Positions 1-64,000 of a stretch of DNA of 64,000 nucleotides are shown here, in pieces. The notes beneath the pieces are model-generated. The model saw only the letters and a program-made list of their open reading frames with translations. It was not told the origin of the DNA and searched no databases. Position numbers and translations under genes: made by a program. Where the stretch lies: contig CAJAQL010000016.1 in NCBI GenBank assembly GCA_903944135.1, positions 1,903 to 65,902 on the forward strand. The letters run 5' to 3'. Position 1 is the stretch's first letter. The number at the start of each line of letters is the position of its first letter. This DNA is from an uncultured Parcubacteria group bacterium (lineage in GTDB: Bacteria > Patescibacteriota > Minisyncoccia > UBA6257 > 2-01-FULL-56-20).

Positions 1-535
1 CAACCGCAACAGTGGCGGTTGCAGTGTATTCATCCGCCATGCCGCCATCGGCAACATTATCGCTCGTAAGTTCGATCACATCCCCTGCAACGGTATAAGT
101 CGTAGTGTTTACGCGCGTAACCGATGTTACCACGACATGATCCGGCCATGGACTTGAAACCTGCCGCCCCGGCGCCTTCGCGGGATTTTGCATCCATGCC
201 GCGAGAAGCGAAGGCGAAACCAGATCACGATAGTTATCGGCGACCGCCTGCGCGGCGATCTTTTTCGGAGCATTCGTTGAAACGAATTGCATCACCCTGC
301 CGAAATTCGTGACAACATTGTCAACTGCGACCTCTACCGGATCGCTCCCCTGCTTCACGAAAACCTTGCCGTAAGCCTCGCATTGGAGCGGATAGGTTTT
401 CGAGGCAGGGAAACCGGCACCGACACAGTCATCAAAACTTCCGATCGCCACCCGGCGGTAATAATTCAGACAAAAAACACTGCCCACAACGAGCAGCGCC
501 GCCACGATTGCTAAAAGGATCCATTTTCGCTTCAT
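1..535 (-). CDS. Partial hypothetical secreted or membrane-anchored protein. The N-terminus is in the window and the C-terminus lies beyond the window edge
   Basis: Hand translation of the minus strand from the ATG at 535..533 gives MKRKWILLAIVAALLVVGSVFCLNYYRR... (signal-anchor-like), and the frame stays open to position 1. It is not in the ORF track because it runs off the window edge. Plus-strand ORFs 124..312 and 287..514 overlap it. Confidence 0.4.
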   Translation of the reverse strand, partial: MKRKWILLAIVAALLVVGSVFCLNYYRRVAIGSFDDCVGAGFPASKTYPLQCEAYGKVFVKQGSDPVEVAVDNVVTNFGRVMQFVSTNAPKKIAAQAVADNYRDLVSPSLLAAWMQNPAKAPGRQVSSPWPDHVVVTSVTRVNTTTYTVAGDVIELTSDNVADGGMADEYTATATVAV

Positions 536-874
536 CATTATTACATTCTCCTGTTTTTTGGTGGATACGGCAAGAGACAATATTCTTTTTCGGAATATCG
601 CTTTTATATTCTCTATTTTATCACGCACGATCTCTATGCCTGCATGACATAAATTTGCCCCTCGAATTTCGCGGGATCCTCGATTCGCATAAACAAAACA
701 CAACCTTCTTGATTTCAAAGGTTTGTGGCTTACCACGAGTGAGATCATTAAAATGATTGCTTGCCCCACGCCGCTGAAGCTCCGCGGGGCACTACTTCGC
801 GCCCTTAACCGAAGCTTCATCTGATTGGAAACGTGCTTGCACCGCGAAGCCCTTGACTCTTATCAAGGGCGAAG

Positions 875-948
875 TGGTGGACCGAGGGAGAATCGGACTC
901 CCGCCTCCGCAATGCGAATGCGGCGTAATACCACTTTACTATCGGCCC
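875..948 (-). tRNA. tRNA-Ala (anticodon CGC), with CCA encoded
   Basis: Minus-strand cloverleaf: acceptor GGGCCGA/TCGGTCC with the G3:U70 wobble (the Ala identity element), D-stem GTAA/TTAC, anticodon arm CCGCA-TTCGCAT-TGCGG, T-stem GGGAG/CTCCC, then discriminator A and CCA. The T-loop reads TCCGATT, which is unusual. Confidence 0.7.
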
Positions 949-1010
949 GAAAACACAATGATAACAGTACCAAGAATATCAAAACCAGCAGGAAAAACAA
1001 GCAGGAAGTC

Positions 1011-1493
1011 TCACAAAGAGAAAATCTCTTGATTCTCCAGCGCCTTCAACCCGATCTCGAATATCTCTTTCATATGGGGGATATCACGGAGCACGCGGCG
1101 AGCATCTTGCTCTTCAAGCCAGATCGCACCCCTGATCTCATCCGGCGGCAATATAAGCGGCACCCTTCCTTTCATATGGACAAGGAATGGATAGATTATG
1201 GTATTTTTTTGATACCGTTCCGATTTTGGATTGCGGTACAGATCTTCATATTCCTTTTCCCAATCAATACGGCTCATCAGATAATCCTTCGGCGCCAACC
1301 CGAGCTCCTCGCACAGCTCCCGCTCAAGCGCGCCTTCAAGATCTTTATCTTCTAAATCCTTGCATCCGCCGGGAATCGTAAAACCTCCTCCGCATTCCTG
1401 CGTGATCAAAAACAATCTTTTATCTCCCTCTTTTCTCCAAACAACAGCCCTGACATTCTTCATTTTACCGTCCGAAAGATCAAGATTGGCCAT
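1011..1493 (-). CDS. NUDIX hydrolase
   Basis: A Nudix box GGCKDLEDKDLEGALERELCEELGL (GX5EX7REUXEEXGU pattern) in a 160-aa ORF. Confidence 0.8.
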   Translation of the reverse strand: MANLDLSDGKMKNVRAVVWRKEGDKRLFLITQECGGGFTIPGGCKDLEDKDLEGALERELCEELGLAPKDYLMSRIDWEKEYEDLYRNPKSERYQKNTIIYPFLVHMKGRVPLILPPDEIRGAIWLEEQDARRVLRDIPHMKEIFEIGLKALENQEIFSL

Positions 1494-1538
1494 GGAGATA
1501 TTATTTCCTATGTTCTTGAGAATATGGGAATAAATGGA

Positions 1539-3716
1539 TCATTCTTCGAATTTCATCGAAACGATCTTTGAGGTTCCGTCGTCGTCGAGCGTCACGCCAT
1601 AGAGCACATCAGCGGATTCCATCGTCGCGCGATTGTGGGTTACCACGATGAACTGCGTGTGCTTCGAAAATTCGCGGAGCATCTCGGAGAACCGGCGCGC
1701 ATTGCGTTCATCGAGCGGCGCATCGACCTCGTCAAGCACGAGGAACGGCGGCGGACTTACCGATATCATCGCGAAGACCGCGGCAATGCCGACCAGGCTC
1801 CGCTCGCCGCCCGAAAGAACGTCGAGCGATGTTATTTTTTTCCGCGGAAGCTTCACGTCGATCTCAATGCCGTTATTGTCTTCGGGGGCAATATCTTCCT
1901 CTGCCGCTTCTTCGGTCTCGGCCGGAACATCTTCCTCTTCATCGATTCTCGGCTTGTCAATTTTCGGTTTAAGGATCTTTAATTTCGCCGACCCGCCGCC
2001 GAACATCACCGTGAAGAACTTCTCGAACTCCTTGTTGATCTTTTCGAGCGAACCCTCGAACTCCGTCTTGATCTTTTCCGAAAGCTCCTGCATGAGCTTC
2101 GTGAGGTCGCGGACGGCCGCCTCGAGATCTTCGGATTCTTTTGCGAGGAATCCGTAGCGCGATTCAGTGTCTTTCGCCTCCTTCATAAGCGCCTCATCGA
2201 CTTCGCCGATCGACGCAAGATCGCCACGCAAGCGGAACATGCGCCGTTCCATCTCGGAGAGATCGCCACGCTGCGAAACACTTGCCGCATCCGTCGGTGC
2301 GAATTCTTCCGGCCGACGGCCTGATTGCTCTATCTGACGCGACATTTCCTCGCGTCGCAGGTCAAGGCGCTCGCGCTCAAGGACAAAGCTGCGATTCCGA
2401 TTTTCCCATTCCCCGATCCTGTTTTTGGCGATCTGCACCTCTCCGACTGCCGCCTTGAACATCTGATAGAAACCTTCCTGGCCCTTCTCAAAAAGCTGCT
2501 CCTTTTTCCGAAGCTCGGCGATCTCTGCGTCAAGCGCACGGAAATCTTTGGTGATTTTTTCGAATTCTTTCCGCAAGCCTTCCGGGATTTCCGCCGGAGC
2601 CTCCTCCTTTTCATCCAACGTAAGATCGATCTCCTCGAGCATTTTTTCGACGGTTGCGTGCAGTTCGCGGACATCTTCCTCGAGTGCGCGTTCAAGCTCG
2701 ATCCTCATTTTTCTCACAAGTTCCAGAAGTTTTTCCGCGGGATACCCCGCACGCGCTTTCGGCGTTGCCGCCATTTCCATCTGTGCCTCAAGCCGCCCAA
2801 GGTCCTTCTGCATTACGTTCCGTCGATCCATGAGCGCGCGAATATCTTCCTTGATCTTGCCCAGTTCCTTTTTTTCCTCCGGCTGGCTCGCTTCGATATC
2901 CGCCTGGCGCTTTTCCGCCGCACGCAGAGCCGCGTCAAGCGCCTCGCGTTGCTTTTTGTTCTCCGCGATCTTCTCTCCGATAAGGCTTTCACTGACGGCA
3001 ATATCCTTCAACTGCGAACCAAAAAAATCATTCTCCAGATTTCGTAGTTCCTCCGCAAGCTCGCCGCGGCGTTCCCAGCGCCCCGTCTGGCGTTTGAGAG
3101 ATCGCAGATGCGGCAAGATCTCCTCGATAAGCGCCTTGGTTTTATCGAGATTGATGCGGCTGTTCCTCAATCGCCGCTCGGCATCTGTTTTCTTCAATTG
3201 ATACTCACGAAGCCCCAACATTTCCTCGATCATCTCACGGCGCTCCATCGGGGTCGAACGGATAAAAAGATCGCTGTCGCCCTGTCCGATGATGATGAGC
3301 CCCTTGGATCCGAGCCGCGCTTTCGCGAAGAAATCGATGAGGTCGCGCAAAAGGATCTCCGATTTGTTCAGAAAATATTTACTTTCGCCGCCGCGCGAGA
3401 TCTGGCGGGTGACGACCACTTCCTCGAAATCGACCGGAAAGAACTTGTTCTTGTTCTCGAAATGCAGACTGGCGCTCGCCATACCGACGCGGGCACGTTT
3501 CTGGGTTCCTGCAAAAATAAGATCTTCAACTTTGCTGCCGCGCAGATTCTTAGCATCCCGCTCCCCCAAAAGCCAGCGGATGGAATCGACGACATTCGAT
3601 TTTCCGCTGCCATTCGGTCCGACGATCGCCACAATGCCCGCCGGAAATTCCAGGACCGTCTTATTGGCAAAGGATTTAAAACCGTTCAGTTCGAGTTTTT
3701 TTAAAAAATGAGACAT
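1539..3716 (-). CDS. smc: SMC-family chromosome segregation ATPase, unusually short (725 aa) with no recognisable hinge domain
   Basis: N-terminal Walker A FPAGIVAIVGPNGSGKSN and an SMC-type LGERDAKNLRGSKVEDLIF motif. C-terminal signature LSGGERSLVGIA and Walker B FLVLDEVDAPLD. The middle is all coiled-coil-like charged sequence. Confidence 0.8.
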   Translation of the reverse strand: MSHFLKKLELNGFKSFANKTVLEFPAGIVAIVGPNGSGKSNVVDSIRWLLGERDAKNLRGSKVEDLIFAGTQKRARVGMASASLHFENKNKFFPVDFEEVVVTRQISRGGESKYFLNKSEILLRDLIDFFAKARLGSKGLIIIGQGDSDLFIRSTPMERREMIEEMLGLREYQLKKTDAERRLRNSRINLDKTKALIEEILPHLRSLKRQTGRWERRGELAEELRNLENDFFGSQLKDIAVSESLIGEKIAENKKQREALDAALRAAEKRQADIEASQPEEKKELGKIKEDIRALMDRRNVMQKDLGRLEAQMEMAATPKARAGYPAEKLLELVRKMRIELERALEEDVRELHATVEKMLEEIDLTLDEKEEAPAEIPEGLRKEFEKITKDFRALDAEIAELRKKEQLFEKGQEGFYQMFKAAVGEVQIAKNRIGEWENRNRSFVLERERLDLRREEMSRQIEQSGRRPEEFAPTDAASVSQRGDLSEMERRMFRLRGDLASIGEVDEALMKEAKDTESRYGFLAKESEDLEAAVRDLTKLMQELSEKIKTEFEGSLEKINKEFEKFFTVMFGGGSAKLKILKPKIDKPRIDEEEDVPAETEEAAEEDIAPEDNNGIEIDVKLPRKKITSLDVLSGGERSLVGIAAVFAMISVSPPPFLVLDEVDAPLDERNARRFSEMLREFSKHTQFIVVTHNRATMESADVLYGVTLDDDGTSKIVSMKFEE

Positions 3717-3757
3717 TTTTCTTTCATTTCCGGAAAACAGGGATCCTTCTTGAGAAA

Positions 3758-4444
3758 TTACTTTCCATATTTCTGAAGCGCGCTTTTTGCAGCTTCGATC
3801 TCGGCATCCTGTTTTGAAAGCCCTTCCCCTTCTGCGATCAGCTTATCGCCAAAATAGACGCCCATCGTAAAACGGCGCTCATGAGCCGGACCTGATTCGT
3901 CCCGCACGGCATAGGTCGGCGTCACTTTTAATTTTTCCTGAATGATCTCCTGCAGTTCGCTTTTCGCATCCTTATAGCTCTTTGTTTTCAAGACCTCGTC
4001 AAGATGAACCAGTACGAATTTCTCAACGAACGCGCGCGTCGTTTCGAACCCCTGGTCAAGATAGATGGCGCCGATCACCGCTTCGATCGCGTTCGCCAAA
4101 ATGACCTCGCGCGCCCGGCCAGTATCCTTCCGCTCGCCGCGCGACATGAGGATGAAGTCCTGAAGATCGATATTCTCGGCGACCCGCGCAAGGATCTGAT
4201 AGTTCACGAGTGCCGCACGGAGAACCGTCAACTGGCCCTCCGGCTGTTTCGGAAATTTTCGGAAGAGGGCATCTGTCACGATAAGCTCAAGTACGGCATC
4301 GCCCAGATATTCAAGCCTCTCATTATGCGGCAAATGCCAATGCGGATATTCATTCAGGTAGGAACGATGGGTCAGAGCCTCGATGATCAGGTCCTTGTTC
4401 TTGAAAATGACGCCTATCTTCTTCCCGTATTCTTCAGGGTTCAT
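3758..4444 (-). CDS. rnc: Ribonuclease III
   Basis: RNase III signature [13 protein letters not shown] and a C-terminal dsRBD-like region. The ORF is 228 aa and its start overlaps the nusB stop by 4 nt. Confidence 0.9.
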
Positions 4445-4947
4445 GGTTTTTTCGCTTGCCCGCCATCAGGCGGCGTCTGTTGTTCGATTTTCTTTTTGGT
4501 ATTATGCCCTTCAGGATCCTCCATTTCGCGATAGATCGTCCCCAGAACTCCGTTCACGAACCGCGACGTGTTCGGCCCGCCATAATTTTTAGCCAGCTCT
4601 ATCGCCTCATTGATCGCAACGCGCGGCGGCACTTCATTATGGTCCGCAAACAGAAGTTCATACAGGCCGATACGCAGGATATTGCGGTCCATGACCGCGA
4701 TCTTATCAACCGGCCAGTCGGGGGCCGCCTTCGTGAGGATTTCGTCGATCTCCGTAAGATGTTCGATGACTCCCTTTAAAATGCGCCACGCAAAATCCGG
4801 TTCATCGATGCCCGGCGCAAATTCTTCAAGATTCCGTTCGAGAATGGCGGTGACGTCTTTCTCTTGCTTATAAAAATCCCACTCGTAGAGTGTCTGCAGA
4901 ATAACGGTCCTTATAAGATGCCTTGTTGCCATGATTGAAAAGAACAA
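4441..4947 (-). CDS. nusB: Transcription antitermination factor NusB
   Basis: NusB-like all-helical sequence ([17 protein letters not shown]...[16 protein letters not shown]), 168 aa. Confidence 0.8.
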
Positions 4948-4994
4948 TTATCAAACGTTCTCGGCCCCTAAAAAACAAGCACCCGCCTCGGCGC

Positions 4995-5147
4995 TTATTT
5001 CTTTCCGCACTGCGCACAAAGGCGATGTGCCATTCTCGGCGCGCCGCAGTTCTTGCAAACCATCAGCCGCTCTTTTTTCATCGCCAAATGAGACCGTCGC
5101 CGGCCCACTTTGCCATGGGTATGATGTTTTACTGGTACGCCTGCCAT
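4995..5147 (-). CDS. rpmF: 50S ribosomal protein L32
   Basis: Hand translation of the minus strand gives MAGVPVKHHTHGKVGRRRSHLAMKKERLMVCKNCGAPRMAHRLCAQCGKK. This is 50 aa, below the ORF-track cutoff, with the classic L32 C4 zinc ribbon. Confidence 0.85.
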   Translation of the reverse strand: MAGVPVKHHTHGKVGRRRSHLAMKKERLMVCKNCGAPRMAHRLCAQCGKK

Positions 5148-5202
5148 AGTGGTTATATGATATTCCATCATCCCAAAAACCGCAAGAGGGTGTCTGGTTT
5201 TA

Positions 5203-5247
5203 AAGAGTCCACCTCAGGGGACGGCCGTCCCCAAAGGTGGACTCTTA
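5203..5247. terminator. Long perfect hairpin between groEL and rpmF, a possible groESL terminator or RNA processing stem
   Basis: AAGAGTCCACC...GGTGGACTCTT outer stem enclosing the palindrome GGGGACGGCCGTCCCC. No clear U-tract follows on either strand. Confidence 0.4.
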
Positions 5248-5299
5248 AGACAGAAATCCGCTGCTTCAAAATAACGGTCAACAACCCTTAACCCTTATC

Positions 5300-7230
<1,931 letters not shown>

Positions 7231-7300
7231 TTTTTTATTTTTTAGGATCCATTCTCGTTTTGAATGCCATACTCGGCATATCGAAACGAGAACGGACTTT

Positions 7301-7327
7301 TTAGCACTCGTGGACCAAGAGTGCTAA
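7301..7327. promoter_or_regulatory. CIRCE operator (HrcA binding site) upstream of groES
   Basis: TTAGCACTC-N9-GAGTGCTAA perfect inverted repeat, TTAGCACTCGTGGACCAAGAGTGCTAA. Confidence 0.9.
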
Positions 7328-7331
7328 TAGC

Positions 7332-7359
7332 ATTTTAGCCCTTGCGCCGACCGTGTCAA
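7332..7359 (-). promoter_or_regulatory. Sigma70-like promoter for groESL
   Basis: The minus strand reads TTGACA-16 nt-TAAAAT directly upstream of CIRCE. Confidence 0.55.
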
Positions 7360-7473
7360 GAACCCGTGGTACCATTGAAAAATATTTTAAAGATACCCCC
7401 AAGGAACCGCTCGTTCACCCAAACGAACGATCAAGCGATAATGCTATACTAAAAGAAAAGGTCGGCACATCGT

Positions 7474-7704
7474 TTGTTATATTTCCCAATGGAACGCATT
7501 GAAATCGTTTTAAAATCTCTCCGCAGTATGGCTTGGATGTTCGCTCTTCAGGGCATCCTTGCGATCGTTTTCGGTTTTCTCATCATCCTCTATCCACCGA
7601 TTCTCGCAATCCTCGTTGGAACGATCCTTGTTATCGCCGGCATCGTAGGCATCATTGCGGCGATCATGATCGGCAAGGTCTCGAAGATTAAATTGGAAGC
7701 GTAG
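7474..7704 (+). CDS. Small membrane protein (HdeD/DUF308-like, two TM helices)
   Basis: 76 aa with a Gly/Ile/Ala-rich hydrophobic stretch LAIVFGFLIILYPPILAILVGTILVIAGIVGIIAAI. Confidence 0.45.
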   Translation: MLYFPMERIEIVLKSLRSMAWMFALQGILAIVFGFLIILYPPILAILVGTILVIAGIVGIIAAIMIGKVSKIKLEA

Positions 7705-7726
7705 ATCTTTGCTCCATACATAAAAT

Positions 7727-7761
7727 ATAAAAAGCGCCTGTTCTTGCGAACGGGCGCTTTT
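7727..7761. terminator. Bidirectional rho-independent terminator between the convergent genes 7474..7704 and trxB
   Basis: AAAAAGCGCCTGTTC-TTGC-GAACGGGCGCTTTTT, a 10 bp stem with an A-run and a T-run on the flanks. Confidence 0.7.
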
Positions 7762-7789
7762 TACATCAGCAGTCTTCCATGAATATCCC

Positions 7790-8707
7790 TCACCTCTTGA
7801 ACTGATCATAGATATTGAGCACCGCCTTGATAGCGTCGCCGGCAGAAATATTATTCTGTTTATAGAGAACGTCGCTTACGTCGCCGGCTGCCCAGATGCC
7901 CGGGCACGACGTCGCCTGCGTCTTTGCATCAACCTTCACGGCACCATACGCGTCACGATCCACAAGATCCTTCACGAAATCGGAATTCGGCAAAAGTCCG
8001 ATCTCCACAAAAACACCATCGAGCGGGAGTTCTTTTATCTCGCCGCTTTTGACGTTCTGGTACGTTATCCCGGTTACGAGATCCTTTCCTTCCACCCCCT
8101 GCACAACCGCATTCCAAACGATCTCAACTTTGGGTTCGTTCTTTATCTTTTCCTGCGTTATCGGGTCGCCTTTCAATATCTCCGAACGGATCATGAGGTA
8201 TATTTTCGAGGCATACGGCAAAAGATCGATCACGGACTCAAGTGCGGAATTGCCGCCGCCTACGACCGCGACCGTCTTTTCTCCGAAAAGCGGCGCATCA
8301 CAGATCGAACAATACACCACGCCCTTGCCTTCAAATGCCGCCTCGCCCGGAACGCCGAGCTTTTTGCGACTGCTCCCGGAAACAAGAAGGATATATTTGG
8401 TCTCATAGGTTTTGGCGTTCTTTGTGGCAAGCGAAAATGAACCGTCCTCTTTTTTTTGCACGGCCATAACCCTATCGTCGTCCACGATCTCAATTCCTTT
8501 CTGTGCACGGAGATGACCTTCAAGATTTTTCGCGAGATCAAAACCGGAAATTGACGGCGTACCGATCCAATTCTGGATCTCGGCCGAAACCACCGACTGG
8601 CCGCCAAGGCCATCAGTAATTAAAAGCGTGCTCATCTTTTTGCGCGCAGCGTAAATGCCGGCCGCAATACCGGCAGGACCTCCTCCAATGATGATCAGAT
8701 CGTACAT
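7790..8707 (-). CDS. trxB: Thioredoxin-disulfide reductase
   Basis: FAD motif DLIIIGGGPAG, NADPH motif VAVVGGGNSA and a redox-active CSICDA (CxxC) motif. 305 aa. Confidence 0.9.
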   Translation of the reverse strand: MYDLIIIGGGPAGIAAGIYAARKKMSTLLITDGLGGQSVVSAEIQNWIGTPSISGFDLAKNLEGHLRAQKGIEIVDDDRVMAVQKKEDGSFSLATKNAKTYETKYILLVSGSSRKKLGVPGEAAFEGKGVVYCSICDAPLFGEKTVAVVGGGNSALESVIDLLPYASKIYLMIRSEILKGDPITQEKIKNEPKVEIVWNAVVQGVEGKDLVTGITYQNVKSGEIKELPLDGVFVEIGLLPNSDFVKDLVDRDAYGAVKVDAKTQATSCPGIWAAGDVSDVLYKQNNISAGDAIKAVLNIYDQFKR

Positions 8708-8722
8708 AGCTCTATAATGATA

Positions 8723-9295
8723 TCACGAAGTTGCCGCAATGCTTTCATTTTCTTTCGTCGGCGCCAGTTGCAAGGCGGTTCTCACGTCACGAAACAGCCA
8801 ATGGATGAACCATCCTGAAATAACGCCTATCAGAGCGCCAATAACGATATCGAGCGGCCAATGTACGCCGACATAGATCCGCGCGACACCCATGATGGCC
8901 GAGAGCGCAAAATACCATATCCCCCATTTTCGATTTGCGTACCAAACCGCAAGTGAGAGCGCAAAAAACCAAGTCATATGCCCCGATGGGAACGAGGGGC
9001 CGCTCTCGCCGATCAGCGGGGAAAAACCAAGCAAGACGAACGGGCGCGCCACCTTATAGAAAAATCTGATACCTTCCGTAAGAATGCCCCGAGAGAGAAT
9101 CACAGCGAGCGTTCCTTCCGCAAAAAGATAGAACCTTCGCCGTGCGCCCGACTCGCGGAACACCAAGACAAGAAACCCGATGACCAGAAGATAGGGCAGG
9201 TATTCCGCAAAAAAAATACCGAGAACATCAGTGAAAACCGAATGTCCGCTCAGATTATGGATGACATTGAAAAGAGAAAGATTCCAAAAAGGCAT
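8723..9295 (-). CDS. PAP2-family membrane phosphatase (undecaprenyl-diphosphatase/PgpB-like)
   Basis: PAP2 motifs SFPSGHMT and RIYVGVHWPLD in a polytopic 190-aa protein. Confidence 0.75.
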   Translation of the reverse strand: MPFWNLSLFNVIHNLSGHSVFTDVLGIFFAEYLPYLLVIGFLVLVFRESGARRRFYLFAEGTLAVILSRGILTEGIRFFYKVARPFVLLGFSPLIGESGPSFPSGHMTWFFALSLAVWYANRKWGIWYFALSAIMGVARIYVGVHWPLDIVIGALIGVISGWFIHWLFRDVRTALQLAPTKENESIAATS

Positions 9296-9358
9296 GAAAA
9301 GATTAAAGCACGGAATACCGGAAAATAAAAGATGAAGCAGGCCTGAATATGGAGGCGA

Positions 9359-10297
9359 TCATACAGATGCCGCCACCGCCTCCATTGCTTCTGTCGGCCC
9401 CTTCATGCGCGCAAGCACCGGCCCAAGCTTCTGTACGAAGTATTGGGCAACGCCGTACAACGCGTCAAGATCAACTTTTTTACTGACCGTTTTGTTGTCA
9501 TAGATGAAAAGATCATTGTTCACGATCTCGAGGCTTAATCCTCTGCATTTCTCCTCAAGCTCCGCCATGATATCGGGCGTGAATATCTCGAGCGCCTCGA
9601 CCTCGTATCCCTTTTTAATGCTCAAAGAAAAATATTTATTGAAATCCCCTTCAAGCTTGACGTGCTCAGAAAGCTGACCGAAAAGCTCGCCGCTAAAAAA
9701 AGATTCTTTCTTCTCCAGCAGGAGATCCGGCATGTCGACATCGAATTCCAGGCGAAACACCGTGTATGGATGCACTTGCCGCTGCTTCCCCTCGCCGGTC
9801 ACATATGAATAGAGGAAAAGCGAGATGGGACATCCGAAATATTCCCCGCTTACCGTATCGCGGACCGAGTGATCATGCCCTAAACGAAAAAGCGCACCAT
9901 CAAGCCCCACGGAGCTACCGGCGGGCGAGAAAATATAACCGTTCGCTTCAGCGAACTGACGCATGAATTCATCCTGAATACGCTGGCGCACAACCCCATA
10001 GGCGACGGCAAGCAACACCAAAGGAACCATGACAAGGATCGCGTCCGCACTATTATCGTTCCCTGCACTATTTAAAATGAAAACCGTAATGGCGCCGACC
10101 TCGAAGAGGACGATCACCGCGAGGCAAATGACGATCCTCCATAGATGCGCGCGGAGATACGTCACCATGCTCTGATCGACGCTCTGGATCTGTTCCTGAA
10201 CCGGCGCTGACACATCCGGCACGGCAACGGCAACATCCGATCCTTGCTCTGGGTCGTTATGAACCTCCACAACCTGATCCTCCATTGGCTCGTCCAT
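9359..10297 (-). CDS. Hypothetical membrane-anchored protein with an acidic N-terminus, one TM and a soluble domain
   Basis: The ORF-track entry 9359..10573 reads through the tRNA-Lys region. The plausible start is ATG at 10297 (MDEPMEDQ...); 10336 is an alternative. A TM helix (IVICLAVIVLF) is followed by a conserved-looking soluble domain. Confidence 0.5.
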   Translation of the reverse strand: MDEPMEDQVVEVHNDPEQGSDVAVAVPDVSAPVQEQIQSVDQSMVTYLRAHLWRIVICLAVIVLFEVGAITVFILNSAGNDNSADAILVMVPLVLLAVAYGVVRQRIQDEFMRQFAEANGYIFSPAGSSVGLDGALFRLGHDHSVRDTVSGEYFGCPISLFLYSYVTGEGKQRQVHPYTVFRLEFDVDMPDLLLEKKESFFSGELFGQLSEHVKLEGDFNKYFSLSIKKGYEVEALEIFTPDIMAELEEKCRGLSLEIVNNDLFIYDNKTVSKKVDLDALYGVAQYFVQKLGPVLARMKGPTEAMEAVAASV

Positions 10298-10406
10298 ATG
10301 ATGATTTTTAAGATCCGCGAATATCGTCTGGCCCATCGGCAGCGAGGCAGCAATAAAAATGAATTTGCCTTGAGTGACGGGCTGGCAGTGAATCGAAAAT
10401 ATAAAG

Positions 10407-10430
10407 ACGATGCCCCTTTTCGGGCATCGT
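10407..10430 (-). terminator. Hairpin plus U-rich tract downstream of the tRNA cluster, on the minus strand
   Basis: ACGATGCCC-GAAAAG-GGGCATCGT followed on the minus strand by CTTTATATTTTC. Confidence 0.45.
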
Positions 10431-10512
10431 GCCCCCACCAGGATTTGAATCCTCGTCTTCACGAGGACAGGCTCGCGGAACCGTCTCCTTACCATCGGGA
10501 GTGAGGCGAAAA
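10429..10512 (-). pseudogene. tRNA-like fragment or degenerate tRNA. It carries a 21 bp copy of the tRNA-Lys T-arm/acceptor 3' end (10429..10449) and does not fold into a cloverleaf
   Basis: The minus strand ...CCTCGTGAAGACGAGGATTCAAATCCTGGTGGGGGCAC shares TTCAAATCCTGGTGGGGGCAC exactly with tRNA-Lys. The upstream part forms hairpins (CTCC-CGATGGTAA-GGAG; CCTCGT-GAAG-ACGAGG). No acceptor 5' strand was found. Confidence 0.35.
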
Positions 10513-10542
10513 TAAAAATATGATTAGCAGTTGCGGACAGAG

Positions 10543-10615
10543 TGCCCCCACCAGGATTTGAACCTGGGACCATCTCCTTAAAAGGGAGCTGCTCTACCAG
10601 ACTGAGCTATAGGGG
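10543..10615 (-). tRNA. tRNA-Lys (anticodon TTT), no encoded CCA
   Basis: Minus-strand cloverleaf: acceptor GCCCCTA/TGGGGGC (one G-U pair), D-arm GCTC-AGTCTGGTA-GAGC, anticodon loop CTTTTAA, T-arm CCAGG-TTCAAAT-CCTGG, discriminator A. Confidence 0.85.
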
Positions 10616-10684
10616 CACTCTGTCCGCAACTAACTTCATTTAATCATATTTTTATTTTCGACGAACGATCCGATGGGCAAAATT

Positions 10685-10723
10685 ATTATTTTGCAAAAGG
10701 GAGCTGCTCTACCAGACTGAGCT
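10685..10723 (-). repeat. 39 bp direct copy of the tRNA-Lys 5' half (nt 1-36 plus 3 nt of flank). It stops exactly after the anticodon
   Basis: Identical to 10580..10618. Downstream of CTCCCTTTT the copy diverges into a GCAAAAT-AATAA-TTTTGC hairpin. Confidence 0.5.
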
Positions 10724-10838
10724 ATAGGGGCACGACGCCAACAAAGAATCGTCTTTATATTTTCAATGAACTGTCCACCGTAGCGCGAGCGACGGCGGGA
10801 GCTATATTGGGGCAAAATTCACTTATCAACAACCTCCG

Positions 10839-10912
10839 CGCGGTCGGCCGGAATCGAACCGGTAACCCCCGCCGTGACAGGGCGGTGCTCTAACCAATTG
10901 AGCTACGACCGC
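10839..10912 (-). tRNA. tRNA-Asp (anticodon GTC), no encoded CCA
   Basis: Acceptor GCGGTCG/CGACCGC, anticodon arm CCGCC-CTGTCAC-GGCGG, T-arm CCGGTTCGATTCCGG, discriminator G. Confidence 0.85.
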
Positions 10913-10995
10913 AAGATGCTTATCAGAAAAAGATTACTCGATATTGCGATATTTTTCAATATGAGATCCCTCAATATCGGAGCTGAACTCCGACG

Positions 10996-13128
<2,133 letters not shown>

Positions 13129-13241
13129 TCATCCAGCGCCGCGTTGCGCCCATCCAAAATGCCACATCGGGACGAAGGAAGGACACGGAACCCCCTGCCT
13201 TTCTGGGTCCAAATTCTGGTTCGATAATACGGCACAACATC

Positions 13242-13661
13242 CTATGGCAACGTTCCGGTGGCATTTCCGAAAGTCGCAAGGAAAGCGCGACGCGTACCTC
13301 CCGATGAACCTATCGAGATCGCATAGGCGGACGTTGTTGCAACGCAAGAGGGCGTTTCCGCATTTGAAGCATCATAGCACGTTGCCGTAAGCGCCGCGCC
13401 ATCCGAAAGCGCTCCAGGAGGATCGCCCGGCAATGGAACATTCTGCTGTTTAATCTGGCTATAAAGAGCCCATTCCGTTCCCGCATCGGCCGCAAAGATC
13501 GCCTGCGCCGAATGTCCGAAATCCGTAGTCTGCCGTATCTGATACAGCATCAAAAGCCCCGCGATCGTCGTTGCCCCGAGCATCGTCGCGCCAAGCGTAA
13601 GTACGGCCAAAAGCATCGCCTGACCGCTCCGATCTGTATTTTTTCGAGAACCGATATTCAT
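13242..13661 (-). CDS. PilX-like minor pilin / pilus assembly protein (PilX N-terminal-like hydrophobic segment)
   Basis: N-terminus RSGQAMLLAVLTLGATMLGATTIAGL resembles the PilX_N segment. The rest is an Ala/Thr/Ser-rich extracellular-looking domain with 2 Cys. Confidence 0.45.
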   Translation of the reverse strand: MNIGSRKNTDRSGQAMLLAVLTLGATMLGATTIAGLLMLYQIRQTTDFGHSAQAIFAADAGTEWALYSQIKQQNVPLPGDPPGALSDGAALTATCYDASNAETPSCVATTSAYAISIGSSGGTRRAFLATFGNATGTLP

Positions 13662-13677
13662 GATTGATCCAAAGAAA

Positions 13678-14463
13678 TTAATATTCTACCGGCACACTCT
13701 CAAATTTCTGCTTTGTTACGATCAGATGGTCCAAGACCCCGATGCCGATCATCTTCCCCGCCGCGACGATCTGCCGCGTGATCGCAATATCTGCATCGGA
13801 GGGCGTCGCAACGCCTGACGGATGATTATGAATAAGGATCACCGCGGAAGCCGAGTATTCAAGCGCCGGGCGAAAAACCTCCCGCGGATGGATGATATTC
13901 GACGTCAATGTTCCGAGTGAAATAACCTCGTCATGGATCACCTGATATCGGGCATCAAGATAAAGTCCGCGCAAACATTCTTTCGGAAGATTTCTCATAT
14001 CCTTTGCATATTCAAAAACCTGGCTTGCCGTCCTAAGCTCAACAAGTTTCTGTGTCGCCGGCGACTCAAAAAATCGCCTCCCCAGCTCGAAACATGCAAC
14101 GATTTGGCATGCCTTTGCGAGCGGGATACCGAATAAAGCTTCGATCTTTTTGGGATTTTTTTCATGAACAATATCCGCACCGCCATATTCCTTCATGAGT
14201 CGCTGAGACATAGCCAAGATACCCTCTTTCTTGGTGCCAACACCAAGCACAATGGCAAGGAGCTCGCCAACGGAAAGATGAGATGAACCATATTTCACCA
14301 ACTTCTCGCGCGGCTTATCTTCCTGCGGAAGATCTTTTATTCTCAACACATAATACTTTTCAGGATTATCGAGTACGAGATCTCCGTCCATTTGTGAATA
14401 AATCATAGAAATTTTCTCCTGAGGGATAGTGTACATTATATTTATTATAGCACGATTGCCCAA
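13678..14463 (-). CDS. radC: RadC-family JAB/MPN domain protein
   Basis: C-terminal JAMM-like motif ILIHNHPSGVATPSDADIAIT and an N-terminal HhH-like region. The true start may be an internal Met (MIYSQ...). Confidence 0.85.
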   Translation of the reverse strand: MGNRAIINIMYTIPQEKISMIYSQMDGDLVLDNPEKYYVLRIKDLPQEDKPREKLVKYGSSHLSVGELLAIVLGVGTKKEGILAMSQRLMKEYGGADIVHEKNPKKIEALFGIPLAKACQIVACFELGRRFFESPATQKLVELRTASQVFEYAKDMRNLPKECLRGLYLDARYQVIHDEVISLGTLTSNIIHPREVFRPALEYSASAVILIHNHPSGVATPSDADIAITRQIVAAGKMIGIGVLDHLIVTKQKFESVPVEY

Positions 14464-14528
14464 ATTTCAGATCAAAGATTCAGGACGTAGAAATCAAGAA
14501 AATCATTCCTGAATCTTTTTAGGCGCGC

Positions 14529-16646
14529 TCACGGTTCACCGGTAGAAAGCGGCAAACGGACGGTAAAACAACTTCCTTTACCGCGCTGGCTTTCCACGGC
14601 AATCGTCCCGCGGTACCCTTCGACGATCTGGCGGCATAGATACAATCCGATGCCCGTTCCCGTAAAATCACTCTCGCCGATCCGATAAAAACGCTCAAAA
14701 ATGTGAGGTAGGTTTTCCCGCGAGATGCCCGAACCAGTATCGCAAACGGTAATTTCTGCTTCGCCTTCAACCATGCACGCCGCAAGCACGATCGATCCGC
14801 CAGCAGGCGTATGTCGCAATGCGTTGCTCAAAAGATTTAAGACCACCTCCATCAATTTATCACGCTCTCCCGACACTAACATTGACTCGCTTGAAACATG
14901 GAGATGGATGCCTTTGTCCTCGGCGAGAAGCGCACAATCATCTCGCGCATCAAAAAGCAGATCTTTCACGGCGACATATTGATGACATTGCCCCTCATGC
15001 AATGAGCTCGTCCTCGCAACATCCAAAATATTTCCGACCAAACGGGAAAGCCTATCAAGCGTCGTGTCCATGACATACCACGCCTTTTTCTGCTCAGCAT
15101 CCCTGCTGGCCGCAAACACACTGGCATGCATCTTAAGAATAGCAAGCGGTGTCTTGAACTCATGGGAGACATCGGCCAGGAATTTTGATTGCGATTCGTA
15201 CATATTTTTCAGCCGCTTGATCCGATCCGTAACGCGCTCCTCGAACTTTTCGGTCTGTTGATCCATCAACTCGCGCAGCTCGAAATTCTCAATGGCAATC
15301 CCGGCTCGACGGGTCACAATACCGAGCAGTTCGACATCATCCTTGCTCAGCAGTGCCCCAGAGCATTTATGCCCAACCATCATAATCATCTTTATGTTCC
15401 CCCGGGCGGAGATTGGAACGATAGCAGCAACGCCAAGTCGGGCGGCACATTTCTTGATCTCTTCATAGGCACCCTTCTCATCAGAAACGCCATGATTCAC
15501 ACGAAAGAGACGCATGGCATCCGAAACGACGATATCCCGCGGTGACCGATCAAGGAAAAGTGCGGCGAGAGCGCCATAATCAGCGACGGCGACGGCTGGT
15601 CTTGCGAGTCCCGAAATAAATGTCGTTTCTTTTGAATTTTCCGTCACGGCAAAGAACACCGTTTCGGTCGGCCGGATACTCGCATGAAGAAATCCGGCAA
15701 TTGCAGCAAGGAGCGTTTTTCGATCAAAAGACGTATTCAATCGTTCGCCAAATTCTCTGGTAGCATCGAGAAAACGGCAGGAATTTCTGAAAAATATTTT
15801 ATCGGTGACTTTATTGAAAAAATCGCGCAATGGGCAAAAAGCGATTGCACCGACGACCGAAGCGGCAATATCGACCACTTCATCGTTCTGATAGAAAAAT
15901 TTTTCAATGCCAAATTCTATACTGAAAAAAATGACCGCAACCATGACGAGAGACAGAAAATATGGAATTCCTCTTCGCAGGACAAGACCACCATTCCCGA
16001 CATCGTAGTACGCGATGCCATAACCACCGATCACAAGGACGACGAGGGCGACAAAATTGCTGACAGTTGAAAAACGATAGATACCGAAATCGGGCAGTAT
16101 CAAGTCGGAAACGCATATCACCGAGGCACTGAACGATACTACAAAGATCAAACTTCGCACAACATGAAATGGCAACCCAAATCTATTTTCATGATAACGC
16201 GCACATGAAAGAAAACTAATAATGAGATAGAGGGCGACAAAAATAGCAAGAATTGGAAAAATGTCATGATAGTGCCGCCAAAAAAATGAATCCGGGTTTG
16301 TCCAAAACGACGACGCAACGAGCAATACCGGTATCGAGATAAAAAGGATAAACCACGATACAAGCGGCAGGACGGACCATGATTGGAGTTTCCCGTCAGG
16401 AGAAACGCCCGCTAAAGAAAAAATCCCCAGTATCATCAGATCGAATCCCCACCAAACAAAAAGAAACACCAAGAAATTTTTATCTTCCTGAAAAAATAGT
16501 TTTGCCGACGCCGAGAGCGCGACGCCCGCAGTAAAAATAAAAAACGATTGATACGCAACGTTCCTTGGCTCATGGCGGAGTGTAAAAGCCCCAAAAATGA
16601 GAGCCGTAAGCGCGATAACAGTATTTACCACCATAAAAACCGGCAT
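14529..16646 (-). CDS. Sensor histidine kinase with a large polytopic N-terminal membrane domain
   Basis: About 10 predicted TM helices, then H-box DVSHEFKTPLAILKMHASV and HATPase_c G-boxes DTGSGISRENLPHIFERFYR...GTGIGLYLCRQIVEGYRGTI. Confidence 0.85.
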   Translation of the reverse strand: MPVFMVVNTVIALTALIFGAFTLRHEPRNVAYQSFFIFTAGVALSASAKLFFQEDKNFLVFLFVWWGFDLMILGIFSLAGVSPDGKLQSWSVLPLVSWFILFISIPVLLVASSFWTNPDSFFWRHYHDIFPILAIFVALYLIISFLSCARYHENRFGLPFHVVRSLIFVVSFSASVICVSDLILPDFGIYRFSTVSNFVALVVLVIGGYGIAYYDVGNGGLVLRRGIPYFLSLVMVAVIFFSIEFGIEKFFYQNDEVVDIAASVVGAIAFCPLRDFFNKVTDKIFFRNSCRFLDATREFGERLNTSFDRKTLLAAIAGFLHASIRPTETVFFAVTENSKETTFISGLARPAVAVADYGALAALFLDRSPRDIVVSDAMRLFRVNHGVSDEKGAYEEIKKCAARLGVAAIVPISARGNIKMIMMVGHKCSGALLSKDDVELLGIVTRRAGIAIENFELRELMDQQTEKFEERVTDRIKRLKNMYESQSKFLADVSHEFKTPLAILKMHASVFAASRDAEQKKAWYVMDTTLDRLSRLVGNILDVARTSSLHEGQCHQYVAVKDLLFDARDDCALLAEDKGIHLHVSSESMLVSGERDKLMEVVLNLLSNALRHTPAGGSIVLAACMVEGEAEITVCDTGSGISRENLPHIFERFYRIGESDFTGTGIGLYLCRQIVEGYRGTIAVESQRGKGSCFTVRLPLSTGEP

Positions 16647-16658
16647 GTGATTTTATTG

Positions 16659-17327
16659 TCAGACCTCTATTTTATAGCCGTAACCATGCACCGTTTTGAT
16701 AAGCTTGATATTATGGCCCTCATCGATCTTTTGACGCAGAAAGCGAATATGAACATCAACCGTATTGGTAAATGGATCAGCATTCATGTCCCACACATGC
16801 TCAAGGATCATGCCGCGCGTTAAGGTTGTTCCAGCATGTCGCATCATATACTCGAGCAGCGAAAACTCCTTCCGGTTCAAACGAATGTTCTTCTTTCCGC
16901 GCTGGACCGTATGACTCGCAACATCAAGAACAAGATCAGCTATGCGCAGAATCGGATTGATCGTCCGGTGTTCGCGTCGCAAAAGTGCCCGCATGCGCGC
17001 GAGAAGTTCCGCCATGAAGAACGGCTTCGAGAGATAGTCATCGGCGCCGGCATTCAATGCGCCGACTTTCGTGATGGCATCACTCGTGACGGACAGCATA
17101 ATAATGGGAAATTCCTTCTTCCGTTCACGAAGCGCGCGGCAAACATCGATACCGCTCATACCCGGAAGCTTCACGTCAAAAACACCGACATCATAATCGT
17201 TCACTTTGGCCCATCCAAGTCCTTCCTCTCCAGTGCTCGTCCAATCCACGGCAAACCGTTCGGCGCGCAAACCGCGTATGATAAATTCCGCAATCTCCCG
17301 CTCGTCTTCAATGAGAAGAATACGCAT
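16659..17327 (-). CDS. OmpR-family response regulator (receiver plus winged-helix DNA-binding domain)
   Basis: MRILLIEDEREIAEF...D...DVKLPGMSGID receiver and a C-terminal trans_reg_C domain (GYGYKIE). The ORF-track start at 17345 is GTG; the ATG at 17327 is preferred. Confidence 0.88.
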   Translation of the reverse strand: MRILLIEDEREIAEFIIRGLRAERFAVDWTSTGEEGLGWAKVNDYDVGVFDVKLPGMSGIDVCRALRERKKEFPIIMLSVTSDAITKVGALNAGADDYLSKPFFMAELLARMRALLRREHRTINPILRIADLVLDVASHTVQRGKKNIRLNRKEFSLLEYMMRHAGTTLTRGMILEHVWDMNADPFTNTVDVHIRFLRQKIDEGHNIKLIKTVHGYGYKIEV

Positions 17328-17404
17328 ACCATTAAGTATGCACACCGAAGATTAAAAAAATCTAAAATTTTTTCGGCCTAAAATGCTTGATTTTACTGGA
17401 TTTT

Positions 17405-17460
17405 TGAAAAAGAGATACGAAGTACGAATAAATTATTCGTATCTCATACTTCGTGTCTCA
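17405..17460 (-). terminator. Long imperfect hairpin plus a T-run downstream of ftsX on the minus strand. It may also be an operator upstream of the RR-HK operon
   Basis: The minus strand reads GAGACACGAAGTATGAGATACGAATAAtTTATTCGTACTTCGTATCTC followed by TTTTTC. It contains the perfect palindrome TACGAATAAATTATTCGTA. Confidence 0.45.
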
Positions 17461-17476
17461 TATCTCAAATTTTAAG

Positions 17477-18385
17477 CTAATTCTTCAAATACCTTCTGAC
17501 TGCAACGAAGCTCGAAGCAGCGCCGAGGACAATGCCAAAGAATAAAATATAGAAGAAAAGCGCAACGATATGGGACAGGAAATACTGGAACAGATCCATG
17601 CCCGGGATAAAGATGTTCAGATAGGGATTTATGGCAAAAAGAATGGGCGCGGAAATAATGAGTGAAAGCAATGCCGCGATCGCGCCGCAGAGAGTTCCCT
17701 CGACGACGAAGGGACCGCGGACCAGCGCGTTGGAAGCACCCACGACGCGCATCACGCCGATCTCTTCACGGCTGGAATATATCGCGAGCCGGATGGTGTT
17801 GAAAACGACCAATCCCGCGAGAAGCGCGAACACGATCATAACGATGACGCCGCCGACCTCGACGGTCTTCACGATCTTCGCCAACCGATCGATCACGCTC
17901 TGGTTTTGGGTGTAGCTCACAGAATCAACATACTGCGAAAGGTCGCTTGAGTTCAGGTAATCGGCGATTGCGCCGTACTGGCTCGGGTTTTTCGCCTTGA
18001 TATTGAGCGACGCCTCGAGCGGATTCGTATCGAGCTCGTTCACCGCCTGCGTGATCGTCGTATCGCCGGCATGGTTCTGCTTGAAGATCGCGAGCGCCTG
18101 ATCGCGGGAGATATAATCCACGCTCTGCACCTGCGACAGGCCTTCAAGCGATTGCTGAATGCTCAATATCTCATCTTCCGACGTGTTGGTATTGAAATAA
18201 ACGCTGATATCGATCTTATCCTCGATGGACGCGGCGGCACGGCTCGTCACGACCCCGAAGAAAATGAGCCACGAAAAAACGAGGAGCGCGAGCGTCATGA
18301 TCATGACCGTGACCGTCGTGAGCCAGCCGTTCCGCCAGAAATTCTTGAAACCGAAATGGAAAATGCGCGAGATGATGGTGAACAT
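17477..18385 (-). CDS. ftsX: Cell division permease FtsX
   Basis: 302 aa with four TM helices and a large periplasmic loop. The FtsE gene is adjacent, a 4 nt gap upstream on the minus strand. Confidence 0.88.
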   Translation of the reverse strand: MFTIISRIFHFGFKNFWRNGWLTTVTVMIMTLALLVFSWLIFFGVVTSRAAASIEDKIDISVYFNTNTSEDEILSIQQSLEGLSQVQSVDYISRDQALAIFKQNHAGDTTITQAVNELDTNPLEASLNIKAKNPSQYGAIADYLNSSDLSQYVDSVSYTQNQSVIDRLAKIVKTVEVGGVIVMIVFALLAGLVVFNTIRLAIYSSREEIGVMRVVGASNALVRGPFVVEGTLCGAIAALLSLIISAPILFAINPYLNIFIPGMDLFQYFLSHIVALFFYILFFGIVLGAASSFVAVRRYLKN

Positions 18386-18388
18386 GGT

Positions 18389-19075
18389 TTATACAAGTAT
18401 ATATTTTCCTTTTTTCTCATCACGGACGATCCTGCCGCGATCAAGCGTTATCACGCGGCGCTCCAGGCTATTGATAACCTCTTTATCGTGCGTCGCCAAG
18501 AGTACCGTCGTGCCGAGCTCGTTGATCTTTTCAAGTAGCTTCACGATCTCGAACGTATGGAACGGATCGAGATTGCCGGTCGGCTCATCGGCGATCACGA
18601 CCTCCGGACGATGGATCATCGCGCGCGCGATCGCCACGCGCTGGCGCTCGCCGCCGGAAAGCTCGTTCGGAAAATTCTTCATTTTGTCGGCGAGTCCGAC
18701 CATGTCGAGCACCTGCGGCACAAGTTCCTCGATTTCGCGCTGGGGGCGACCCGCCACCTCAAGAGCGAACGCCACGTTTTCATAGGCGCTTTTCGTCGGC
18801 AAGAGCCGGAAATCCTGAAAAACGACGCCGATATGCCGACGGAATGCCGGAAGTTCCTTGTCGTGCAATTTGTTCACTTCATACTGGCCGAAAAAAACAC
18901 GTCCCTTGGTGGGTTTGTCCTCGCCGATCAAGAGCTTGATAATGGTGGACTTCCCTGCGCCGGATCTCCCTGCAAGCGAAACGAATTCGCCGGGGTCAAC
19001 TTCAAACGTCACATCCTCAAGTGCCGTCTGGTCGCCGCTATTGAATTTTTTAGAGACTCCTTGAAAAACGATCAT
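18389..19075 (-). CDS. ftsE: Cell division ATP-binding protein FtsE
   Basis: ABC ATPase with Walker A GRSGAGKST, signature LSGGERQRVAIARA and Walker B VVIADEPTGNLD. 228 aa. Confidence 0.9.
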   Translation of the reverse strand: MIVFQGVSKKFNSGDQTALEDVTFEVDPGEFVSLAGRSGAGKSTIIKLLIGEDKPTKGRVFFGQYEVNKLHDKELPAFRRHIGVVFQDFRLLPTKSAYENVAFALEVAGRPQREIEELVPQVLDMVGLADKMKNFPNELSGGERQRVAIARAMIHRPEVVIADEPTGNLDPFHTFEIVKLLEKINELGTTVLLATHDKEVINSLERRVITLDRGRIVRDEKKGKYILV

Positions 19076-19261
19076 GGATAATAAGTCTATACGAAAGGCA
19101 AATAAAAAAGAAAGTCCGCTTTCTTGTTTTTAGGATACCTCATCGAGATATTTTCAACAAGGTGGCGGATGGATCGCGAATATAGTTGGAAAAAAACGGA
19201 TTTCTCGCTAGAATAGGAACATCGCACGCAATGGTAAAGCAATTTGCTTCTTTGTTATTAT

Positions 19262-19335
<74 letters not shown>

Positions 19336-19493
19336 CTTTGTAAGGGACACCGAGTGAACCGCGGGTTCGCTTCCGCGAGCGTCCACGCCGCGAAGCCCCT
19401 CTTTTACTTTTTAAAAAATAGGCCTAAACTGCAGGTAGTTTTTGAATTTAAAAACTGAACCGGCACCTCACCAACATCTGAAAGGGGCCTCCC

Positions 19494-20912
19494 ATGGCAA
19501 AGGCATTCATTATCGACGAAACGCCGTCTGCCAGCGATTCGAAGATGCTACTTCACTTCGCTGATAACGTAGTCGTCATCCTCCCGCATATCATCGATAG
19601 GCTGGAGGCGAAACCATACGGGCGCGAAACGCTCGATATCCTCGCCGAGCTGGGCACCAAAGGCAATCTGAAAAAAGGGGTTGCCACGCCCGATGGAGGC
19701 GTCATCATCGTGGATGACCACGCTTACACGCCCCCGAACTCATCTCTTCGGCCGACCACGAGCGACTACATGATCGTATGCACCGCGGCAAGATGGCAAA
19801 ATCTCATCCGGCAAAAGCAGTCCAAGAAGCAGAAGGCTCCAGGAAAATTGGAACCCGATGCCGCCGAAACCATCATCAAGCGATTCTCCGTTACGGAAGT
19901 TCGTGTCGTTTCGAAGAGATCCAGCCTTCGGGCAAAAGCTTCCGTGCACGGCATCCTCGCAGATGACTACCGCCACAACAAAGTGGTACGGAGCGCCAGC
20001 GAGATCTACTCCGGCGTGATCACCATCCCGGTGAGCCAAGGGAGCTTCCAGGAATTCGCCCGCCTGCTCTGTCAGAGCGGTCCCGCAGGGATTTCCAGGG
20101 ATTCTCTTGATGGGCTCATCGCCACGCCGAGCCTTTTCCCGAACGAGTGCTGCATTTTCGCGTGCGGGGAAAAAACGGTTCTTGCGATCCACAAGGTTAA
20201 CGCCGATGGAACATCGCGTTTCGTCAACGTCCAGAAACCACAACCGCCGCAACCCGGCTGCGGAATTCAACCCCGCAATATCGAACAGGCATTCGAACTG
20301 GCCTTGTTGCGTGATCCCTCCATCACGTGCGTCACACTTTCGGGAGCGGCAGGAACCGGAAAAACGCTTCTCCCGTGCTATGTCGGCCTTGAACTATGTG
20401 CGACAGATCAATACTCTCAACTCTTGGTCTACCGCCCGAACGTGGAACTTGGCCGGACGCTCGGATTTCTCCCGGGGACTCTGGAAGAAAAGGTGGACCC
20501 GTTGACGCAACCCATCAAGGATGCATTGAAGGCGATCCAGAAGAGCTCCGCATCGGGAGACAAGAAGAAGCCGAAATACGATGTCTCTGCCCTACTCAAA
20601 TCCGGCAAGATCAGCATCGAAACCATCAATTACCTTCAGGGACGCACCCTGCAGGATGAATACGTTCTGGTGGATGAGGCCGAGAACCTCACCCCGGAAG
20701 AAGCCAAGGCGGCCATTACGCGCGCCGGAGAAGGAGCGAAGTTCATCCTTGCCGGTGACGTCACGCAAGTGGCAACCGATTCATTGGACGCAGGCAACAA
20801 TGGCCTGACCCATGTTATCGAGGGCATGTGCGGTGACGAAGCGTTCGGACACATCACGCTTAACGAGTCCGTGCGTTCGCATCTTGCGAAAGTCGCGGGA
20901 GAACGGCTCTAA
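19494..20912 (+). CDS. PhoH2-type protein: an N-terminal PIN-like domain fused to a PhoH-family P-loop ATPase
   Basis: N-terminal ~130 aa with acidic residues in PIN-like positions (IIDE..., VVDDH). C-terminal Walker A LSGAAGTGKT, Walker B VLVDEAENL and a PhoH-like AGDVTQV. SD AAAGGGG sits upstream of the ATG. Confidence 0.8.
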   Translation: MAKAFIIDETPSASDSKMLLHFADNVVVILPHIIDRLEAKPYGRETLDILAELGTKGNLKKGVATPDGGVIIVDDHAYTPPNSSLRPTTSDYMIVCTAARWQNLIRQKQSKKQKAPGKLEPDAAETIIKRFSVTEVRVVSKRSSLRAKASVHGILADDYRHNKVVRSASEIYSGVITIPVSQGSFQEFARLLCQSGPAGISRDSLDGLIATPSLFPNECCIFACGEKTVLAIHKVNADGTSRFVNVQKPQPPQPGCGIQPRNIEQAFELALLRDPSITCVTLSGAAGTGKTLLPCYVGLELCATDQYSQLLVYRPNVELGRTLGFLPGTLEEKVDPLTQPIKDALKAIQKSSASGDKKKPKYDVSALLKSGKISIETINYLQGRTLQDEYVLVDEAENLTPEEAKAAITRAGEGAKFILAGDVTQVATDSLDAGNNGLTHVIEGMCGDEAFGHITLNESVRSHLAKVAGERL

Positions 20913-20946
20913 CGATCCAGCCAGCTCCATCAGTTTTAATTTTTCA

Positions 20947-20979
20947 AAAGGGCCCCACGCCATGTGGGGCCCGTTTTTT
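20947..20979 (+). terminator. Rho-independent terminator after phoH2
   Basis: GGGCCCCAC-GCCAT-GTGGGGCCC followed by GTTTTTT. Confidence 0.75.
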
Positions 20980-21105
20980 ATAAAACAACTTCTTTCATGA
21001 TCGAGATCCCTGCGTGATCTTATCCGACAAAAAATGATCAAAAAATATTCATATCCCTCGTCCCTCAAAAATTCTCGGGGTAGATTTCGCCTGGAATAAA
21101 AAACC

Positions 21106-22197
21106 TCATATCATTCTCGAAACGAAGAAGATGGCAAGGCCTAATGCGACGAATACCGCAGAAATGATCCAGAAGCGCATCGTGATCTGGGATTCCGGCC
21201 AGCCAAGAGCTTCAAAATGATGATGGATCGGCGAAGAACGGAATACTTTCTTCCCATGACGCAGTTTTTTCGAAGTGATCTGGATGATGACCGACATTGA
21301 TTCGATGACCAGGATGACCGCGAAGAACGGCAAGAGAAGCGCCGTATTGGTAAGCATTGCCACGACGCCGATCGTGATACCGAGGGACATCGATCCCGTA
21401 TCCCCCATAAAGAACTTCGCCGGATAGATATTGTTCCAAAGAAACGCCAGGAGCGCCCCGATCATCGCACCGCAGAATGCGGCGAGATCGTATCGATGAA
21501 GCGAAAAGGAAACGGCCGTGAGCGCAAAAAATGCGAAGAGCGAAACGCCGCCCAACAATCCGTCGAGACCGTCGGTCTCGTTCGCGGAGAACGCCGAGGC
21601 AAAAACAATAAAAATGAATATGGGGATATACCAGATGCCGATCTGGACATTGCCGAAGAACGGAACATTCAGGACATCCCAGCCAAGACGAACATAGAAC
21701 CACCATGCTCCAACCAATGCGAGACCGACATACACCACCGATTTCCACCGTACCGTGAGACCGCCACCCGATGCGCCGCCGATATGGAGTACGCCAAGCC
21801 AATCATCGATAAAACCGAGGACCGCGGCGATCACGAGCGCCGTAAGCGGCAGATACGTTTCCGGACGGCTAATGAAGTTGAAGTAATGCCACATGCCGTC
21901 AAAAAAGATCCCCATGACGCCGAAGAACACGGCAAGGATCACGACTGTTCCCCAGATAATGACGCCAGCCGCCGTCGGGACGCCTTCCTTGTTCTTATGA
22001 AACTGATAAAAAATCGGCGCAACCGATGCCTCCCGCAGATGTTTCCCGAACCGATATTTTTTCAAAACCCGGAACCAGAGCGGCGCCAGGATCAACGCAA
22101 CAATGAACGAGATCATGGTAAGAACCATGACCCTGACGGCCTCCGAAATAATAGGATTCGTAAAATAGGTCATGACCGGAAATTTTTCGTGAACCAA
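21106..22197 (-). CDS. mraY: Phospho-N-acetylmuramoyl-pentapeptide transferase MraY
   Basis: Polytopic; motifs KEGVPTAAGV (GTPTMGG-like), DDxxG (IDDWLGV) and MGDTGSMSLG. 363 aa. Confidence 0.85.
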   Translation of the reverse strand: MVHEKFPVMTYFTNPIISEAVRVMVLTMISFIVALILAPLWFRVLKKYRFGKHLREASVAPIFYQFHKNKEGVPTAAGVIIWGTVVILAVFFGVMGIFFDGMWHYFNFISRPETYLPLTALVIAAVLGFIDDWLGVLHIGGASGGGLTVRWKSVVYVGLALVGAWWFYVRLGWDVLNVPFFGNVQIGIWYIPIFIFIVFASAFSANETDGLDGLLGGVSLFAFFALTAVSFSLHRYDLAAFCGAMIGALLAFLWNNIYPAKFFMGDTGSMSLGITIGVVAMLTNTALLLPFFAVILVIESMSVIIQITSKKLRHGKKVFRSSPIHHHFEALGWPESQITMRFWIISAVFVALGLAIFFVSRMI

Positions 22198-23258
22198 TCA
22201 TAGAGCGCCTCGGTATTCGTGAACCGTGCATTATCATCCGTACCGAGCACTACGACGACAACGGGATGACCGTTGTCGGAAAAAAGCGAAAGCAGATTCC
22301 CGTCCGCCTGATCGGTGTACCCCGTTTTCCCGCCGATGAAATCGGCCTCACCCGAAAATTCATTGATGTTCTTCACGACGACCTGTTTTCCTGAACTTAT
22401 CTCAGTAGCAGTAACCTGCGGCGTCCGAGTGATCTGGAGTATTTCCGGATAGCCGGTATATACCTTCTGCGCCAAGAGCACGAGATCGGCAGCGGTCGAT
22501 TGGCTCCCAACCGCAAGACCGGATGGATCTGCGTAGCTCGTATCATTCATCCCCCATGCCGCCGCGCGCCGGTTCATTTCCGTTATAAACTGATCCCTGC
22601 CATAAGCCCCCGCCAATGCCTCCGCAGCGACGTTCGATGACGGCAAAAGGAGAAAATGCAGAAGATCGAGAACGGTATACGTATCTCCGACACGAAGCGT
22701 TTTTTCGGAAGTATCGGCATCAAAGGCATCCTGGGTGATCGTTATCTTCTGCGCCAGGCTTAATTTATCAAGCACAATGGTTGCGGTCATAAGTTTGGTG
22801 ACCGAAGCAAGCGGCCAACGCTCCGTAGCGTTCTCGGACATAAAACGCGTCCCGGTCGTAAGATCGGCAACAAGACCCGCTTCCACGGCCAGATCCGGCG
22901 GTGCGGTGCCGCCGACACGTGAGAATGCAGAATCAGCGACGGGACCGGTCGGAACAACGGAGATGGCGCCGCCGTTCGCAACGGCAGACGACCCCGCGAA
23001 CGATCCTCCCGAAACCGCACCGACGTTCACATTGCCGGAATTTCCGGACAATTCGGATGATGAGGCGGATACATTGGAGACATCCTCAAGAGAAAGCGCC
23101 GGAAGCACGAATTGCGGAACCGTCGCAGATGACGGCGTATCGCTCGCGGAACTCCCCGTTGCTACGGCATAGAGATGCGGATATGCCGCGCGCGAAATGA
23201 GCGCGAGGATCACCACCGCGCCCACAAAGGCTATTTTCCCAAAATAGTTTTTCGCCAT
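22170..23258 (-). CDS. D-alanyl-D-alanine carboxypeptidase (S11 peptidase, PBP5/6-like)
   Basis: SxxK (ASVTKLM), SxN (PSSNVAA) and KTG (KTGYT) active-site motifs, with an N-terminal signal anchor. Confidence 0.8.
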   Translation of the reverse strand: MAKNYFGKIAFVGAVVILALISRAAYPHLYAVATGSSASDTPSSATVPQFVLPALSLEDVSNVSASSSELSGNSGNVNVGAVSGGSFAGSSAVANGGAISVVPTGPVADSAFSRVGGTAPPDLAVEAGLVADLTTGTRFMSENATERWPLASVTKLMTATIVLDKLSLAQKITITQDAFDADTSEKTLRVGDTYTVLDLLHFLLLPSSNVAAEALAGAYGRDQFITEMNRRAAAWGMNDTSYADPSGLAVGSQSTAADLVLLAQKVYTGYPEILQITRTPQVTATEISSGKQVVVKNINEFSGEADFIGGKTGYTDQADGNLLSLFSDNGHPVVVVVLGTDDNARFTNTEALYDWFTKNFRS

Positions 23259-23300
23259 GCTCTTGTTTTCTCCCGCGCGACCGAGTATCTATCCGCAAGA

Positions 23301-23927
23301 CTAAGGCTCCGGCGAAATGGTTCCGCCATCCGAACTTTCCGGCTCGGACGTCGGCGAGACAGGCGAAATGACCTGCTCCCTTTCCGCAGTAGCATCGAAC
23401 ACTTTCAACAGTTCCTGAAACTTCGAAAAGTCCGCAAGATCTTCTTTTTGTTGTATACCCAAATGCTTCATGGCGTCAAAGGTCAAACGATATAAAAATC
23501 CTGAAGCATGTTCCGGATCCTGAAACCGCTCGACGAGGCCGCGGATCATGAGGCTTCGAAGGATCACGGACGAATTCACGCCACGCAGATATTCGAGGCG
23601 GGGGCGGGAAATGGGGCCGAGATACGCGACGATCGAAAGCGTTTCAAGGCTCGCCGGAGAAAGATCTTCCGTGAGCTCTTCCTTCACGAAGCTTTCAAGA
23701 ATGGTGTTCCATTCCGGCTTCGTCGCAAGCTGGACTTTTTCACGATCGGAAATAAGCTGGAGACCCCGCACGGGATCTTCAAGGCGATTTTTTAATTCTT
23801 CCACGAGTTTTTCGGCTTCCTCTTTTTCGACCGCGAGAACCGACGCTATTTTTTTGTAGGTCACCGGCTCGCCGTGAATGAAAAGCAATGCTTCAAGTGC
23901 TGCGAGTTTTTTTTCAAGATCAGACAT
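23301..23927 (-). CDS. scpB: Segregation and condensation protein B
   Basis: ScpB winged-helix tandem (LEALLFIHGEPVTYKKIA...ISRPRLEYLRGVNSSVILRSLMIRGLV). 208 aa. Confidence 0.9.
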   Translation of the reverse strand: MSDLEKKLAALEALLFIHGEPVTYKKIASVLAVEKEEAEKLVEELKNRLEDPVRGLQLISDREKVQLATKPEWNTILESFVKEELTEDLSPASLETLSIVAYLGPISRPRLEYLRGVNSSVILRSLMIRGLVERFQDPEHASGFLYRLTFDAMKHLGIQQKEDLADFSKFQELLKVFDATAEREQVISPVSPTSEPESSDGGTISPEP

Positions 23928-24019
23928 GGATTTTAATAAATATTAGTCGCCCTCGCGAAGGCGAGGGTCCATGCTTTTTAAAAGCACGGGTCCTCCGCCT
24001 CCGCGGAGGATGACGAAAA

Positions 24020-24790
24020 TCATTTCTTTTCGACTAGTATATCAGAAAAAATTCCGTTTTGCTTCAGGGAAACCCGTTCATCGCGGGCAAGATGCAAGAC
24101 CGCCAAAAAAAGGAGGATGGTGTCGGCCCGCGAGATGTTATGATCGTGACTCGAAATATTGATGTTCCCCTCACGCTCGATCCGCGCCGTCACCTCGGCG
24201 ATCTTCTCCTCGAGCGTGACGATCTTCTCCTTGATGGTCTGCGTTTCCAGCTCGTACGTCTTGATGGCATCGAAGATCCTATCCAAAGAACCCGCGAGCG
24301 CCGCTGGCGTCACGTTGCCGCCCGGATAGAAAACTTTCGCCTGCGCCGCAAGTCCGCCGCCATGCCCGATGAAGTATTGCCGGCTGTACGACCGATGGCT
24401 CTCGCGCCATAGCTTCGCAATGATACGGAGCGCCGGTTTCAGTTCGCGATAGATCTTCAGCCGATCCTCAAGGTCTTTGATGTCGGCCTCCTCTTCGTCC
24501 GAAAGCGCGAGCCCCGGCAAAAGATACTTCGATTTCAAAAAAATAAGTTTGCTCGCAACCGTAATGAAATCGGCGATGAGCCGCAGATCCTCACGGAAGG
24601 CCGATGCGATGCCCTCCTCGCTCACATCCGCCTCCGGCGGCACTGCCTTCAGATTTTCGATGTAGCGCAGAAAATCTTCCGTGACATGCGCCATGCTCAC
24701 CTCGCTCACGTCCATCTTTTGCGCCTCGATCAGCTCGAGTAATTTCTCGAGCGGGCCGCTGAACTTTTCCGTTTGCAGTTCGTATGCCAT
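24020..24790 (-). CDS. scpA: Segregation and condensation protein A (kleisin)
   Basis: ScpA N-terminus FSGPLEKLLELIEAQKMDVSEVSMAHVTEDFL. 256 aa, directly upstream of scpB. Confidence 0.9.
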   Translation of the reverse strand: MAYELQTEKFSGPLEKLLELIEAQKMDVSEVSMAHVTEDFLRYIENLKAVPPEADVSEEGIASAFREDLRLIADFITVASKLIFLKSKYLLPGLALSDEEEADIKDLEDRLKIYRELKPALRIIAKLWRESHRSYSRQYFIGHGGGLAAQAKVFYPGGNVTPAALAGSLDRIFDAIKTYELETQTIKEKIVTLEEKIAEVTARIEREGNINISSHDHNISRADTILLFLAVLHLARDERVSLKQNGIFSDILVEKK

Positions 24791-24849
24791 GGTACCTTCT
24801 TATCAAAACATTTCGTTCCTTATTTTTCAATGCGGCGCGCAATGAAATT

Positions 24850-24884
24850 TGACAAAATAAAAAATAAGAGATATGATTCTTAAC
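24850..24884 (+). promoter_or_regulatory. Near-consensus sigma70 promoter (TTGACA-17-TATGAT) upstream of a ~230 nt non-coding leader before dnaX
   Basis: ttgacaaaataaaaaataagagatatgat. Confidence 0.4.
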
Positions 24885-25162
24885 GAAGAAAGGGGGTAGC
24901 TCAACGTTTGAATCCATTGGTCCGGCATCGAAACCGTTTCCATTGGCCGTAAAGGTGGCTATCTGGATCGGAGTCGCCATAAGTGGCGTTGCAGGCCTGT
25001 TTTTTCTCCTCCACCCGCTCTTCTAGGTCGGTCGGAACAACATAAACCCAGGGCGCGGCATTCGTCGCTCCCTGGGAATTCTTTTATAAGCACGGATCCG
25101 ACTCCGATAAAAATGCTTTTTATATGGCCTATTTTCACAATCAGCTCTATAATAATCCACAT

Positions 25163-26269
25163 ATGGCACAAGCGCTTTACCGTAAATATCGCCCCAAGAA
25201 GCTGGAAGATGTTCTCGGCCAGGAAACCAATGTTCAGATCCTTAAAAATGCGGCGAAAGCCGGACGCATCGGACAGGCCTATATCTTTTACGGCCCGCGC
25301 GGTACCGGGAAGACCAGCACGGCCCGGCTTCTCGCGAAACTGGTGAATTGCGAAAAACGCCGGACCGATCCCAAATTCGCGGAACTCGGTGAACCGTGCA
25401 ACGTTTGCGCGGCCTGCCGCGAGATCGATGCACAAAACTCTTTTGATGTGATTGAGATCGATGCAGCCTCGAATCGCGGCATCGATGAGATCCGCAACCT
25501 GAAAGAGAACATCCGCACTGCGCCGGCATCAGGAGGATCGAAAGTATACATCATCGACGAAGCGCACATGCTGACTGGCGCCGCATGGAATGCGCTTCTG
25601 AAAACTCTCGAGGAACCGCCGAAACATGCGGTCATCGTGCTCGCGACGACCGAATATGAAAAACTTCCGCCGACCATCACATCGCGGGCCCAACGTTTCA
25701 TATTCAAAAAACTCACGAAAGAAGCAATTGTGAAAAAGCTCGCAACGGAAGCGAAAGCGGAAAAGATAAAGATCGAGGAACCGGCGCTTGAACTCATTGC
25801 CGCGATTGCGGAAGGCAGTGTCCGCGACGCAGAATCGCTTCTTGATCAGATCGCCTCGCTCGGCGGAACGATCGCTCTTGCGGACGTCGAACGCATCACG
25901 GGCCGCACCGGCCTCGCAAAGATCGCCGAGTTCGCCGCTCTCATCCTGAAAAAAGATCTTCCGGCATCCCTTGCTTATCTTTCGGTTCTGAACGAGGAAG
26001 GCGGTAACCCCGTCCAATTCACAAAAGACCTCATCCACTATCTCCGCAAGGTTCTTTCCCTGAAACTGAATCCCGAACTCAAAAAGATATTCGAACGCGA
26101 ACTGACCAGGGACGAAGCGGAGATCATGCAAGAACTCGGGAAGATCGCCGATGTCGCATTCTTGGTTGCATTTGAAAAAGCGCTCATCCGCGCCTACTCC
26201 GAAATGCGCTATTCCCCGTTCGCCGCAACGCCGCTCGAGATCGCGCTCGTCGAAATTCTGAAATCATAA
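25163..26269 (+). CDS. dnaX: DNA polymerase III subunit gamma/tau, short form
   Basis: MAQALYRKYRPKK..., Walker A GPRGTGKTS, Zn-module CNVCAACREI, DEAH-like IIDEAHML and sensor-2 regions. The ORF-track start at 25124 is extended; the ATG at 25163 is preferred. Confidence 0.9.
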   Translation: MAQALYRKYRPKKLEDVLGQETNVQILKNAAKAGRIGQAYIFYGPRGTGKTSTARLLAKLVNCEKRRTDPKFAELGEPCNVCAACREIDAQNSFDVIEIDAASNRGIDEIRNLKENIRTAPASGGSKVYIIDEAHMLTGAAWNALLKTLEEPPKHAVIVLATTEYEKLPPTITSRAQRFIFKKLTKEAIVKKLATEAKAEKIKIEEPALELIAAIAEGSVRDAESLLDQIASLGGTIALADVERITGRTGLAKIAEFAALILKKDLPASLAYLSVLNEEGGNPVQFTKDLIHYLRKVLSLKLNPELKKIFERELTRDEAEIMQELGKIADVAFLVAFEKALIRAYSEMRYSPFAATPLEIALVEILKS

Positions 26270-26284
26270 AGATATCGCAACGCC

Positions 26285-26713
26285 ATGTCTCAAAAACCAA
26301 AAAACGAGAGACATTTTATTGATTGGATCGTCGCCACGCTCGGCGTTATTCTGGCCGTCCTGCTTTTCTTCTTTGTGCGGCAATATCGGACACTGCAACG
26401 CGAGGAGCTTATCGCGACGCACCGGGCGATGACGAGCGCCCTAAGGAACCATCCTCTCCTTATTGCAAATGATGCAGATACCATACGTTCATGGATGACC
26501 TTCGATTATCTCAATGGATTTTTCAAGATGCCCCCGGACTATCTAAAGAACCGGCTTTCCATATCGGATCCGGCATATCCAAAAATGACCATCAATAAGT
26601 TTGCCAAAGATATCCGTCAGACCCCATCTTCGACCCTCGTCGAAGTCCAGAACACCGTACGGCAATTTTTTGCATCCTCATCCGCACCGGAAGCGAACAC
26701 CTCCTCGACATAA
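26285..26713 (+). CDS. Hypothetical membrane-anchored protein
   Basis: 142 aa with a single N-terminal TM helix (IVATLGVILAVLLFFFV). No recognised motifs. Confidence 0.45.
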   Translation: MSQKPKNERHFIDWIVATLGVILAVLLFFFVRQYRTLQREELIATHRAMTSALRNHPLLIANDADTIRSWMTFDYLNGFFKMPPDYLKNRLSISDPAYPKMTINKFAKDIRQTPSSTLVEVQNTVRQFFASSSAPEANTSST

Positions 26714-27312
26714 TGGATATTCTTTCCTCGCTTCTTTCGTGGCTTCTTCTCTATAAATATGCTGCGCTCTTCGCTATCGTTTACAGCGGAGCCCTTCTCC
26801 TGCCATTACCGGTGAACGCGATGCTTCTCGCCGTGGGAGCATTCTCGAGCCAGAACTATTTCAATTTCTGGCTGTCGCTCGCGATCGCCGTCATCGCAAA
26901 CACGCTAGGCGACCTCTCGGGCTACGCCATCACGCGCCGCTGGGGCACAACCGTAACGCACGCACTCCGCCTTAATAAGTTCGCTTTTTTCAAACAGCTC
27001 GCTGAAGAATTCCGGACCGACGCCGCCGTGACTGTCTTTACCACGCGATTCGCGAGCTCCCTCAGCACCATATCCAACTTCCTTGCGGGACTCGTCAAAG
27101 TGCCAATTGCAACATTTCTCTTTTATGATTTCATCGGAAATATCATAGAACCTGGCGCGGGCCTCTCGCTTGGCTATCTTGTCGGCAATTACTGGAATGA
27201 TTTTTCCGGAACGTTCGAGATCGCGAGCGGCATCATTGCCGTTGCCGTGATCATCTTCGTTCTCGCCCGCATCTCGCATAACATCGCAAAAAAATACAAA
27301 AACCCGGCATAG
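26713..27312 (+). CDS. DedA/TVP38 (SNARE-associated) family membrane protein
   Basis: 199 aa and polytopic, with the typical DedA core ...LLPLP...G...GDLSGYAI. Confidence 0.75.
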   Translation: MDILSSLLSWLLLYKYAALFAIVYSGALLLPLPVNAMLLAVGAFSSQNYFNFWLSLAIAVIANTLGDLSGYAITRRWGTTVTHALRLNKFAFFKQLAEEFRTDAAVTVFTTRFASSLSTISNFLAGLVKVPIATFLFYDFIGNIIEPGAGLSLGYLVGNYWNDFSGTFEIASGIIAVAVIIFVLARISHNIAKKYKNPA

Positions 27313-27315
27313 GTT

Positions 27316-27675
27316 CTACGCCAATTTCTCCCTTAATCTTTTTTCGACCTTCCCGACGTGGATTTTGAGCGTTGCCACGTCTGCGCGAGAATCAACGGTT
27401 TCCAATCGATCTTTGATCTCATGCAATTCTCCTGCCATAAGATCCATTTGAATTTCAATGGCATCTATACGCTGTTCCAAATTTCCTACCCGCAACTCTA
27501 AACTATCCATTCTCTGTTCTAGACCATCCATACGTTGCTCTAACTTGTCCATTCTCTTCTCCAATGTATCCATGCGCGCTTCCAACTTATCGAATCTTGC
27601 GTTGAATTCCTCTCTTATGGCGAGAAACTCTTTTTGCATCATCTCCGCCAATATCTCCAGGGTCATTTTTTGCAT
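27316..27675 (-). CDS. Coiled-coil protein with tandem ~11-residue repeats (RMDxLEQRMDxLE...)
   Basis: LEARMDTLEKRMDKLEQRMDGLEQRMDSLELRVGNLEQRIDAIE. The underlying DNA is imperfect tandem repeats and local GC is clearly lower than the flanks. Confidence 0.55.
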   Translation of the reverse strand: MQKMTLEILAEMMQKEFLAIREEFNARFDKLEARMDTLEKRMDKLEQRMDGLEQRMDSLELRVGNLEQRIDAIEIQMDLMAGELHEIKDRLETVDSRADVATLKIHVGKVEKRLREKLA

Positions 27676-27760
27676 AGACCCATCATAAAATGACGCTTTG
27701 CGAAGTCAAAATATCTTTAAGAATTTTTTAATGAAAAATTCTTCATTTGGTTCGCTCATC

Positions 27761-27793
27761 GAAAATATGAGGATTTAGAATCCTCATATTTTC
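27761..27793. promoter_or_regulatory. Perfect 15 bp inverted repeat (candidate operator) upstream of the coiled-coil gene
   Basis: GAAAATATGAGGATT-TAG-AATCCTCATATTTTC. No U-tract follows, so an operator is more likely than a terminator. A nearby second palindrome is GAATTTTTTAATGAAAAATTC. Confidence 0.4.
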
Positions 27794-27860
27794 TCCTCTC
27801 TGCCAAATGTAATGATTTTTTAATAACTGCCCGCGAACAGTTCGTCTCTCTTATTTTCTG

Positions 27861-28676
27861 TCACTTGTTCAATTCGTAGAAATTTTCAAATAATTTTGCG
27901 ACAAGGATCGGGCCGGTGCCGCCGGGGGTTGGCGTATAAAATCCCAATCGTTCGGCGCGCACCGCAAGTTCCCTCGCGTCAAGATCTCCTGAATATTTTC
28001 CCTCAACTGTTCCATAACCGAAATCAATAACACTCGCACCGTCTTTCAGCATGTCCGGCGAGATAAGGCCCGCTCTCCCCGTACCCGTAATAACGATATC
28101 CGCATCTTTCAATGCGATGAGGTCGCTCGTGCTGCGGAGAAGCATCGTTTCCTTCGCGCGCCGCATGATCCAATTCGCGATCGGCCGCCCGACCAAGATA
28201 CCAAGACCGACGATAGCGACGGAACAATTTTCGAGTTCAATGTTCAGGGTCGAAATTATTTCATTGACGGTTCCGACGGCAGGCGGCAGAACTTCGCTCC
28301 GACCGACATAGAACGCACCGAGCGCCTGCCCGCAGAGAACATCCACGTCCTTTTCCTTTGGAATCGCGTTCAAAACATAATATTGGTTCAAATGCTCCGG
28401 CAACGGCAGCTGCACGATAACGCCGCCGCAGGTTTTATGCGCAGCGATCTTTCCGACCTCGCCCCGAAGTTCATCGTTCGTTATATCCTTCGGAAAACGA
28501 TACATGCGGAAATCCACGCCAAGCTCCTTCGCGGTCTTTTCTTTCTGCTTCAGGAAGCTGATCGAGCTTTTATCATCACCGACCAAAACCGCGCCGAGAA
28601 ATCTTTTCGGCAACGGACGCGACTTCAAACGTTCGATAATATCCGACGCAATCGCCTTTCCGCCGATGATCTGCAT
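27861..28676 (-). CDS. folD: Bifunctional methylenetetrahydrofolate dehydrogenase/cyclohydrolase FolD
   Basis: MQIIGGKAIA..., YxxSK-like region and NAD(P) Rossmann GxGxxxGRP (VGLGILVGRPIA). 271 aa. Confidence 0.9.
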   Translation of the reverse strand: MQIIGGKAIASDIIERLKSRPLPKRFLGAVLVGDDKSSISFLKQKEKTAKELGVDFRMYRFPKDITNDELRGEVGKIAAHKTCGGVIVQLPLPEHLNQYYVLNAIPKEKDVDVLCGQALGAFYVGRSEVLPPAVGTVNEIISTLNIELENCSVAIVGLGILVGRPIANWIMRRAKETMLLRSTSDLIALKDADIVITGTGRAGLISPDMLKDGASVIDFGYGTVEGKYSGDLDARELAVRAERLGFYTPTPGGTGPILVAKLFENFYELNK

Positions 28677-28750
28677 GCTCCCATTGTATCACCGCTCCGA
28701 CATATTATGAATTCATGCAGTCCCGTGCACGGGAAAGGATTCGGACGAAA

Positions 28751-29692
28751 TCAAAGCGAAACGAGAAGCTTCCCCATTTTTTTGAGCGGGCCATGGCGGA
28801 CGAATGTTTCGGTATCGATAAAATCGCCGAGGATATATTCGGGGCCCCGGCCGCCCTTTTTCGGAATGGGCGGCGCTACGAATTCCGCGCCCTCGCGCCG
28901 ATATTTCCTCAAAAGCCGCTCTGAGGGCTTCTTGTTATTGAGGATCACGAAATCCAAAACATCCTTTCCGAGATATCTTTCCATGGTTGCCAGAAAATCT
29001 TCCGCGGAAAAACCATCGGTCTCCCCTGCTTTGGTCATCAGATTACAGATGAAAATCTTCTTCGCTTTCGATCTTTTTATCTCATCTCTCACGCCCGGCA
29101 CAAGGAAGTTCGGAATGATGCTGGTATAAAGATCGCCCGGCCCCATAATGATGGAATCGGCGTTCTTCAAAATACGCTTCAGGCTCGGGTTCATCCGTGC
29201 TTCGGGTTCCAACCAAACCTCCTCGATAGGGGAACGATGCGGCGCGCGCGGAATGTCGATGTTCGTCTCCCCGCGGATAATGGAACCGTTCGCAAGACGC
29301 GCACAGAGCCGCACGTCATCAAGCGTGACCGGCGCAACCTCGCCATTCACGTTCAGAATATGCGACGCCTCCTCGACTGCGGATGCAAAATTTCCAGTGA
29401 CCTTTTCAAGCGCCGTAAGAAAAAGATTTCCGAAACTGTGCCCCTGCAGGCCGCCGCCATTGAAGCGATAATTGAAAAGTTCGCGCATCGTATCGCTCGA
29501 ATCAGAGAGCGCGACGAGCGCGCGGCGGACGTCGCCCGGCGGCAGAACGCCATACTGGTCGCGTAACCGTCCCGTTGAACCGCCGTCATCCGCCATGGAA
29601 ACGATTGCGGTAAGATGCACGGGATATTTTTTGAGCGCCGTGAGCACGGTGAACGTTCCCGTTCCTCCGCCGATGGTTACGATATTTTTCAT
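28751..29692 (-). CDS. UPF0052/YvcK-family (CofD-like, 'gluconeogenesis factor') protein
   Basis: IVTIGGGTGTFTVLTALK...MADDGGSTGRLRDQYGVLPPGDVRRAL, the hallmark of the YvcK/CofD family. Start set at the internal ATG (MKNIVTIGGG); the ORF-track start at 29779 looks extended. Confidence 0.8.
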   Translation of the reverse strand: MKNIVTIGGGTGTFTVLTALKKYPVHLTAIVSMADDGGSTGRLRDQYGVLPPGDVRRALVALSDSSDTMRELFNYRFNGGGLQGHSFGNLFLTALEKVTGNFASAVEEASHILNVNGEVAPVTLDDVRLCARLANGSIIRGETNIDIPRAPHRSPIEEVWLEPEARMNPSLKRILKNADSIIMGPGDLYTSIIPNFLVPGVRDEIKRSKAKKIFICNLMTKAGETDGFSAEDFLATMERYLGKDVLDFVILNNKKPSERLLRKYRREGAEFVAPPIPKKGGRGPEYILGDFIDTETFVRHGPLKKMGKLLVSL

Positions 29693-29787
29693 AACAACGA
29701 TAACTGAATTGTAACTCTTCTGCCGATTTTTCGGCAGAACTGGAAAAATATCCGCAAAAATGTCATAGTAGAAAAACAAAGTTCGCC

Positions 29788-31110
29788 ATGAAACTGACAG
29801 CTGGCATAAAAACTTTTTCCCTCTTTCTTGGAGATATTGCAGCGCTCTATGCGTCGCTTCTTGCCACGCTCGCCCTGCGCTACGGATCGGGATTTTATGA
29901 AAAGTTCATCGATGTCCACGCCGTCCCCTTCACGATCGTCTTCGTTCTTTGGATCGTGATCTTCTATGTCTCGGGCCTCTACGATCTCCGCCAGCTCCGC
30001 AACAACATCGATTTCCTGAAAACGCTTGCGCTCGTCATATTCGTCAGCGCGACCGTCGCAGTCATGCTTTTCTACTTCATTCCTTCGTTCGGTATCGCGC
30101 CAAAAACGAATCTGTTCATCTTCCTTGTCATATTCATCGTCATCGAGATCATGTGGCGCCGCTTGGCGAACACGCTCCTCGCGTCGAGGGAAGCGCCGAA
30201 CAAGGTCGTCCTTGTTGGCAACGGTTCGGTCGTGGAAGAGATCGCAAAAACGATCGACGAGAATCCGCAGTTCGGTTATGCCGTCGTAAAGCGGATCCAC
30301 GAGCAGAATGATCCGAAGGCGCTCGAACGCGCGGTCGAAGAATCCCGTGCCAATGTGATTGCCGTACCGCGCCACCTGAAAAAAGAAACCGCCTTTGCGC
30401 TGATGCTGTATGAGCTTCTCGGAAAAGGAACGCTCGTGATCGACGTCTCGGATCTCTATGAACGCATCCTGCGCAAGGTGCCGCTGACCGATATTGAAGA
30501 AACATGGTTTCTGGAAAACATCGAGGGTGCGGGAAGATATTACGATTCCCTGAAACGCGCCGGGGAATTCCTCTTGGCACTTATTGCCGCAACGATCCTG
30601 CTCCCCATTGAACTCCTTGTAGCGCTGTTCGTAAAACTTTCATCGCCCGGACCCGTGATCTATCGCCAGACCCGCATCGGAAAAAACGGAAAGACGTTCA
30701 TGCTCTATAAATTCCGAACGATGCGGGTAGCGGAAAAGAACGGCTGGCTCGACACCGACAAGACGCGCATCACCGGCATCGGAAAAATACTGCGCAGCAC
30801 GCACCTCGACGAGCTTCCCCAGTTCATCAATCTTCTGCGCGGCGACGTATCTTTCGTCGGACCACGGCCGGATTTCATCGAGTTCTACGAGAAGCTCAAA
30901 GACGTCATTCCGTACTATTCCATACGCACCATCGTGAAGCCCGGCATCACCGGATGGGCGCAGGTCACCTTCCCCGTGACGGAATCCGCCGAACAGACCA
31001 AAGAGCGGCTCTGCTACGATATTTATTATCTCAAAAATCGCTCATTGATCTTCGATATTCTCATCATTCTGAAAACATTGAGAACCGTTGTGACCGCCGC
31101 AGGGAAATAA
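29788..31110 (+). CDS. Polyprenyl-phosphate glycosyl-1-phosphate transferase (bacterial sugar transferase, WbaP/CpsE-like)
   Basis: 4-5 N-terminal TMs, then a PF02397-like C-terminus PGPVIYRQTRIGKNGKTFMLYKFRTM...DELPQFINLLRGDVSFVGPRP. Confidence 0.85.
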   Translation: MKLTAGIKTFSLFLGDIAALYASLLATLALRYGSGFYEKFIDVHAVPFTIVFVLWIVIFYVSGLYDLRQLRNNIDFLKTLALVIFVSATVAVMLFYFIPSFGIAPKTNLFIFLVIFIVIEIMWRRLANTLLASREAPNKVVLVGNGSVVEEIAKTIDENPQFGYAVVKRIHEQNDPKALERAVEESRANVIAVPRHLKKETAFALMLYELLGKGTLVIDVSDLYERILRKVPLTDIEETWFLENIEGAGRYYDSLKRAGEFLLALIAATILLPIELLVALFVKLSSPGPVIYRQTRIGKNGKTFMLYKFRTMRVAEKNGWLDTDKTRITGIGKILRSTHLDELPQFINLLRGDVSFVGPRPDFIEFYEKLKDVIPYYSIRTIVKPGITGWAQVTFPVTESAEQTKERLCYDIYYLKNRSLIFDILIILKTLRTVVTAAGK

Positions 31111-31167
31111 GACTCCCGCGACCCGACGAAGAGGTATTGGGTCACCTAGCGTGATATACTGAGAAGC

Positions 31168-32148
31168 ATGGAAATTCTCATCACCGGCAGTGCCGGATAT
31201 ATCGCCGGCCTTCTCATCAAAAAATTATCCGCGGATCCATCGGTCTCGCGCATCATAGGCATCGACCTGCTTCCTGAACCGGATTCCATGAAATCCGATC
31301 CGAAGATCACGTGGATCCAGGCAGATCTTGCGATCCCGGGATGGGAGGATCGATTGCCGCCAGATGCGCGGATCGACGCCGTCGTCCATTGCGCTTTCAA
31401 GATACGCAATCCGTACGGTAAAAAGAAAGCGATCCAGAAGAACAATCTTGATAACTGCCATCGGGTCTTTTCGTTCTCCGTCGAACACAATGTACCGAAG
31501 CTTATGTATCTCTCCACCGTTTCGGCATACGGCGCAAAACCGGAAAATATCGGAAAGCTTCTCACGGAAACCGAACCGATCTCCGAAACTGAAAATCCGT
31601 ACGGGTATCAAAAAGCTGAAACCGAACGCGATCTCGTTGCGGTCCTAAGATCGCATGACGCGGCAACACGGGCCATCGTCCTGCGGCTGAACAGCGTGAC
31701 CGGCCCCGTAGGACAGAACCTCACGAGCAAGTTCGGACTCATTACTTTCCTGAAAAAGATCCTACCGTTCGTCGTTGAGGCAGACCCCGCTTGGGCACGA
31801 CAATTCGTGCACGAAGAAGATCTGATCCACATCATGGAACTTTTGATCGACGCAGACCTCCCGAAAGACGGCTTGAATCCGATGATCTTCAATATCGCTC
31901 CGCCGAAATTTCTCACCGCAAAAGACATGGGACAGCTCCTCCATAAAAAAGTTCTTCGCGTTCCGCACTGGGTCGTACGGCCAGCCTTTTTCATGGCATG
32001 GCATCTCTCGCTTGGCCGCATTCCAACGCGCCCCGATTCCGCAATGGGCCTCATCTATCCCATCAACGTCGATGGTTCGCGCATAGAAAAAGCGATCGAT
32101 TTCCATTACGCCCATACCGCAGAGGACGCCTTCATGGGAAAAGCGTAA
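31168..32148 (+). CDS. NAD-dependent epimerase/dehydratase (SDR family)
   Basis: N-terminal Rossmann ILITGSAGYIAGLL and YxxxK-containing middle. 326 aa, immediately downstream of the sugar transferase. Confidence 0.75.
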   Translation: MEILITGSAGYIAGLLIKKLSADPSVSRIIGIDLLPEPDSMKSDPKITWIQADLAIPGWEDRLPPDARIDAVVHCAFKIRNPYGKKKAIQKNNLDNCHRVFSFSVEHNVPKLMYLSTVSAYGAKPENIGKLLTETEPISETENPYGYQKAETERDLVAVLRSHDAATRAIVLRLNSVTGPVGQNLTSKFGLITFLKKILPFVVEADPAWARQFVHEEDLIHIMELLIDADLPKDGLNPMIFNIAPPKFLTAKDMGQLLHKKVLRVPHWVVRPAFFMAWHLSLGRIPTRPDSAMGLIYPINVDGSRIEKAIDFHYAHTAEDAFMGKA

Positions 32149-32220
32149 CGAGGTTTTTGCGCTAAATTTAGAACCTAGAACCTATTCCTCGGATATCTAT
32201 TTCGGGATAGGTCTGTTTTT

Positions 32221-33471
32221 TTATTCGATTCCGGGAACCGGAAACTGTACGGAGAATTTTTTGACGTCCTCCTTCACGGCCGCAAGCTTGGCATCATCGG
32301 CACGGTTCATGAGCGCCACATCCATCAGGTCGGCGACCGTTTGCATGTCTTTTTCTTTGCAACCGCGCGTGGTCAAAGCCGGCGTACCCAAACGGATACC
32401 GGAAGGATCCATCGGCTTCCGCGGATCATACGGGATCATGTTCTTGTTGATCGAAATGCCCACCTTTTCCAATGCTTTCTCCCCTTCCTTGCCGGTAATA
32501 GCCTTACTCCCAAAAAGATCGATCAACATGAGATGATTGTCCGTGCCACCCGAAACCACCCGATAGCCCTTTTCCTGCAAAGCTCCGGCCAATGCCCGCG
32601 CATTCGCGATGATCTGTTTGGAATATTCCTGAAAATCCGGCCGCAAGGCCTCACCGTACGCGATCGCCTTCGCGGCAATGATGTGCTCGTGCGGTCCGCC
32701 CTGCACGCCCGGGAAAACAGATTTATCGATCGCGGCCGCGAACTGCTCCTTGCACATGATCATGGCACCACGCGGACCACGCAGCGTTTTGTGGGTGGTC
32801 GTAGAAACCACATCGCAGAACGGTATCGGATTCTCTAATTGCTTTCCCGCAACCAAGCCGGCAATATGGGCGATGTCCGCAAACAGGAATGCGCCAACCT
32901 TGTCGGCGATCTCACGGAAACGCTTCCACTCGAATGATCGTGAATAGGCCGAGAATCCGGCCAATATCATTTTTGGTTTTTCCCGCAATGCGATCGCCTC
33001 GACTTCATCCATATCGATAATCTCCGTTCCTTGCTTCACAAAATACGGAACGATCGTATAAAGTTTTCCGGAAAAGTTCAGCGGATGGCCATGCGAAAGA
33101 TGGCCGCCCTGGTCAAGCGAAAAACCAAGCACCTTGTCGCCGGGATTGAGGAGCGCCATATAGACCGCCAGATTCGCCGGCGAACCCGACAGTGGTTGGA
33201 CGTTCACGTGCTCGGCACCGAACAGTTCTTTCGCGCGACTGATGGCAAGATTCTCCGCCTGATCAATCACCTCATTGCCGCCATAGTAACGCTTTCCGGG
33301 ATAACCTTCGCTGTACTTATTCGTGAGGACCGAACCCATTGCCTCAAGTACCGCTCGCGAAACATAGTTTTCGCTGGCAATAAGTTCGATGCCTTCCTTC
33401 TGCCGCTGCTCTTCTCTTTTAAGAATTTCGAAAATTTGAGGATCTTCTTTTTCTATTGTTGGATAATTCAT
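32221..33471 (-). CDS. glyA: Serine hydroxymethyltransferase
   Basis: ELIASENYVSRAVLEAMGSVLTNKYSEGYPGKRYYGG and the PLP-lysine motif TTTHKTLRGPRG. 416 aa. Confidence 0.95.
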   Translation of the reverse strand: MNYPTIEKEDPQIFEILKREEQRQKEGIELIASENYVSRAVLEAMGSVLTNKYSEGYPGKRYYGGNEVIDQAENLAISRAKELFGAEHVNVQPLSGSPANLAVYMALLNPGDKVLGFSLDQGGHLSHGHPLNFSGKLYTIVPYFVKQGTEIIDMDEVEAIALREKPKMILAGFSAYSRSFEWKRFREIADKVGAFLFADIAHIAGLVAGKQLENPIPFCDVVSTTTHKTLRGPRGAMIMCKEQFAAAIDKSVFPGVQGGPHEHIIAAKAIAYGEALRPDFQEYSKQIIANARALAGALQEKGYRVVSGGTDNHLMLIDLFGSKAITGKEGEKALEKVGISINKNMIPYDPRKPMDPSGIRLGTPALTTRGCKEKDMQTVADLMDVALMNRADDAKLAAVKEDVKKFSVQFPVPGIE

Positions 33472-33709
33472 TGGAAATAGATAAAATTAATTTTAAGGGC
33501 CACAAAAAACCGTGGCCGAAAGAACGAAAGAAATTGAAGAAAGATTACACCATATATTTATCTTACTACAAAAATTGGATTTTTATAAATTTTGTCTTAT
33601 CTGTCATTCCGAGCCAGCGAGAAATCTCTGCACTATCAGTCTTCGAATCTGATGGTTCATAACCGAACCTTGGATTTCCTTTTCCTTATTCCCACGCTAT
33701 AATATTCCC

Positions 33710-34294
33710 ATGATCCTCTCAGATCGGGACATCAAAAAAGCCCTTGCGGATGGGCGCATCAAGCTGACGCCGGCGCCGGATTTCGAGACCCAGCTTGGCT
33801 CCTGCTCGCTCGACCTCCATCTCGGGAACGTTTTCCAGATATTCCGCCGATCGAAGATCGCCTGCATCGATATCCACGATACGGAAAAAACGAAGGATAT
33901 CATGGAAACCCTTACGATCCCCGAAGGGGAAGCGATCGTGCTCCAGCCCGGTGAGCTCGTCCTTGCAACGACTGTCGAATGGCTTGAGATCGCGGATGAT
34001 CTCGTCGGCCGCATCGAGGGGCGAAGTTCGCTCGGACGGCTCGGTATCATCGTGCATGGTACGGCATCCGTCTTCGATCCCGGATGGCGCGGCAAGCCCG
34101 TGATGGAGCTCGGCAATCTCGGCGTTGTGCCCGTGCTTCTCTACCCCGGCATGCGCGCCTGCTCGTTCACCTTTGAAGAAGTTTCGAGCAAGGTGGAAGT
34201 CCCCTATTATCTCAAGAAGAAGAATAAATACGCCGGACAGGAAACGCCGCTCGCCTCGAAACTCTACCAGGAGATCGAAAAGAAAGAAGAATAA
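33710..34294 (+). CDS. dcd: dCTP deaminase
   Basis: MILSDRDIKKAL...GSCSLDLHLG...EGRSSLGRLG, Dcd/dUTPase-like fold. 194 aa. Confidence 0.88.
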   Translation: MILSDRDIKKALADGRIKLTPAPDFETQLGSCSLDLHLGNVFQIFRRSKIACIDIHDTEKTKDIMETLTIPEGEAIVLQPGELVLATTVEWLEIADDLVGRIEGRSSLGRLGIIVHGTASVFDPGWRGKPVMELGNLGVVPVLLYPGMRACSFTFEEVSSKVEVPYYLKKKNKYAGQETPLASKLYQEIEKKEE

Positions 34295-34358
34295 TGACTC
34301 CGCCTTCGCGGGAACAGGCTCCAGCAGGGATCCATCCTCAAAAAAGAAAAATAAAAAT

Positions 34359-35033
34359 ATGCAGAACGATCACTACGAGATAGAAATAAAATCACTTCTT
34401 GGCAGTCCGGAAAGCGCGGAACGCTTGAAAACGAAAATGCAGGAAGTCGATCCCTCGCTCGAAAGCATCGGCTCTCATCGTCAGCTCAATCATTATTTCG
34501 AAGGTAACGGCGACTTCAAGAAAGTCGCGGAGGTCTTGAAGGATGAAAACGATCATGCAAGATTTCTGGATATTGCAGCGAAGGCAAAAGAGATCTCGCT
34601 CCGCACGCGCGAAGCCGACGGTGCTGTGCTCCTTGTTCTGAAAGCATCCATTGATGACACAACGAGCGCAAACGGCACTGCCCGACGCGAATTCGAAGAG
34701 AAAGTCGATCTCCCGCTTGATGGCCTTGATAAAGCGATCCTTGCCGCGGGCTTCACCTATCAATCAAAGTGGTCGCGGGAGCGGCAGGAGTTCCGCTTCT
34801 CCGACGTAAACGTCACAATCGACCGCAACGCCGGCTACGGCTATCTCGCCGAGTTTGAATCCATCGAAAAAGATCCCGCACGCGCGGATGACGCGAAAGC
34901 GGAATTGCGGAAGCTCATGCAAAGCGTCGGCTGTGAGGAGCTCAACCAGGATCGTCTCGCGCGCATGTTCGCTTTTTATAACGCGCACTGGCCGGAATAC
35001 TACGGTACCGAGAAAGTATTTAATATAGAATAA
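34359..35033 (+). CDS. CYTH-domain (triphosphate tunnel metalloenzyme, CyaB/ThTPase-like) protein
   Basis: N-terminal HYEIEIKSLL (ExExK motif), and acidic/basic residues spaced as in CYTH beta-barrels. The ORF-track entry 34125.. is extended; the ATG at 34359 follows the dcd stop. Confidence 0.5.
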   Translation: MQNDHYEIEIKSLLGSPESAERLKTKMQEVDPSLESIGSHRQLNHYFEGNGDFKKVAEVLKDENDHARFLDIAAKAKEISLRTREADGAVLLVLKASIDDTTSANGTARREFEEKVDLPLDGLDKAILAAGFTYQSKWSRERQEFRFSDVNVTIDRNAGYGYLAEFESIEKDPARADDAKAELRKLMQSVGCEELNQDRLARMFAFYNAHWPEYYGTEKVFNIE

Positions 35034-35050
35034 ACGTTCTCTGAAAAATC

Positions 35051-36049
35051 ATGACCAACCGCATAAATCCCGATCATCCCGAATATCAATATCTCGATCT
35101 GCTCCAGGATATTCTGGATCATGGTGAGCGGCAGGAGGATAAAGGAACCGGAGCGGTCACGTGGAGCGTCTTCGGACGCCAACTCCGCTTCGACCTCAGC
35201 AAGGGATTCCCTCTCCTCACGACAAAAAAAGTCTATTGGAAGGGCGTGCTCTATGAGCTCGCGTGGTTCTTGTCCGGCCAATCGAACATCAAATATCTTG
35301 TGGATAATAACGTTCACATTTGGGACGATTATCCGTACAAGATCTACCGCGAAAAGATGGATCGCGGCGAACTGGCGCCGCTCACAAAAGATGAGTTCAT
35401 TGCAAAGATCGCGGGCGACGAAACGTTCGCAAAAACCTGCGGCGAACTGCCGCATATTTATGGTGAACTTTGGCGCCGCTGGCCAGGCAAGAACGGCCGG
35501 ACCGTCGACCAGGTCCAGTGGCTCGTGGATGATCTCAAAAAGGATCCCGACGCGCATAACGCGCTCATTTCAGCATGGGATCCGGAATATCTTTATGAAA
35601 TGGCGCTTCCCGAAGAGGCGTGCCGCTTCCCGATCTGCCACAACATGTGGCAGTGCAACGTGAAGAACGGAAAATTATCGCTCCATCTTTATCAGCGTTC
35701 TGCCGACACGTTCCTCGGCGTACCGTTCAACATCGCAAGCTATGCGCTTCTTACCGCGATCCTCGCACAAGTGACCGGCAATCAGCCCGGCGAGTTTATT
35801 CATACGTTCGGTGATGTCCATATTTACGATACTCACAAAGACGCCGTGAAAGAACAGCTCTCGCGCGAACCGAAACCGTTGCCGAAGCTCATTCTCGATC
35901 CGTCATTCAAAACCGTTGATGAGTTCAAGCCCGAATTTGCCAAGATCGAGGGATATAATCCGCATCCTACGATCAAAGCAGAACTCGCTCCGACCGGCGG
36001 CCTCACCACCGATTCATGGAAAAAGTTCATAGAGGAAAAGAAGGGGTGA
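35051..36049 (+). CDS. thyA: Thymidylate synthase ThyA
   Basis: LAWFLSG...PICHNMWQCNV (catalytic Cys) ...YQRSADTFLGVPFNIASYALLT. 332 aa. Confidence 0.95.
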   Translation: MTNRINPDHPEYQYLDLLQDILDHGERQEDKGTGAVTWSVFGRQLRFDLSKGFPLLTTKKVYWKGVLYELAWFLSGQSNIKYLVDNNVHIWDDYPYKIYREKMDRGELAPLTKDEFIAKIAGDETFAKTCGELPHIYGELWRRWPGKNGRTVDQVQWLVDDLKKDPDAHNALISAWDPEYLYEMALPEEACRFPICHNMWQCNVKNGKLSLHLYQRSADTFLGVPFNIASYALLTAILAQVTGNQPGEFIHTFGDVHIYDTHKDAVKEQLSREPKPLPKLILDPSFKTVDEFKPEFAKIEGYNPHPTIKAELAPTGGLTTDSWKKFIEEKKG

Positions 36050-36165
36050 TTTCGACGCCAAGATTTTCTGGATCCCGCCAGTTCCATAGAAGGACAACTA
36101 TCGGTCCATTCATATGAATGGACCGATAAAAATATCTGCGCGGGCAAATTTACTGATCGTATTCT

Positions 36166-36651
36166 CTATTTTCTTTCATAGACGCAGAAATCATAATCGA
36201 ATGCGTTCCTTCCATCTTTCGTGTACGGCTCCGAACTCACAAGGCGCCACTCAGCATCGCTCCATTCGGGGAAAAAAGTGTCGGCCTCAAATTTGCCATG
36301 CACCTGGGTGAGATACAATTTCCGTGCCACAGGCATGGCAAGATGATAGATCTGTCCACCACCGATGACAAAAGCTTCGTTTGATTTTTTTGCAATATCC
36401 AGCGCCTCATCAAGCGAACGCACCACACGGCAGCCATCCGCATAAAAATCCAGGCTTTTCGTAAGAACAATATTCGTCCGACCGGGAAGCGGCTTGCCGA
36501 TCGACTCGAAAGTCCTCTGCCCCATGATGACCGGATGTCCTATGGTCAATTCCTTGAACCGCTTGAAATCCTCAGGCAGATGCCATGGTATGCTGCCCCG
36601 AAAACCAAGTTCGCGATTTTCGCCTATCGCCGCAATGATAGAAATGATCAT
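36166..36651 (-). CDS. folA: Dihydrofolate reductase
   Basis: MIISIIAAIGENRELGFRGSIPWHLPEDFKRFKELTIGHPVIMGQRTFESIG. 161 aa, convergent with thyA. Confidence 0.9.
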   Translation of the reverse strand: MIISIIAAIGENRELGFRGSIPWHLPEDFKRFKELTIGHPVIMGQRTFESIGKPLPGRTNIVLTKSLDFYADGCRVVRSLDEALDIAKKSNEAFVIGGGQIYHLAMPVARKLYLTQVHGKFEADTFFPEWSDAEWRLVSSEPYTKDGRNAFDYDFCVYERK

Positions 36652-36733
36652 GGTTTAAAAAGATCCAAGAATCATGATTCATGATTCAGAAAGGATCATT
36701 CCTGAATCTTATCTCCCCAATCTTGAATCGAAG

Positions 36734-37033
36734 TTACGGCGCAATGAACGGATTCTGCCGTCCCACGGGTACCGGGCCGGTTGATGTCGGCTCAGAGATA
36801 TATTGTTTCAGCGCCTGGAATTCGTCGTTGTTCACCACGTCTTCCGGATTGACAGCACTCACCGAAAGAGAACTGACGTTCTGCAATGTTCCCGTGGGCA
36901 AGATGATGGCCGAGGGCGGCTCAACAAAAAAGATATAGTAGATCGCCGCCCCAATGACCGCAAGGACCACAAGCCATCCGAGGATAGCAAGAACATTACT
37001 GCTTTTCTTTTCTTCTTCAATGACGATCGCCAT
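36734..37033 (-). CDS. Small single-TM protein, last gene of the pilM-pilN-pilO operon (PilP-like position)
   Basis: 99 aa with TM VLAILGWLVVLAVIGAAIYYIFF. Called from position only. Confidence 0.35.
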   Translation of the reverse strand: MAIVIEEEKKSSNVLAILGWLVVLAVIGAAIYYIFFVEPPSAIILPTGTLQNVSSLSVSAVNPEDVVNNDEFQALKQYISEPTSTGPVPVGRQNPFIAP

Positions 37034-37036
37034 GGA

Positions 37037-37645
37037 TTATTGCGTTTGATAATAAGTATCGACGGTTATGGAATAGTTGAACGCATCGCGCGTCGGTGCG
37101 GTTTTCGAACCTGGAACTGTCGCTACGGTCATCGGCTGAAGAGAGAAAGTCTCCACGTCGAATATCCTGACATTTGTCTCTATTTCTGAAAGAAAGTTCT
37201 TGAGGCTCTCGTAGCTGCCCGATCCCGTCAGTTTGAATGCGAAACTGCCCAACGGTTTTATGGGTGACGTCGATGAAGATGTCCCTGTTTTTTTGACCTG
37301 GATCTCGGGGGCTGTTACGGTGACGCCCGTTATGTTGATATTATTGTTTGTTGCGATGCCCTGGATCTGCGCGAGCGCTCCCGCAATATCCTCGCCGGAA
37401 GGCATTGCTAAACTTACGTTCGCAGCCCCCTGTGCTTCGTTCTGATAGGTGTTGAGGGTCGTCTGCACCTGTTTCACGAGCGCGGTCTGGCTCGTGAGAT
37501 AATTCTGTTCGCCAAGCTGCTTCCCCCGCAACGTCTGTACCTCGCTATACGTGGGCTGGACAAGATCAAAAAAGCAAACGAACGCCGCCACAATGAAGAT
37601 AAAAGCAACGAATACGCTCATAAGCCGTTTTGAACTTTGTTTCAT
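37037..37645 (-). CDS. pilO: Type IV pilus assembly protein PilO-like
   Basis: N-terminal TM followed by coiled-coil then a beta-rich domain. Its start overlaps the pilN stop (ATGA coupling). Confidence 0.5.
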   Translation of the reverse strand: MKQSSKRLMSVFVAFIFIVAAFVCFFDLVQPTYSEVQTLRGKQLGEQNYLTSQTALVKQVQTTLNTYQNEAQGAANVSLAMPSGEDIAGALAQIQGIATNNNINITGVTVTAPEIQVKKTGTSSSTSPIKPLGSFAFKLTGSGSYESLKNFLSEIETNVRIFDVETFSLQPMTVATVPGSKTAPTRDAFNYSITVDTYYQTQ

Positions 37646-38322
37646 AGTATTGGCATGTTATTCACGGGCGACGCCGTGGAAGTTGCTGCTGCCGAAGAGG
37701 TTGCCGCGGGTGTCGTTGTAGGAGTCGTTGCTTGAGATGCCGGCATCGGCACGGTCGGCGACGATGCGCCCGGCGTCCATAAAAGAATTGATGGATTCAC
37801 TACCAAAACAGCGTTGAAGGTCCAATCGTTCGCAGAAGACGAGAAGGCGACGTTCGAAAGCGTGACCGACGAGATGTTCGGCGACGCCTCGAATGCGGCG
37901 ACCTGTTCCGTGATGTCCGCCGATGTCTTTGCAACGCCTGAAAGCGTGATCTGATCACCAGATGCAAATGACATATTGGTATAGTAGATATTCCCCTCGG
38001 TATTCTGTTCTAGCCAGGTCAAAAATTGGGAGAAGAAAACGTGGCCCTTGATCAAAGACTGAATGTTGCTGATCTGCGAATAGAACGTGACAAGACTTGC
38101 CTCGTCCGATACCGAAACCGACTGTCCCAATTTTTGAGCCTGTCCCTGCAGCGAAGAAAGCTGGGAATTCAAGTACGGCTCATAGCCGAACTTCAAACCG
38201 GCATAGATAAAAATAATAATGAAAAAAATACTTCCGGCAAAAAGGATGATACCGGACGACCAGCCCGGAGATCGACTTGATCCCTGATTCAACTGTTGAA
38301 CGACCTGCTGCGGAAGTGCCAT
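37642..38322 (-). CDS. pilN: Type IV pilus assembly protein PilN-like, with a Thr/Ala/Ser/Pro-rich C-terminal tail
   Basis: Short cytoplasmic N-terminus, a TM (IILFAGSIFFIIIFIYAGL) and a periplasmic domain. Sits directly downstream of pilM. Confidence 0.5.
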   Translation of the reverse strand: MALPQQVVQQLNQGSSRSPGWSSGIILFAGSIFFIIIFIYAGLKFGYEPYLNSQLSSLQGQAQKLGQSVSVSDEASLVTFYSQISNIQSLIKGHVFFSQFLTWLEQNTEGNIYYTNMSFASGDQITLSGVAKTSADITEQVAAFEASPNISSVTLSNVAFSSSANDWTFNAVLVVNPSILLWTPGASSPTVPMPASQATTPTTTPAATSSAAATSTASPVNNMPIL

Positions 38323-38450
38323 AAGATAAGTATAAGATATTAGGCGAAAAGTGAAAAGTGAAAAAATTATTAAAGAATCTTTTACTTTGCCCCGATCAAT
38401 TGGTAGTTTTCAGGAAGGACTCTCCGAAAGATATTTTTGCGGGACTGGAT

Positions 38451-39539
38451 CTATGAAAGGAATTCCTTAAGGCCGAGACCGAGCGAAATCGGCATCACGG
38501 CGTTCAGTTCGCCCACGAGCGGCTCCATGGCGGCCGGATATTGGAACCGGGAAAAGGGAGATATTTTCACCGTCGGAAGACCGAGCGCACGTTCAACATA
38601 TTGTTCAAGACCGAGCAAATTGGCACCGCCTCCCGCAAGAACGACCCGTTCGGTTTTCCGTAAGCCCGGAAACTGTTCGCCATAGGAAAACTGCGCCTTC
38701 CTCACTTCATTCAGTATAACATCAAGGAATGGAAGCATAATGGTGGATAATTCGTAACTCGGCCCGGTACCCAAAACCCCCCGCTCTTTCTTCAATTCCT
38801 CGGCACGGAGCGGATTGATGTTCAAACTCGATGCCAAAGCCTGCGTCAAAGAAGCGCCTCCAAAATCGCTTTGCGTTGCCCAAACCAAACTCCCCTTTTC
38901 CAAAAAAACAACACTGGTCGAACGGCTTCCGATATCGATGACCATGGTCGACGTCGGATCGCCGCCGAAAATCCGCGTCAGACTCAAGCTTTCGATCTCG
39001 AGCGCGCGGAGCGTAAGCCCCGCGGCCGCAAACATCGCCTGATATTTCTTGATCTGTTCTTGCGGCACCGAGATCAAGAGTATTTTCTGATGGAAAAATC
39101 CCTTTTCATCTTCGAATTCGGCGACCTTGAGCCAGTCAAGCGCCACCTCGGAAAGCGGCAACGGAACATACTGCTTCGCTTGGTAAACGATCGCATGCTC
39201 GATCTCGCGCGGTTCCATTCTCGGAAAATCAAGCACCGAAATGAATGCGGAAAAGAGAGGCAAAGACGCGACGACATCTTTTGTGGGTGTTCCCATTTCG
39301 CGGACCACCGTCTTCAAAAGATCAACGATCTCCGATTCGAATATTTTCAAGCTGCTTGTTTGCAGCGCCTGATTTTCCCGCGCGAGATATCCGCTCGATT
39401 CCAGGATGCCGTAATTCACGAGTTCCGGCCGATCCTTGCCGTTCCTCACTTCGGCAACCTTAATAGACGTCGTACCGATATCGACGCCGAGATACGAAGG
39501 AAAAACTGTCCTCTGGAAAAAATTGAAAGGATTATCCAT
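38451..39539 (-). CDS. pilM: Type IV pilus assembly protein PilM (actin-like ATPase fold)
   Basis: LGVDIGTTSIKVAEV... and an FtsA/PilM-like fold through 362 aa. Confidence 0.85.
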   Translation of the reverse strand: MDNPFNFFQRTVFPSYLGVDIGTTSIKVAEVRNGKDRPELVNYGILESSGYLARENQALQTSSLKIFESEIVDLLKTVVREMGTPTKDVVASLPLFSAFISVLDFPRMEPREIEHAIVYQAKQYVPLPLSEVALDWLKVAEFEDEKGFFHQKILLISVPQEQIKKYQAMFAAAGLTLRALEIESLSLTRIFGGDPTSTMVIDIGSRSTSVVFLEKGSLVWATQSDFGGASLTQALASSLNINPLRAEELKKERGVLGTGPSYELSTIMLPFLDVILNEVRKAQFSYGEQFPGLRKTERVVLAGGGANLLGLEQYVERALGLPTVKISPFSRFQYPAAMEPLVGELNAVMPISLGLGLKEFLS

Positions 39540-39570
39540 GAAATCAAAATTGCTTCTTTGTCATTATAGC

Positions 39571-40260
39571 ATGAAATGCATTGATATTATTTCAAAAATC
39601 CTTTTTCCGCCGCAATGCCTTGCCTGTGCAGTTCGGCTCGACTCGGGGATTTTGTGCGAACCATGTCTTGAAGCGATTCCATGCTATACGACGCTTTTTT
39701 GCGCCCGCTGCGGCGCGAGGTCACCCGAGGCAAAGAAGATATGTCATCGGGAAACGCCCTACCTTCTTGGTTCCGTGGGACCTTACGATAATGCAACACT
39801 CAAGCTTTTGATCCAAAATCTGAAATTTCGCGGTGTGCGGCAAGCTGCAAAGCCACTTGCGATTCTTATCGCGCGCTATCTCAGGAAGATCCCAATTGAT
39901 ACCGGAAAGTTCATCCTTATCCCTCTGCCGCTTTCCCGCAAGCGGCGAAATGAACGCGGCTTCAATCAAGCGGCTGAAATCGCGAAATACCTCGCGGAAT
40001 ACCTGCCCATCCAAATAAGAAACGACATCCTGTTGCGAAATCGCAACACCAAACCCCAAACCGAAACCAAGAACGCCGCAGAACGGCAAAAAAACATTCT
40101 TGGCTGTTTTTCGGTCTCAAAACAGCGGGATATCTTCCGGAAGGACATTCTCCTTCTTGATGACGTCGTGACCTCCGGCGCAACGCTCGGAGAGGCGGCA
40201 TGCGCGCTCAAGGCCGCCGGCGCCCGAAAGATCATCGCCATCACGGCAGCGAAGGCGTGA
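39571..40260 (+). CDS. comFC: ComF family competence protein (ComFC; Zn-ribbon plus phosphoribosyltransferase domain)
   Basis: N-terminal CxxC...CxxC (CLACAV...CEPC..) and a C-terminal PRTase motif ILLLDDVVTSGATL. Divergent from pilM. The ORF-track start at 39436 would overlap the pilM start; the ATG at 39571 is preferred. Confidence 0.78.
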   Translation: MKCIDIISKILFPPQCLACAVRLDSGILCEPCLEAIPCYTTLFCARCGARSPEAKKICHRETPYLLGSVGPYDNATLKLLIQNLKFRGVRQAAKPLAILIARYLRKIPIDTGKFILIPLPLSRKRRNERGFNQAAEIAKYLAEYLPIQIRNDILLRNRNTKPQTETKNAAERQKNILGCFSVSKQRDIFRKDILLLDDVVTSGATLGEAACALKAAGARKIIAITAAKA

Positions 40261-40299
40261 TGATGACTTCCCGTTTGATGCATAAATCTTAGATCAATA

Positions 40300-40785
40300 T
40301 TGTGCTACAATAAGCTTATGGCATCATCCGAGACAGCATGGCAGGCACCGGAATTCGAATACCGCCCCAAAAGCGTTTCGTGGTACTGGATATCGATCAT
40401 CATCTCAGCTGCCATTATTGCTTTTTCCATTTGGGAACGGAATTTTCTTTTCGGCATATTCATCGTTATCGCCGAGATCCTTCTGATCGCATGGGGCAAC
40501 GAGATTCCCGTAAACCTTGATTTTTCCCTGACCGAAAATGATCTTCTGATCGGCGCCGAAAAGCACCACCAGATCAAACTTTTCGAGAACTTCAGCATAA
40601 ACGATCTCAATGACAACTGGATCGAGCTTTTTTTCACCTTTAAAAACAAGATCCGGGCGCCGCTCAAGATATTGGCCCCAAAGGAAAAAACCGATGATAT
40701 CCGGCAATGCCTCAAACCGGTCCTGCGCGAGGTCGAGTTCGAACCGTCGCTTCTCGATTCCCTTGAAAAAATCATCGGATTCTAA
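40300..40785 (+). CDS. Hypothetical membrane protein (2 TM)
   Basis: 161 aa with hydrophobic helices WYWISIIISAAIIAFSIW and FGIFIVIAEILLIAWG. Confidence 0.4.
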   Translation: MCYNKLMASSETAWQAPEFEYRPKSVSWYWISIIISAAIIAFSIWERNFLFGIFIVIAEILLIAWGNEIPVNLDFSLTENDLLIGAEKHHQIKLFENFSINDLNDNWIELFFTFKNKIRAPLKILAPKEKTDDIRQCLKPVLREVEFEPSLLDSLEKIIGF

Positions 40786-40914
40786 TATGGTAAGAGGGTT
40801 ATCCGTCCTCGTCGTTCAACGGATAGGACGCAAGATTGCGGATCTTGCAATCGAGGTTCGATTCCTCGCGAGGGCACAAAATTCATCTTCTTAAAAATTG
40901 ATCAGGCGATATCC

Positions 40915-41166
40915 ATGAAAATCTTCGGTGTCACCCTCATCGCTGTCATTATATTTGCCTTTGTCTTCTGGGGAGTTTTTTATTATTCCGCGCGCCTTTC
41001 AGGGGAAACAGTAACCCTACCGCAGGAAACGCCGATCGCCGCTTCATCTTCCATAAAATCATCCACCAAGACACAGGTCCCGACGACGACGATCCCTGAA
41101 AATTTCAAAGGACCCACCAGTACCCCCAGCATCATCGGCCCCAAAAGCAATCCTCCGAACTATTAG
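40915..41166 (+). CDS. Small secreted or membrane-anchored protein with a Ser/Thr/Pro-rich tail
   Basis: 83 aa with an N-terminal TM/signal IFGVTLIAVIIFAFVFWGVFYY. Confidence 0.35.
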   Translation: MKIFGVTLIAVIIFAFVFWGVFYYSARLSGETVTLPQETPIAASSSIKSSTKTQVPTTTIPENFKGPTSTPSIIGPKSNPPNY

Positions 41167-41227
41167 GAATCTTCTTCGCCGCGGTTGAAATTTTTCAAAG
41201 AATCAGTAGAATGACAAAGTGCTCGCC

Positions 41228-41299
41228 GCGGGTATCGTATAGCGGCTATTATGCGACCTTGCCAAGGTCGAAATACGGGTTCGACTCCCGTTACCCGCT
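41228..41299 (+). tRNA. tRNA-Gly (anticodon GCC), no encoded CCA
   Basis: Acceptor GCGGGTA/TACCCGC, D-stem CGTA/TATG, anticodon arm CGACC-TTGCCAA-GGTCG, T-arm ACGGG-TTCGACT-CCCGT, discriminator T. Confidence 0.85.
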
Positions 41300-41300
41300 C

Positions 41301-41345
41301 AAACAAAAATGAGCAGCTGTTACAGCGGCTTATTTTTGTTTGGGC
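41301..41345 (+). terminator. Hairpin plus T-tract terminator after tRNA-Gly
   Basis: AAACAAAAATGAGCAGCTG-TTAC-AGCGGCTTATTTTTGTTTG. Confidence 0.5.
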
Positions 41346-41461
41346 ATGATCGACAGTGAGTCGAACGCCGGAGCAGAATTTTTCAGCAGGAAAATTCCGT
41401 GAGGCGGTGCCCAGGCCAAACGCGAGCGGCGGCGAGCGTTTGAGCCGCGGGCGACTCCCGT

Positions 41462-41479
41462 TACCCGCTCGTTATGGGA
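41462..41479 (+). repeat. 18 bp direct repeat of the tRNA-Gly 3' end (GACTCCCGTTACCCGCTC)
   Basis: Exact copy of 41283..41300, located 162 bp downstream of the tRNA. Confidence 0.6.
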
Positions 41480-41863
41480 AATTTTTGACGCAATTCGTCT
41501 AAAGACATTGTGTTTACTTGTGTTTTCAGAGGTACGAACCATTCCAATTCTTGCTCTGCTGATTTTCGTTTATCTTTTACCCGTTCAAACGGTTTCTTCA
41601 ATGTTTTCGAGAGCGACTCTCTAATTTGATATACTTAAGACAACAAATAAAAATGGGTCCTTAGTGCCCGTGATCCTCCTGATTATAACGGAATTGCGGA
41701 AATAAAAAGTTTAAGGAAAATCGTTTTAATGAAGAGCTTTTCAAAAGGTCGCATAGATGGTTTTGAGATCATCACTGAGCGAGAAACTTTGCGTGTTTAT
41801 GCATGAGGCCAAAGAGAAATTTCAACTAAAAATATTTCGATTTCTTTAATAAATCAATAATCT

Positions 41864-42334
41864 ATGAAAAAGGTTCTTTGGTGGATCGGCGGCATCATAG
41901 TCGGAATCGTTTTGCTCACCGTGGCGGATCATATGTTTATCGCGATCAACCCGGGGAACAGCATGAATCCTTCGTTCAAAACCGATGCTATCCTCATCGT
42001 GATGCCGTTCTTCGCGCCGCAACGCGGCGAGATAGTCGTTTTCCGCGAGCCGAAAAATAACACCTCGTATTTTGTGAAGCGCATCGTGGGATTGCCGAAC
42101 GAGACCGTACAGATTCAAGACGGAGAGGTGCTGATAAACGGGAAAGTTTTGGATGAGCCGTATGTAAACAGCACGACAACGCCTATGAATGGCAGCGAAA
42201 CGAGTTCCAGTATAACTCTCGGTAACGCCCAATTTTTCCTTATGGGCGACAACCGTGCTGACAGCTACGACTCGCGGAGCTATGGGCCGATTCTTCGAAG
42301 CGATATTGTTAAGAAAGTGGTAACTGAACTTTAG
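41864..42334 (+). CDS. lepB: Signal peptidase I
   Basis: N-terminal TM, catalytic Ser motif GNSMNPS, and box D/E GDNRADSYDSR. 156 aa. Confidence 0.9.
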   Translation: MKKVLWWIGGIIVGIVLLTVADHMFIAINPGNSMNPSFKTDAILIVMPFFAPQRGEIVVFREPKNNTSYFVKRIVGLPNETVQIQDGEVLINGKVLDEPYVNSTTTPMNGSETSSSITLGNAQFFLMGDNRADSYDSRSYGPILRSDIVKKVVTEL

Positions 42335-42421
42335 GTAATGAAGCGCGAATAAGGATAGATGTCGCGTCAAAACTGGAGAAGAAATGAGATTTAGATGCAG
42401 GGAAGCTCATGAGCATCTCAC

Positions 42422-42458
42422 AAAAGACGTCCATCGTACGATGGACGTCTTTTGTTTT
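42422..42458 (+). terminator. Strong rho-independent terminator after lepB
   Basis: AAAAGACGTCCATCG-TAC-GATGGACGTCTTTTGTTTT. Confidence 0.8.
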
Positions 42459-42540
42459 CGGTCCGGATATTCTCTTCGCAAACGCATGAGACTTGAGCAT
42501 CATCAATAAAAAATGTTACACTCAACGCCAACCAGCCATC

Positions 42541-43311
42541 ATGCTAAAACTTATTTCTTTGAATGTTGAAGGATCGAAGCACTGGGATCGCATCGATCCT
42601 TTTTTAAACGAACAGAATGCCGATGTTATCTGCCTACAGGAAGTCTTCAAAAAAGATCTGTCCCATATCGAGCAACGTCTGCACATGCGATCATTGTTCG
42701 CGGCGATGACATTGCGCCATTACAATTTCTCGGATGAAAAATCTCCCTATGAAACGATGGGTATTGCCATACTGTCACGTTTGCCGATGCGCGCTGAAAA
42801 AGCACAATACTATCACGCACCCTCAAAAGAATTGCGACAGCTCGATAACAGCAACGAATACACCCAGGATGCAAGCATATGGCGCGCGCTTCTCTCAATA
42901 AACATAGATCGTGACGGCGAAGCGTTCACTATCGCAACCACGCACTTCACCTGGACGCCCGACGGTCTTCCGCGGGATTATCAATACGCCGCGGCCCATG
43001 CGCTCCTTGCGCTCCTCGAAGAAATGCCCGGTGTTGCGCTCTGCGGCGATTTCAACATACCTCGCGGGATCAATGACGTCTATAAGCTCTTTTCAGAGAA
43101 ATATCGTGACGCGATCCCCTCCTCGTACGCTGCCAGTCTTGATTTAACATTCCATAGGGCAAAAGATAATCCTCGTGCTGCGGAAGAAATGGCGAAATAC
43201 ATGGTTGACTATCTCTTTCTTTCGAAAGGCTACAGCGCAGAAAATGTCCGGCTCCATGCCGGTGTAAGCGATCACTGCGCGATCATCGCCTCATTATCCG
43301 CTCACGGATAA
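42541..43311 (+). CDS. Endonuclease/exonuclease/phosphatase (EEP) family protein
   Basis: LKLISLNVEG...ADVICLQEV...GDFNIPRG...SDHCAIIA, the EEP catalytic motifs. The ORF-track start at 42493 is extended; the ATG at 42541 is preferred. Confidence 0.78.
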   Translation: MLKLISLNVEGSKHWDRIDPFLNEQNADVICLQEVFKKDLSHIEQRLHMRSLFAAMTLRHYNFSDEKSPYETMGIAILSRLPMRAEKAQYYHAPSKELRQLDNSNEYTQDASIWRALLSINIDRDGEAFTIATTHFTWTPDGLPRDYQYAAAHALLALLEEMPGVALCGDFNIPRGINDVYKLFSEKYRDAIPSSYAASLDLTFHRAKDNPRAAEEMAKYMVDYLFLSKGYSAENVRLHAGVSDHCAIIASLSAHG

Positions 43312-43372
43312 AAATGAGATCCCATCTCTTGGCGAGAAACGGGATCCCAAAAAACTTCTTCATCGCGCACCG

Positions 43373-43798
43373 TTATCCGCGATGCACTTTGTCGCCCACG
43401 CGAACGCGTTTCGGAACCTTGATGCCGATCTGCTTGCCTTTCGGAGCTATCGTTATCGGCTTGTGGTCATACTGCATTGACTTGATCGGATGCTTGAAAT
43501 CGGTCGTGGCGCCCCTGAAATAAAGCACCGCGCCAAGCGGCACTTTTTCCCTGAACCGTACGATGGCAACGCTGATCTCGTTATAGAAATGCGTTACGAT
43601 GCCGATCGGCTTGCTGCCGTTCTTCTTCTTTTTTGCCGGCGCGGATTTTCTTATAACTCTCTTCTTAGTTTTCTTGGCGACTTTTTTAACGGTTGCCTTT
43701 TTTGCACGCACCGACTTCTTTTTCGCCGTTACTTTTTTTGCAGGCTTTCGTTTCGGCGCTATCTTCTTTTTTAAAACCTTTTTCGTTTTCTTTTTCAT
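43373..43798 (-). CDS. Lysine-rich histone H1-like N-terminal tail fused to a small beta-barrel (EF-Tu domain-2-like) C-terminal domain
   Basis: The N-terminal 65 aa are more than 45% Lys/Arg/Ala in KKxxAKK repeats. The C-terminus IGIVTHFYNEISVAIVRF...GIKVPKRVRVGDKV looks like a translation-protein beta-barrel. Confidence 0.45.
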   Translation of the reverse strand: MKKKTKKVLKKKIAPKRKPAKKVTAKKKSVRAKKATVKKVAKKTKKRVIRKSAPAKKKKNGSKPIGIVTHFYNEISVAIVRFREKVPLGAVLYFRGATTDFKHPIKSMQYDHKPITIAPKGKQIGIKVPKRVRVGDKVHRG

Positions 43799-43857
43799 GT
43801 GATTACTGTATCACCCCAAATACCGATCCCTCCTGCCGCTCCCGAAACGCAACTTCT

Positions 43858-44433
43858 TTATTCTATCCCCAGCTCATCTTCCTCCTTCTTGAGCATGGCG
43901 ACCACCTTTTCGAAGAGCGCCTTGGGATCAGTATCGAAGACGACCTTTCCCATGCCGCGATGCGCATCTTCGAGTATTTTTTTGATATCATCCGTCGTTC
44001 CGCCGGTACCAAGAAGAACACCCTGCGGCTTTCCGTCCTCAAAGGCGTCCGTGAACTCATTGAGCGTTCCGATCCTGCCGCCGACATAGATGACGGCATC
44101 CGCAGAGCGGGTAAAGATAAGGTTGCGTTCGGAATATCCGCCGCCGACATAGATGATAAGATCGTGGTAATCAACGGGAAGATGGTACGTCTCCACGTGC
44201 TCACGCTTGGTCGCGGCAGGAGAAATGCCGATAACGATCCCGCCGGCTTCCTTCGCACCTTTCGCGGCCCAATACGGCGCGCCTGTCGTGGCGCCATCCA
44301 CCATCACCATGCCTGCTTCCGCGATAAGGCGCCCCAATAGTTCGACTTCGGGCATCTCGTTCGCATTCATGAATTCCGTTTCCGCTGCACCCGAGACCGC
44401 GATTTTAAATTTTAAATGATAATCAGGATTCAT
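43858..44433 (-). CDS. LOG/TIGR00725-family Rossmann-fold protein (lysine-decarboxylase-like / cytokinin riboside 5'-monophosphate phosphoribohydrolase family)
   Basis: IAVSGAAE...IYVGGGYSE...IYVGGRIGTLNE, characteristic of LOG/TIGR00725. The ATG at 44433 is preferred over the ORF-track start at 44487. Confidence 0.7.
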   Translation of the reverse strand: MNPDYHLKFKIAVSGAAETEFMNANEMPEVELLGRLIAEAGMVMVDGATTGAPYWAAKGAKEAGGIVIGISPAATKREHVETYHLPVDYHDLIIYVGGGYSERNLIFTRSADAVIYVGGRIGTLNEFTDAFEDGKPQGVLLGTGGTTDDIKKILEDAHRGMGKVVFDTDPKALFEKVVAMLKKEEDELGIE

Positions 44434-44469
44434 AACGATAATGATGTTTATTTTTATTCTGATGTTTGC

Positions 44470-44595
44470 GATATCCCTCTCTGTCATCCCGTTGCAAGCT
44501 TGTCCCGTGCGCCGACGCGGGAACGGGATCCGGAGTTATTGTTCTCTCCTGGGTCCCGGCTTCCCGCCTCCGCGGGGGCAAGCTTCGCCGGGATG
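44470..44595. repeat. MITE/REP-like GC-rich palindromic intergenic element with terminal inverted repeats GTCATCCCG...CGGGATGAC
   Basis: Internal hairpin CCCGC-CTCC-GCGGG and a duplicated GCAAGCTTG motif. Related copies occur at 23941..24015, 48025..48095, 49905..49980, 34291..34330 and 63976..64000. Confidence 0.5.
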
Positions 44596-44605
44596 ACAAG
44601 TGTTC

Positions 44606-45952
44606 CTATAGTTCAACCTCCTCTCCCAGCGTCGGCACCTCGGATGCGATCGCGAGGTCATCGCGGATCTTTGCCGCGAGGACTTCGCTGGATGCCTGTT
44701 CGCCCTGCACGACGAAAACTTTCTTCAACGTTCCGCGCGATGTCCTGAGCCACGAAAGAAGATGCGGTTGATCGGCATGCGCCGAAAATCCCGCGATATT
44801 CACCTTCTTGCACCGCACCGGAATGGTCGTACCGAAGATCGAAACCTCCGGCGCGCCCTCGAGTATCCGTCTTCCAAGCGAATCCTCCGCCTGATAGCCA
44901 ACGAACAGGATCGTGCTCCGCGGATCGGGGAGATAACGGATCTCGTGATGGAGGATGCGGCCGCCGTTCGACATGCCGGCACCCGCCATAATGATCTTCG
45001 GCGGCTCGATATCGTTGATGCGTTTCGATTGTTCAGTCGTGAGCGTAAGCTGAAGCTCCGGAAAATTCAAAATATCATCGCCGCCGCGCTCAAGTATCTG
45101 AACGTCCTTATTGAAATAGCTTTCATACTTTTTGTAGACGGCAGTGAGCTTGATCGCCAGAGGACTATCGATGAAAACCGGCACTATAGGGATGCGGCCC
45201 TGCTCGAAAAGCTGATGGAGGAAAAAGAGAAGGTCCTGCGTGCGCTCCATGGCGAATGTCGGGATCATGAGCGTTCCGCCCGCCGCGACCGTATCCTCGA
45301 TTGCGCGCTCCAAGAGATCGCGGCGCTCCGCCACGTCTTCATGCACACGATCGCCATAGGTCGATTCGATCAGGCAATAATCGACCTCCGGCAATGCTTC
45401 CGTCGGCTTGATGATCGGCGCCGGCGAATTGCCGAGATCGCCGGAAAAAGCGATTGTCTTTCCTTCTGCCTTCACGATGATGAACGCCGACCCTAAGATA
45501 TGTCCCGCGTCATACAGTTCGACCGTGAACGGCCCTACGGTGACCGGCGTGTGATACCTGAGCTTCTGCCACTGCGCGAGAACCGCAGTGATATCGTCGT
45601 CATTATAAAGCGGCTCCTTTTTCTCACGCTCGGCCTCAGACAAAAGCAGATGTTCTGAATCATACAGCATAAGATCGGCAAAATCCTTGGTTGCCGGCGT
45701 CGCATAGATCGTTCCCTTGAAACCCGCCTTTACCAAGCTCGGTAAACGGCCGATATGGTCCAAGTGCGAATGCGTGATAAAGACCGCCGCAATGCTCTTG
45801 GGGTCGTAAGCGAAGGGTTCGAAGTTTTCCTTGTCCGCATAATGACCTCCTTGATGCAGGCCGCAATCGATCATAATGCGCACGTCGCCAGACTCAAGAA
45901 TATAGTTCGCGCCCGTCGCCTCGCCCGTACCGCCATGAAAAGTAAGTTTCAT
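44606..45952 (-). CDS. Metallo-beta-lactamase/beta-CASP family ribonuclease (bacterial CPSF-73-like, TTHA0252 type)
   Basis: MKLTFHGGTGEATGANYILE...IDCG..QG... and HxHxDH (FITHSHLDHIGRLP), with beta-CASP motifs downstream. ATG at 45952. Confidence 0.8.
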   Translation of the reverse strand: MKLTFHGGTGEATGANYILESGDVRIMIDCGLHQGGHYADKENFEPFAYDPKSIAAVFITHSHLDHIGRLPSLVKAGFKGTIYATPATKDFADLMLYDSEHLLLSEAEREKKEPLYNDDDITAVLAQWQKLRYHTPVTVGPFTVELYDAGHILGSAFIIVKAEGKTIAFSGDLGNSPAPIIKPTEALPEVDYCLIESTYGDRVHEDVAERRDLLERAIEDTVAAGGTLMIPTFAMERTQDLLFFLHQLFEQGRIPIVPVFIDSPLAIKLTAVYKKYESYFNKDVQILERGGDDILNFPELQLTLTTEQSKRINDIEPPKIIMAGAGMSNGGRILHHEIRYLPDPRSTILFVGYQAEDSLGRRILEGAPEVSIFGTTIPVRCKKVNIAGFSAHADQPHLLSWLRTSRGTLKKVFVVQGEQASSEVLAAKIRDDLAIASEVPTLGEEVEL

Positions 45953-46030
45953 AAATTTTTTTCTGCCGGTCCAGCCCATTAAAAGACTCGGAATAAACTT
46001 GGGCAGGAATCCATATTTTTATATTGTTAT

Positions 46031-46213
46031 TCTAGAACCTATCTCAAAACTATTCCAGCCCGCGTTGCGGAATATTTCCGCGGAGCGCAAGGCGCAACGA
46101 GGGAAGCGTAGCCGGGCTACACTGACCGAGGAGCAACGCAGCGATCCGCGGAAAGAGCCGAATCCTTCGGGATCAGCCGATCCCGCGAACGGAATAGTTT
46201 TGAGATAGGTTCT
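46031..46213. repeat. 183 bp element bounded by perfect 24 bp terminal inverted repeats (TAGAACCTATCTCAAAACTATTCC), with a GC-rich structured interior. Either a MITE-like element or a structured RNA
   Basis: Left TIR at 46031..46054 and right TIR at 46190..46213. The interior has several hairpins, including GATCC-TTCG-GGATC (a UUCG tetraloop). A degenerate relative (TAGAACCTAGAACCTATTCC...GGATAGGTCT) sits at 32165..32215. Confidence 0.5.
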
Positions 46214-46285
46214 ATTCCTCATTTGATTTTGTAGACAAATCACGATAACCTATAATCTGAGTAAATTGAGAAAGGGAGATATCGA

Positions 46286-46516
46286 ATGCCCACTCTGGTA
46301 CTTTCGGATATGTTCCCAACGCGGTGCATGTCGGCACAAAAACGCCGCCACAGCACGTCGCATGCGCCAAACCCAGTGCCACCGGCACTGCGAGTCACGG
46401 CTACCGCAACCCCCGTTAAGATGCAGGCGAAGCAACCGCCCGACAACTCGCAACCCGGCTGGCAGGATCGCAAGGTCGATCGACGACCGGTCAACGGCGG
46501 CGGCTACCGCTGCTAG
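46286..46516 (+). CDS. Candidate small protein (76 aa), GC-rich, with its own promoter, SD and terminator
   Basis: TTGTAG-16-TATAAT promoter at about 46225..46252, SD AAAGGGAG 8 nt before the ATG, and a GCCCGTTCC-N7-GGAACGGGC hairpin right after the stop. The product MPTLVLSDMFPTRCMS...NGGGYRC has no TM and 2 Cys. Confidence 0.35.
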   Translation: MPTLVLSDMFPTRCMSAQKRRHSTSHAPNPVPPALRVTATATPVKMQAKQPPDNSQPGWQDRKVDRRPVNGGGYRC

Positions 46517-46705
46517 CCAGCACGACAATGGCCCGTTCCTGATTCTAGGAACGGGCCATGAATTTTATCATCGGGGTCAAACCATAAATTTTTAAAACAG
46601 CGAAGTCCGGCTTCGATAAAAAATCGTTCCCATATCGGCGCACGGGATAAACTTTCAACGGAACGACGGATATCGCCTCACTCATATGAATGAGGCGATC
46701 AGAAA

Positions 46706-48019
46706 TCAATCTTTTATTTTTTCCTTCAGCGCATTCTCGAATTCCTGCCGCTCGTTCCACGGAATTCTTTTGCCGGCCGCAAGATGCATCCAATCCTCGC
46801 TTCCCTTGCCGGTACCGATCACCACGTCTCCGTCCTTCATCTCGGCGACGGCCTGCTGGATCGCTTCATGGCGATCCAGAATTTTTACAACGTCCGGTCG
46901 CGGATACGGCAATGTTGCAATGCCAGCCTCGATCTCATCGAGTATCTTCTCCGGATCCTCGTTATAGGGATCCTCGTTCGTTAGAAATATCTTATCGCAA
47001 TAATGTGCCGCGATCTTTCCCATCTCCGGACGCTTCCACGTGTCCCGACCCGTACGCCTGTCACCAGTAGCACCGACCGATCCCAGAATGCAGATGAGGC
47101 GCGGTTCGGCATAGTTCGGCGTCGGCCGTGGCTGTACGGCACGGTAGGCGGCTTCAAGCGAATCCGGCGTATGCGCATAATCAACGATTGCTGTGAGTCC
47201 CCTCGAACGGACGAACTCCATCCTTCCCGGTACACCCTCGAAATTCGTGATCGCATCGGCGATCATCCTGCCCGGAATGCCGATCTCGCGCGCCACGGCA
47301 ACAGCCAATGCGACATTCTCTTCATTAAAATCGCTCATCAGGAATTTCTTCGTCGGCTCGCCCTGCAAAGAACGCATCGGACTTAATTTCGGAAGGTATT
47401 GCCTGATCCATTCGTCGTCCTTGCCGTAGGTCAACGTCCGGTCGCCCGGCAATGCATCCCGGAAAAACTCGAAATATTTATCGTCGCGGTTCAAAAAAAC
47501 CATGCCGCCTTTCCTGAGAACATGACTCAGGAACGAAAGCTTCGCAGCGCGATAATTTTCGAACGAGCCATGCGATTCGATGTGTTCCGGCGCAAGATTC
47601 GTGATCGCGCCAATGTTCCAATTGATGAAACGGTGCCGATGCGCCACAACACCCTGCGACGTAACTTCGACCAAGGCATAATTGCATCCTGCCGCCACGG
47701 CGCGTGCCAGGAATTTCTGGATATAGCCGCGCCCCGGCATTGAATTGCCAAGCGTATTCTTTCCGCTCTCCTCGCCGACCTTCATGCGATACGACCCAAG
47801 AAGCGCCGTTTTTTTTCCCGCTGCTTCAAGAATGGCATTCACAAGCTCGATGGTCGTCGTCTTCCCCTTTGTCCCCGTGATGCCGATGACGAATATTTTT
47901 TCGCTCGGATGGCCGTGTAACTTTGCTCCGAACCATGACCATGAGAAATGGTACGCCGAGAACGCCCCAGGAAGATTATGGAAAAACTGAGCAAATTTTG
48001 AATCTTTTATGTTTGACAT
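46706..48019 (-). CDS. murE: Mur ligase family protein (MurE-like UDP-N-acetylmuramoyl-tripeptide synthetase), lacking the usual N-terminal domain
   Basis: GITGTKGKTTT P-loop, ...NLAPEHIESHGSFENYRAAK (the DHLD..HG region) and a C-terminal Mur ligase domain. At 437 aa it is shorter than a typical MurE. Confidence 0.7.
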   Translation of the reverse strand: MSNIKDSKFAQFFHNLPGAFSAYHFSWSWFGAKLHGHPSEKIFVIGITGTKGKTTTIELVNAILEAAGKKTALLGSYRMKVGEESGKNTLGNSMPGRGYIQKFLARAVAAGCNYALVEVTSQGVVAHRHRFINWNIGAITNLAPEHIESHGSFENYRAAKLSFLSHVLRKGGMVFLNRDDKYFEFFRDALPGDRTLTYGKDDEWIRQYLPKLSPMRSLQGEPTKKFLMSDFNEENVALAVAVAREIGIPGRMIADAITNFEGVPGRMEFVRSRGLTAIVDYAHTPDSLEAAYRAVQPRPTPNYAEPRLICILGSVGATGDRRTGRDTWKRPEMGKIAAHYCDKIFLTNEDPYNEDPEKILDEIEAGIATLPYPRPDVVKILDRHEAIQQAVAEMKDGDVVIGTGKGSEDWMHLAAGKRIPWNERQEFENALKEKIKD

Positions 48020-48105
48020 GTTGACGTGTCGTCCCCGTGAAAACGGGGACCCAGGCGGAAAATCCTGGATTCCCGCCTTCGCGGGAATGACAATTCTTTA
48101 AATTT

Positions 48106-48687
48106 TTATCTTCTTCCGCTGAGCAGCCGCAACGCTTCCTTCAAGCGTGCCTCCACTCCTTCGATCTCCCTTGGTACTTTCAAAAGCGCTTCTCGGGCCT
48201 CTTCCCGGCGGTATCCCAAATTTGAAAGCGCTTCGACAAGATCGACGTCCGTATCCATTTTTTCAACAACGGCACCGGAATGCAATGATGCAACCTTGCT
48301 TCTCAATTCCACGATGATGCGTTCCGCCGTTTTTCTGCCGATACCCGATGCCTTCGTCAAGAGATCAGGGCGCCCCTCGTGGATCGCCGCCGCAAGCTCT
48401 TCAAGTTCGGCGATATCAATGATGGAAAGCGCTGATTTCGGTCCCACGCCCGAAACGGAGATCAGAAGCTCAAAAAAAGAGCGCTCATTTTCAGAGAGAA
48501 AACCATAAAGCTCCATCGCATCCTCGCGGACATGAAAATGCGTAAAAAGCCGAATATTGCTTCCGACGGCACCGCCGCGACGGATCGTCCGCTCGCTGGC
48601 AAAGATCCTGAATCCGACCCCGCCCGTTTCCACGGCAAAAAAATTATCCCCTTTAAAAATCAGTTTTCCGGAAATGCTATAGAGCAT
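48106..48687 (-). CDS. ruvA: Holliday junction branch migration protein RuvA
   Basis: OB-fold N-terminus, HhH pairs (LISVSGVGPKSALSII...LTKASGIGRKTAERII) and a C-terminal domain III. ATG at 48687. Confidence 0.88.
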   Translation of the reverse strand: MLYSISGKLIFKGDNFFAVETGGVGFRIFASERTIRRGGAVGSNIRLFTHFHVREDAMELYGFLSENERSFFELLISVSGVGPKSALSIIDIAELEELAAAIHEGRPDLLTKASGIGRKTAERIIVELRSKVASLHSGAVVEKMDTDVDLVEALSNLGYRREEAREALLKVPREIEGVEARLKEALRLLSGRR

Positions 48688-48804
48688 AAAGACATTATAA
48701 GGCGTTTTGCTCTGTCGTGCGACCGGCCATGAGATGACAGATATAAAATCGGGCTTCGATGGCAACTGCCGTCGAAGCCCGATACACCTGGATTAAAATG
48801 ACCG

Positions 48805-49398
48805 CTATCCGGCGGTAGCCACTCGGCATCGCCGATCAAACCTGCTGGTTGGGCTCCATATGGGAGCAAATTTCAGATCCCATCGACCCGTGCCGTTGTT
48901 CTTGCAGATATACGGCGTGTTTTCGATGCCATTTTCATCGATCACCGTTAAAGCGGAACCGTCGATCGAAAACTCTCCGAGGAACGACAGGAACACCGGA
49001 TAGTCGTCCTGATGCGCAACTATCCATGCGAGCTGCTGGAAACCCAGAAGACGCCACAAGCCCGACAGAACGAGGCGCCGCTGGTATTCAGGGCCGCCCA
49101 CTGAAAGCTCGCCCTTATCGAGTACCGTCGCAAGCCGGAGCGTGACCGGTCCGCTGGGTGAAAAATCCCGCACGATCTTACTGACATAGGGATAATTGCA
49201 GGGATAGTCCCCGCGGACATCGGCAAGCGTTGGTCTCGGAAGGGCCGGGATCTTGATTGATATCTCATCATTCGTCTCGCAGAGAAAATCCCGTCGTAGC
49301 TGCGAATGACGGCGATGCGTGAACCAAAGATGGATAGTGAAAAAAATTCGCTTCACGAAAGCTGCGATCGCTGTTCTTGATCTGCGCGCCATACTCAT
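48805..49398 (-). CDS. Hypothetical protein of unknown function
   Basis: 197 aa. A strong SD GGGAGG sits 5 nt upstream of the ATG at 49398, and the sequence has protein-like composition. Confidence 0.45.
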   Translation of the reverse strand: MSMARRSRTAIAAFVKRIFFTIHLWFTHRRHSQLRRDFLCETNDEISIKIPALPRPTLADVRGDYPCNYPYVSKIVRDFSPSGPVTLRLATVLDKGELSVGGPEYQRRLVLSGLWRLLGFQQLAWIVAHQDDYPVFLSFLGEFSIDGSALTVIDENGIENTPYICKNNGTGRWDLKFAPIWSPTSRFDRRCRVATAG

Positions 49399-49611
49399 GA
49401 TACCTCCCCGCCGTTTCCACTGTGGGATTTTCGATCACAGATGATCGAAGAGTGGGTTACAGCTTTCAATTCACGAACCCCTCCATAAAACTGAAAGCTG
49501 CAACCCACTTTGCCAAAAATCTGGCCTAACTTTAGCGTAATTTTCGATTATACGTCAAGATGCTTGTCATTTTAAGAAATAGAGATATAATGAAACCCAT
49601 CAACAAAACTT

Positions 49612-49872
49612 ATGCCTATTACTTCATCAGCAAAAAAAGCGCTTCGGCAGTCAAAAACACGCCGTGAGCGGAATATCAAGAAAAAAGAGGCTTATAAAGG
49701 AGCCGTGAAGACATATCGCAAGCTCGTTGCCGAAAAAAAGTGGGACGATGCTTCCGCAAAGCTCTCTTCCGTTTACCAGTCCGTCGACAAAGCCGCGAAA
49801 ACGAAAGTCATCGCAACGAACAAAGCGCGCCGCATCAAATCGCGACTTTCAAAACTTATTCCGAAAAAGTAA
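49612..49872 (+). CDS. rpsT: 30S ribosomal protein S20
   Basis: MPITSSAKKALRQSKTRRERNIKKK...ATNKARRIKSRL, classic S20. 86 aa. Confidence 0.92.
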   Translation: MPITSSAKKALRQSKTRRERNIKKKEAYKGAVKTYRKLVAEKKWDDASAKLSSVYQSVDKAAKTKVIATNKARRIKSRLSKLIPKK

Positions 49873-49883
49873 CAAATAAAAAA

Positions 49884-49912
49884 ACCTCGCTTTGCGAGGT
49901 CTTTTATTTGTC
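49884..49912 (+). terminator. Rho-independent terminator after rpsT
   Basis: AAAAAACCTCGC-TTT-GCGAGGTCTTTTATTTG. Confidence 0.75.
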
Positions 49913-50069
49913 ATCCTCGCCTCCGCCGGAGCCAGTGCCCATAAAGGCGGGCACAGAGGGTGGACTTCGGCGAGGATCCCGTGCGGTAAGAATGAAAAGT
50001 AGCCCGGGAGCGCAGATCGCTCCGCCGCAGCGGAACGATAATGACAGAGAAATATGCTATAATAACCTC

Positions 50070-50438
50070 ATGCGTGGAATTTTGAAATTCGTCCTCATTG
50101 TCGCGGGAAACGTGCTGGCGCTCTGGCTCGCAAATCTTTACGTGCCAGGTTTTGTCCTGAGCGGAACCTGGTTTCAGATTGCCTTTGTGGCGCTTATTTT
50201 TTCGCTTCTGAACGGTTTTCTCAAACCGATCCTTAAGCTTATTCTCGGTCCCGTCATCATTCTCACTCTCGGTATCGGCCTTCTTGTCGTGAACGCCATC
50301 ATCCTCTATGTTCTTCCGATTCTCGTGAATTACGTTGACTTTTTGCATGGAAGCATTATGATTCAGGACATTCCGGCGCTGGTTTACGCAACTCTCATCG
50401 TAAGCGCCGTGAACTTCATCATTCATCTCACTGCATAA
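50070..50438 (+). CDS. Small polytopic membrane protein (DUF360 / phage holin 4-like family)
   Basis: 123 aa with 3-4 TM helices (VLIVAGNVLALWLANLYVPGF...ILGPVIILTLGIGLLVVNAIILYVL). A TATAAT box lies 9 nt upstream of the ATG. Confidence 0.45.
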   Translation: MRGILKFVLIVAGNVLALWLANLYVPGFVLSGTWFQIAFVALIFSLLNGFLKPILKLILGPVIILTLGIGLLVVNAIILYVLPILVNYVDFLHGSIMIQDIPALVYATLIVSAVNFIIHLTA

Positions 50439-50454
50439 TTTATCACCATTCATC

Positions 50455-50673
50455 ATGATCGCAATTGCACAAATCGTTCTCGCCGTCATCATTATCGGCC
50501 TCATCCTCCTTCAAGAGCGGTCATCCGGAATGTCGGGACTTTTCGGCGGCGGGGGCGATGACAGCTATTATCAGACGCGGCGCGGCATGGAAAAGTTCGT
50601 CTTTATCGCCACTATCGTGGCATCGGTCATTTTCGTGGCGCTTGCCGCATGGCAGTTGCTTGGCGGAAGATAG
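50455..50673 (+). CDS. secG: Preprotein translocase subunit SecG
   Basis: 72 aa with two TMs bracketing a Gly-rich loop, LQERSSGMSGLFGGGGDDSY, typical of SecG. Confidence 0.78.
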   Translation: MIAIAQIVLAVIIIGLILLQERSSGMSGLFGGGGDDSYYQTRRGMEKFVFIATIVASVIFVALAAWQLLGGR

Positions 50674-50757
50674 TGATGCAAGATTTAAGAATCATGATTC
50701 AGGAGCAATCGCCTTCTTGACCTCTTGATTCATGGTCTTGAATCATCTCCCATACTT

Positions 50758-52416
50758 ATGTCTTTTTTTAAGAAAATTTTTCTTGCGTTCACAAAACGGG
50801 AACGCGTCATATTTCTCGCAGCTGCCGGCATCGCACTGCTGAGCTTTTGCGTTTTTATTGTCATGCTTATCGCGGAAACAACGACGACCGTCCCGGCCAC
50901 GGGAGGCGAATATACGGAAGGCACCGTCGGACAACCGGAATACGTGAATCCCGTCACGGCATCCTCGGAAAGCGATCTTTCTATCGTAAAGATGGTGTAT
51001 AGCAATGTGCCCGACATCGCCGACGCAGTAACCTCTTCGCCTGATGGAAAAACGTGGACCGTCCGCCTGAAACCGAATCTCCACTGGCAGGACGGCGCAC
51101 AGCTTACGAGCGATGATGTTATTTTCACGGTTCAAAGCATTCAGAATCCTGATGCCCAGTCCCCGCTCGCCGCAAGCTGGAGCGGCATTGAAGTAAATCG
51201 CGCAAGCGAACTCGAGGTGCAATTCACGCTTCCCGCCCCTTATGCCTTTTTCGGCGATAACCTGAAAAATCTTTACATTATCCCGAAGCACGTGTTCGGC
51301 GACGTACCGCCGGGCAATTGGCGGCTCTCCGATTACAATCTGAAACCTGTCGGTAGCGGCCCTTATCAGTTCGCGTCGTACCATAAAAATTCGGATGGGT
51401 TCATCGACACGTATTCGCTCACTGCATGGAAGGGATCTTTTGCAAAACAACCGCTCATCCCGAATTTCACTTTCAATTTTTTCAGAAACGAGAGCGACCT
51501 GATCAAATCGTTCAATAGCGGCACGGTTGATGGATTCGAGCTTGCATCGCCGAGTGATATCGGAGCGATTGCGCGCCCCTATAACCTCTTCAGTTGGCGC
51601 ACAACGGATTATTATGCGATCTTCTTTAATCAAAGCACGAACGAAGCATTGCAGGATCCGGTCGTACGGCGCGCGCTTTCGCTCGCCATCGACCGGAATG
51701 ACCTTATCGCAAACGCCCTCGGAGGCAATGGTATTCCCGACAACGGCCCGATTCCGCCCGATGCAGCATATGCATCTCCCGACATCAACGACATAAACAT
51801 ATCAACAAGTTCCCTGGATCTTGCCGCAGCGACGCTTGATGCGGCGGGCTGGAAACTCGGAACGAACGGCGAGCGCGCGAAAAACGTGACTACTACGGCA
51901 TTCCCCCTTGATATAACGATCACGGTTCCTGATATTGATTTTCTCGTAAAAACGGCGGAAATCATCCAGGATCGCTGGCAAAGCATAGGGATATCGACCA
52001 CGATTGCGACCGACTCGCCCGAAAGCATCATGGATAACGTCGTGAACAATCGCAATTACGAAACCCTGCTTTTTGGAAATATCCTGGAACCGAGCTCCGA
52101 TCTCTATTCTTTCTGGGATTCCTCGGAACGATTCTCTCCGGGGCTGAATCTCTCAACCTATAGCAACCCGAACGTTGACGGCCTGATCGAAGCCGCACGG
52201 ACCACCATGAACGACGCATCCCGAACCGAAGATTTCGCCGAAGCCGAGAACGATATTTTCGTCGACGCGCCGGCCCTTTTCCTCTACTCAACGAACGACC
52301 TCTACGCCGCGGGCAAAAACATCCAAGGCATCGCTACGGGCACCCTCGATGATCCTTCCGATTATTCACGGGAAGTTCCCGATTGGTATCTCGAAACAAC
52401 GAGAGCATTAAAATAA
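50758..52416 (+). CDS. ABC transporter substrate-binding protein, family 5 (peptide/nickel, OppA/DppA-like)
   Basis: Signal anchor, then SBP_bac_5-like sequence through ~550 aa. The ORF-track start at 50725 is TTG; the ATG at 50758 (MSFFKKIF...) is preferred. No permease or ATPase genes are adjacent. Confidence 0.75.
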   Translation: MSFFKKIFLAFTKRERVIFLAAAGIALLSFCVFIVMLIAETTTTVPATGGEYTEGTVGQPEYVNPVTASSESDLSIVKMVYSNVPDIADAVTSSPDGKTWTVRLKPNLHWQDGAQLTSDDVIFTVQSIQNPDAQSPLAASWSGIEVNRASELEVQFTLPAPYAFFGDNLKNLYIIPKHVFGDVPPGNWRLSDYNLKPVGSGPYQFASYHKNSDGFIDTYSLTAWKGSFAKQPLIPNFTFNFFRNESDLIKSFNSGTVDGFELASPSDIGAIARPYNLFSWRTTDYYAIFFNQSTNEALQDPVVRRALSLAIDRNDLIANALGGNGIPDNGPIPPDAAYASPDINDINISTSSLDLAAATLDAAGWKLGTNGERAKNVTTTAFPLDITITVPDIDFLVKTAEIIQDRWQSIGISTTIATDSPESIMDNVVNNRNYETLLFGNILEPSSDLYSFWDSSERFSPGLNLSTYSNPNVDGLIEAARTTMNDASRTEDFAEAENDIFVDAPALFLYSTNDLYAAGKNIQGIATGTLDDPSDYSREVPDWYLETTRALK

Positions 52417-52585
52417 ACCACTCCATCCAAATAGTTGACTCCTCAAACAGCTCTATGCTATACTGAACTTTCGATTGAAATCAACTTTTTACTGCACGCT
52501 TTTTCTTTCTCACGGCCATGTCATTTCGAGCTTTGCGAAGGATCTTATCCGTAAAGATCCTTCCTAGAGCTCAGGATGATGGAAT

Positions 52586-52669
52586 GCCGAGGTGGCGGAA
52601 CTGGCAGACGCACTGGCTTCAGGTGCCAGCGGCCGCAAGGCCATAAGGGTTCGAGTCCCTTCCCCGGCA
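52586..52669 (+). tRNA. tRNA-Leu (anticodon CAG), type II with a long variable arm, no encoded CCA
   Basis: Acceptor GCCGAGG/CCCCGGC (one A·C mismatch), D-arm GGCGGAACTGGCAGACGC, anticodon arm CTGGC-TTCAGGT-GCCAG, variable arm CGGCCGCAAGGCCAT, T-arm AAGGG-TTCGAGT-CCCTT, discriminator A. Confidence 0.78.
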
Positions 52670-52955
52670 CGGATTTTCTGATATTCCGACACAGACCGGA
52701 ATTCGGATTGTTGAAAATTGTTTCATGAAAAGGAAATCAAAAGATTGTCGTATAGCGATAAAAACAATAACGACCGAAAAGGGCGTTCCAAAAAACTAAT
52801 CAATTTTCACGATTGAGCATTCGATCCCTGTCGGATGCCACAGGATGCCTCTCGGTAATTCGAAATAATGCTCACTACATCATCTTTGAGAACGCTTTAA
52901 AAAAATAAAAAAGATCCCCCTATAGGCGGGATGAATAAATTAAAAATAGAAATCT

Positions 52956-55115
52956 ATGGTAAAAAAAGGTAATAACGAATCAAATAAACCTAAAGACCCG
53001 TCCTTCGAAGCTTCGGCAAAGAAGGAACGGCCGCATATCAAACCGCCGGAGATCCGGCCACGGCCGAAGATGAGCGACGAACGCCGACGCGAATTATTGC
53101 GCCCGGTCCGCCGCTCCGCAGGAATCAACCAATCAACAAGCAACGGCCCGCACCCGCAGCGTCCCGTTGAAAACACCGGCAATGCTCGACCCGATGGGAA
53201 TGCCCATGGGCATCCAGCAGAGCACAACAATCCGCCGCGGCCTTTGCGCCATTTCTCGACCGAAGACCTTCATCGGCAGAACTTTGCCGGCGGTCATCTG
53301 CAGGGCTCGAACCATGCCCACCGACCCGTCACGAATGGATCACGGCAAGGAGGACGGCCCATGCCGCGCCCCTCGCGAGGAGGCTCATCTGAACTTGTCC
53401 ACAGCAATTTCGGCCAAGCCACCAAACCGAGTCCGGCGTCCCATAACAGAAATGAAGAGGCGCTCCGCCTTATTCCGCTCGGCGGACTCGAGGAGATCGG
53501 ACGCAATTGCTCGTTCTTCGAATATAAGAATGAGATCATTATTATTGATATCGGCCTCCAATTCCCCGAAGAGGAAACGCCAGGCATCGACTATATCATC
53601 CCGAACGTCTCGTATCTCGAAAAGCGGAAAGAAAATATCAGCGCGATCATCCTGACGCATGGCCACTATGATCACATCGGCGGCTTGCCGCACGTACTCG
53701 AAAAACTCGGCAATCCCCCGATCTACACGACCGGAATGACGAAAGCGATCATCGAAAAACGCCAGGAAGATTTTCCGAACGCGCCGAAGCTCCATGTGAT
53801 CACCGTCAAGAACGGCGACGACGTAAAGTTTTCGAATCATTTCACGGGACATTTCTTCGGCGTGCCGCACACCATACCGGAGTCATGCGGCGTGATGCTC
53901 AAAACGCCGATCGGCAATATCGTTCACTTTGGCGACTTCCGTATCGAATATGATGCCCAAGGCCGCGCGCAAGGACTGGAGGAGTTCGCAGAGATCGGGA
54001 AGATGGGAATCCATACCTTCCTGTGCGAAAGCACGAATGCCGATAAGCCCGGACGGTCGCTTTCAGAAGAAACGGTCGAGAAGCATCTCGATGAGATATT
54101 CTCCGCCGCAAAAGGACGGATCATCGTTGCAACGTTCGCGTCGCTCCTTGTCCGCGTCGCGGAGATCATCAGGATAGCCGAGAAGCTCAATCGCAAGGTT
54201 GCTCTTTCCGGCTACTCCATGAAAACGAACATCCAGATCGCACAGAACTTGGGCTATCTCAAGGCGAAGGAAGGGACCATCATCCCCATCGAAGACGCGC
54301 ATCGCGTGAAGGACGATCATCTTCTCGTCCTCTCGACCGGCGCACAGGGCGAATCGAACGCGAGCCTTATGAAGATCATCACCGGCGAGCACCGCCAGAT
54401 CAAGATCAAGCCGGGAGACACGCTCGTCCTGTCGTCATCGGTCATTCCGGGTAACGAAAGCAGCGTGCAGGTGGTAAAAGACAATTTAGCGCGGCAAGGG
54501 GCGATCATCTTCACCTCGAATCTTGTGGACATCCACGCTTCCGGGCATGCGCCAAAGGAGGATCTCCAACTCGCCATGAGCCTCATCAAGCCGAAGTTCC
54601 TGATGCCGGTCCACGGCTATTACTACCAGCGCAACGTGAACGCCCAGAATGCGATCGAGGCCGGTATCCCGCGGGAAAACATCCGCATGATGGACAACGG
54701 CCAGGTCGCCGAGCTCACCAAAGATGATTTCAAGATCACGGATGAAACTGTTCCCGCATTCTACGTCATGGTTGACGGTCTCGGCGTCGGCGACGTCGAA
54801 GAGGTCGTTCTGCGCGATCGCCGCGCTTTGGCGCAGGAAGGCATGATCGTCATTATCTCAACGATCAATCGCGACAAAGGAACGCTTATCAAGAATCCCG
54901 ACATCATCTCACGCGGGTTCATCTATCTCAAAGAAAATCAGGAGCTCGTCGACGAGATCCGTAAACGCGTAAAAGGACTCACTCAGCGCATTCCAAATTA
55001 CAAGGAGATCGATCCCGACTATCTGAAAACCTTGATCCGCGACCAGGTCGGCCAGTTTGTCTACAATAAGACCCGGCGGCGCCCCATGATATTGCCGGTG
55101 ATCATCGAGATATAA
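52956..55115 (+). CDS. rnj: Ribonuclease J, with a ~170 aa low-complexity basic/Pro/His-rich N-terminal extension
   Basis: Core LRLIPLGGLEEIGRNCSFFEY...ILTHGHYDHIGGLP (MBL), beta-CASP motifs and a C-terminal domain. The N-terminal 170 aa are disordered-looking (RPRPKMSDERRRELL...HGHPAEHNNPPRP). An alternative start exists at the internal MPRPSRGG. Confidence 0.88.
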   Translation: MVKKGNNESNKPKDPSFEASAKKERPHIKPPEIRPRPKMSDERRRELLRPVRRSAGINQSTSNGPHPQRPVENTGNARPDGNAHGHPAEHNNPPRPLRHFSTEDLHRQNFAGGHLQGSNHAHRPVTNGSRQGGRPMPRPSRGGSSELVHSNFGQATKPSPASHNRNEEALRLIPLGGLEEIGRNCSFFEYKNEIIIIDIGLQFPEEETPGIDYIIPNVSYLEKRKENISAIILTHGHYDHIGGLPHVLEKLGNPPIYTTGMTKAIIEKRQEDFPNAPKLHVITVKNGDDVKFSNHFTGHFFGVPHTIPESCGVMLKTPIGNIVHFGDFRIEYDAQGRAQGLEEFAEIGKMGIHTFLCESTNADKPGRSLSEETVEKHLDEIFSAAKGRIIVATFASLLVRVAEIIRIAEKLNRKVALSGYSMKTNIQIAQNLGYLKAKEGTIIPIEDAHRVKDDHLLVLSTGAQGESNASLMKIITGEHRQIKIKPGDTLVLSSSVIPGNESSVQVVKDNLARQGAIIFTSNLVDIHASGHAPKEDLQLAMSLIKPKFLMPVHGYYYQRNVNAQNAIEAGIPRENIRMMDNGQVAELTKDDFKITDETVPAFYVMVDGLGVGDVEEVVLRDRRALAQEGMIVIISTINRDKGTLIKNPDIISRGFIYLKENQELVDEIRKRVKGLTQRIPNYKEIDPDYLKTLIRDQVGQFVYNKTRRRPMILPVIIEI

Positions 55116-55395
55116 AATTGTCCGTAAAAAATATCGCAGGCCCAGAAGGTCTGCGATATTTTTTACTCAAGGAAAGATATTATTGAACCGTCGGCATGAG
55201 CGCGGAAACCATGATCCGCAAACCAATTTTATTCAAGATGAAAAGAAATATTAATTGATCAAATACTTGACTAATTATTTATAATTTGATATAAATATGC
55301 CAGATTTTTGGAAGTAACCCGAGAACAGCTCGACGTGCAATATCCCGCATATCGCCCGACGAGCTGTTCTCAGAGAGGACGGCCAGGAGAAGAAG

Positions 55396-55833
55396 ATGAT
55401 TTATTTGGTGGTTATCCTCGTTATCGCGCTGGTGATCTGTGTTCTGAAACTCAAGAACCGAACCGAGCAATACGCCAAGAACCTGGCGGCGGCAACCGCG
55501 CCAAAACCCTTCGGTCTCGAGCAGCTGAAAACCGTTGCCGAGCAAATCTCGCTCACCGCAGAAACAGTGCGCGCCGCGATCGTGGCAGCTACCGTAGCCG
55601 GCATGAAAAACTGCGTCGCCGGCGACATCAAGGCGAGACAATTAGCGATTGGACGCGACATTGCAAGCGCCAACGATCGCATCCATAACGGCGAGGCCGC
55701 GATCGAGAGCCTCAAACAGAGCATCTCCCGTGAACGCCACAACATTCAATTGTATGAAGCCGGCGATACATATCTGACGGAGATCGCCGCTCTTCTGCCT
55801 CCCGCACCAGCCGCCGAAAGCGAGAAGAAGTAA
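55396..55833 (+). CDS. Hypothetical single-TM protein with an Ala-rich helical domain
   Basis: 145 aa with N-terminal TM IYLVVILVIALVICVL. Confidence 0.4.
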   Translation: MIYLVVILVIALVICVLKLKNRTEQYAKNLAAATAPKPFGLEQLKTVAEQISLTAETVRAAIVAATVAGMKNCVAGDIKARQLAIGRDIASANDRIHNGEAAIESLKQSISRERHNIQLYEAGDTYLTEIAALLPPAPAAESEKK

Positions 55834-55856
55834 TTTCCTCCCGGCCACCGGCGGTC

Positions 55857-55893
55857 ACAGCCCACACCTGAAAGGTGTGGGCTGTTTCATTTT
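55857..55893. terminator. Bidirectional rho-independent terminator between the convergent genes 55396..55833 and ileS
   Basis: CAGCCCACACC-TGAAA-GGTGTGGGCTG followed by TTTCATTTTT. Confidence 0.75.
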
Positions 55894-55908
55894 TATAACC
55901 ATGCCTTT

Positions 55909-58900
55909 TTATAACTTCAGCAGGCCAACCCATGTTTCCTTGCCTTCCCACTTTCCGGATTCCTCAGCATCGAACTTTTCAGAACGGGTATAAAGAATGT
56001 TTTTGGCGCCGATATCAGCAAGAAAAACTTTTTCACTTGCGCGCAAAGCGTCGAGCGCCTCCTGGGGTGCAACGATAAAAATCGCAATTCTATCTTTCGG
56101 CTGAAGTTCCGCCTTCTGGCGAAGCTCCTGTGCCATGCGCGCGAAGTCGCGGCGAATGCCTTCCATGCGAAGTTCCGCCGTGATCACAATATCAAGCGAG
56201 ACATCGCCTTTTAGTTTCTTGTCAACCAATATCTTTTTGACATTCACTTCATCAGCAAGGATCTGTTCAACGCCCTTTTCAAGCTTGATGCCGATCGTCA
56301 TCGAGGCAAGCGGCTGGCGAACCTTGATCCCCGCCGCAACGCGTTTTGCGAGACCGAGCGTCGAAAAATCACGCACCATTTTCATGCCTGCGATCAATTT
56401 TTTATCGATTGCTTTTTTATCGATCACCGGCCATTCATCCAAATGCACGGATTCCTTCTTGCCGCCAAGCGCACCGTAAAGCGCTTCCGAGAAGAACGGC
56501 GTAAAGGGCGCCATGATCTTCACGAGCGAGAGCAGGACGAAACCGAGCGTTGCGGAAGCGGCCTCGTAATCCTTTTTGTCTTCGGGCCGCTGAAGCCGGC
56601 GCCGCGAACGGCGGATATACCAGCGCGAGAGATCGTCAACGAAGCCATCGATCTCAAGAGCCGCCTCGCGAACCTCGTACTTTTCCAATTTTTTCGTAAC
56701 GGCATCCGTCAGTTCATTGAGGCGCGCCGCGATCCAAAGGTCCAAAACATTTTTTGACTGCGTTTTTATTTTTGCGTTCTGATCCGCATACGTTTTCCAG
56801 AAAACGAACGAATTGTAAACAATGAGATGCATCTTGCGGAGCGTCTTGCCGACCTCCTCTTCGTCGAAGTTCTTCGGCTCGCCGAACGGCGTGCCGGTAT
56901 AGAAATACCAGCGCACCGCATCCGTGCCATACTTATCGATCACCGAGAACGGTTCAATGATATTCCCTTTGGATTTTGACATCTTGTTTCCGAACTTATC
57001 GTTCAGCAGTCCAAAAGTGATCACGTTGCGATAGGGCGCCGGATAGCCGAGCGCGGTCGAGATGGCAAGCATGGTATAGAACCAGCCGCGCAGCTGGTCC
57101 ATGCCCTCGGCGATATAATCGGCCGGGAACGGATAATCTTTCGTCATCGCCACCTGTTTCGATTTTCCTGATGTTTTTTTCGCACCTTCGAAGGGAAAAT
57201 GCATCTGTGCAAAAGGCATGGCGCCGGAGTCGTACCAGACATCCGCTACGGTCGGAACGCGCCGCAGAACGCCGCCGCATTTTTTACACGGCATCACGAT
57301 CTCGTCAACGAACGGACGATGGATATCCACTTCACCGCTGCCATTGCGCGGAACCATTTTCACCTTAAGCGGCTGTATTTCCGCAAAACCAAGAAAGTCA
57401 CGGCCGCGTTTCTCTTTTTCCGCGACTGCCCGCTTTTCGCTCCATGCTTCGCCGGACGTAAAAAGCATCCATGACGGATATTCATGCGTCACGATCAGGA
57501 TATTTTTGCCCTCATACTTCGCCTCGCAATCCTTCAAAAAATCCCAAACTCGCACGCGGACATCCCTGAGCGATTCTCCGCCTTCCGGTCGCGTCTCGAA
57601 ACGGGATTCGTAGGTCGGGAAATCCTTACTGTATTTCGCATCATGATTGCCGGCCAAGGTCGGTCCCAGATGGATCTCTTCAAGCCGCTTATCGAGCATA
57701 ACCTTTTCTCCCGCAAAGACCGACTCGTCAATTTCCTCCGTTTCGTGCGTCCGCGTCACATCTGACGCAATGATCATATCAAGCTTTATCTTCTTCGTTG
57801 CAAGTTCTTTCTTGAATTTTGTGATCGAAACAAGCACCTGCTTCCGGCCGCGCGGCGTGAGATGCAGATATTTCCGTTCGCCCGAATCAATGATGTCGAA
57901 CATATTGCTCTCCGCCTCGCCGTGCCGCATCACCCAATAACGATTCCTTGAACCGCCGACGAGATGATCCAGTTCATCCAATCCCCCGACCACTTCCCGG
58001 TGATCGCACTTCGCGCATTCCCAGATCGGCAGCGGGGCACCCCAATACCGTTCGCGTGAAAGGTTCCAATCTTTCGTTTCCCGCAGCCATTCTCCCATCC
58101 GGCCGTCGCGAATGTATTCCGGCATCCAATTGATGTTCTTGTTCCGCTCCAAAAGCTCGCCGCGCAATGTGCTCATGGCAATGAACCACGACGTACGCGC
58201 GTAGTACAAAAGCGCCGTGCCGCATCGCCAGCAATGCGGATATTCATGCTCGTACTTTTCCGTGCGCAGGAAGTTTCCGTTCCGCTTCAGGTGTTCGAAC
58301 ACTTTTTCGTCCGTGGCGTTCGATTTCGCATAGAGGCCCGCAAGTTCCGGAACGTCATCCGTGAATCTCCCTTCTTCGTTCACCGTATGATGTTCCGGTA
58401 ATCCGACTTTCTTGCCAAGCGCGTAGTCATCTTCGCCGTACATCACGGCTGTATGCACCACGCCCGTACCGTCGGTCGTCGTCACGAAATCTGCAGGATA
58501 AATCTTATAGGACTTTTCCGAGCGAAGCGGCCTTACGTCAAAGAGCGGCTCGTATGCAAGGCCAACAAGGTCATTTCCCTTGATATCGTCATGGACTATT
58601 TCTATGAGTTCATCTTTAAAAACGGTTTTTACGAGGTCACGCGCAACAATATAAAGCTCGTCGATCCCATGGATGCGGAATGCGGTGTATGATATTTTTT
58701 CACCCACTGCGAGCGCGACATTTCCCGGCAAGGTCCACGGCGTCGTGGTCCACGACAGAATATAAATCTTTTCATCGGTTGTGAAATCACTGATTTTTTG
58801 TCGCGCCTTCAATTTGAATTTCACATAGACCGAATTGTCCTGCACGAGTTTGTATCCCTGGGCCAGCTCGTGGGTTGAGAGCGCCGTACCGCACCGCGTG

Positions 58901-59532
58901 CACCACGAGATGATCTTATGCCCTTTATAAAGCAATCTCCTTTTTTCGATCTCCGCGAGCGACCACCAGACCGTCTCGATATATTCCGGCGCGTAGGTCA
59001 CGTAAGCATTCTTCAGATCAAGCCAGTAACCAATGCGCTCCGTAAGATGCTCCCACGCATCTTTGTAGATCCACACCTGTTCTTTTGCTTTTTCATTGAA
59101 CTTTTCGATGCCGTACGCTTCGATGTCTTTTTTCGACTTAAAGCCAAGCGCTTTTTCCGCAGCCATTTCGACCGGTAATCCATGCGTATCCCATCCCGCT
59201 CGGCGCGGAACGTGATAACCCCGCATCGTTTTATAGCGGAGCATCACGTCTTTCACGACACGCCCGATCACATGGTGCATTGCCGGCCGGCCATTTGCGT
59301 ACGGCGGCCCTTCGTAAAAAATGAAGTCCTTCTTGGCGCGGCCCCTGCCCTTTGGCGCATTTTTTGCAACCGATTTCTCGAATATCTGATGTTCTTTCCA
59401 AAACGCCAAAACCCTTTCTTCTGACTGTGGTAAATTGAACTCACTGGTCAAAAAATCCGGCCGCACAAAGACCGGCACTTTTTCATTCACCCGCCTCACC
59501 GATTTTGATTTTTTTAAGGATTTCCGTTGCAT
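55909..59532 (-). CDS. ileS: Isoleucyl-tRNA synthetase (type 2), carrying an internal ~205 aa histidine-phosphatase (PGAM-like) domain
   Basis: HIGH (PYANGRPAMHHVIG), editing CP1 domain, KMSKS (KMSKSKGN) and anticodon-binding domain. Between the Zn-knuckle region (IWECAKCDHREV) and HRPFVDEIVMPCKKCGG...DVWYDSG sits an extra domain, RYWVMRHGEAESN...TPRGRKQ...ILIVTHEYPSW, with RHG and later His motifs. Total 1207 aa, versus ~1040 typical. Confidence 0.9.
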   Translation of the reverse strand: MQRKSLKKSKSVRRVNEKVPVFVRPDFLTSEFNLPQSEERVLAFWKEHQIFEKSVAKNAPKGRGRAKKDFIFYEGPPYANGRPAMHHVIGRVVKDVMLRYKTMRGYHVPRRAGWDTHGLPVEMAAEKALGFKSKKDIEAYGIEKFNEKAKEQVWIYKDAWEHLTERIGYWLDLKNAYVTYAPEYIETVWWSLAEIEKRRLLYKGHKIISWCTRCGTALSTHELAQGYKLVQDNSVYVKFKLKARQKISDFTTDEKIYILSWTTTPWTLPGNVALAVGEKISYTAFRIHGIDELYIVARDLVKTVFKDELIEIVHDDIKGNDLVGLAYEPLFDVRPLRSEKSYKIYPADFVTTTDGTGVVHTAVMYGEDDYALGKKVGLPEHHTVNEEGRFTDDVPELAGLYAKSNATDEKVFEHLKRNGNFLRTEKYEHEYPHCWRCGTALLYYARTSWFIAMSTLRGELLERNKNINWMPEYIRDGRMGEWLRETKDWNLSRERYWGAPLPIWECAKCDHREVVGGLDELDHLVGGSRNRYWVMRHGEAESNMFDIIDSGERKYLHLTPRGRKQVLVSITKFKKELATKKIKLDMIIASDVTRTHETEEIDESVFAGEKVMLDKRLEEIHLGPTLAGNHDAKYSKDFPTYESRFETRPEGGESLRDVRVRVWDFLKDCEAKYEGKNILIVTHEYPSWMLFTSGEAWSEKRAVAEKEKRGRDFLGFAEIQPLKVKMVPRNGSGEVDIHRPFVDEIVMPCKKCGGVLRRVPTVADVWYDSGAMPFAQMHFPFEGAKKTSGKSKQVAMTKDYPFPADYIAEGMDQLRGWFYTMLAISTALGYPAPYRNVITFGLLNDKFGNKMSKSKGNIIEPFSVIDKYGTDAVRWYFYTGTPFGEPKNFDEEEVGKTLRKMHLIVYNSFVFWKTYADQNAKIKTQSKNVLDLWIAARLNELTDAVTKKLEKYEVREAALEIDGFVDDLSRWYIRRSRRRLQRPEDKKDYEAASATLGFVLLSLVKIMAPFTPFFSEALYGALGGKKESVHLDEWPVIDKKAIDKKLIAGMKMVRDFSTLGLAKRVAAGIKVRQPLASMTIGIKLEKGVEQILADEVNVKKILVDKKLKGDVSLDIVITAELRMEGIRRDFARMAQELRQKAELQPKDRIAIFIVAPQEALDALRASEKVFLADIGAKNILYTRSEKFDAEESGKWEGKETWVGLLKL

Positions 59533-59662
59533 ATCCTATAAAAATACCAGAAAAATGGGCAAATTTCAAAGTATCAATCCTTATAATATGCGTATATGAA
59601 TATATCAACATCATGGATCGATATTTGTCGCAGAAAGTTCAAAAATACGTTAAACTATCGCT

Positions 59663-61510
59663 ATGATCGAAGATGAAATAAGAGCAGCCGTCAAAAACGC
59701 CGCCGCAGAAGATGATATTGCGATCAGCGATCATGATATCAAGCTTGAACATCCCGCACTCGCGGAACATGGCGATTTTGCAACGAACCTCGCATTCCTG
59801 CTCGCAAAAAAACTTCGCAGGCAGCCCATGGAGATCGCCCGATCGATTGCCCGCGGCATTTCGTCGCCGCTCATCGCAAAAACCGAGGTCGCCGCGCCGG
59901 GGTTCATTAACCTTTGGCTCTCCGATGATTTTCTGAAAAAGGAAACTGCGGACATCATAACGGCGGGCTGTCGCTACGGTGCGCCGCAAAAGAAAAACCA
60001 GCGCGTGCTTGTGGAACATACGCAGATCAATCCCAACAAAGAGCCGCATATCGGCCACCTCCGAAATGCTTGCATCGGCGACGCGCTCATGAAGCTCTAT
60101 CATTTCGCCGCGTACGACGCCAAGGCGCTCTATTATCACAATGATGTCGGCCAGCAAATCGCATCGATCCTTCTTGCAGAGAAAAAAGCATTCGTAAAAT
60201 CGGACGGCTTTCCTACGACCATTGCATGGGCATCGGCGGCGTATACCGATATTGAAAAAAGGATGGAAGAAGACGAATCGTTAAAGAAAGAAAAAGAAAA
60301 GATCCAGATCGCGATCGCCGCCCAGGACACCAAGGAAGCGGCGCGCGCCGAAAAGCTTACGCTCGAGATATTGCATGAGACGCTCGATGTTCTCGCCAAG
60401 CTCAATATTTCCTATGACCTTATTGTCCGTGAAAGCGACATCCTGAAAGGAAAACTATGGGAACAGACATTTGAACTCCTGAAGACAAAATCGGCGTTCT
60501 ATCGCGCGACCGATGGCGAAAAGAAGGATTGTTGGCTCATCAAGATGCCGAACGCGGAAGATAAGATCATCGTCCGCTCGAACGGCGTGCCGACCTATGC
60601 CGGCAACGATATCGCGAACCATCTTTGGAAATTCGGCATTCTTCCCGATTTCCGCTACGAAAAAATTGATTGGAAAACCCAGCCGGAGCCGCTCTATATG
60701 ACCGTATCGGCTGGCGGCGAAGCGCGGCGCGACTTTTCGCATGCGGACGCCATCGTGAATGTCATTGACCAGACGCAGACCTATCCTCAGGAAAGCGTAA
60801 TGGAATCGCTCAGAGTTCTCGGATTTACCAAGGAAGCTGATCATTATCATCACGTGAACTACGGTTTCGTCTACCTCTCCCGAAAGACAGCTGAACAGCT
60901 CGGCATGCCGGTCGAAGACGGCGCAATGCAGGTAAAGATCAGCGGCAGGAAAGGAACGACGATTTCGATCCAAACCTTCCTTGAGAAGATGAAAGATACG
61001 CTCCGGGAAAAATACGGGGAATTTTCGTCGCTTGCGGCGGTCACGAGCGGTGCCATCAAATTCGAACTTTTGAAATACAATACTTATCAGGATGTTGTGT
61101 TCGATCTCGATGCCGCGCTCGATATCCACGGCATGAGCGGTCCCTATGTCCAGTACGCAGCCACGCGCGCAAAAAGCATTCTTGCAAAAGCATCGGAAAA
61201 ATATCGATCGGAAAAAGCGGCAGTGATCTCCATGCTCGGAACCGACGCCCTTCCGGAGAGCGAGAAAACGATCATCCGCACGCTCTATCGTTTTCCGGAG
61301 GTTGTTACAGCCTCATTGAACGATTTTGCGCCTCACTATCTCTGTCTCTATCTTTTCGAGCTTTCCCAAACCTGGAACTCTTTCTATAACGAAAACAGGA
61401 TCATCGGCTCGGAGCGGGAAGCAGAACGGATCATGCTCACGCGAAGCGTCATACAAATCCTCGAGAACGGCCTTGGCCTCCTTGGCATTGAAGCTCCGGA
61501 AAAAATGTAG
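59663..61510 (+). CDS. argS: Arginyl-tRNA synthetase
   Basis: N-terminal Add-1 domain, HIGH (PNKEPHIGHLRN) and a C-terminal DALR anticodon-binding domain. 615 aa, divergent from ileS. Confidence 0.93.
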   Translation: MIEDEIRAAVKNAAAEDDIAISDHDIKLEHPALAEHGDFATNLAFLLAKKLRRQPMEIARSIARGISSPLIAKTEVAAPGFINLWLSDDFLKKETADIITAGCRYGAPQKKNQRVLVEHTQINPNKEPHIGHLRNACIGDALMKLYHFAAYDAKALYYHNDVGQQIASILLAEKKAFVKSDGFPTTIAWASAAYTDIEKRMEEDESLKKEKEKIQIAIAAQDTKEAARAEKLTLEILHETLDVLAKLNISYDLIVRESDILKGKLWEQTFELLKTKSAFYRATDGEKKDCWLIKMPNAEDKIIVRSNGVPTYAGNDIANHLWKFGILPDFRYEKIDWKTQPEPLYMTVSAGGEARRDFSHADAIVNVIDQTQTYPQESVMESLRVLGFTKEADHYHHVNYGFVYLSRKTAEQLGMPVEDGAMQVKISGRKGTTISIQTFLEKMKDTLREKYGEFSSLAAVTSGAIKFELLKYNTYQDVVFDLDAALDIHGMSGPYVQYAATRAKSILAKASEKYRSEKAAVISMLGTDALPESEKTIIRTLYRFPEVVTASLNDFAPHYLCLYLFELSQTWNSFYNENRIIGSEREAERIMLTRSVIQILENGLGLLGIEAPEKM

Positions 61511-61760
61511 CGATATTTGCGTTGTGCCGCTTCTTTTTACCGTCGTCGCGGAAAGCGTGGACTCCCCTGCTTTTAAAGAAGAAAAAAGCCCGCGGTCCAA
61601 CTGCGTGGGCCATGTAACAAGAAAGAATCTCGCGATCATCGCTTGTGTTAGAATATAAATTGAGCGGCGTCGAGCTACTGTCCGACCGGACAGAAAAAGG
61701 AGCCAGCGCCCACGGTTTCCCATGCTCCGCCGCTCCTTTTTTAAAAGACTCTCATTATCC

Positions 61761-62204
61761 ATGCCAACCCCATCAACCATTACGGAAAATCGCCGCGCGA
61801 CGTTCGACTACGAATTCAAGGAAAGATTTGAGGCCGGCATTGAACTCCGCGGAAATGAAGTAAAAAGCGCCAAAGGCGGGCATTTCCAGATCGCCGGTTC
61901 GCAGGTTCTGATCCGCGGCGGCGAAGCTTGGCTCGTAAATTCCCATATACCACCGTATCAACCCAAGAATACACCCGAAGGATATATCGAAGATCGCGCA
62001 CGAAAACTCCTGCTCACCACAAACGAAATAAAGAGCATTACCGGCGCATTGCAGGATAAAAGCCGGCGCCTTATCCCCTTGCGCGCGTATCTCAAAAACG
62101 GCTTCATAAAGCTGGATCTTGGCCTCGGCAGTATTCGCAGGAAGTCCGACAAGCGCGAAGCATTGAAAAAACGCGCCCATATCCGCGAAATGCGGACCCT
62201 GTAA
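61761..62204 (+). CDS. smpB: SsrA-binding protein SmpB
   Basis: ...RRATFDYEFKERFEAGIELRGNEVKS...LLLTTNEIKSI.., classic SmpB. The ATG at 61761 follows an A-run/T-run hairpin; the ORF-track start at 61722 is extended. Confidence 0.88.
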   Translation: MPTPSTITENRRATFDYEFKERFEAGIELRGNEVKSAKGGHFQIAGSQVLIRGGEAWLVNSHIPPYQPKNTPEGYIEDRARKLLLTTNEIKSITGALQDKSRRLIPLRAYLKNGFIKLDLGLGSIRRKSDKREALKKRAHIREMRTL

Positions 62205-62288
62205 ACAATTGCCTTGAAATTTATTTTGAAACTCCTGTGCAAAACTTTTCTTGTGAAACCTCTCTCCCTAGGATATTATATTAAGTAA

Positions 62289-63272
62289 ATGAACTTCTTT
62301 AAAAACATATCTCGCGGCGAACAAATCGCCATCACGATCGTTGTTTTTTTTGTTTTCCTCATCCTTCCGTTGTGTATCGCGCTGATGTATTATCACGCCG
62401 GCCTTACTCTGAAACAGCAGATCTCTTCCCAATTGGAAGGTGAGAAAAGCGTTGCGAGCTCTGCGATTCAAATCAAGTTGAATCACCTTACGGACATAGC
62501 GTCATCAATGGCCGCATTGCCGAAAGTGACCGCGGATGCCGCAGCGGGACAGTGGACAGGTGCGGCGGATGCCGTGCGGGACGCGGAAAATGCCGTTTCG
62601 TTTTATGATACTTATATCGATCGCGTCGTTCTCTTTGACGGAAACGGCATCGAACAATCCGCGTACCCGACGCTCACCGGCGGAATCGGAACGAATGCCT
62701 CAAATGCGAGCTGGTACGCCACCGCGCGGCAAACCGGAACTCCGGTAGTGTCATCCGTCACCAAGCGCGGCGCGATTCCTTCTTTTGATATTATCGACAT
62801 AGCAACACCCATAAAGAACGGCGATGCCATCGTTGGATTTATCGTTCTGCAGATCCCCACAAGAAACTTCCTCGACTTCAACGATGCATTATCGATGGGA
62901 ACATACGGGTTCTCCTATATCGTCGATTCGGAAGGCAACATCGTAGCGCATCCCCGGTATTCATCAAGCGACCTCATTAATCTTGCATCGTCCGCACCGG
63001 TCAAAAATATCCTCGCCGGTCAAAGCGGAACCATGATCACCAACAATACATCGGAGAACCAGAATAATTTCCTTGTCTACGGACAGATTCCAAATTATAA
63101 TTGGGGCATTGTTATACAGGAACCTTATGATGATATTTTTGCACCCTACGAATCAATGATGAGAACCATGGAAGTTGTCGAGGTGATGTTGGGTGCGATA
63201 GATATTTTGATCTGCTACCTCGTCTTCAGATTTATCGACTCCCAAAGAAAAAAAGCGGCGGAAACGAAATAA
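62289..63272 (+). CDS. Membrane protein with an extracytoplasmic Cache/dCache-like sensor domain and no cytoplasmic output domain
   Basis: N-terminal TM, ~260 aa periplasmic domain with Cache-like features (GFIVLQIP...YGFSYIVDSEGNIVAHP), then a C-terminal TM plus a ~15 aa tail. Confidence 0.5.
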   Translation: MNFFKNISRGEQIAITIVVFFVFLILPLCIALMYYHAGLTLKQQISSQLEGEKSVASSAIQIKLNHLTDIASSMAALPKVTADAAAGQWTGAADAVRDAENAVSFYDTYIDRVVLFDGNGIEQSAYPTLTGGIGTNASNASWYATARQTGTPVVSSVTKRGAIPSFDIIDIATPIKNGDAIVGFIVLQIPTRNFLDFNDALSMGTYGFSYIVDSEGNIVAHPRYSSSDLINLASSAPVKNILAGQSGTMITNNTSENQNNFLVYGQIPNYNWGIVIQEPYDDIFAPYESMMRTMEVVEVMLGAIDILICYLVFRFIDSQRKKAAETK

Positions 63273-63284
63273 CACACTTATCGC

Positions 63285-63932
63285 ATGCTCATGTATTGCT
63301 TATCAAATAAAAAAAAGCACGCACGATCCCGATCCGCCTTTACGCTCATCGAATTATTGGTGGTTATCGCTATCATTGCGATCCTTTCGATCGTCGTCGT
63401 GCTCACGATAAACCCAGCGGAAATGCTCCGTCAATCGCGTGACTCCCAGCGCGTTTCAGATCTCAGCACTCTGCGCAGCGCCATATCGCTTTATCTCGTC
63501 GATTCATCGGCTCCAAATCTCGCTTCATCATCGTCGGGCTATGGCTACGGAGGCTGTTACCTTTCGACGACGGGCACTAATGCGACATCGGGTGCAAGAT
63601 GCGGCATCTTTACAAACAGCTACACAGCAGATGTTTCTGTCACTGCCGCGAACTATCGAAAGAACGATTCTACGGGATGGCTTCCGGTCAACTTTTCGCA
63701 GATAACCCTCAGCTCTCCCCTTTCTTCGCTCCCCGTAGATCCCCTCAATAATCTGACGAACTATTACGCTTATGCCGCAACGACGACAAACGGCGCCTAT
63801 TACTTCGAGATCGACACCTTTATGGAAAGCAAGAAGTATGGCGCAGGAGGAACGAACGACGTCGTCACGACGGATGGCGGCGATAATCCCAACGCCTACG
63901 AGATCGGCAACAAACCGGGACTGAATTTGTAA
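63285..63932 (+). CDS. Type IV pilin (prepilin with class III signal)
   Basis: ...RSRSAFTLIELLVVIAIIAILSIVV, a prepilin peptidase motif with the conserved E at +5 but A instead of G at -1. The C-terminal domain is Ser/Thr/Asn-rich. Confidence 0.78.
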   Translation: MLMYCLSNKKKHARSRSAFTLIELLVVIAIIAILSIVVVLTINPAEMLRQSRDSQRVSDLSTLRSAISLYLVDSSAPNLASSSSGYGYGGCYLSTTGTNATSGARCGIFTNSYTADVSVTAANYRKNDSTGWLPVNFSQITLSSPLSSLPVDPLNNLTNYYAYAATTTNGAYYFEIDTFMESKKYGAGGTNDVVTTDGGDNPNAYEIGNKPGLNL

Positions 63933-63943
63933 TCGTTTATTTT

Positions 63944-63975
63944 TAAAAGCCCCGCCATGATGGCGGGGCTTTTTC
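63944..63975 (+). terminator. Rho-independent terminator after the pilin gene
   Basis: AAAAGCCCCGCCAT-GA-TGGCGGGGCTTTTTC. Confidence 0.8.
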
Positions 63976-64000
63976 ATTTCCGTCATTCCGGGCTTGCCGA

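Follow-up and report, generated by a model that had tools for sequence, protein, structure and literature searches.

How does an intact tRNA-Lys(UUU) gene come to sit at the centre of a long palindrome which is itself flanked by halves of the same gene? We examine this question at a locus of a 64,000-nt stretch of bacterial DNA, referred to as the window. A sequence-only reading of the locus had held that this is not a normal tRNA gene and that recombination at the tRNA, with an intron-like break in the anticodon loop, is recorded here; both views proved sound. As we see it, the locus is quite probably a stack of successive insertions of one family of hairpin cassettes, with a replacement tRNA as their cargo. 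Positions of the individual features are collected in Table 1.

Table 1. Features of the nested tRNA-Lys locus, in the order of the minus strand
Feature	Position	Strand	Sequence or remark	Evidence
tRNA-Asp(GUC)	10839..10912	-	upstream, same orientation as tRNA-Lys	ARAGORN, Rfam
Third, oldest-seen tRNA-Lys 5′ end remnant	10770..10813	-	GCCCCAAUAUAGCU	homology to L126 level-3 copy
Left arm of older (outer) cassette	10732..10769	-	UCAUUGAAAAUAUAAAGACGAUUCUUUGUUGGCGUCGU; 5′-truncated	inverted repeats I1, I5 with 10380-10429
5′ exon of interrupted older tRNA-Lys	10695..10733	-	nt 1-36 (10695-10731) and leader -1, -2	39/39 identical to 10580-10618
H1 hairpin	10677..10694	-	GCAAAAU-AAUA-AUUUUGC, 18 nt, directly after 5′ junction	fold
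P-x 5′ strand	10670..10676	-	CCAUCGG, cassette closing helix	pairs with 10492-10498
Box L	10661..10669	-	AUCGUUCGU (family consensus UUCGYUCAU), conserved 5′ side of internal loop	alignment A2
P-y 5′ strand	10641..10660	-	CGAAAAUAAAAAUAUGAUUA, A-rich arm	inverted repeat I2, 100%; family covariation
P-z 5′ strand	10617..10631	-	AGUUGCGGACAGAGU, leader	inverted repeat I3, 100%; MFE fold
Intact tRNA-Lys(UUU)	10543..10616	-	cargo of youngest cassette	ARAGORN; Rfam RF00005, 69.3 bits
P-z 3′ strand	10529..10542	-	CUCUGUCCGCAACU, trailer, immediately past discriminator base	inverted repeat, MFE fold, family covariation
P-y 3′ strand	10507..10526	-	UAAUCAUAUUUUUAUUUUCG, U-rich arm	inverted repeat, fold, covariation
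Box R	10499..10506	-	CCUCACUC (family consensus CUUCRCUG), conserved 3′ side of internal loop	alignment A2, covariation
P-x 3′ strand	10492..10498	-	CCGAUGG, last cassette bases, directly before old-gene U36 (10491)	fold, covariation
3′ exon remnant of the same older tRNA-Lys gene	10430..10491	-		sequence; L084/L087 variants
Right arm of older cassette	10380..10429	-	AUUCACUGCCAGCC, box R/P-x remnant	inverted repeats; comparison with L126
Right-end remnant of oldest cassette	10333..10366	-	box R and P-x′	direct repeat D3, 82% to 10492-10519

The only functional-looking tRNA-Lys(UUU) copy at the locus (CCA not encoded) is 100% identical between the window and its sister species, and is held by a non-coding hairpin of roughly 200 nt, the youngest cassette (10492-10694). 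The two long inverted-repeat pairs that had been seen to bracket this tRNA are present and contain two perfect 20-nt blocks (10507-10526/10641-10660 and 10529-10548/10612-10631). Further copies of either arm were found nowhere else in the 64 kb, for a chance expectation of 0 matches, and complementary flanks are absent from the other six tRNAs of the window. The second pair does extend the acceptor stem, as had been claimed: the P-z leader pairs with the trailer and with A73, the -1 U being the partner of A73, and the stem runs uninterrupted into a helix of about 22 bp. The P-y 5′ strand is followed by a 9-nt bulge (10632-10640), and transcription of the cargo tRNA may terminate at its U-rich counterpart. 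Folding energies are -98.3 kcal/mol (z = -12.0) for the 204-nt insert and -194 kcal/mol (z = -13.5) for the 401-nt nested block.

Covariation of the helices was examined in 11 cassettes. We observed 93.6% pairing over the 37 cassette pairs, compared with 73% in shuffles (none of 500 reaching the observed value) and 41-52% when slid. Compensatory changes occurred at 27 of the 37 helix pairs, including 7/7 in the P-x helix, and the family equivalent of P-z showed them at 9/13 pairs. This alignment indicates that the cassette structure is under selection. Mismatches in the curated helices were G·U in 16 and A·C in 13 cases (29 against 13 in a crude arm alignment); since the two kinds are about equally frequent, a hairpin at the DNA level fits as well as selection at the RNA level. 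Of 17 layers examined, about 14 have a hairpin at the place of H1, and its stem occurs in at least 9 different sequences. Boxes L and R are non-palindromic and carry a covarying internal pair (G-Y of box L with R-C of box R: CG in 6 sequences, UA in 5, broken in none); together with H1 they are common to lineages whose DnaJ is only about 56-65% identical.

Outside the youngest cassette, the 39-nt exact copy of the tRNA 5′ half previously reported does exist, but lies at 10695-10733, 10 nt away from the interval given for it (10685-10723). It was also said to end after position 37 and to mark a break at the canonical 37/38 intron site. Identity stops after U36 instead, and comparison across the family places the junction within the anticodon of the older gene, at U35|U36 with a one-T ambiguity. 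The 21-nt exact T-loop/acceptor 3′ copy had been correctly positioned (10429-10449), and the fragment around it indeed no longer folds as a tRNA, neither ARAGORN nor Rfam at E<=1 making a call. It belongs to a 3′ remnant composed of U36 to nt 50 (10477-10491), a 27-nt hairpin-containing insertion in place of the T stem 5′ strand (10450-10476) and the T loop to A73 (10430-10449). Variants L084 and L087 retain UAAGGAGAUGGUCCCA, exactly tRNA nt 36-51, and the 5′ exon is invariant in the sister species. These comparisons make it likely that the cassette with the present gene split an older tRNA-Lys gene, whose two exons we see as the half-copies; of the proposed partial duplication or recombination, the recombination stands while ‘partial duplication’ is too weak a term. 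After in-silico removal of the cassette, ARAGORN gave no tRNA call on the older gene of the window, which is dead and beyond rescue.

Both half-copies are bracketed by an outer inverted repeat (10386-10411/10748-10773, 88%, and 10416-10435/10727-10746), concentric with the inner one. The left arm of this older cassette is 92% identical to its counterpart in the level-2 cassette of L126, a nested metagenome locus. Beyond it, the third-layer remnant has a hairpin (10774-10799) inserted in its D loop; the homologous level-3 copy of L126 reads GUCCCUAUAGCU[UCCGCCGUCGCU...GGCGGAC]CAGU. On the other side, the remnant of the oldest cassette ends in CCGAUGG, as the youngest cassette does. One T-stem lesion recurs in two different layers of the window/L083 lineage, which calls for an additional step of gene conversion.

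A sister species whose LigA is 94% identical in amino acids shows the whole architecture too, in eight contigs (L083-L090), each from a different metagenome and an independent JGI assembly. Between the window and this species the segments of 10386-10733 are 97% identical, and the H1/P-x/box L stretch is identical at 33/33 positions; for the same two species, third codon positions are 72-83% and other spacers 78-80% identical. One full compensatory change separates them (CGAAAAT/ATTTTCG to CGAGAAT/ATTCTCG), an A-U to G-C replacement in the P-y arm of L083-L090. The flanking complementarity is kept in homologous loci, with this compensatory change in the sister species and many across the family, and the palindrome is not a chance one. 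The nested architecture is old and not an artefact. It is flanked by LigA and by a conserved hypothetical membrane-like protein of 312 aa with no Pfam match. The LigA-tRNA-Asp pairing is conserved in relatives: it was present at 80 reference-genome LigA loci (L001-L080), where tRNA-Lys and the flank sequences were absent and downstream synteny was not retained. Distant homologues of the downstream protein (P0003, P0004 and P0010) lie in other contexts, without tRNA-Lys.

Among 44 non-redundant metagenome tRNA-Lys(UUU) loci, about 16 were nested, i.e. had tRNA-Lys fragments around an intact gene, and another 27-28 were plain. Nested loci come from many uncultured Patescibacteria in assemblies of many projects and reach four layers deep, and both states occur downstream of dnaJ in different lineages. 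L083-L090, L128 and L138 stem from peat and groundwater. Outer halves are complete in L128, L138, L102 and L116. In-silico removal of the insert at 35|36 restored an ARAGORN tRNA-Lys(UUU) in all four, although in L116 a D-loop hairpin also had to be taken out; in L128, L138 and L102 the position of the window's 3′ copy holds a complete 3′ half (nt 36-73) of the interrupted gene. The nested copies are imported, different alleles, and within each the two halves match: in L138 the outer one reads GCCCCGG/CCGGGGC and the inner one GCCCCCU/AGGGGGC, and L102 carries CCCCCGU, CCCCCCA and CCCGCCC copies. L126 has the two cassette types of the window in reverse, the type that is inner in the window enclosing the one that is outer there, and a third type innermost; layer order differs between genomes, syntenic relatives included. 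The 5′ exon ends ...CCCUUU (U35) in every layer examined. Innermost tRNA-Lys genes were intact in 46/46 loci; outer copies carry deletions and hairpin insertions and are decayed in most loci.

A regex survey for dispersed family copies gave 12 matches, against 1 in the shuffle control, and away from tRNA-Lys cassettes are a great rarity, with 2-3 copies in 1.4 Mb. Copies lacking a tRNA occur at 27745-27808 in the window and twice more in L126. No filled/empty polymorphism was seen within one species, and mobility is therefore deduced only from comparisons between lineages. We found no linked transposase, integrase or nuclease: clustering of the ORFs around 13 nested loci gave only dnaJ or LigA-region synteny. 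A GIY-YIG ORF adjoins the armed tRNA-Lys of L136, a single atypical locus, and is absent from the window.

Could the same picture arise in other ways? An assembly artefact of short-read de Bruijn graphs at a repeated tRNA might be suspected, as the window's contig is a MEGAHIT k141 contig and other assemblies break here (L082 stops within tRNA-Asp, and L091 begins 12 nt ahead of the next gene). The diverged copies with compensatory changes in eight independent assemblies of the sister species, repeats far shorter than k and the recurrence of the family across projects make this extremely improbable. Scars of the attL/attR type, left at tRNA-Lys by deleted integrase islands or prophages, are a very unlikely source of the half-copies. 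The identity blocks have their boundaries in the anticodon loop and the T loop, where crossover classically takes place within tRNA genes, and a 21-nt repeat of the 3′ end is present; tRNA-targeting islands and prophages (tyrosine-integrase att sites in the anticodon or T loop) likewise keep the tRNA functional and leave a partial tRNA repeat. However, the 3′ copy, proposed earlier as an attachment-site scar, is only about 90 nt from the gene, and relatives have the complete 3′ half in its place. No tyrosine or serine recombinase gene adjoins the tRNA in the window, no cluster of such genes was seen near the 13 nested loci, and the neighbours of the block are not island DNA. What the repeats enclose is about 200 nt of DNA, structured and non-coding, rather than kilobases of foreign DNA. 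They are 5′ and 3′ halves of the same gene, nested and not in tandem; at the junction, the cassette has no more than one base in common with the target, and it brings a whole tRNA rather than the displaced part. Scans of viral contigs gave no match with the tRNA core, one chance match of box L within a coding region and, for the 3′ 21-mer, only unrelated phage tRNA-Met genes and one unrelated fragment. The scar reading is effectively refuted. A history with no mobile element at all, in which local partial duplications and palindrome-driven template switching at the acceptor stem left inert scars, is improbable too. It would account for arms beside the tRNA that are perfect palindromes seeded by the acceptor stem, for A·C mismatches as common as G·U, as expected of decaying DNA palindromes, and for the tendency of layers of one genome toward one cassette subfamily. 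It does not agree with distinct functional alleles with matching halves (L138, L102, L116), with the changed layer order between syntenic relatives, with boxes and H1 common to such distant lineages or with scars far more conserved than neutral sites.

The remaining alternative is a new bacterial tRNA intron, from which the outer tRNA-Lys would be spliced with the embedded tRNA as a second product, both being functional while young; we regard it as rather unlikely. Self-splicing group I introns occur at 35/36 of tRNA-Asn and tRNA-Asp in Patescibacteria (Nakagawa et al. 2026, PMC13011429), that is in the same phylum and at the same anticodon site directly after U35, and the cassette is similar in size to the smallest of them. 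Moreover, P-x closes the insert and juxtaposes the exon ends in the manner of introns, in-silico removal of the insert leaves several outer copies perfectly intact, and the flanks are constrained in place. Against this, Rfam cmscan at E<=1 with permissive filters found only tRNAs in the window region and eight related loci, with no group I core and no ribozyme family (weak matches to Plastid-ycf2, MIR9772 and mascRNA were below threshold and are tRNA or hairpin look-alikes). The conserved terminal G is absent, the last insert base of 11 cassettes being A five times, G four times and U twice, and a complete tRNA is embedded in the cassette. The predicted, covariation-supported fold is a three-way junction of the anticodon stem, H1 and P-x; the bulge-helix-bulge motif (two 3-nt bulges, 4-bp helix) was not found at the exon-insert junctions. 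Finally, outer copies are decayed in most loci and beyond rescue in the window; the decay of the interrupted exons indicates that they are not rescued. A version in which ordinary tRNA-processing enzymes excise the embedded tRNA, and the outer halves, kept close to each other by helices of the cassette, are trimmed and joined as around a new class of intervening sequence, also seems unlikely; if true, two tRNAs would come from one gene, and the nesting could be recursive. Even without splicing, insertion of cassettes as the main reading would be new, with a protein-less, self-retargeting cassette disrupting an essential tRNA gene and the host depending on its cargo.

The cassette, read as an inserted element, was compared with other known systems. 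Archaeal disrupted tRNA genes (with multiple or non-canonical bulge-helix-bulge introns, split or permuted) resemble it in that helices of a structured insert draw the halves together and small hairpin insertions occur in the D, anticodon and T loops; here, however, the host is bacterial, bulge-helix-bulge geometry is lacking, a tRNA lies inside the insert and the outer copies do not look functional. Among homing systems, free-standing GIY-YIG endonucleases of tRNA gene clusters, such as SegB of phage T4, similarly target a tRNA gene and are copied through flanking homology, and L136 has its GIY-YIG ORF, but the cassettes encode no protein, and what their cargo restores is an uncut target, not an immune one. 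With REP/REPIN, PATEs of IS200/IS605, MITEs and attC sites the cassettes share small size, non-coding nature, a conserved fold with variable sequence, boxes near the stem base, tRNA-less copies in intergenic DNA and lack of target-site duplication (none of 2 bp or more; junctions share 0-1 T). Insertion 3′ of CUUU and the hairpin at the left end recall, in outline, single-strand elements of the IS200/IS605 or REP/RAYT type, yet H1 varies in sequence and, in L126, the copy without a tRNA that occupies the T loop sits 5′ of UUU. The cassettes differ from all these hairpin repeats by their rarity outside tRNA-Lys, by the gene in the apical loop and by the absence of GTAG and of an R-box (GTTRRRY). 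Their ends, H1 on the left and P-x′ on the right, are unlike terminal inverted repeats. No GTT/AAC core of integron attC was found, the P-x sequences varying freely (CCAUCGG, CACGGG, GAUUGC and others). A RAYT, TnpA or IntI partner was not found for the cassettes, and no HUH (Y1) transposase was seen next to nested loci. Our search of the open-access literature found no description of such nested tRNA-Lys cassettes, and an element that inserts in the tRNA-Lys anticodon with its own replacement tRNA is apparently undescribed.

Expression of the block probably starts upstream, tRNA-Asp being the probable start of a transcription unit that reads into the nested block. No sigma-70-like promoter was scored between tRNA-Asp and tRNA-Lys or inside the block, and the sole terminator-like hairpin of the region (10407-10430), within the right arm of the older cassette, is placed at the end of the block. 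Read-through transcription is suggested by the lack of an internal promoter-like site together with this lone terminator-like site. Box L was ruled out as a -35 element, no consistent -10 coming after it. The block would then be transcribed as a single precursor, in which the leader-trailer duplex of P-z, P-y and P-x may hold the cargo's correct 5′ and 3′ ends to each other, although an identical half lies upstream as a decoy. The duplex would further offer an entry site to an RNase III-type double-strand-specific RNase, ahead of RNase P and 3′ trimming, and the U-tract of the arm may help to end transcription. The 22-bp and 20-bp leader-trailer helices have been maintained in evolution, and an RNase III-type processing stem, as suggested from the sequence, is a reasonable predicted role; the arms probably serve as a processing and termination stem. 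Processing stems of the rRNA type likewise consist of a long leader-trailer helix around a stable RNA, with compensatory change, but the present helix encloses a single tRNA, is part of an inserted cassette and is a putative substrate of cleavage.

In the model we favour, cassettes of about 140-205 nt, each with a complete tRNA-Lys(UUU) in the apical part, would land between U35 and U36 of a pre-existing tRNA-Lys(UUU) gene. The gene split by the youngest one would itself have been the cargo of the older cassette, inserted in a still older copy. By re-creating its own target, each cassette would permit recursive insertion and hence nested layers, with selection staying on the innermost gene only and outer copies left to decay. 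Least certain is how the cassettes spread. Break-initiated copying, with the tRNA halves as homology arms of about 36 nt, could proceed in a homing-like manner, possibly after DNA uptake; alternatively, a single-strand hairpin transposition or recombination reaction could recognise boxes L and R.

If this model is true, the strategy is a new one for a selfish element, which brings a replacement and can thereby settle at the most hazardous site conceivable, the anticodon of an essential tRNA gene that is probably single-copy; since this replacement restores the target, successive insertions accumulate in the genome as a layered fossil record. This would bear on how tRNA genes become interrupted or split, on how 35/36 came to be an insertion hot-spot in Patescibacteria, and on the ways in which reduced genomes tolerate and perhaps exploit such elements. 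For genome engineering, a compact RNA or DNA fold by which insertion is directed to a single defined base of a conserved gene would be attractive once the mechanism is known. Annotation may easily take the half-copies for pseudogenes, att scars or ORF extensions. The downstream ORF is called at 378-404 aa because its reading frame runs over the half-copies, and its annotated 5′ extension overlaps the right-end remnant of the oldest cassette.

The tRNA-Lys(UUU) gene of this Patescibacteria (CPR) bacterium sits at the centre of a nested block, the features of which are collected in the table below. As a sequence-only reading had described, inverted-repeat arms surround the gene and prolong its acceptor stem: both repeats are perfect over 20 nt, their arms occur once each in the 64 kb (chance expectation, none), and in the inner one the base preceding the tRNA pairs with discriminator A73 and the helix goes on, giving about 22 bp of continuous pairing. 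The T-loop/acceptor end recurs exactly over 21 nt where this had been reported. The 5′ part recurs exactly over 39 nt, ten bases away from the reported position (10695-10733, not 10685-10723), and this copy ends at nt 36 and not after position 37. That reading had missed the outer inverted repeat, an 18-nt hairpin directly after the 5′ copy, and a 66-nt direct repeat (77% identical) relating the two downstream flanks. None of the other six tRNA genes of the window (0/6) has complementary flanks.

Features of the nested tRNA-Lys block and its surroundings in the window
Feature	Position	Strand	Remark
NAD-dependent DNA ligase (LigA)	10996-13098	minus	
tRNA-Asp	10839-10912	minus	after LigA, same strand
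Third-layer 5′ remnant	10770-10813		D-loop hairpin same as in related contig L126
Outer inverted repeat	10386-10411/10748-10773 and 10416-10435/10727-10746		concentric with the inner
Exact 39-nt copy of tRNA-Lys 5′ part	10695-10733		two leader bases + tRNA nt 1-36
Perfect 20-nt inverted repeat around tRNA-Lys	10507-10526/10641-10660		
Perfect 20-nt inverted repeat, inner	10529-10548/10612-10631		
tRNA-Lys(UUU), intact	10543-10616	minus	after tRNA-Asp, same strand
Exact 21-nt copy of T-loop/acceptor end	10429-10449		
Right-end remnant of outer cassette	10333-10366		window's inner type

In two contigs of a sister species, the segment before the 3′ copy is TAAGGAGATGGTCCCA, exactly tRNA nt 36-51. 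The supposed tRNA-like fragment is thus the 3′ half of a tRNA-Lys gene, its T stem wrecked by a 27-nt insertion (10450-10476), and the 5′ copy is the other half of the same older gene. This older gene is interrupted by a cassette, a short hairpin insert carrying tRNA-Lys(UUU) and placed inside the anticodon: the halves are set apart by 204 nt (10491-10694) holding the intact gene. The 204-nt stretch folds as a rod (-98.3 kcal/mol, z = -12) composed of hairpin H1, closing helix P-x, a conserved internal loop with boxes L and R on its two sides, A/U-rich helix P-y, a bulge, and helix P-z running into the acceptor stem and cloverleaf. The predicted fold of the whole 401-nt block is a nested rod (z = -13.5). 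Downstream, the ORF lister and a public gene call (378 aa) stretch the next gene (window 9359-10573, minus strand) over the tRNA fragments; since its homologues P0001 and P0002 begin at the ATG at 10297, the true protein is probably 312 aa long, and this has no Pfam domain.

The same LigA protein is present on several long contigs. Eight contigs, each from a different metagenome, belong to a sister species (LigA 94% identical in amino acids, overall DNA about 89%), and the whole arrangement (5′ half, hairpin, both arms, intact tRNA, broken 3′ part, outer arms) was kept in 8/8. Segments 10386-10733 are about 97% identical between window and sister species, compared with 72-83% at third codon positions and 78-80% in ordinary spacers, and the 33 nt following the 5′ half show zero changes. 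One arm change is fully compensatory (CGAAAAT/ATTTTCG to CGAGAAT/ATTCTCG) and several others are one-sided, leaving G.U pairs. Conservation in eight contigs, well above neutral identity and with a compensatory change, excludes both an assembly artefact and the chance palindrome that the sequence-only reading had named as its alternative. Contigs from other assemblies of the window's organism break here, inside tRNA-Asp (L082) or 12 nt before the downstream gene (L091). Repeat-induced fragmentation would explain these breaks, and nested tRNA loci may therefore be under-represented in short-read assemblies. On four sister contigs (L083-L086, about 8050-10942), a diversity-generating retroelement (bAvd and reverse transcriptase) and a 95-aa GIY-YIG gene stand where the window has GroES/GroEL.

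Scanning metagenome contigs for tRNA-Lys nt 8-36 returned 46 loci, 44 of them non-redundant, and the window locus is a member of a recurrent family, undescribed as far as could be found in open-access text, in which a hairpin cassette with its cargo has built nested tRNA-Lys genes. About 16 of the 44 have an intact gene with tRNA-Lys fragments on one or both sides; the remainder are plain genes that have ordinary promoters and flanks lacking complementarity. The acceptor extension is at most 1 bp in plain genes versus 7-16 bp in armed ones. The outer gene of L128 is split into two perfect halves by a 190-nt insert of the window's design, and stacks of four or more layers (nested cassettes or copies) occur in L102 and L126. 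The junction always follows ...CCCUUU (U35), the 3′ exon beginning UAAGGAG (U36); the apparent 36/37 break in the window arises because some cassettes start with an extra U. Removing the insert at 35/36 in silico re-formed an ARAGORN tRNA-Lys(UUU) from the outer halves in L138, L102 (layer 2) and L116, in the last with its D-loop hairpin also removed; the window's outer copy gave none. No copy but the innermost is intact at every locus; those farther out decay by deletions and small hairpin insertions in loops. Where the outer gene is long dead, the flanks of the cassette are still under constraint in place.

Covariation argues that the cassette fold is under selection. RNAalifold on A2, an alignment of 11 cassettes, returned the helices of the single-sequence fold. 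Over 37 cassette pairs, tRNA excluded, 93.6% of cells form standard pairs, against 73% in column shuffles (0/500 reaching the observed value) and 41-52% with the partner slid by 1-3 columns. Compensatory changes were seen in 27 of the 37 pairs and in all P-x pairs (7/7); a G-Y/R-C mini-helix in the conserved internal loop covaries perfectly (CG in 6, UA in 5, 0 broken). About 14 of 17 layers have H1, in which at least nine different stems were seen. Exceptions are G.U (16) and A.C (13) at about equal frequency, so the fold may matter as RNA or as single-stranded DNA alike.

Such nesting might also arise by local duplication; several features point instead to insertion. Nested copies can be distinct alleles with mutually matching halves: in L138 the outer copy reads GCCCCGG/CCGGGGC with T stem CUAGG and the inner one GCCCCCU/AGGGGGC, and L102 has CCCCCGU, CCCCCCA and CCCGCCC. 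L126 and L100 share LigA-tRNA-Asp-tRNA-Lys synteny (LigA 79% amino-acid identity) and differ in their stacks: L100 has one cassette; in L126 a third type is innermost, surrounded by the window's outer type (left arm about 92% identical), and farther out comes the window's inner type (86% identical over 102 nt). A shared old stack followed by separate new insertions in each lineage is the simplest history. The gene dnaJ adjoins tRNA-Lys in 26/46 loci, with plain and nested states both found downstream of it, and where organisms are 74% identical in LigA DNA, their cassette arms reach 83-92%. We hold this anatomy and insertion history with high confidence; the observations of the sequence-only reading, a tRNA within a palindrome flanked by half-copies, were essentially right, and its interpretation, a processing stem with past duplication or recombination, partly so.

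Exchange between layers may have occurred besides. One T-stem lesion (CC-AUGAGCC-UGUCCU...) is shared by 3′ halves of two layers: layer 2 in the window (10477-10491) and L083 lineage, and layer 3 in L083 (about 4905-4935) and L126 (about 6395-6440, oriented). No simple insertion history explains this sharing without conversion between layers. L084 and L087 differ from otherwise near-identical strains by nine substitutions clustered in 40 nt (4800-4840, equivalent to window 10477-10506), which bring back the exact tRNA nt 36-51 and weaken P-x; the cluster resembles a tract of gene conversion, with a different copy derived from tRNA-Lys as donor.

Known classes of element were also searched. Rfam matches at E<=1 in the window region and eight related loci were tRNA only, hence neither a group I intron nor a small ribozyme; a conserved G as last base of the insert was not found, and the predicted junction is a three-way junction and not a bulge-helix-bulge. 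PMC13011429, on 35/36 group I introns in Patescibacteria tRNAs, mentions neither tRNA-Lys nor nested tRNAs. The locus has no integrase or island DNA, and at the true cassette ends there is no terminal inverted repeat and at most a single T that could be a target duplication. Viral contigs yielded nothing relevant, and ORF clustering found no recombinase or nuclease shared near 13 nested loci. The window has no GIY-YIG gene, and only L136 has such an ORF adjoining an armed tRNA-Lys (Pfam E = 1.8e-13). There, an 81-aa nuclease-domain ORF (about 1075-1314, minus) sits immediately upstream of a tRNA-Lys whose acceptor stem is extended by 15 bp. The two are inserted together in a further copy of tRNA-Lys, the anticodon loop of which also holds a double-hairpin insert of 30 nt.

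No promoter-like site was found inside the nested block, and its single terminator-like site (10407-10430) is at its end; the cargo is thus probably transcribed by read-through from the tRNA-Asp unit, in a transcript that would also include its own 5′ half a second time, as a decoy. The helices of leader and trailer could keep the correct tRNA ends together, offer an RNase III-type enzyme a double-stranded site of entry before RNase P and 3′ trimming, and through their U-tract help termination. That H1, P-x and box L are conserved in place speaks for a host-level role such as a processing stem, to which we give an even chance. Cassette entry is the least certain part, and our confidence in any specific mobility mechanism is low. 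Entry might proceed by break-initiated copying with the two tRNA halves as homology arms, whereby recursion would be automatic because the cargo restores the target, or by a single-strand hairpin reaction recognising the conserved boxes.

In L124 and L137, tRNA-Lys nt 1-24 occurs twice in tandem upstream of the intact gene, with the same ~58-nt unit behind each copy; this repeat, too, is associated with tRNA-Lys, but it is of another kind and breaks after the D arm. Dead tRNA-Lys copies in the window (10774-10799, 10450-10476) and in L112, L115, L116, L120, L133, L136, L137 and L138 have short GC-rich hairpins in their D, anticodon or T loops (for example UCCGCCAGCUGGCGGA, CCUGCCUGCCGGCAGGCAGG and UCCGCCUCCGGCGGA); these look like a second family of small palindromic insertions favouring loop positions. 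Copies of the cassette hairpin lacking the tRNA occur at two places within dead copies in L126, one of them in a T loop, and in the window at 27745-27808 (plus strand). The latter, AUUUGG-UUCGCUCAU-(15-bp stem, 3-nt loop)-UCCUCUCUG-CCAAAU, lies in an intergenic spacer, folds on either strand (-26.8 kcal/mol, z = -6.9) and looks like a bidirectional terminator.

Follow-up and report, generated by a model that had tools for sequence, protein, structure and literature searches.

The stretch of DNA analyzed here, 64,000 nucleotides in length and referred to below as the window, contains a perfect inverted repeat around a GC-rich core. It lies between the genes for a Mur ligase and an MBL/beta-CASP protein in the genome of a Minisyncoccia/Paceibacteria-type bacterium of the Candidate Phyla Radiation (CPR). 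The first-pass annotation proposed that it was either a non-autonomous MITE or a structured noncoding RNA. An isolated palindrome was a third option. Which of these is it? We favor the MITE, with a probability of roughly 85%. The element appears to be tied to insertion sequences (IS) of the IS5/IS427 group and to be an old, fixed copy with an internal deletion, located in a promoter region. It is noncoding and shorter than ~500 bp. It has inverted repeats, it shares its termini with an autonomous IS5-family element, and its TA target-site duplication (TSD) is evident by comparison with an unoccupied site. Copies were found in unrelated contexts. For annotation, an unexplained palindrome becomes a defined mobile-element relic. 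The kind is ordinary, yet it is rarely described in CPR bacteria. Only unrelated work came up in a full-text literature search on MITEs of the Candidate Phyla Radiation.

Anatomy of the element

The 24-nt arm TAGAACCTATCTCAAAACTATTCC is at positions 46033-46056. Its exact reverse complement is at 46191-46214, with 134 nt between the two. The inverted repeat spans 182 nt including both TAs. Pairing is 24/24 with the TA and 22/22 without it. Shuffling the window 100 times gave zero inverted-repeat matches at ≤3 mismatches. The perfect 24-bp repeat of the first-pass annotation is confirmed as real, with its coordinates corrected by 2 nt for the left arm and 1 nt for the right.

The entire MITE, GAACC...GGTTC, is 178 bp (46035-46212), as defined by 18 paired elements with differing flanks and by the empty sites. 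The left terminal inverted repeat is GAACCTATCTCAAAACTATTCC (46035-46056, plus strand). Its first 16 nt are the family core, and its first 20 nt match IRL, the transposase-proximal end of full-length IS copies, exactly. The right terminal inverted repeat (46191-46212, minus strand) is IRL-like and is the exact reverse complement of the left. The core (46057-46190) is GC rich, hairpin rich, and noncoding. It derives by deletion from the ~226-nt core that sister strains carry in a 270-bp element. The GC content of the core is 0.61-0.64, versus 0.34-0.46 in the flanks. The only ORFs that cross the element are 69 and 74 aa. Both are shifted out of frame by a ~92-nt indel in the sisters, so the core has no apparent coding capacity.

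No transposase was found in the element or elsewhere in the 64-kb window, in agreement with the first-pass annotation. The element is therefore an IS derivative and not an IS. No second full copy was found within the window, and the copies seen there are one full copy and two 10-nt end-like relics. A single full copy would suit an isolated palindrome that arose by chance or by local duplication-inversion and has no relation to mobile DNA. Three results refute this explanation and leave it next to no probability. The arm 20-mer retrieved 29 loci in a scan of JGI metagenomes, including IS copies and MITE-like elements. Core homologs occur on nonsyntenic contigs. A relative has an empty site.

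Termini and the link to IS5-family elements

In metagenome contigs, inverted pairs of the 16-nt end GAACCTATCTCAAAAC bound two kinds of elements. The first kind is short (140-186 bp) and contains no ORF. The second kind is 836-893 bp and encodes a transposase. The terminal 16-20 nt of the window element are identical to the ends of transposase-encoding elements on four contigs (L010, L014, L023, and L026). The transposases of the longer elements scored 221 and 220 bits with the NCBIfam model NF033580 (IS5 family), which has a cutoff of 110. Their Pfam domains are DUF4096 and DDE_Tnp_1. The transposase is encoded by a single ORF in L010 and L023 and by overlapping orfA and orfB in L014.

Members of the IS427 group, such as IS1248, ISPaes1, and ISPpa6, are 832-865 bp, have 13- to 21-bp inverted repeats and 2-bp direct repeats, and contain either a frameshifted pair of ORFs or a single ORF (PMC3281130). 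The longer elements match this group in overall length, in the length of their inverted repeats, in their 2-bp flanks, and in the arrangement of their ORFs. These 836- to 893-bp partners have TA flanks and one or two ORFs. Unlike an IS5/IS427 IS, the window element encodes no transposase and spans just 178 bp, with an unrelated core. It also differs in that both of its ends copy one IS end, the one beside the transposase start codon. We considered whether the core was made of pieces of the IS interior. This was rejected, as the core had no relation to the IS interior and the match was confined to the termini.

A cognate DDE transposase supplied in trans would bind both identical ends, and we infer that such an enzyme acted on this element. 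The mobilizer was probably an IS of this group. The full-length IS copies were found on short metagenome contigs, none of which was demonstrably CPR. No named IS carrying exactly these ends was found. The plasmid collection had no match to the window element, and a search of it with the full IS retrieved just distant Deinococcus IS5-family genes with 65-75% identity. Scanning with the 24-mer gave no match in viral contigs and one match in the GTDB species-representative genomes, a half copy in a CPR MAG (L002).

Two further arrangements were seen among the related elements. Contig L007 (845-1519) contains a 659-bp element followed by the start of a second element with one TA between them, which is a tandem insertion. 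A protein search with the 893-bp IS retrieved mostly contigs of ~1 kb. The one long contig among the matches, of 444 kb (L051), is archaeal by its neighboring genes for PCNA, primase, GINS, and Nop10. It carries a related two-ORF IS5-family element of ~1.6 kb (3584-5193) with distinct but similar ends, GAACTCATCTGGAAAC.

Target site and empty alleles

The first-pass annotation suggested looking for TSDs beside the element, and TA is present on both sides. In the window, the occupied site reads ...aaatcaaatgaggaaTA[element]TAgaataacaatataaaaatatggattcc. A relative with a 91% identical MBL protein (L045) has an empty site that reads ...aaatcaaacggagaTAgaatgagaatataaaaat...atggattcc. It contains one TA and corresponds to the window flanks joined together. 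The site is also empty in four more relatives (L041/L042, which are the same, L043, L044, and L046). The single TA of the empty site, compared with the TA-element-TA of the window, identifies the TA as the TSD and 46035-46212 as the element. The left TSD copy is at 46033-46034, and the right copy, placed by flank comparison and by the empty sites, is at 46213-46214. Among the 18 metagenome elements, TA flanks the left end in 17 and the right end in 11, often as CTA|...|TAG. About 40% of family members have no clean TA on one side.

All five empty alleles contain TTGTYN-17-TARAAT before the MBL start codon. From its sequence, this is the putative MBL promoter. In the window, its former -35-like hexamer would be TTGTCT (46233-46238, minus strand), which is now split from the -10 by the element. 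The -10-like hexamer TAGAAT (46029-46034, minus strand) is re-formed from the duplicated TA plus GAAT. The positions of both hexamers come from the empty-site alignments, and their roles are presumed. As the element lies at the TA of the -10-like box, the presumed promoter was split and TAGAAT was regenerated on the gene-proximal side.

The transposase would have inserted the element at this TA dinucleotide and duplicated the TA on each side. The insertion into the -10 box (TAGAAT) of the MBL/beta-CASP gene probably took place in a common ancestor of the window organism and its sisters. The element would then have stayed put as a fixed relic, and the window lineage would have lost a ~92-bp internal hairpin arm. 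At present, the element may only perturb or re-wire the two divergent promoters that it separates.

Age of the insertion

Nine sister loci with 98% identical MBL proteins are occupied by the element at the orthologous site, with its orientation unchanged. Their copies are 270-271 bp. The ~92-nt hairpin arm that is absent from the window is present in the sisters and in a distant copy (L031, 608-873), which makes the window form the deletion derivative. Between the window and the sisters, the core diverged by 11.2%, and each arm differs at 1 of 24 positions. Divergence is 13-20% in neighboring intergenic DNA and 1.4% in the promoter region of an adjacent small ORF.

The insertion is shared with the sisters, and it was followed by the loss of ~92 bp and by 11% divergence of the core, so it is old and not recent. 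The first-pass annotation read the 24/24 complementarity as a sign of recent mobility or strong selection. The first of these is wrong. Perfect arms do not imply recent movement, and this is a correction for annotation. Strong selection on the arms is possible as one explanation among several.

Dispersed copies and related families

Homologs of the element occur on contigs with no further sequence in common with the window. L031 has two family members in 3.5 kb. One is the 266-bp copy at 608-873, which is 82% identical over 145 nt, and the other is a solo arm at 1951-1981. L002 and L012 have one arm and ~52 nt directly upstream of tpiA. Two other CPR loci carry additional copies bounded by these ends. 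L043 has a 160-bp copy at 6700-6859 with TA on both flanks. L049 has three family members in 16 kb. These are a 128-bp copy at 4608-4735, a 55-bp mini-hairpin at 7965-8019 that has little beyond the two arms and is flanked by CG on both sides, and a degenerate solo arm at ~9960-9988 upstream of tpiA. The ends are what is conserved in the family, with cores that vary in length and content.

CPR genomes are ~0.5-1 Mb with little spare DNA. They still hold a MITE family tied to an IS427-type IS, and this family has size variants, solo arms, and copies close upstream of gene starts. The family ends (GAACCTATCTCAAAAC plus TA) can be used as a marker for strain typing and for assembly breaks in metagenome bins.

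The solo arm and its junction, GGGCTGGAATAGTTTTGAGATAGGTTCTAAGATATTCTTATG, lie directly upstream of the tpiA start codon at L002 3030-3086 and L049 9945-10003. They have three differing positions (~93% conserved), and the TPI proteins are 81% identical. This conservation suggests that the relic may serve as a promoter or leader of tpiA. The possibility that L002/L012 came from the same genome as the sisters, which would have meant two copies in a single genome, was rejected. Its TPI matches at ≤81% on sister contigs, so it is from a different organism.

The first-pass annotation also listed a degraded relative at 32165-32215. A blastn search of this region at word size 7 and E ≤ 1 gave no match to the element. 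Only the 10-mer TAGAACCTAT (at 32176) and TCC are shared, so we could not confirm it as a copy. The region lies between two convergent ORFs and forms a weak hairpin with a T-run after it. The window contains four exact copies of the 10-mer, versus 0.05 expected, two of which are in the arms. The others are at 32176-32185 (plus strand) and 27309-27318 (minus strand), and both adjoin T-runs. They may be tiny end relics or chance matches. Given the excess over expectation, a tiny end relic at 32176 is kept as a possibility.

Soil contigs with 57-63% GC carry a second MITE family bounded by the same 16-nt ends. This family has a conserved core with optional hairpin modules, and its alignment (A3) comprises L004, L005, L008, L009, L011, L017, L018, L019, L022, L025, and L027. 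Two-sided changes are present in 8 of its 49 predicted pairs. A further alignment hinted at core motifs common to this family and the window, GGAGCGCA and GAGCAnCGCA. A covariance model of the soil cores (R1) recovered other soil copies. At E ≤ 10, it did not detect the cores of the window, L031, L036, L043, or L049. A core common to both families was rejected on this result, and only the ends are therefore shared with the soil family.

Folding and the question of an RNA gene

The 182-nt sequence folds at -94 and -98.8 kcal/mol on the two strands, with z scores of -10.6 and -9.6 relative to shuffles. The first-pass description of a GC-rich, structured core is borne out by the GC content and by folds far better than shuffles on both strands. 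The hairpin that it quoted, TGCGGAATATTTCCGCGG, is present exactly as written. The UUCG hairpin given as GATCC-TTCG-GGATC needed correction. The actual letters are GAATCC-TTCG-GGATC, which form a 4-bp ATCC/GGAT stem.

Such a stable fold on both strands could belong to a free-standing structured noncoding RNA gene of ~180 nt that is closed by the 24-bp helix, with only an incidental resemblance to IS ends. Hairpin arm B of the 266- to 270-bp versions also still pairs in L034/L036 and L031 despite sequence change. The first-pass annotation called for an Rfam search, which was run. At the gathering threshold, Rfam 15 found seven tRNAs in the whole window, all outside the element, and no family on the element. 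A permissive search of the element gave tp2 (RF02030) as the best match. This sRNA has a long AU-rich hairpin stem that aligns with the arms. The match scored 36.1 bits (E = 1.8e-4), below the gathering score of 50. Its alignment covers only the arms and handles the 133-nt core as an insertion. The subthreshold matches to tp2 and sR15 were dismissed as arm-only or chance. Permissive searches of the 270-bp sister form found nothing relevant and no tp2, and those of 14 related loci, including the soil family, found nothing relevant.

An RNA gene would be expected to conserve its core in length and structure and to evolve slowly, and the homologs compared do not. The homologous elements are 55, 128, 160, 178, and 266-271 bp. 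Their cores range from 11 to ~230 nt and differ in content. The apical hairpin and the junction differ among the window, the sisters, and L031, and the core diverged at about the intergenic rate. Nor would an RNA gene be expected to share 16-20 terminal bases with elements that encode a transposase, to be bordered by a TA duplication, or to have an empty site in a relative. With variable cores, core divergence like that of intergenic DNA, and no Rfam family at threshold, the structured RNA offered as a candidate in the first-pass annotation is unsupported, and we regard it as very unlikely.

Arm complementarity and possible domestication

The arms of the MITE changed in a mirrored way. The window has GAACC/GGTTC, which is the family consensus, and the sisters have GAGCC/GGCTC, an A-T to G-C difference on both sides. 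The L031 arms pair 22/22 despite three further mirrored differences. Mirrored changes between different copies can follow from one transposase that recognizes both ends. A mirrored change in a single fixed copy needs pairing selection, hairpin-templated repair, or conversion by a different copy. A mirrored double change is not what passive decay of a dead transposon predicts.

The MITE may have transposed in and been exapted, with its arm hairpin now under selection in one of three roles. It could be part of an outward-facing promoter, an RNase III-type hairpin within the MBL/beta-CASP mRNA 5' leader, or a spacer by which the two divergent promoters are uncoupled. Each arm changed at only 1 of 24 positions, and in mirror image, versus 11% in the core and 13-20% in other intergenic DNA. 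The estimated chance of a complementary second change at the partner position is ~1/47 × 1/3. The element splits TTGTYN-17-TARAAT, so the MBL gene would need a new promoter arrangement. Two candidate minus-strand promoters read outward from the arm. These are TTGAGA-18-TATAAA (46047 down to 46018) and TGGAAT-17-TAGAAT (46057 down to 46029). A consensus promoter scan, however, reported no site in the arms or adjoining them. The solo arm conserved upstream of tpiA in L002 and L049 also fits with exaptation.

The sample is small, with two fixed arm changes, and some sisters (L033, L034, L035, L039, and L040) have uncompensated arm changes. Hairpin-templated quasipalindrome repair or copy conversion would give the mirrored pattern in a functionless hairpin as well. 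In the window lineage, a third of the element is gone with no visible consequence. We consider exaptation unlikely, though clearly less so than an RNA gene, and a domesticated role in general is rated at that level or somewhat lower. The specific proposal that the arm hairpin is domesticated, with its 24-bp pairing actively kept (in part by a compensatory A-T to G-C change) against a drifting remainder, as a mobile promoter part or leader hairpin for the beta-CASP gene and likewise in solo arms (tpiA, CPR) is more doubtful still.

Comparison with known MITE families

Correia elements of Neisseria and RUP of Streptococcus pneumoniae are MITEs of 100-200 bp with a TA duplication and inverted repeats of ~25 bp. 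They are intergenic and lie beside promoters. The whole element forms a long hairpin, and there are size variants with internal deletions. These families have tens to hundreds of copies per genome. By these general descriptions, the window element resembles them in size, inverted repeats, TA target, promoter-adjacent intergenic location, long hairpin, and deletion variants. It differs in having a single full copy in 64 kb, and no sequence relation was seen. We know of no parent IS for Correia elements, whereas the ends of the window family are shared with IS5-family elements.

Tourist-type MITEs are eukaryotic elements mobilized by PIF/Harbinger transposases, which are DDE enzymes related to the IS5 family, and they have a 3-bp TWA duplication. 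Like them, the window element is non-autonomous, has only its termini in common with autonomous elements, and has a short TA-containing target. Unlike them, it is bacterial and has a TA duplication, and the sequences are unrelated.

Gene neighborhood

The element is within a gap of 727-753 bp, depending on the choice of MBL start codon, between the Mur ligase gene (46706-48019, minus strand) and the gene for the ribonuclease-like MBL/beta-CASP protein (44606-45952, minus strand). The MBL start codon lies 80 nt downstream of the element, and on the other side a small ORF (46286-46516, plus strand) starts 71 nt away. The window corresponds to contig k141_352436 of ENA assembly ERZ27229603, located by way of the Mur ligase, as the exact 44606-45952 protein had no database record. 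The named homologs of the flanking MBL protein are from Minisyncoccia/Paceibacterota, i.e., CPR bacteria.

The small ORF encodes 76 aa and looks real, with no gene called there in the public annotation of the contig. Between the window and the sisters, it has 10 synonymous codon changes and 1 nonsynonymous change. It has a GGGAG Shine-Dalgarno sequence, a promoter-like site TTGTAG-16-TATAAT at 46229-46256, and a terminator-like hairpin at 46528-46559 that is fully kept in the sisters. A 62-aa gene is called at this position on the matching strand in L036 and L038. L041 has a basic, Pro/Lys/Arg-rich small ORF in its place, and L044 has none. The hairpin at 46528-46559 and another terminator-like hairpin at 46601-46647 separate the convergent small ORF and Mur ligase gene.

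The sister contigs also differ farther from the element. Beyond an Exo_endo_phos gene, L033 (13774-21347) encodes an SduA_C protein, a DNA methylase, and BpuSI/Eco57I-type restriction-modification genes. In the comparison with L032 and L034, the other sisters have genes for PilM/PilN, DHFR, and thymidylate synthase at this block, which marks it as a strain-variable defense island.
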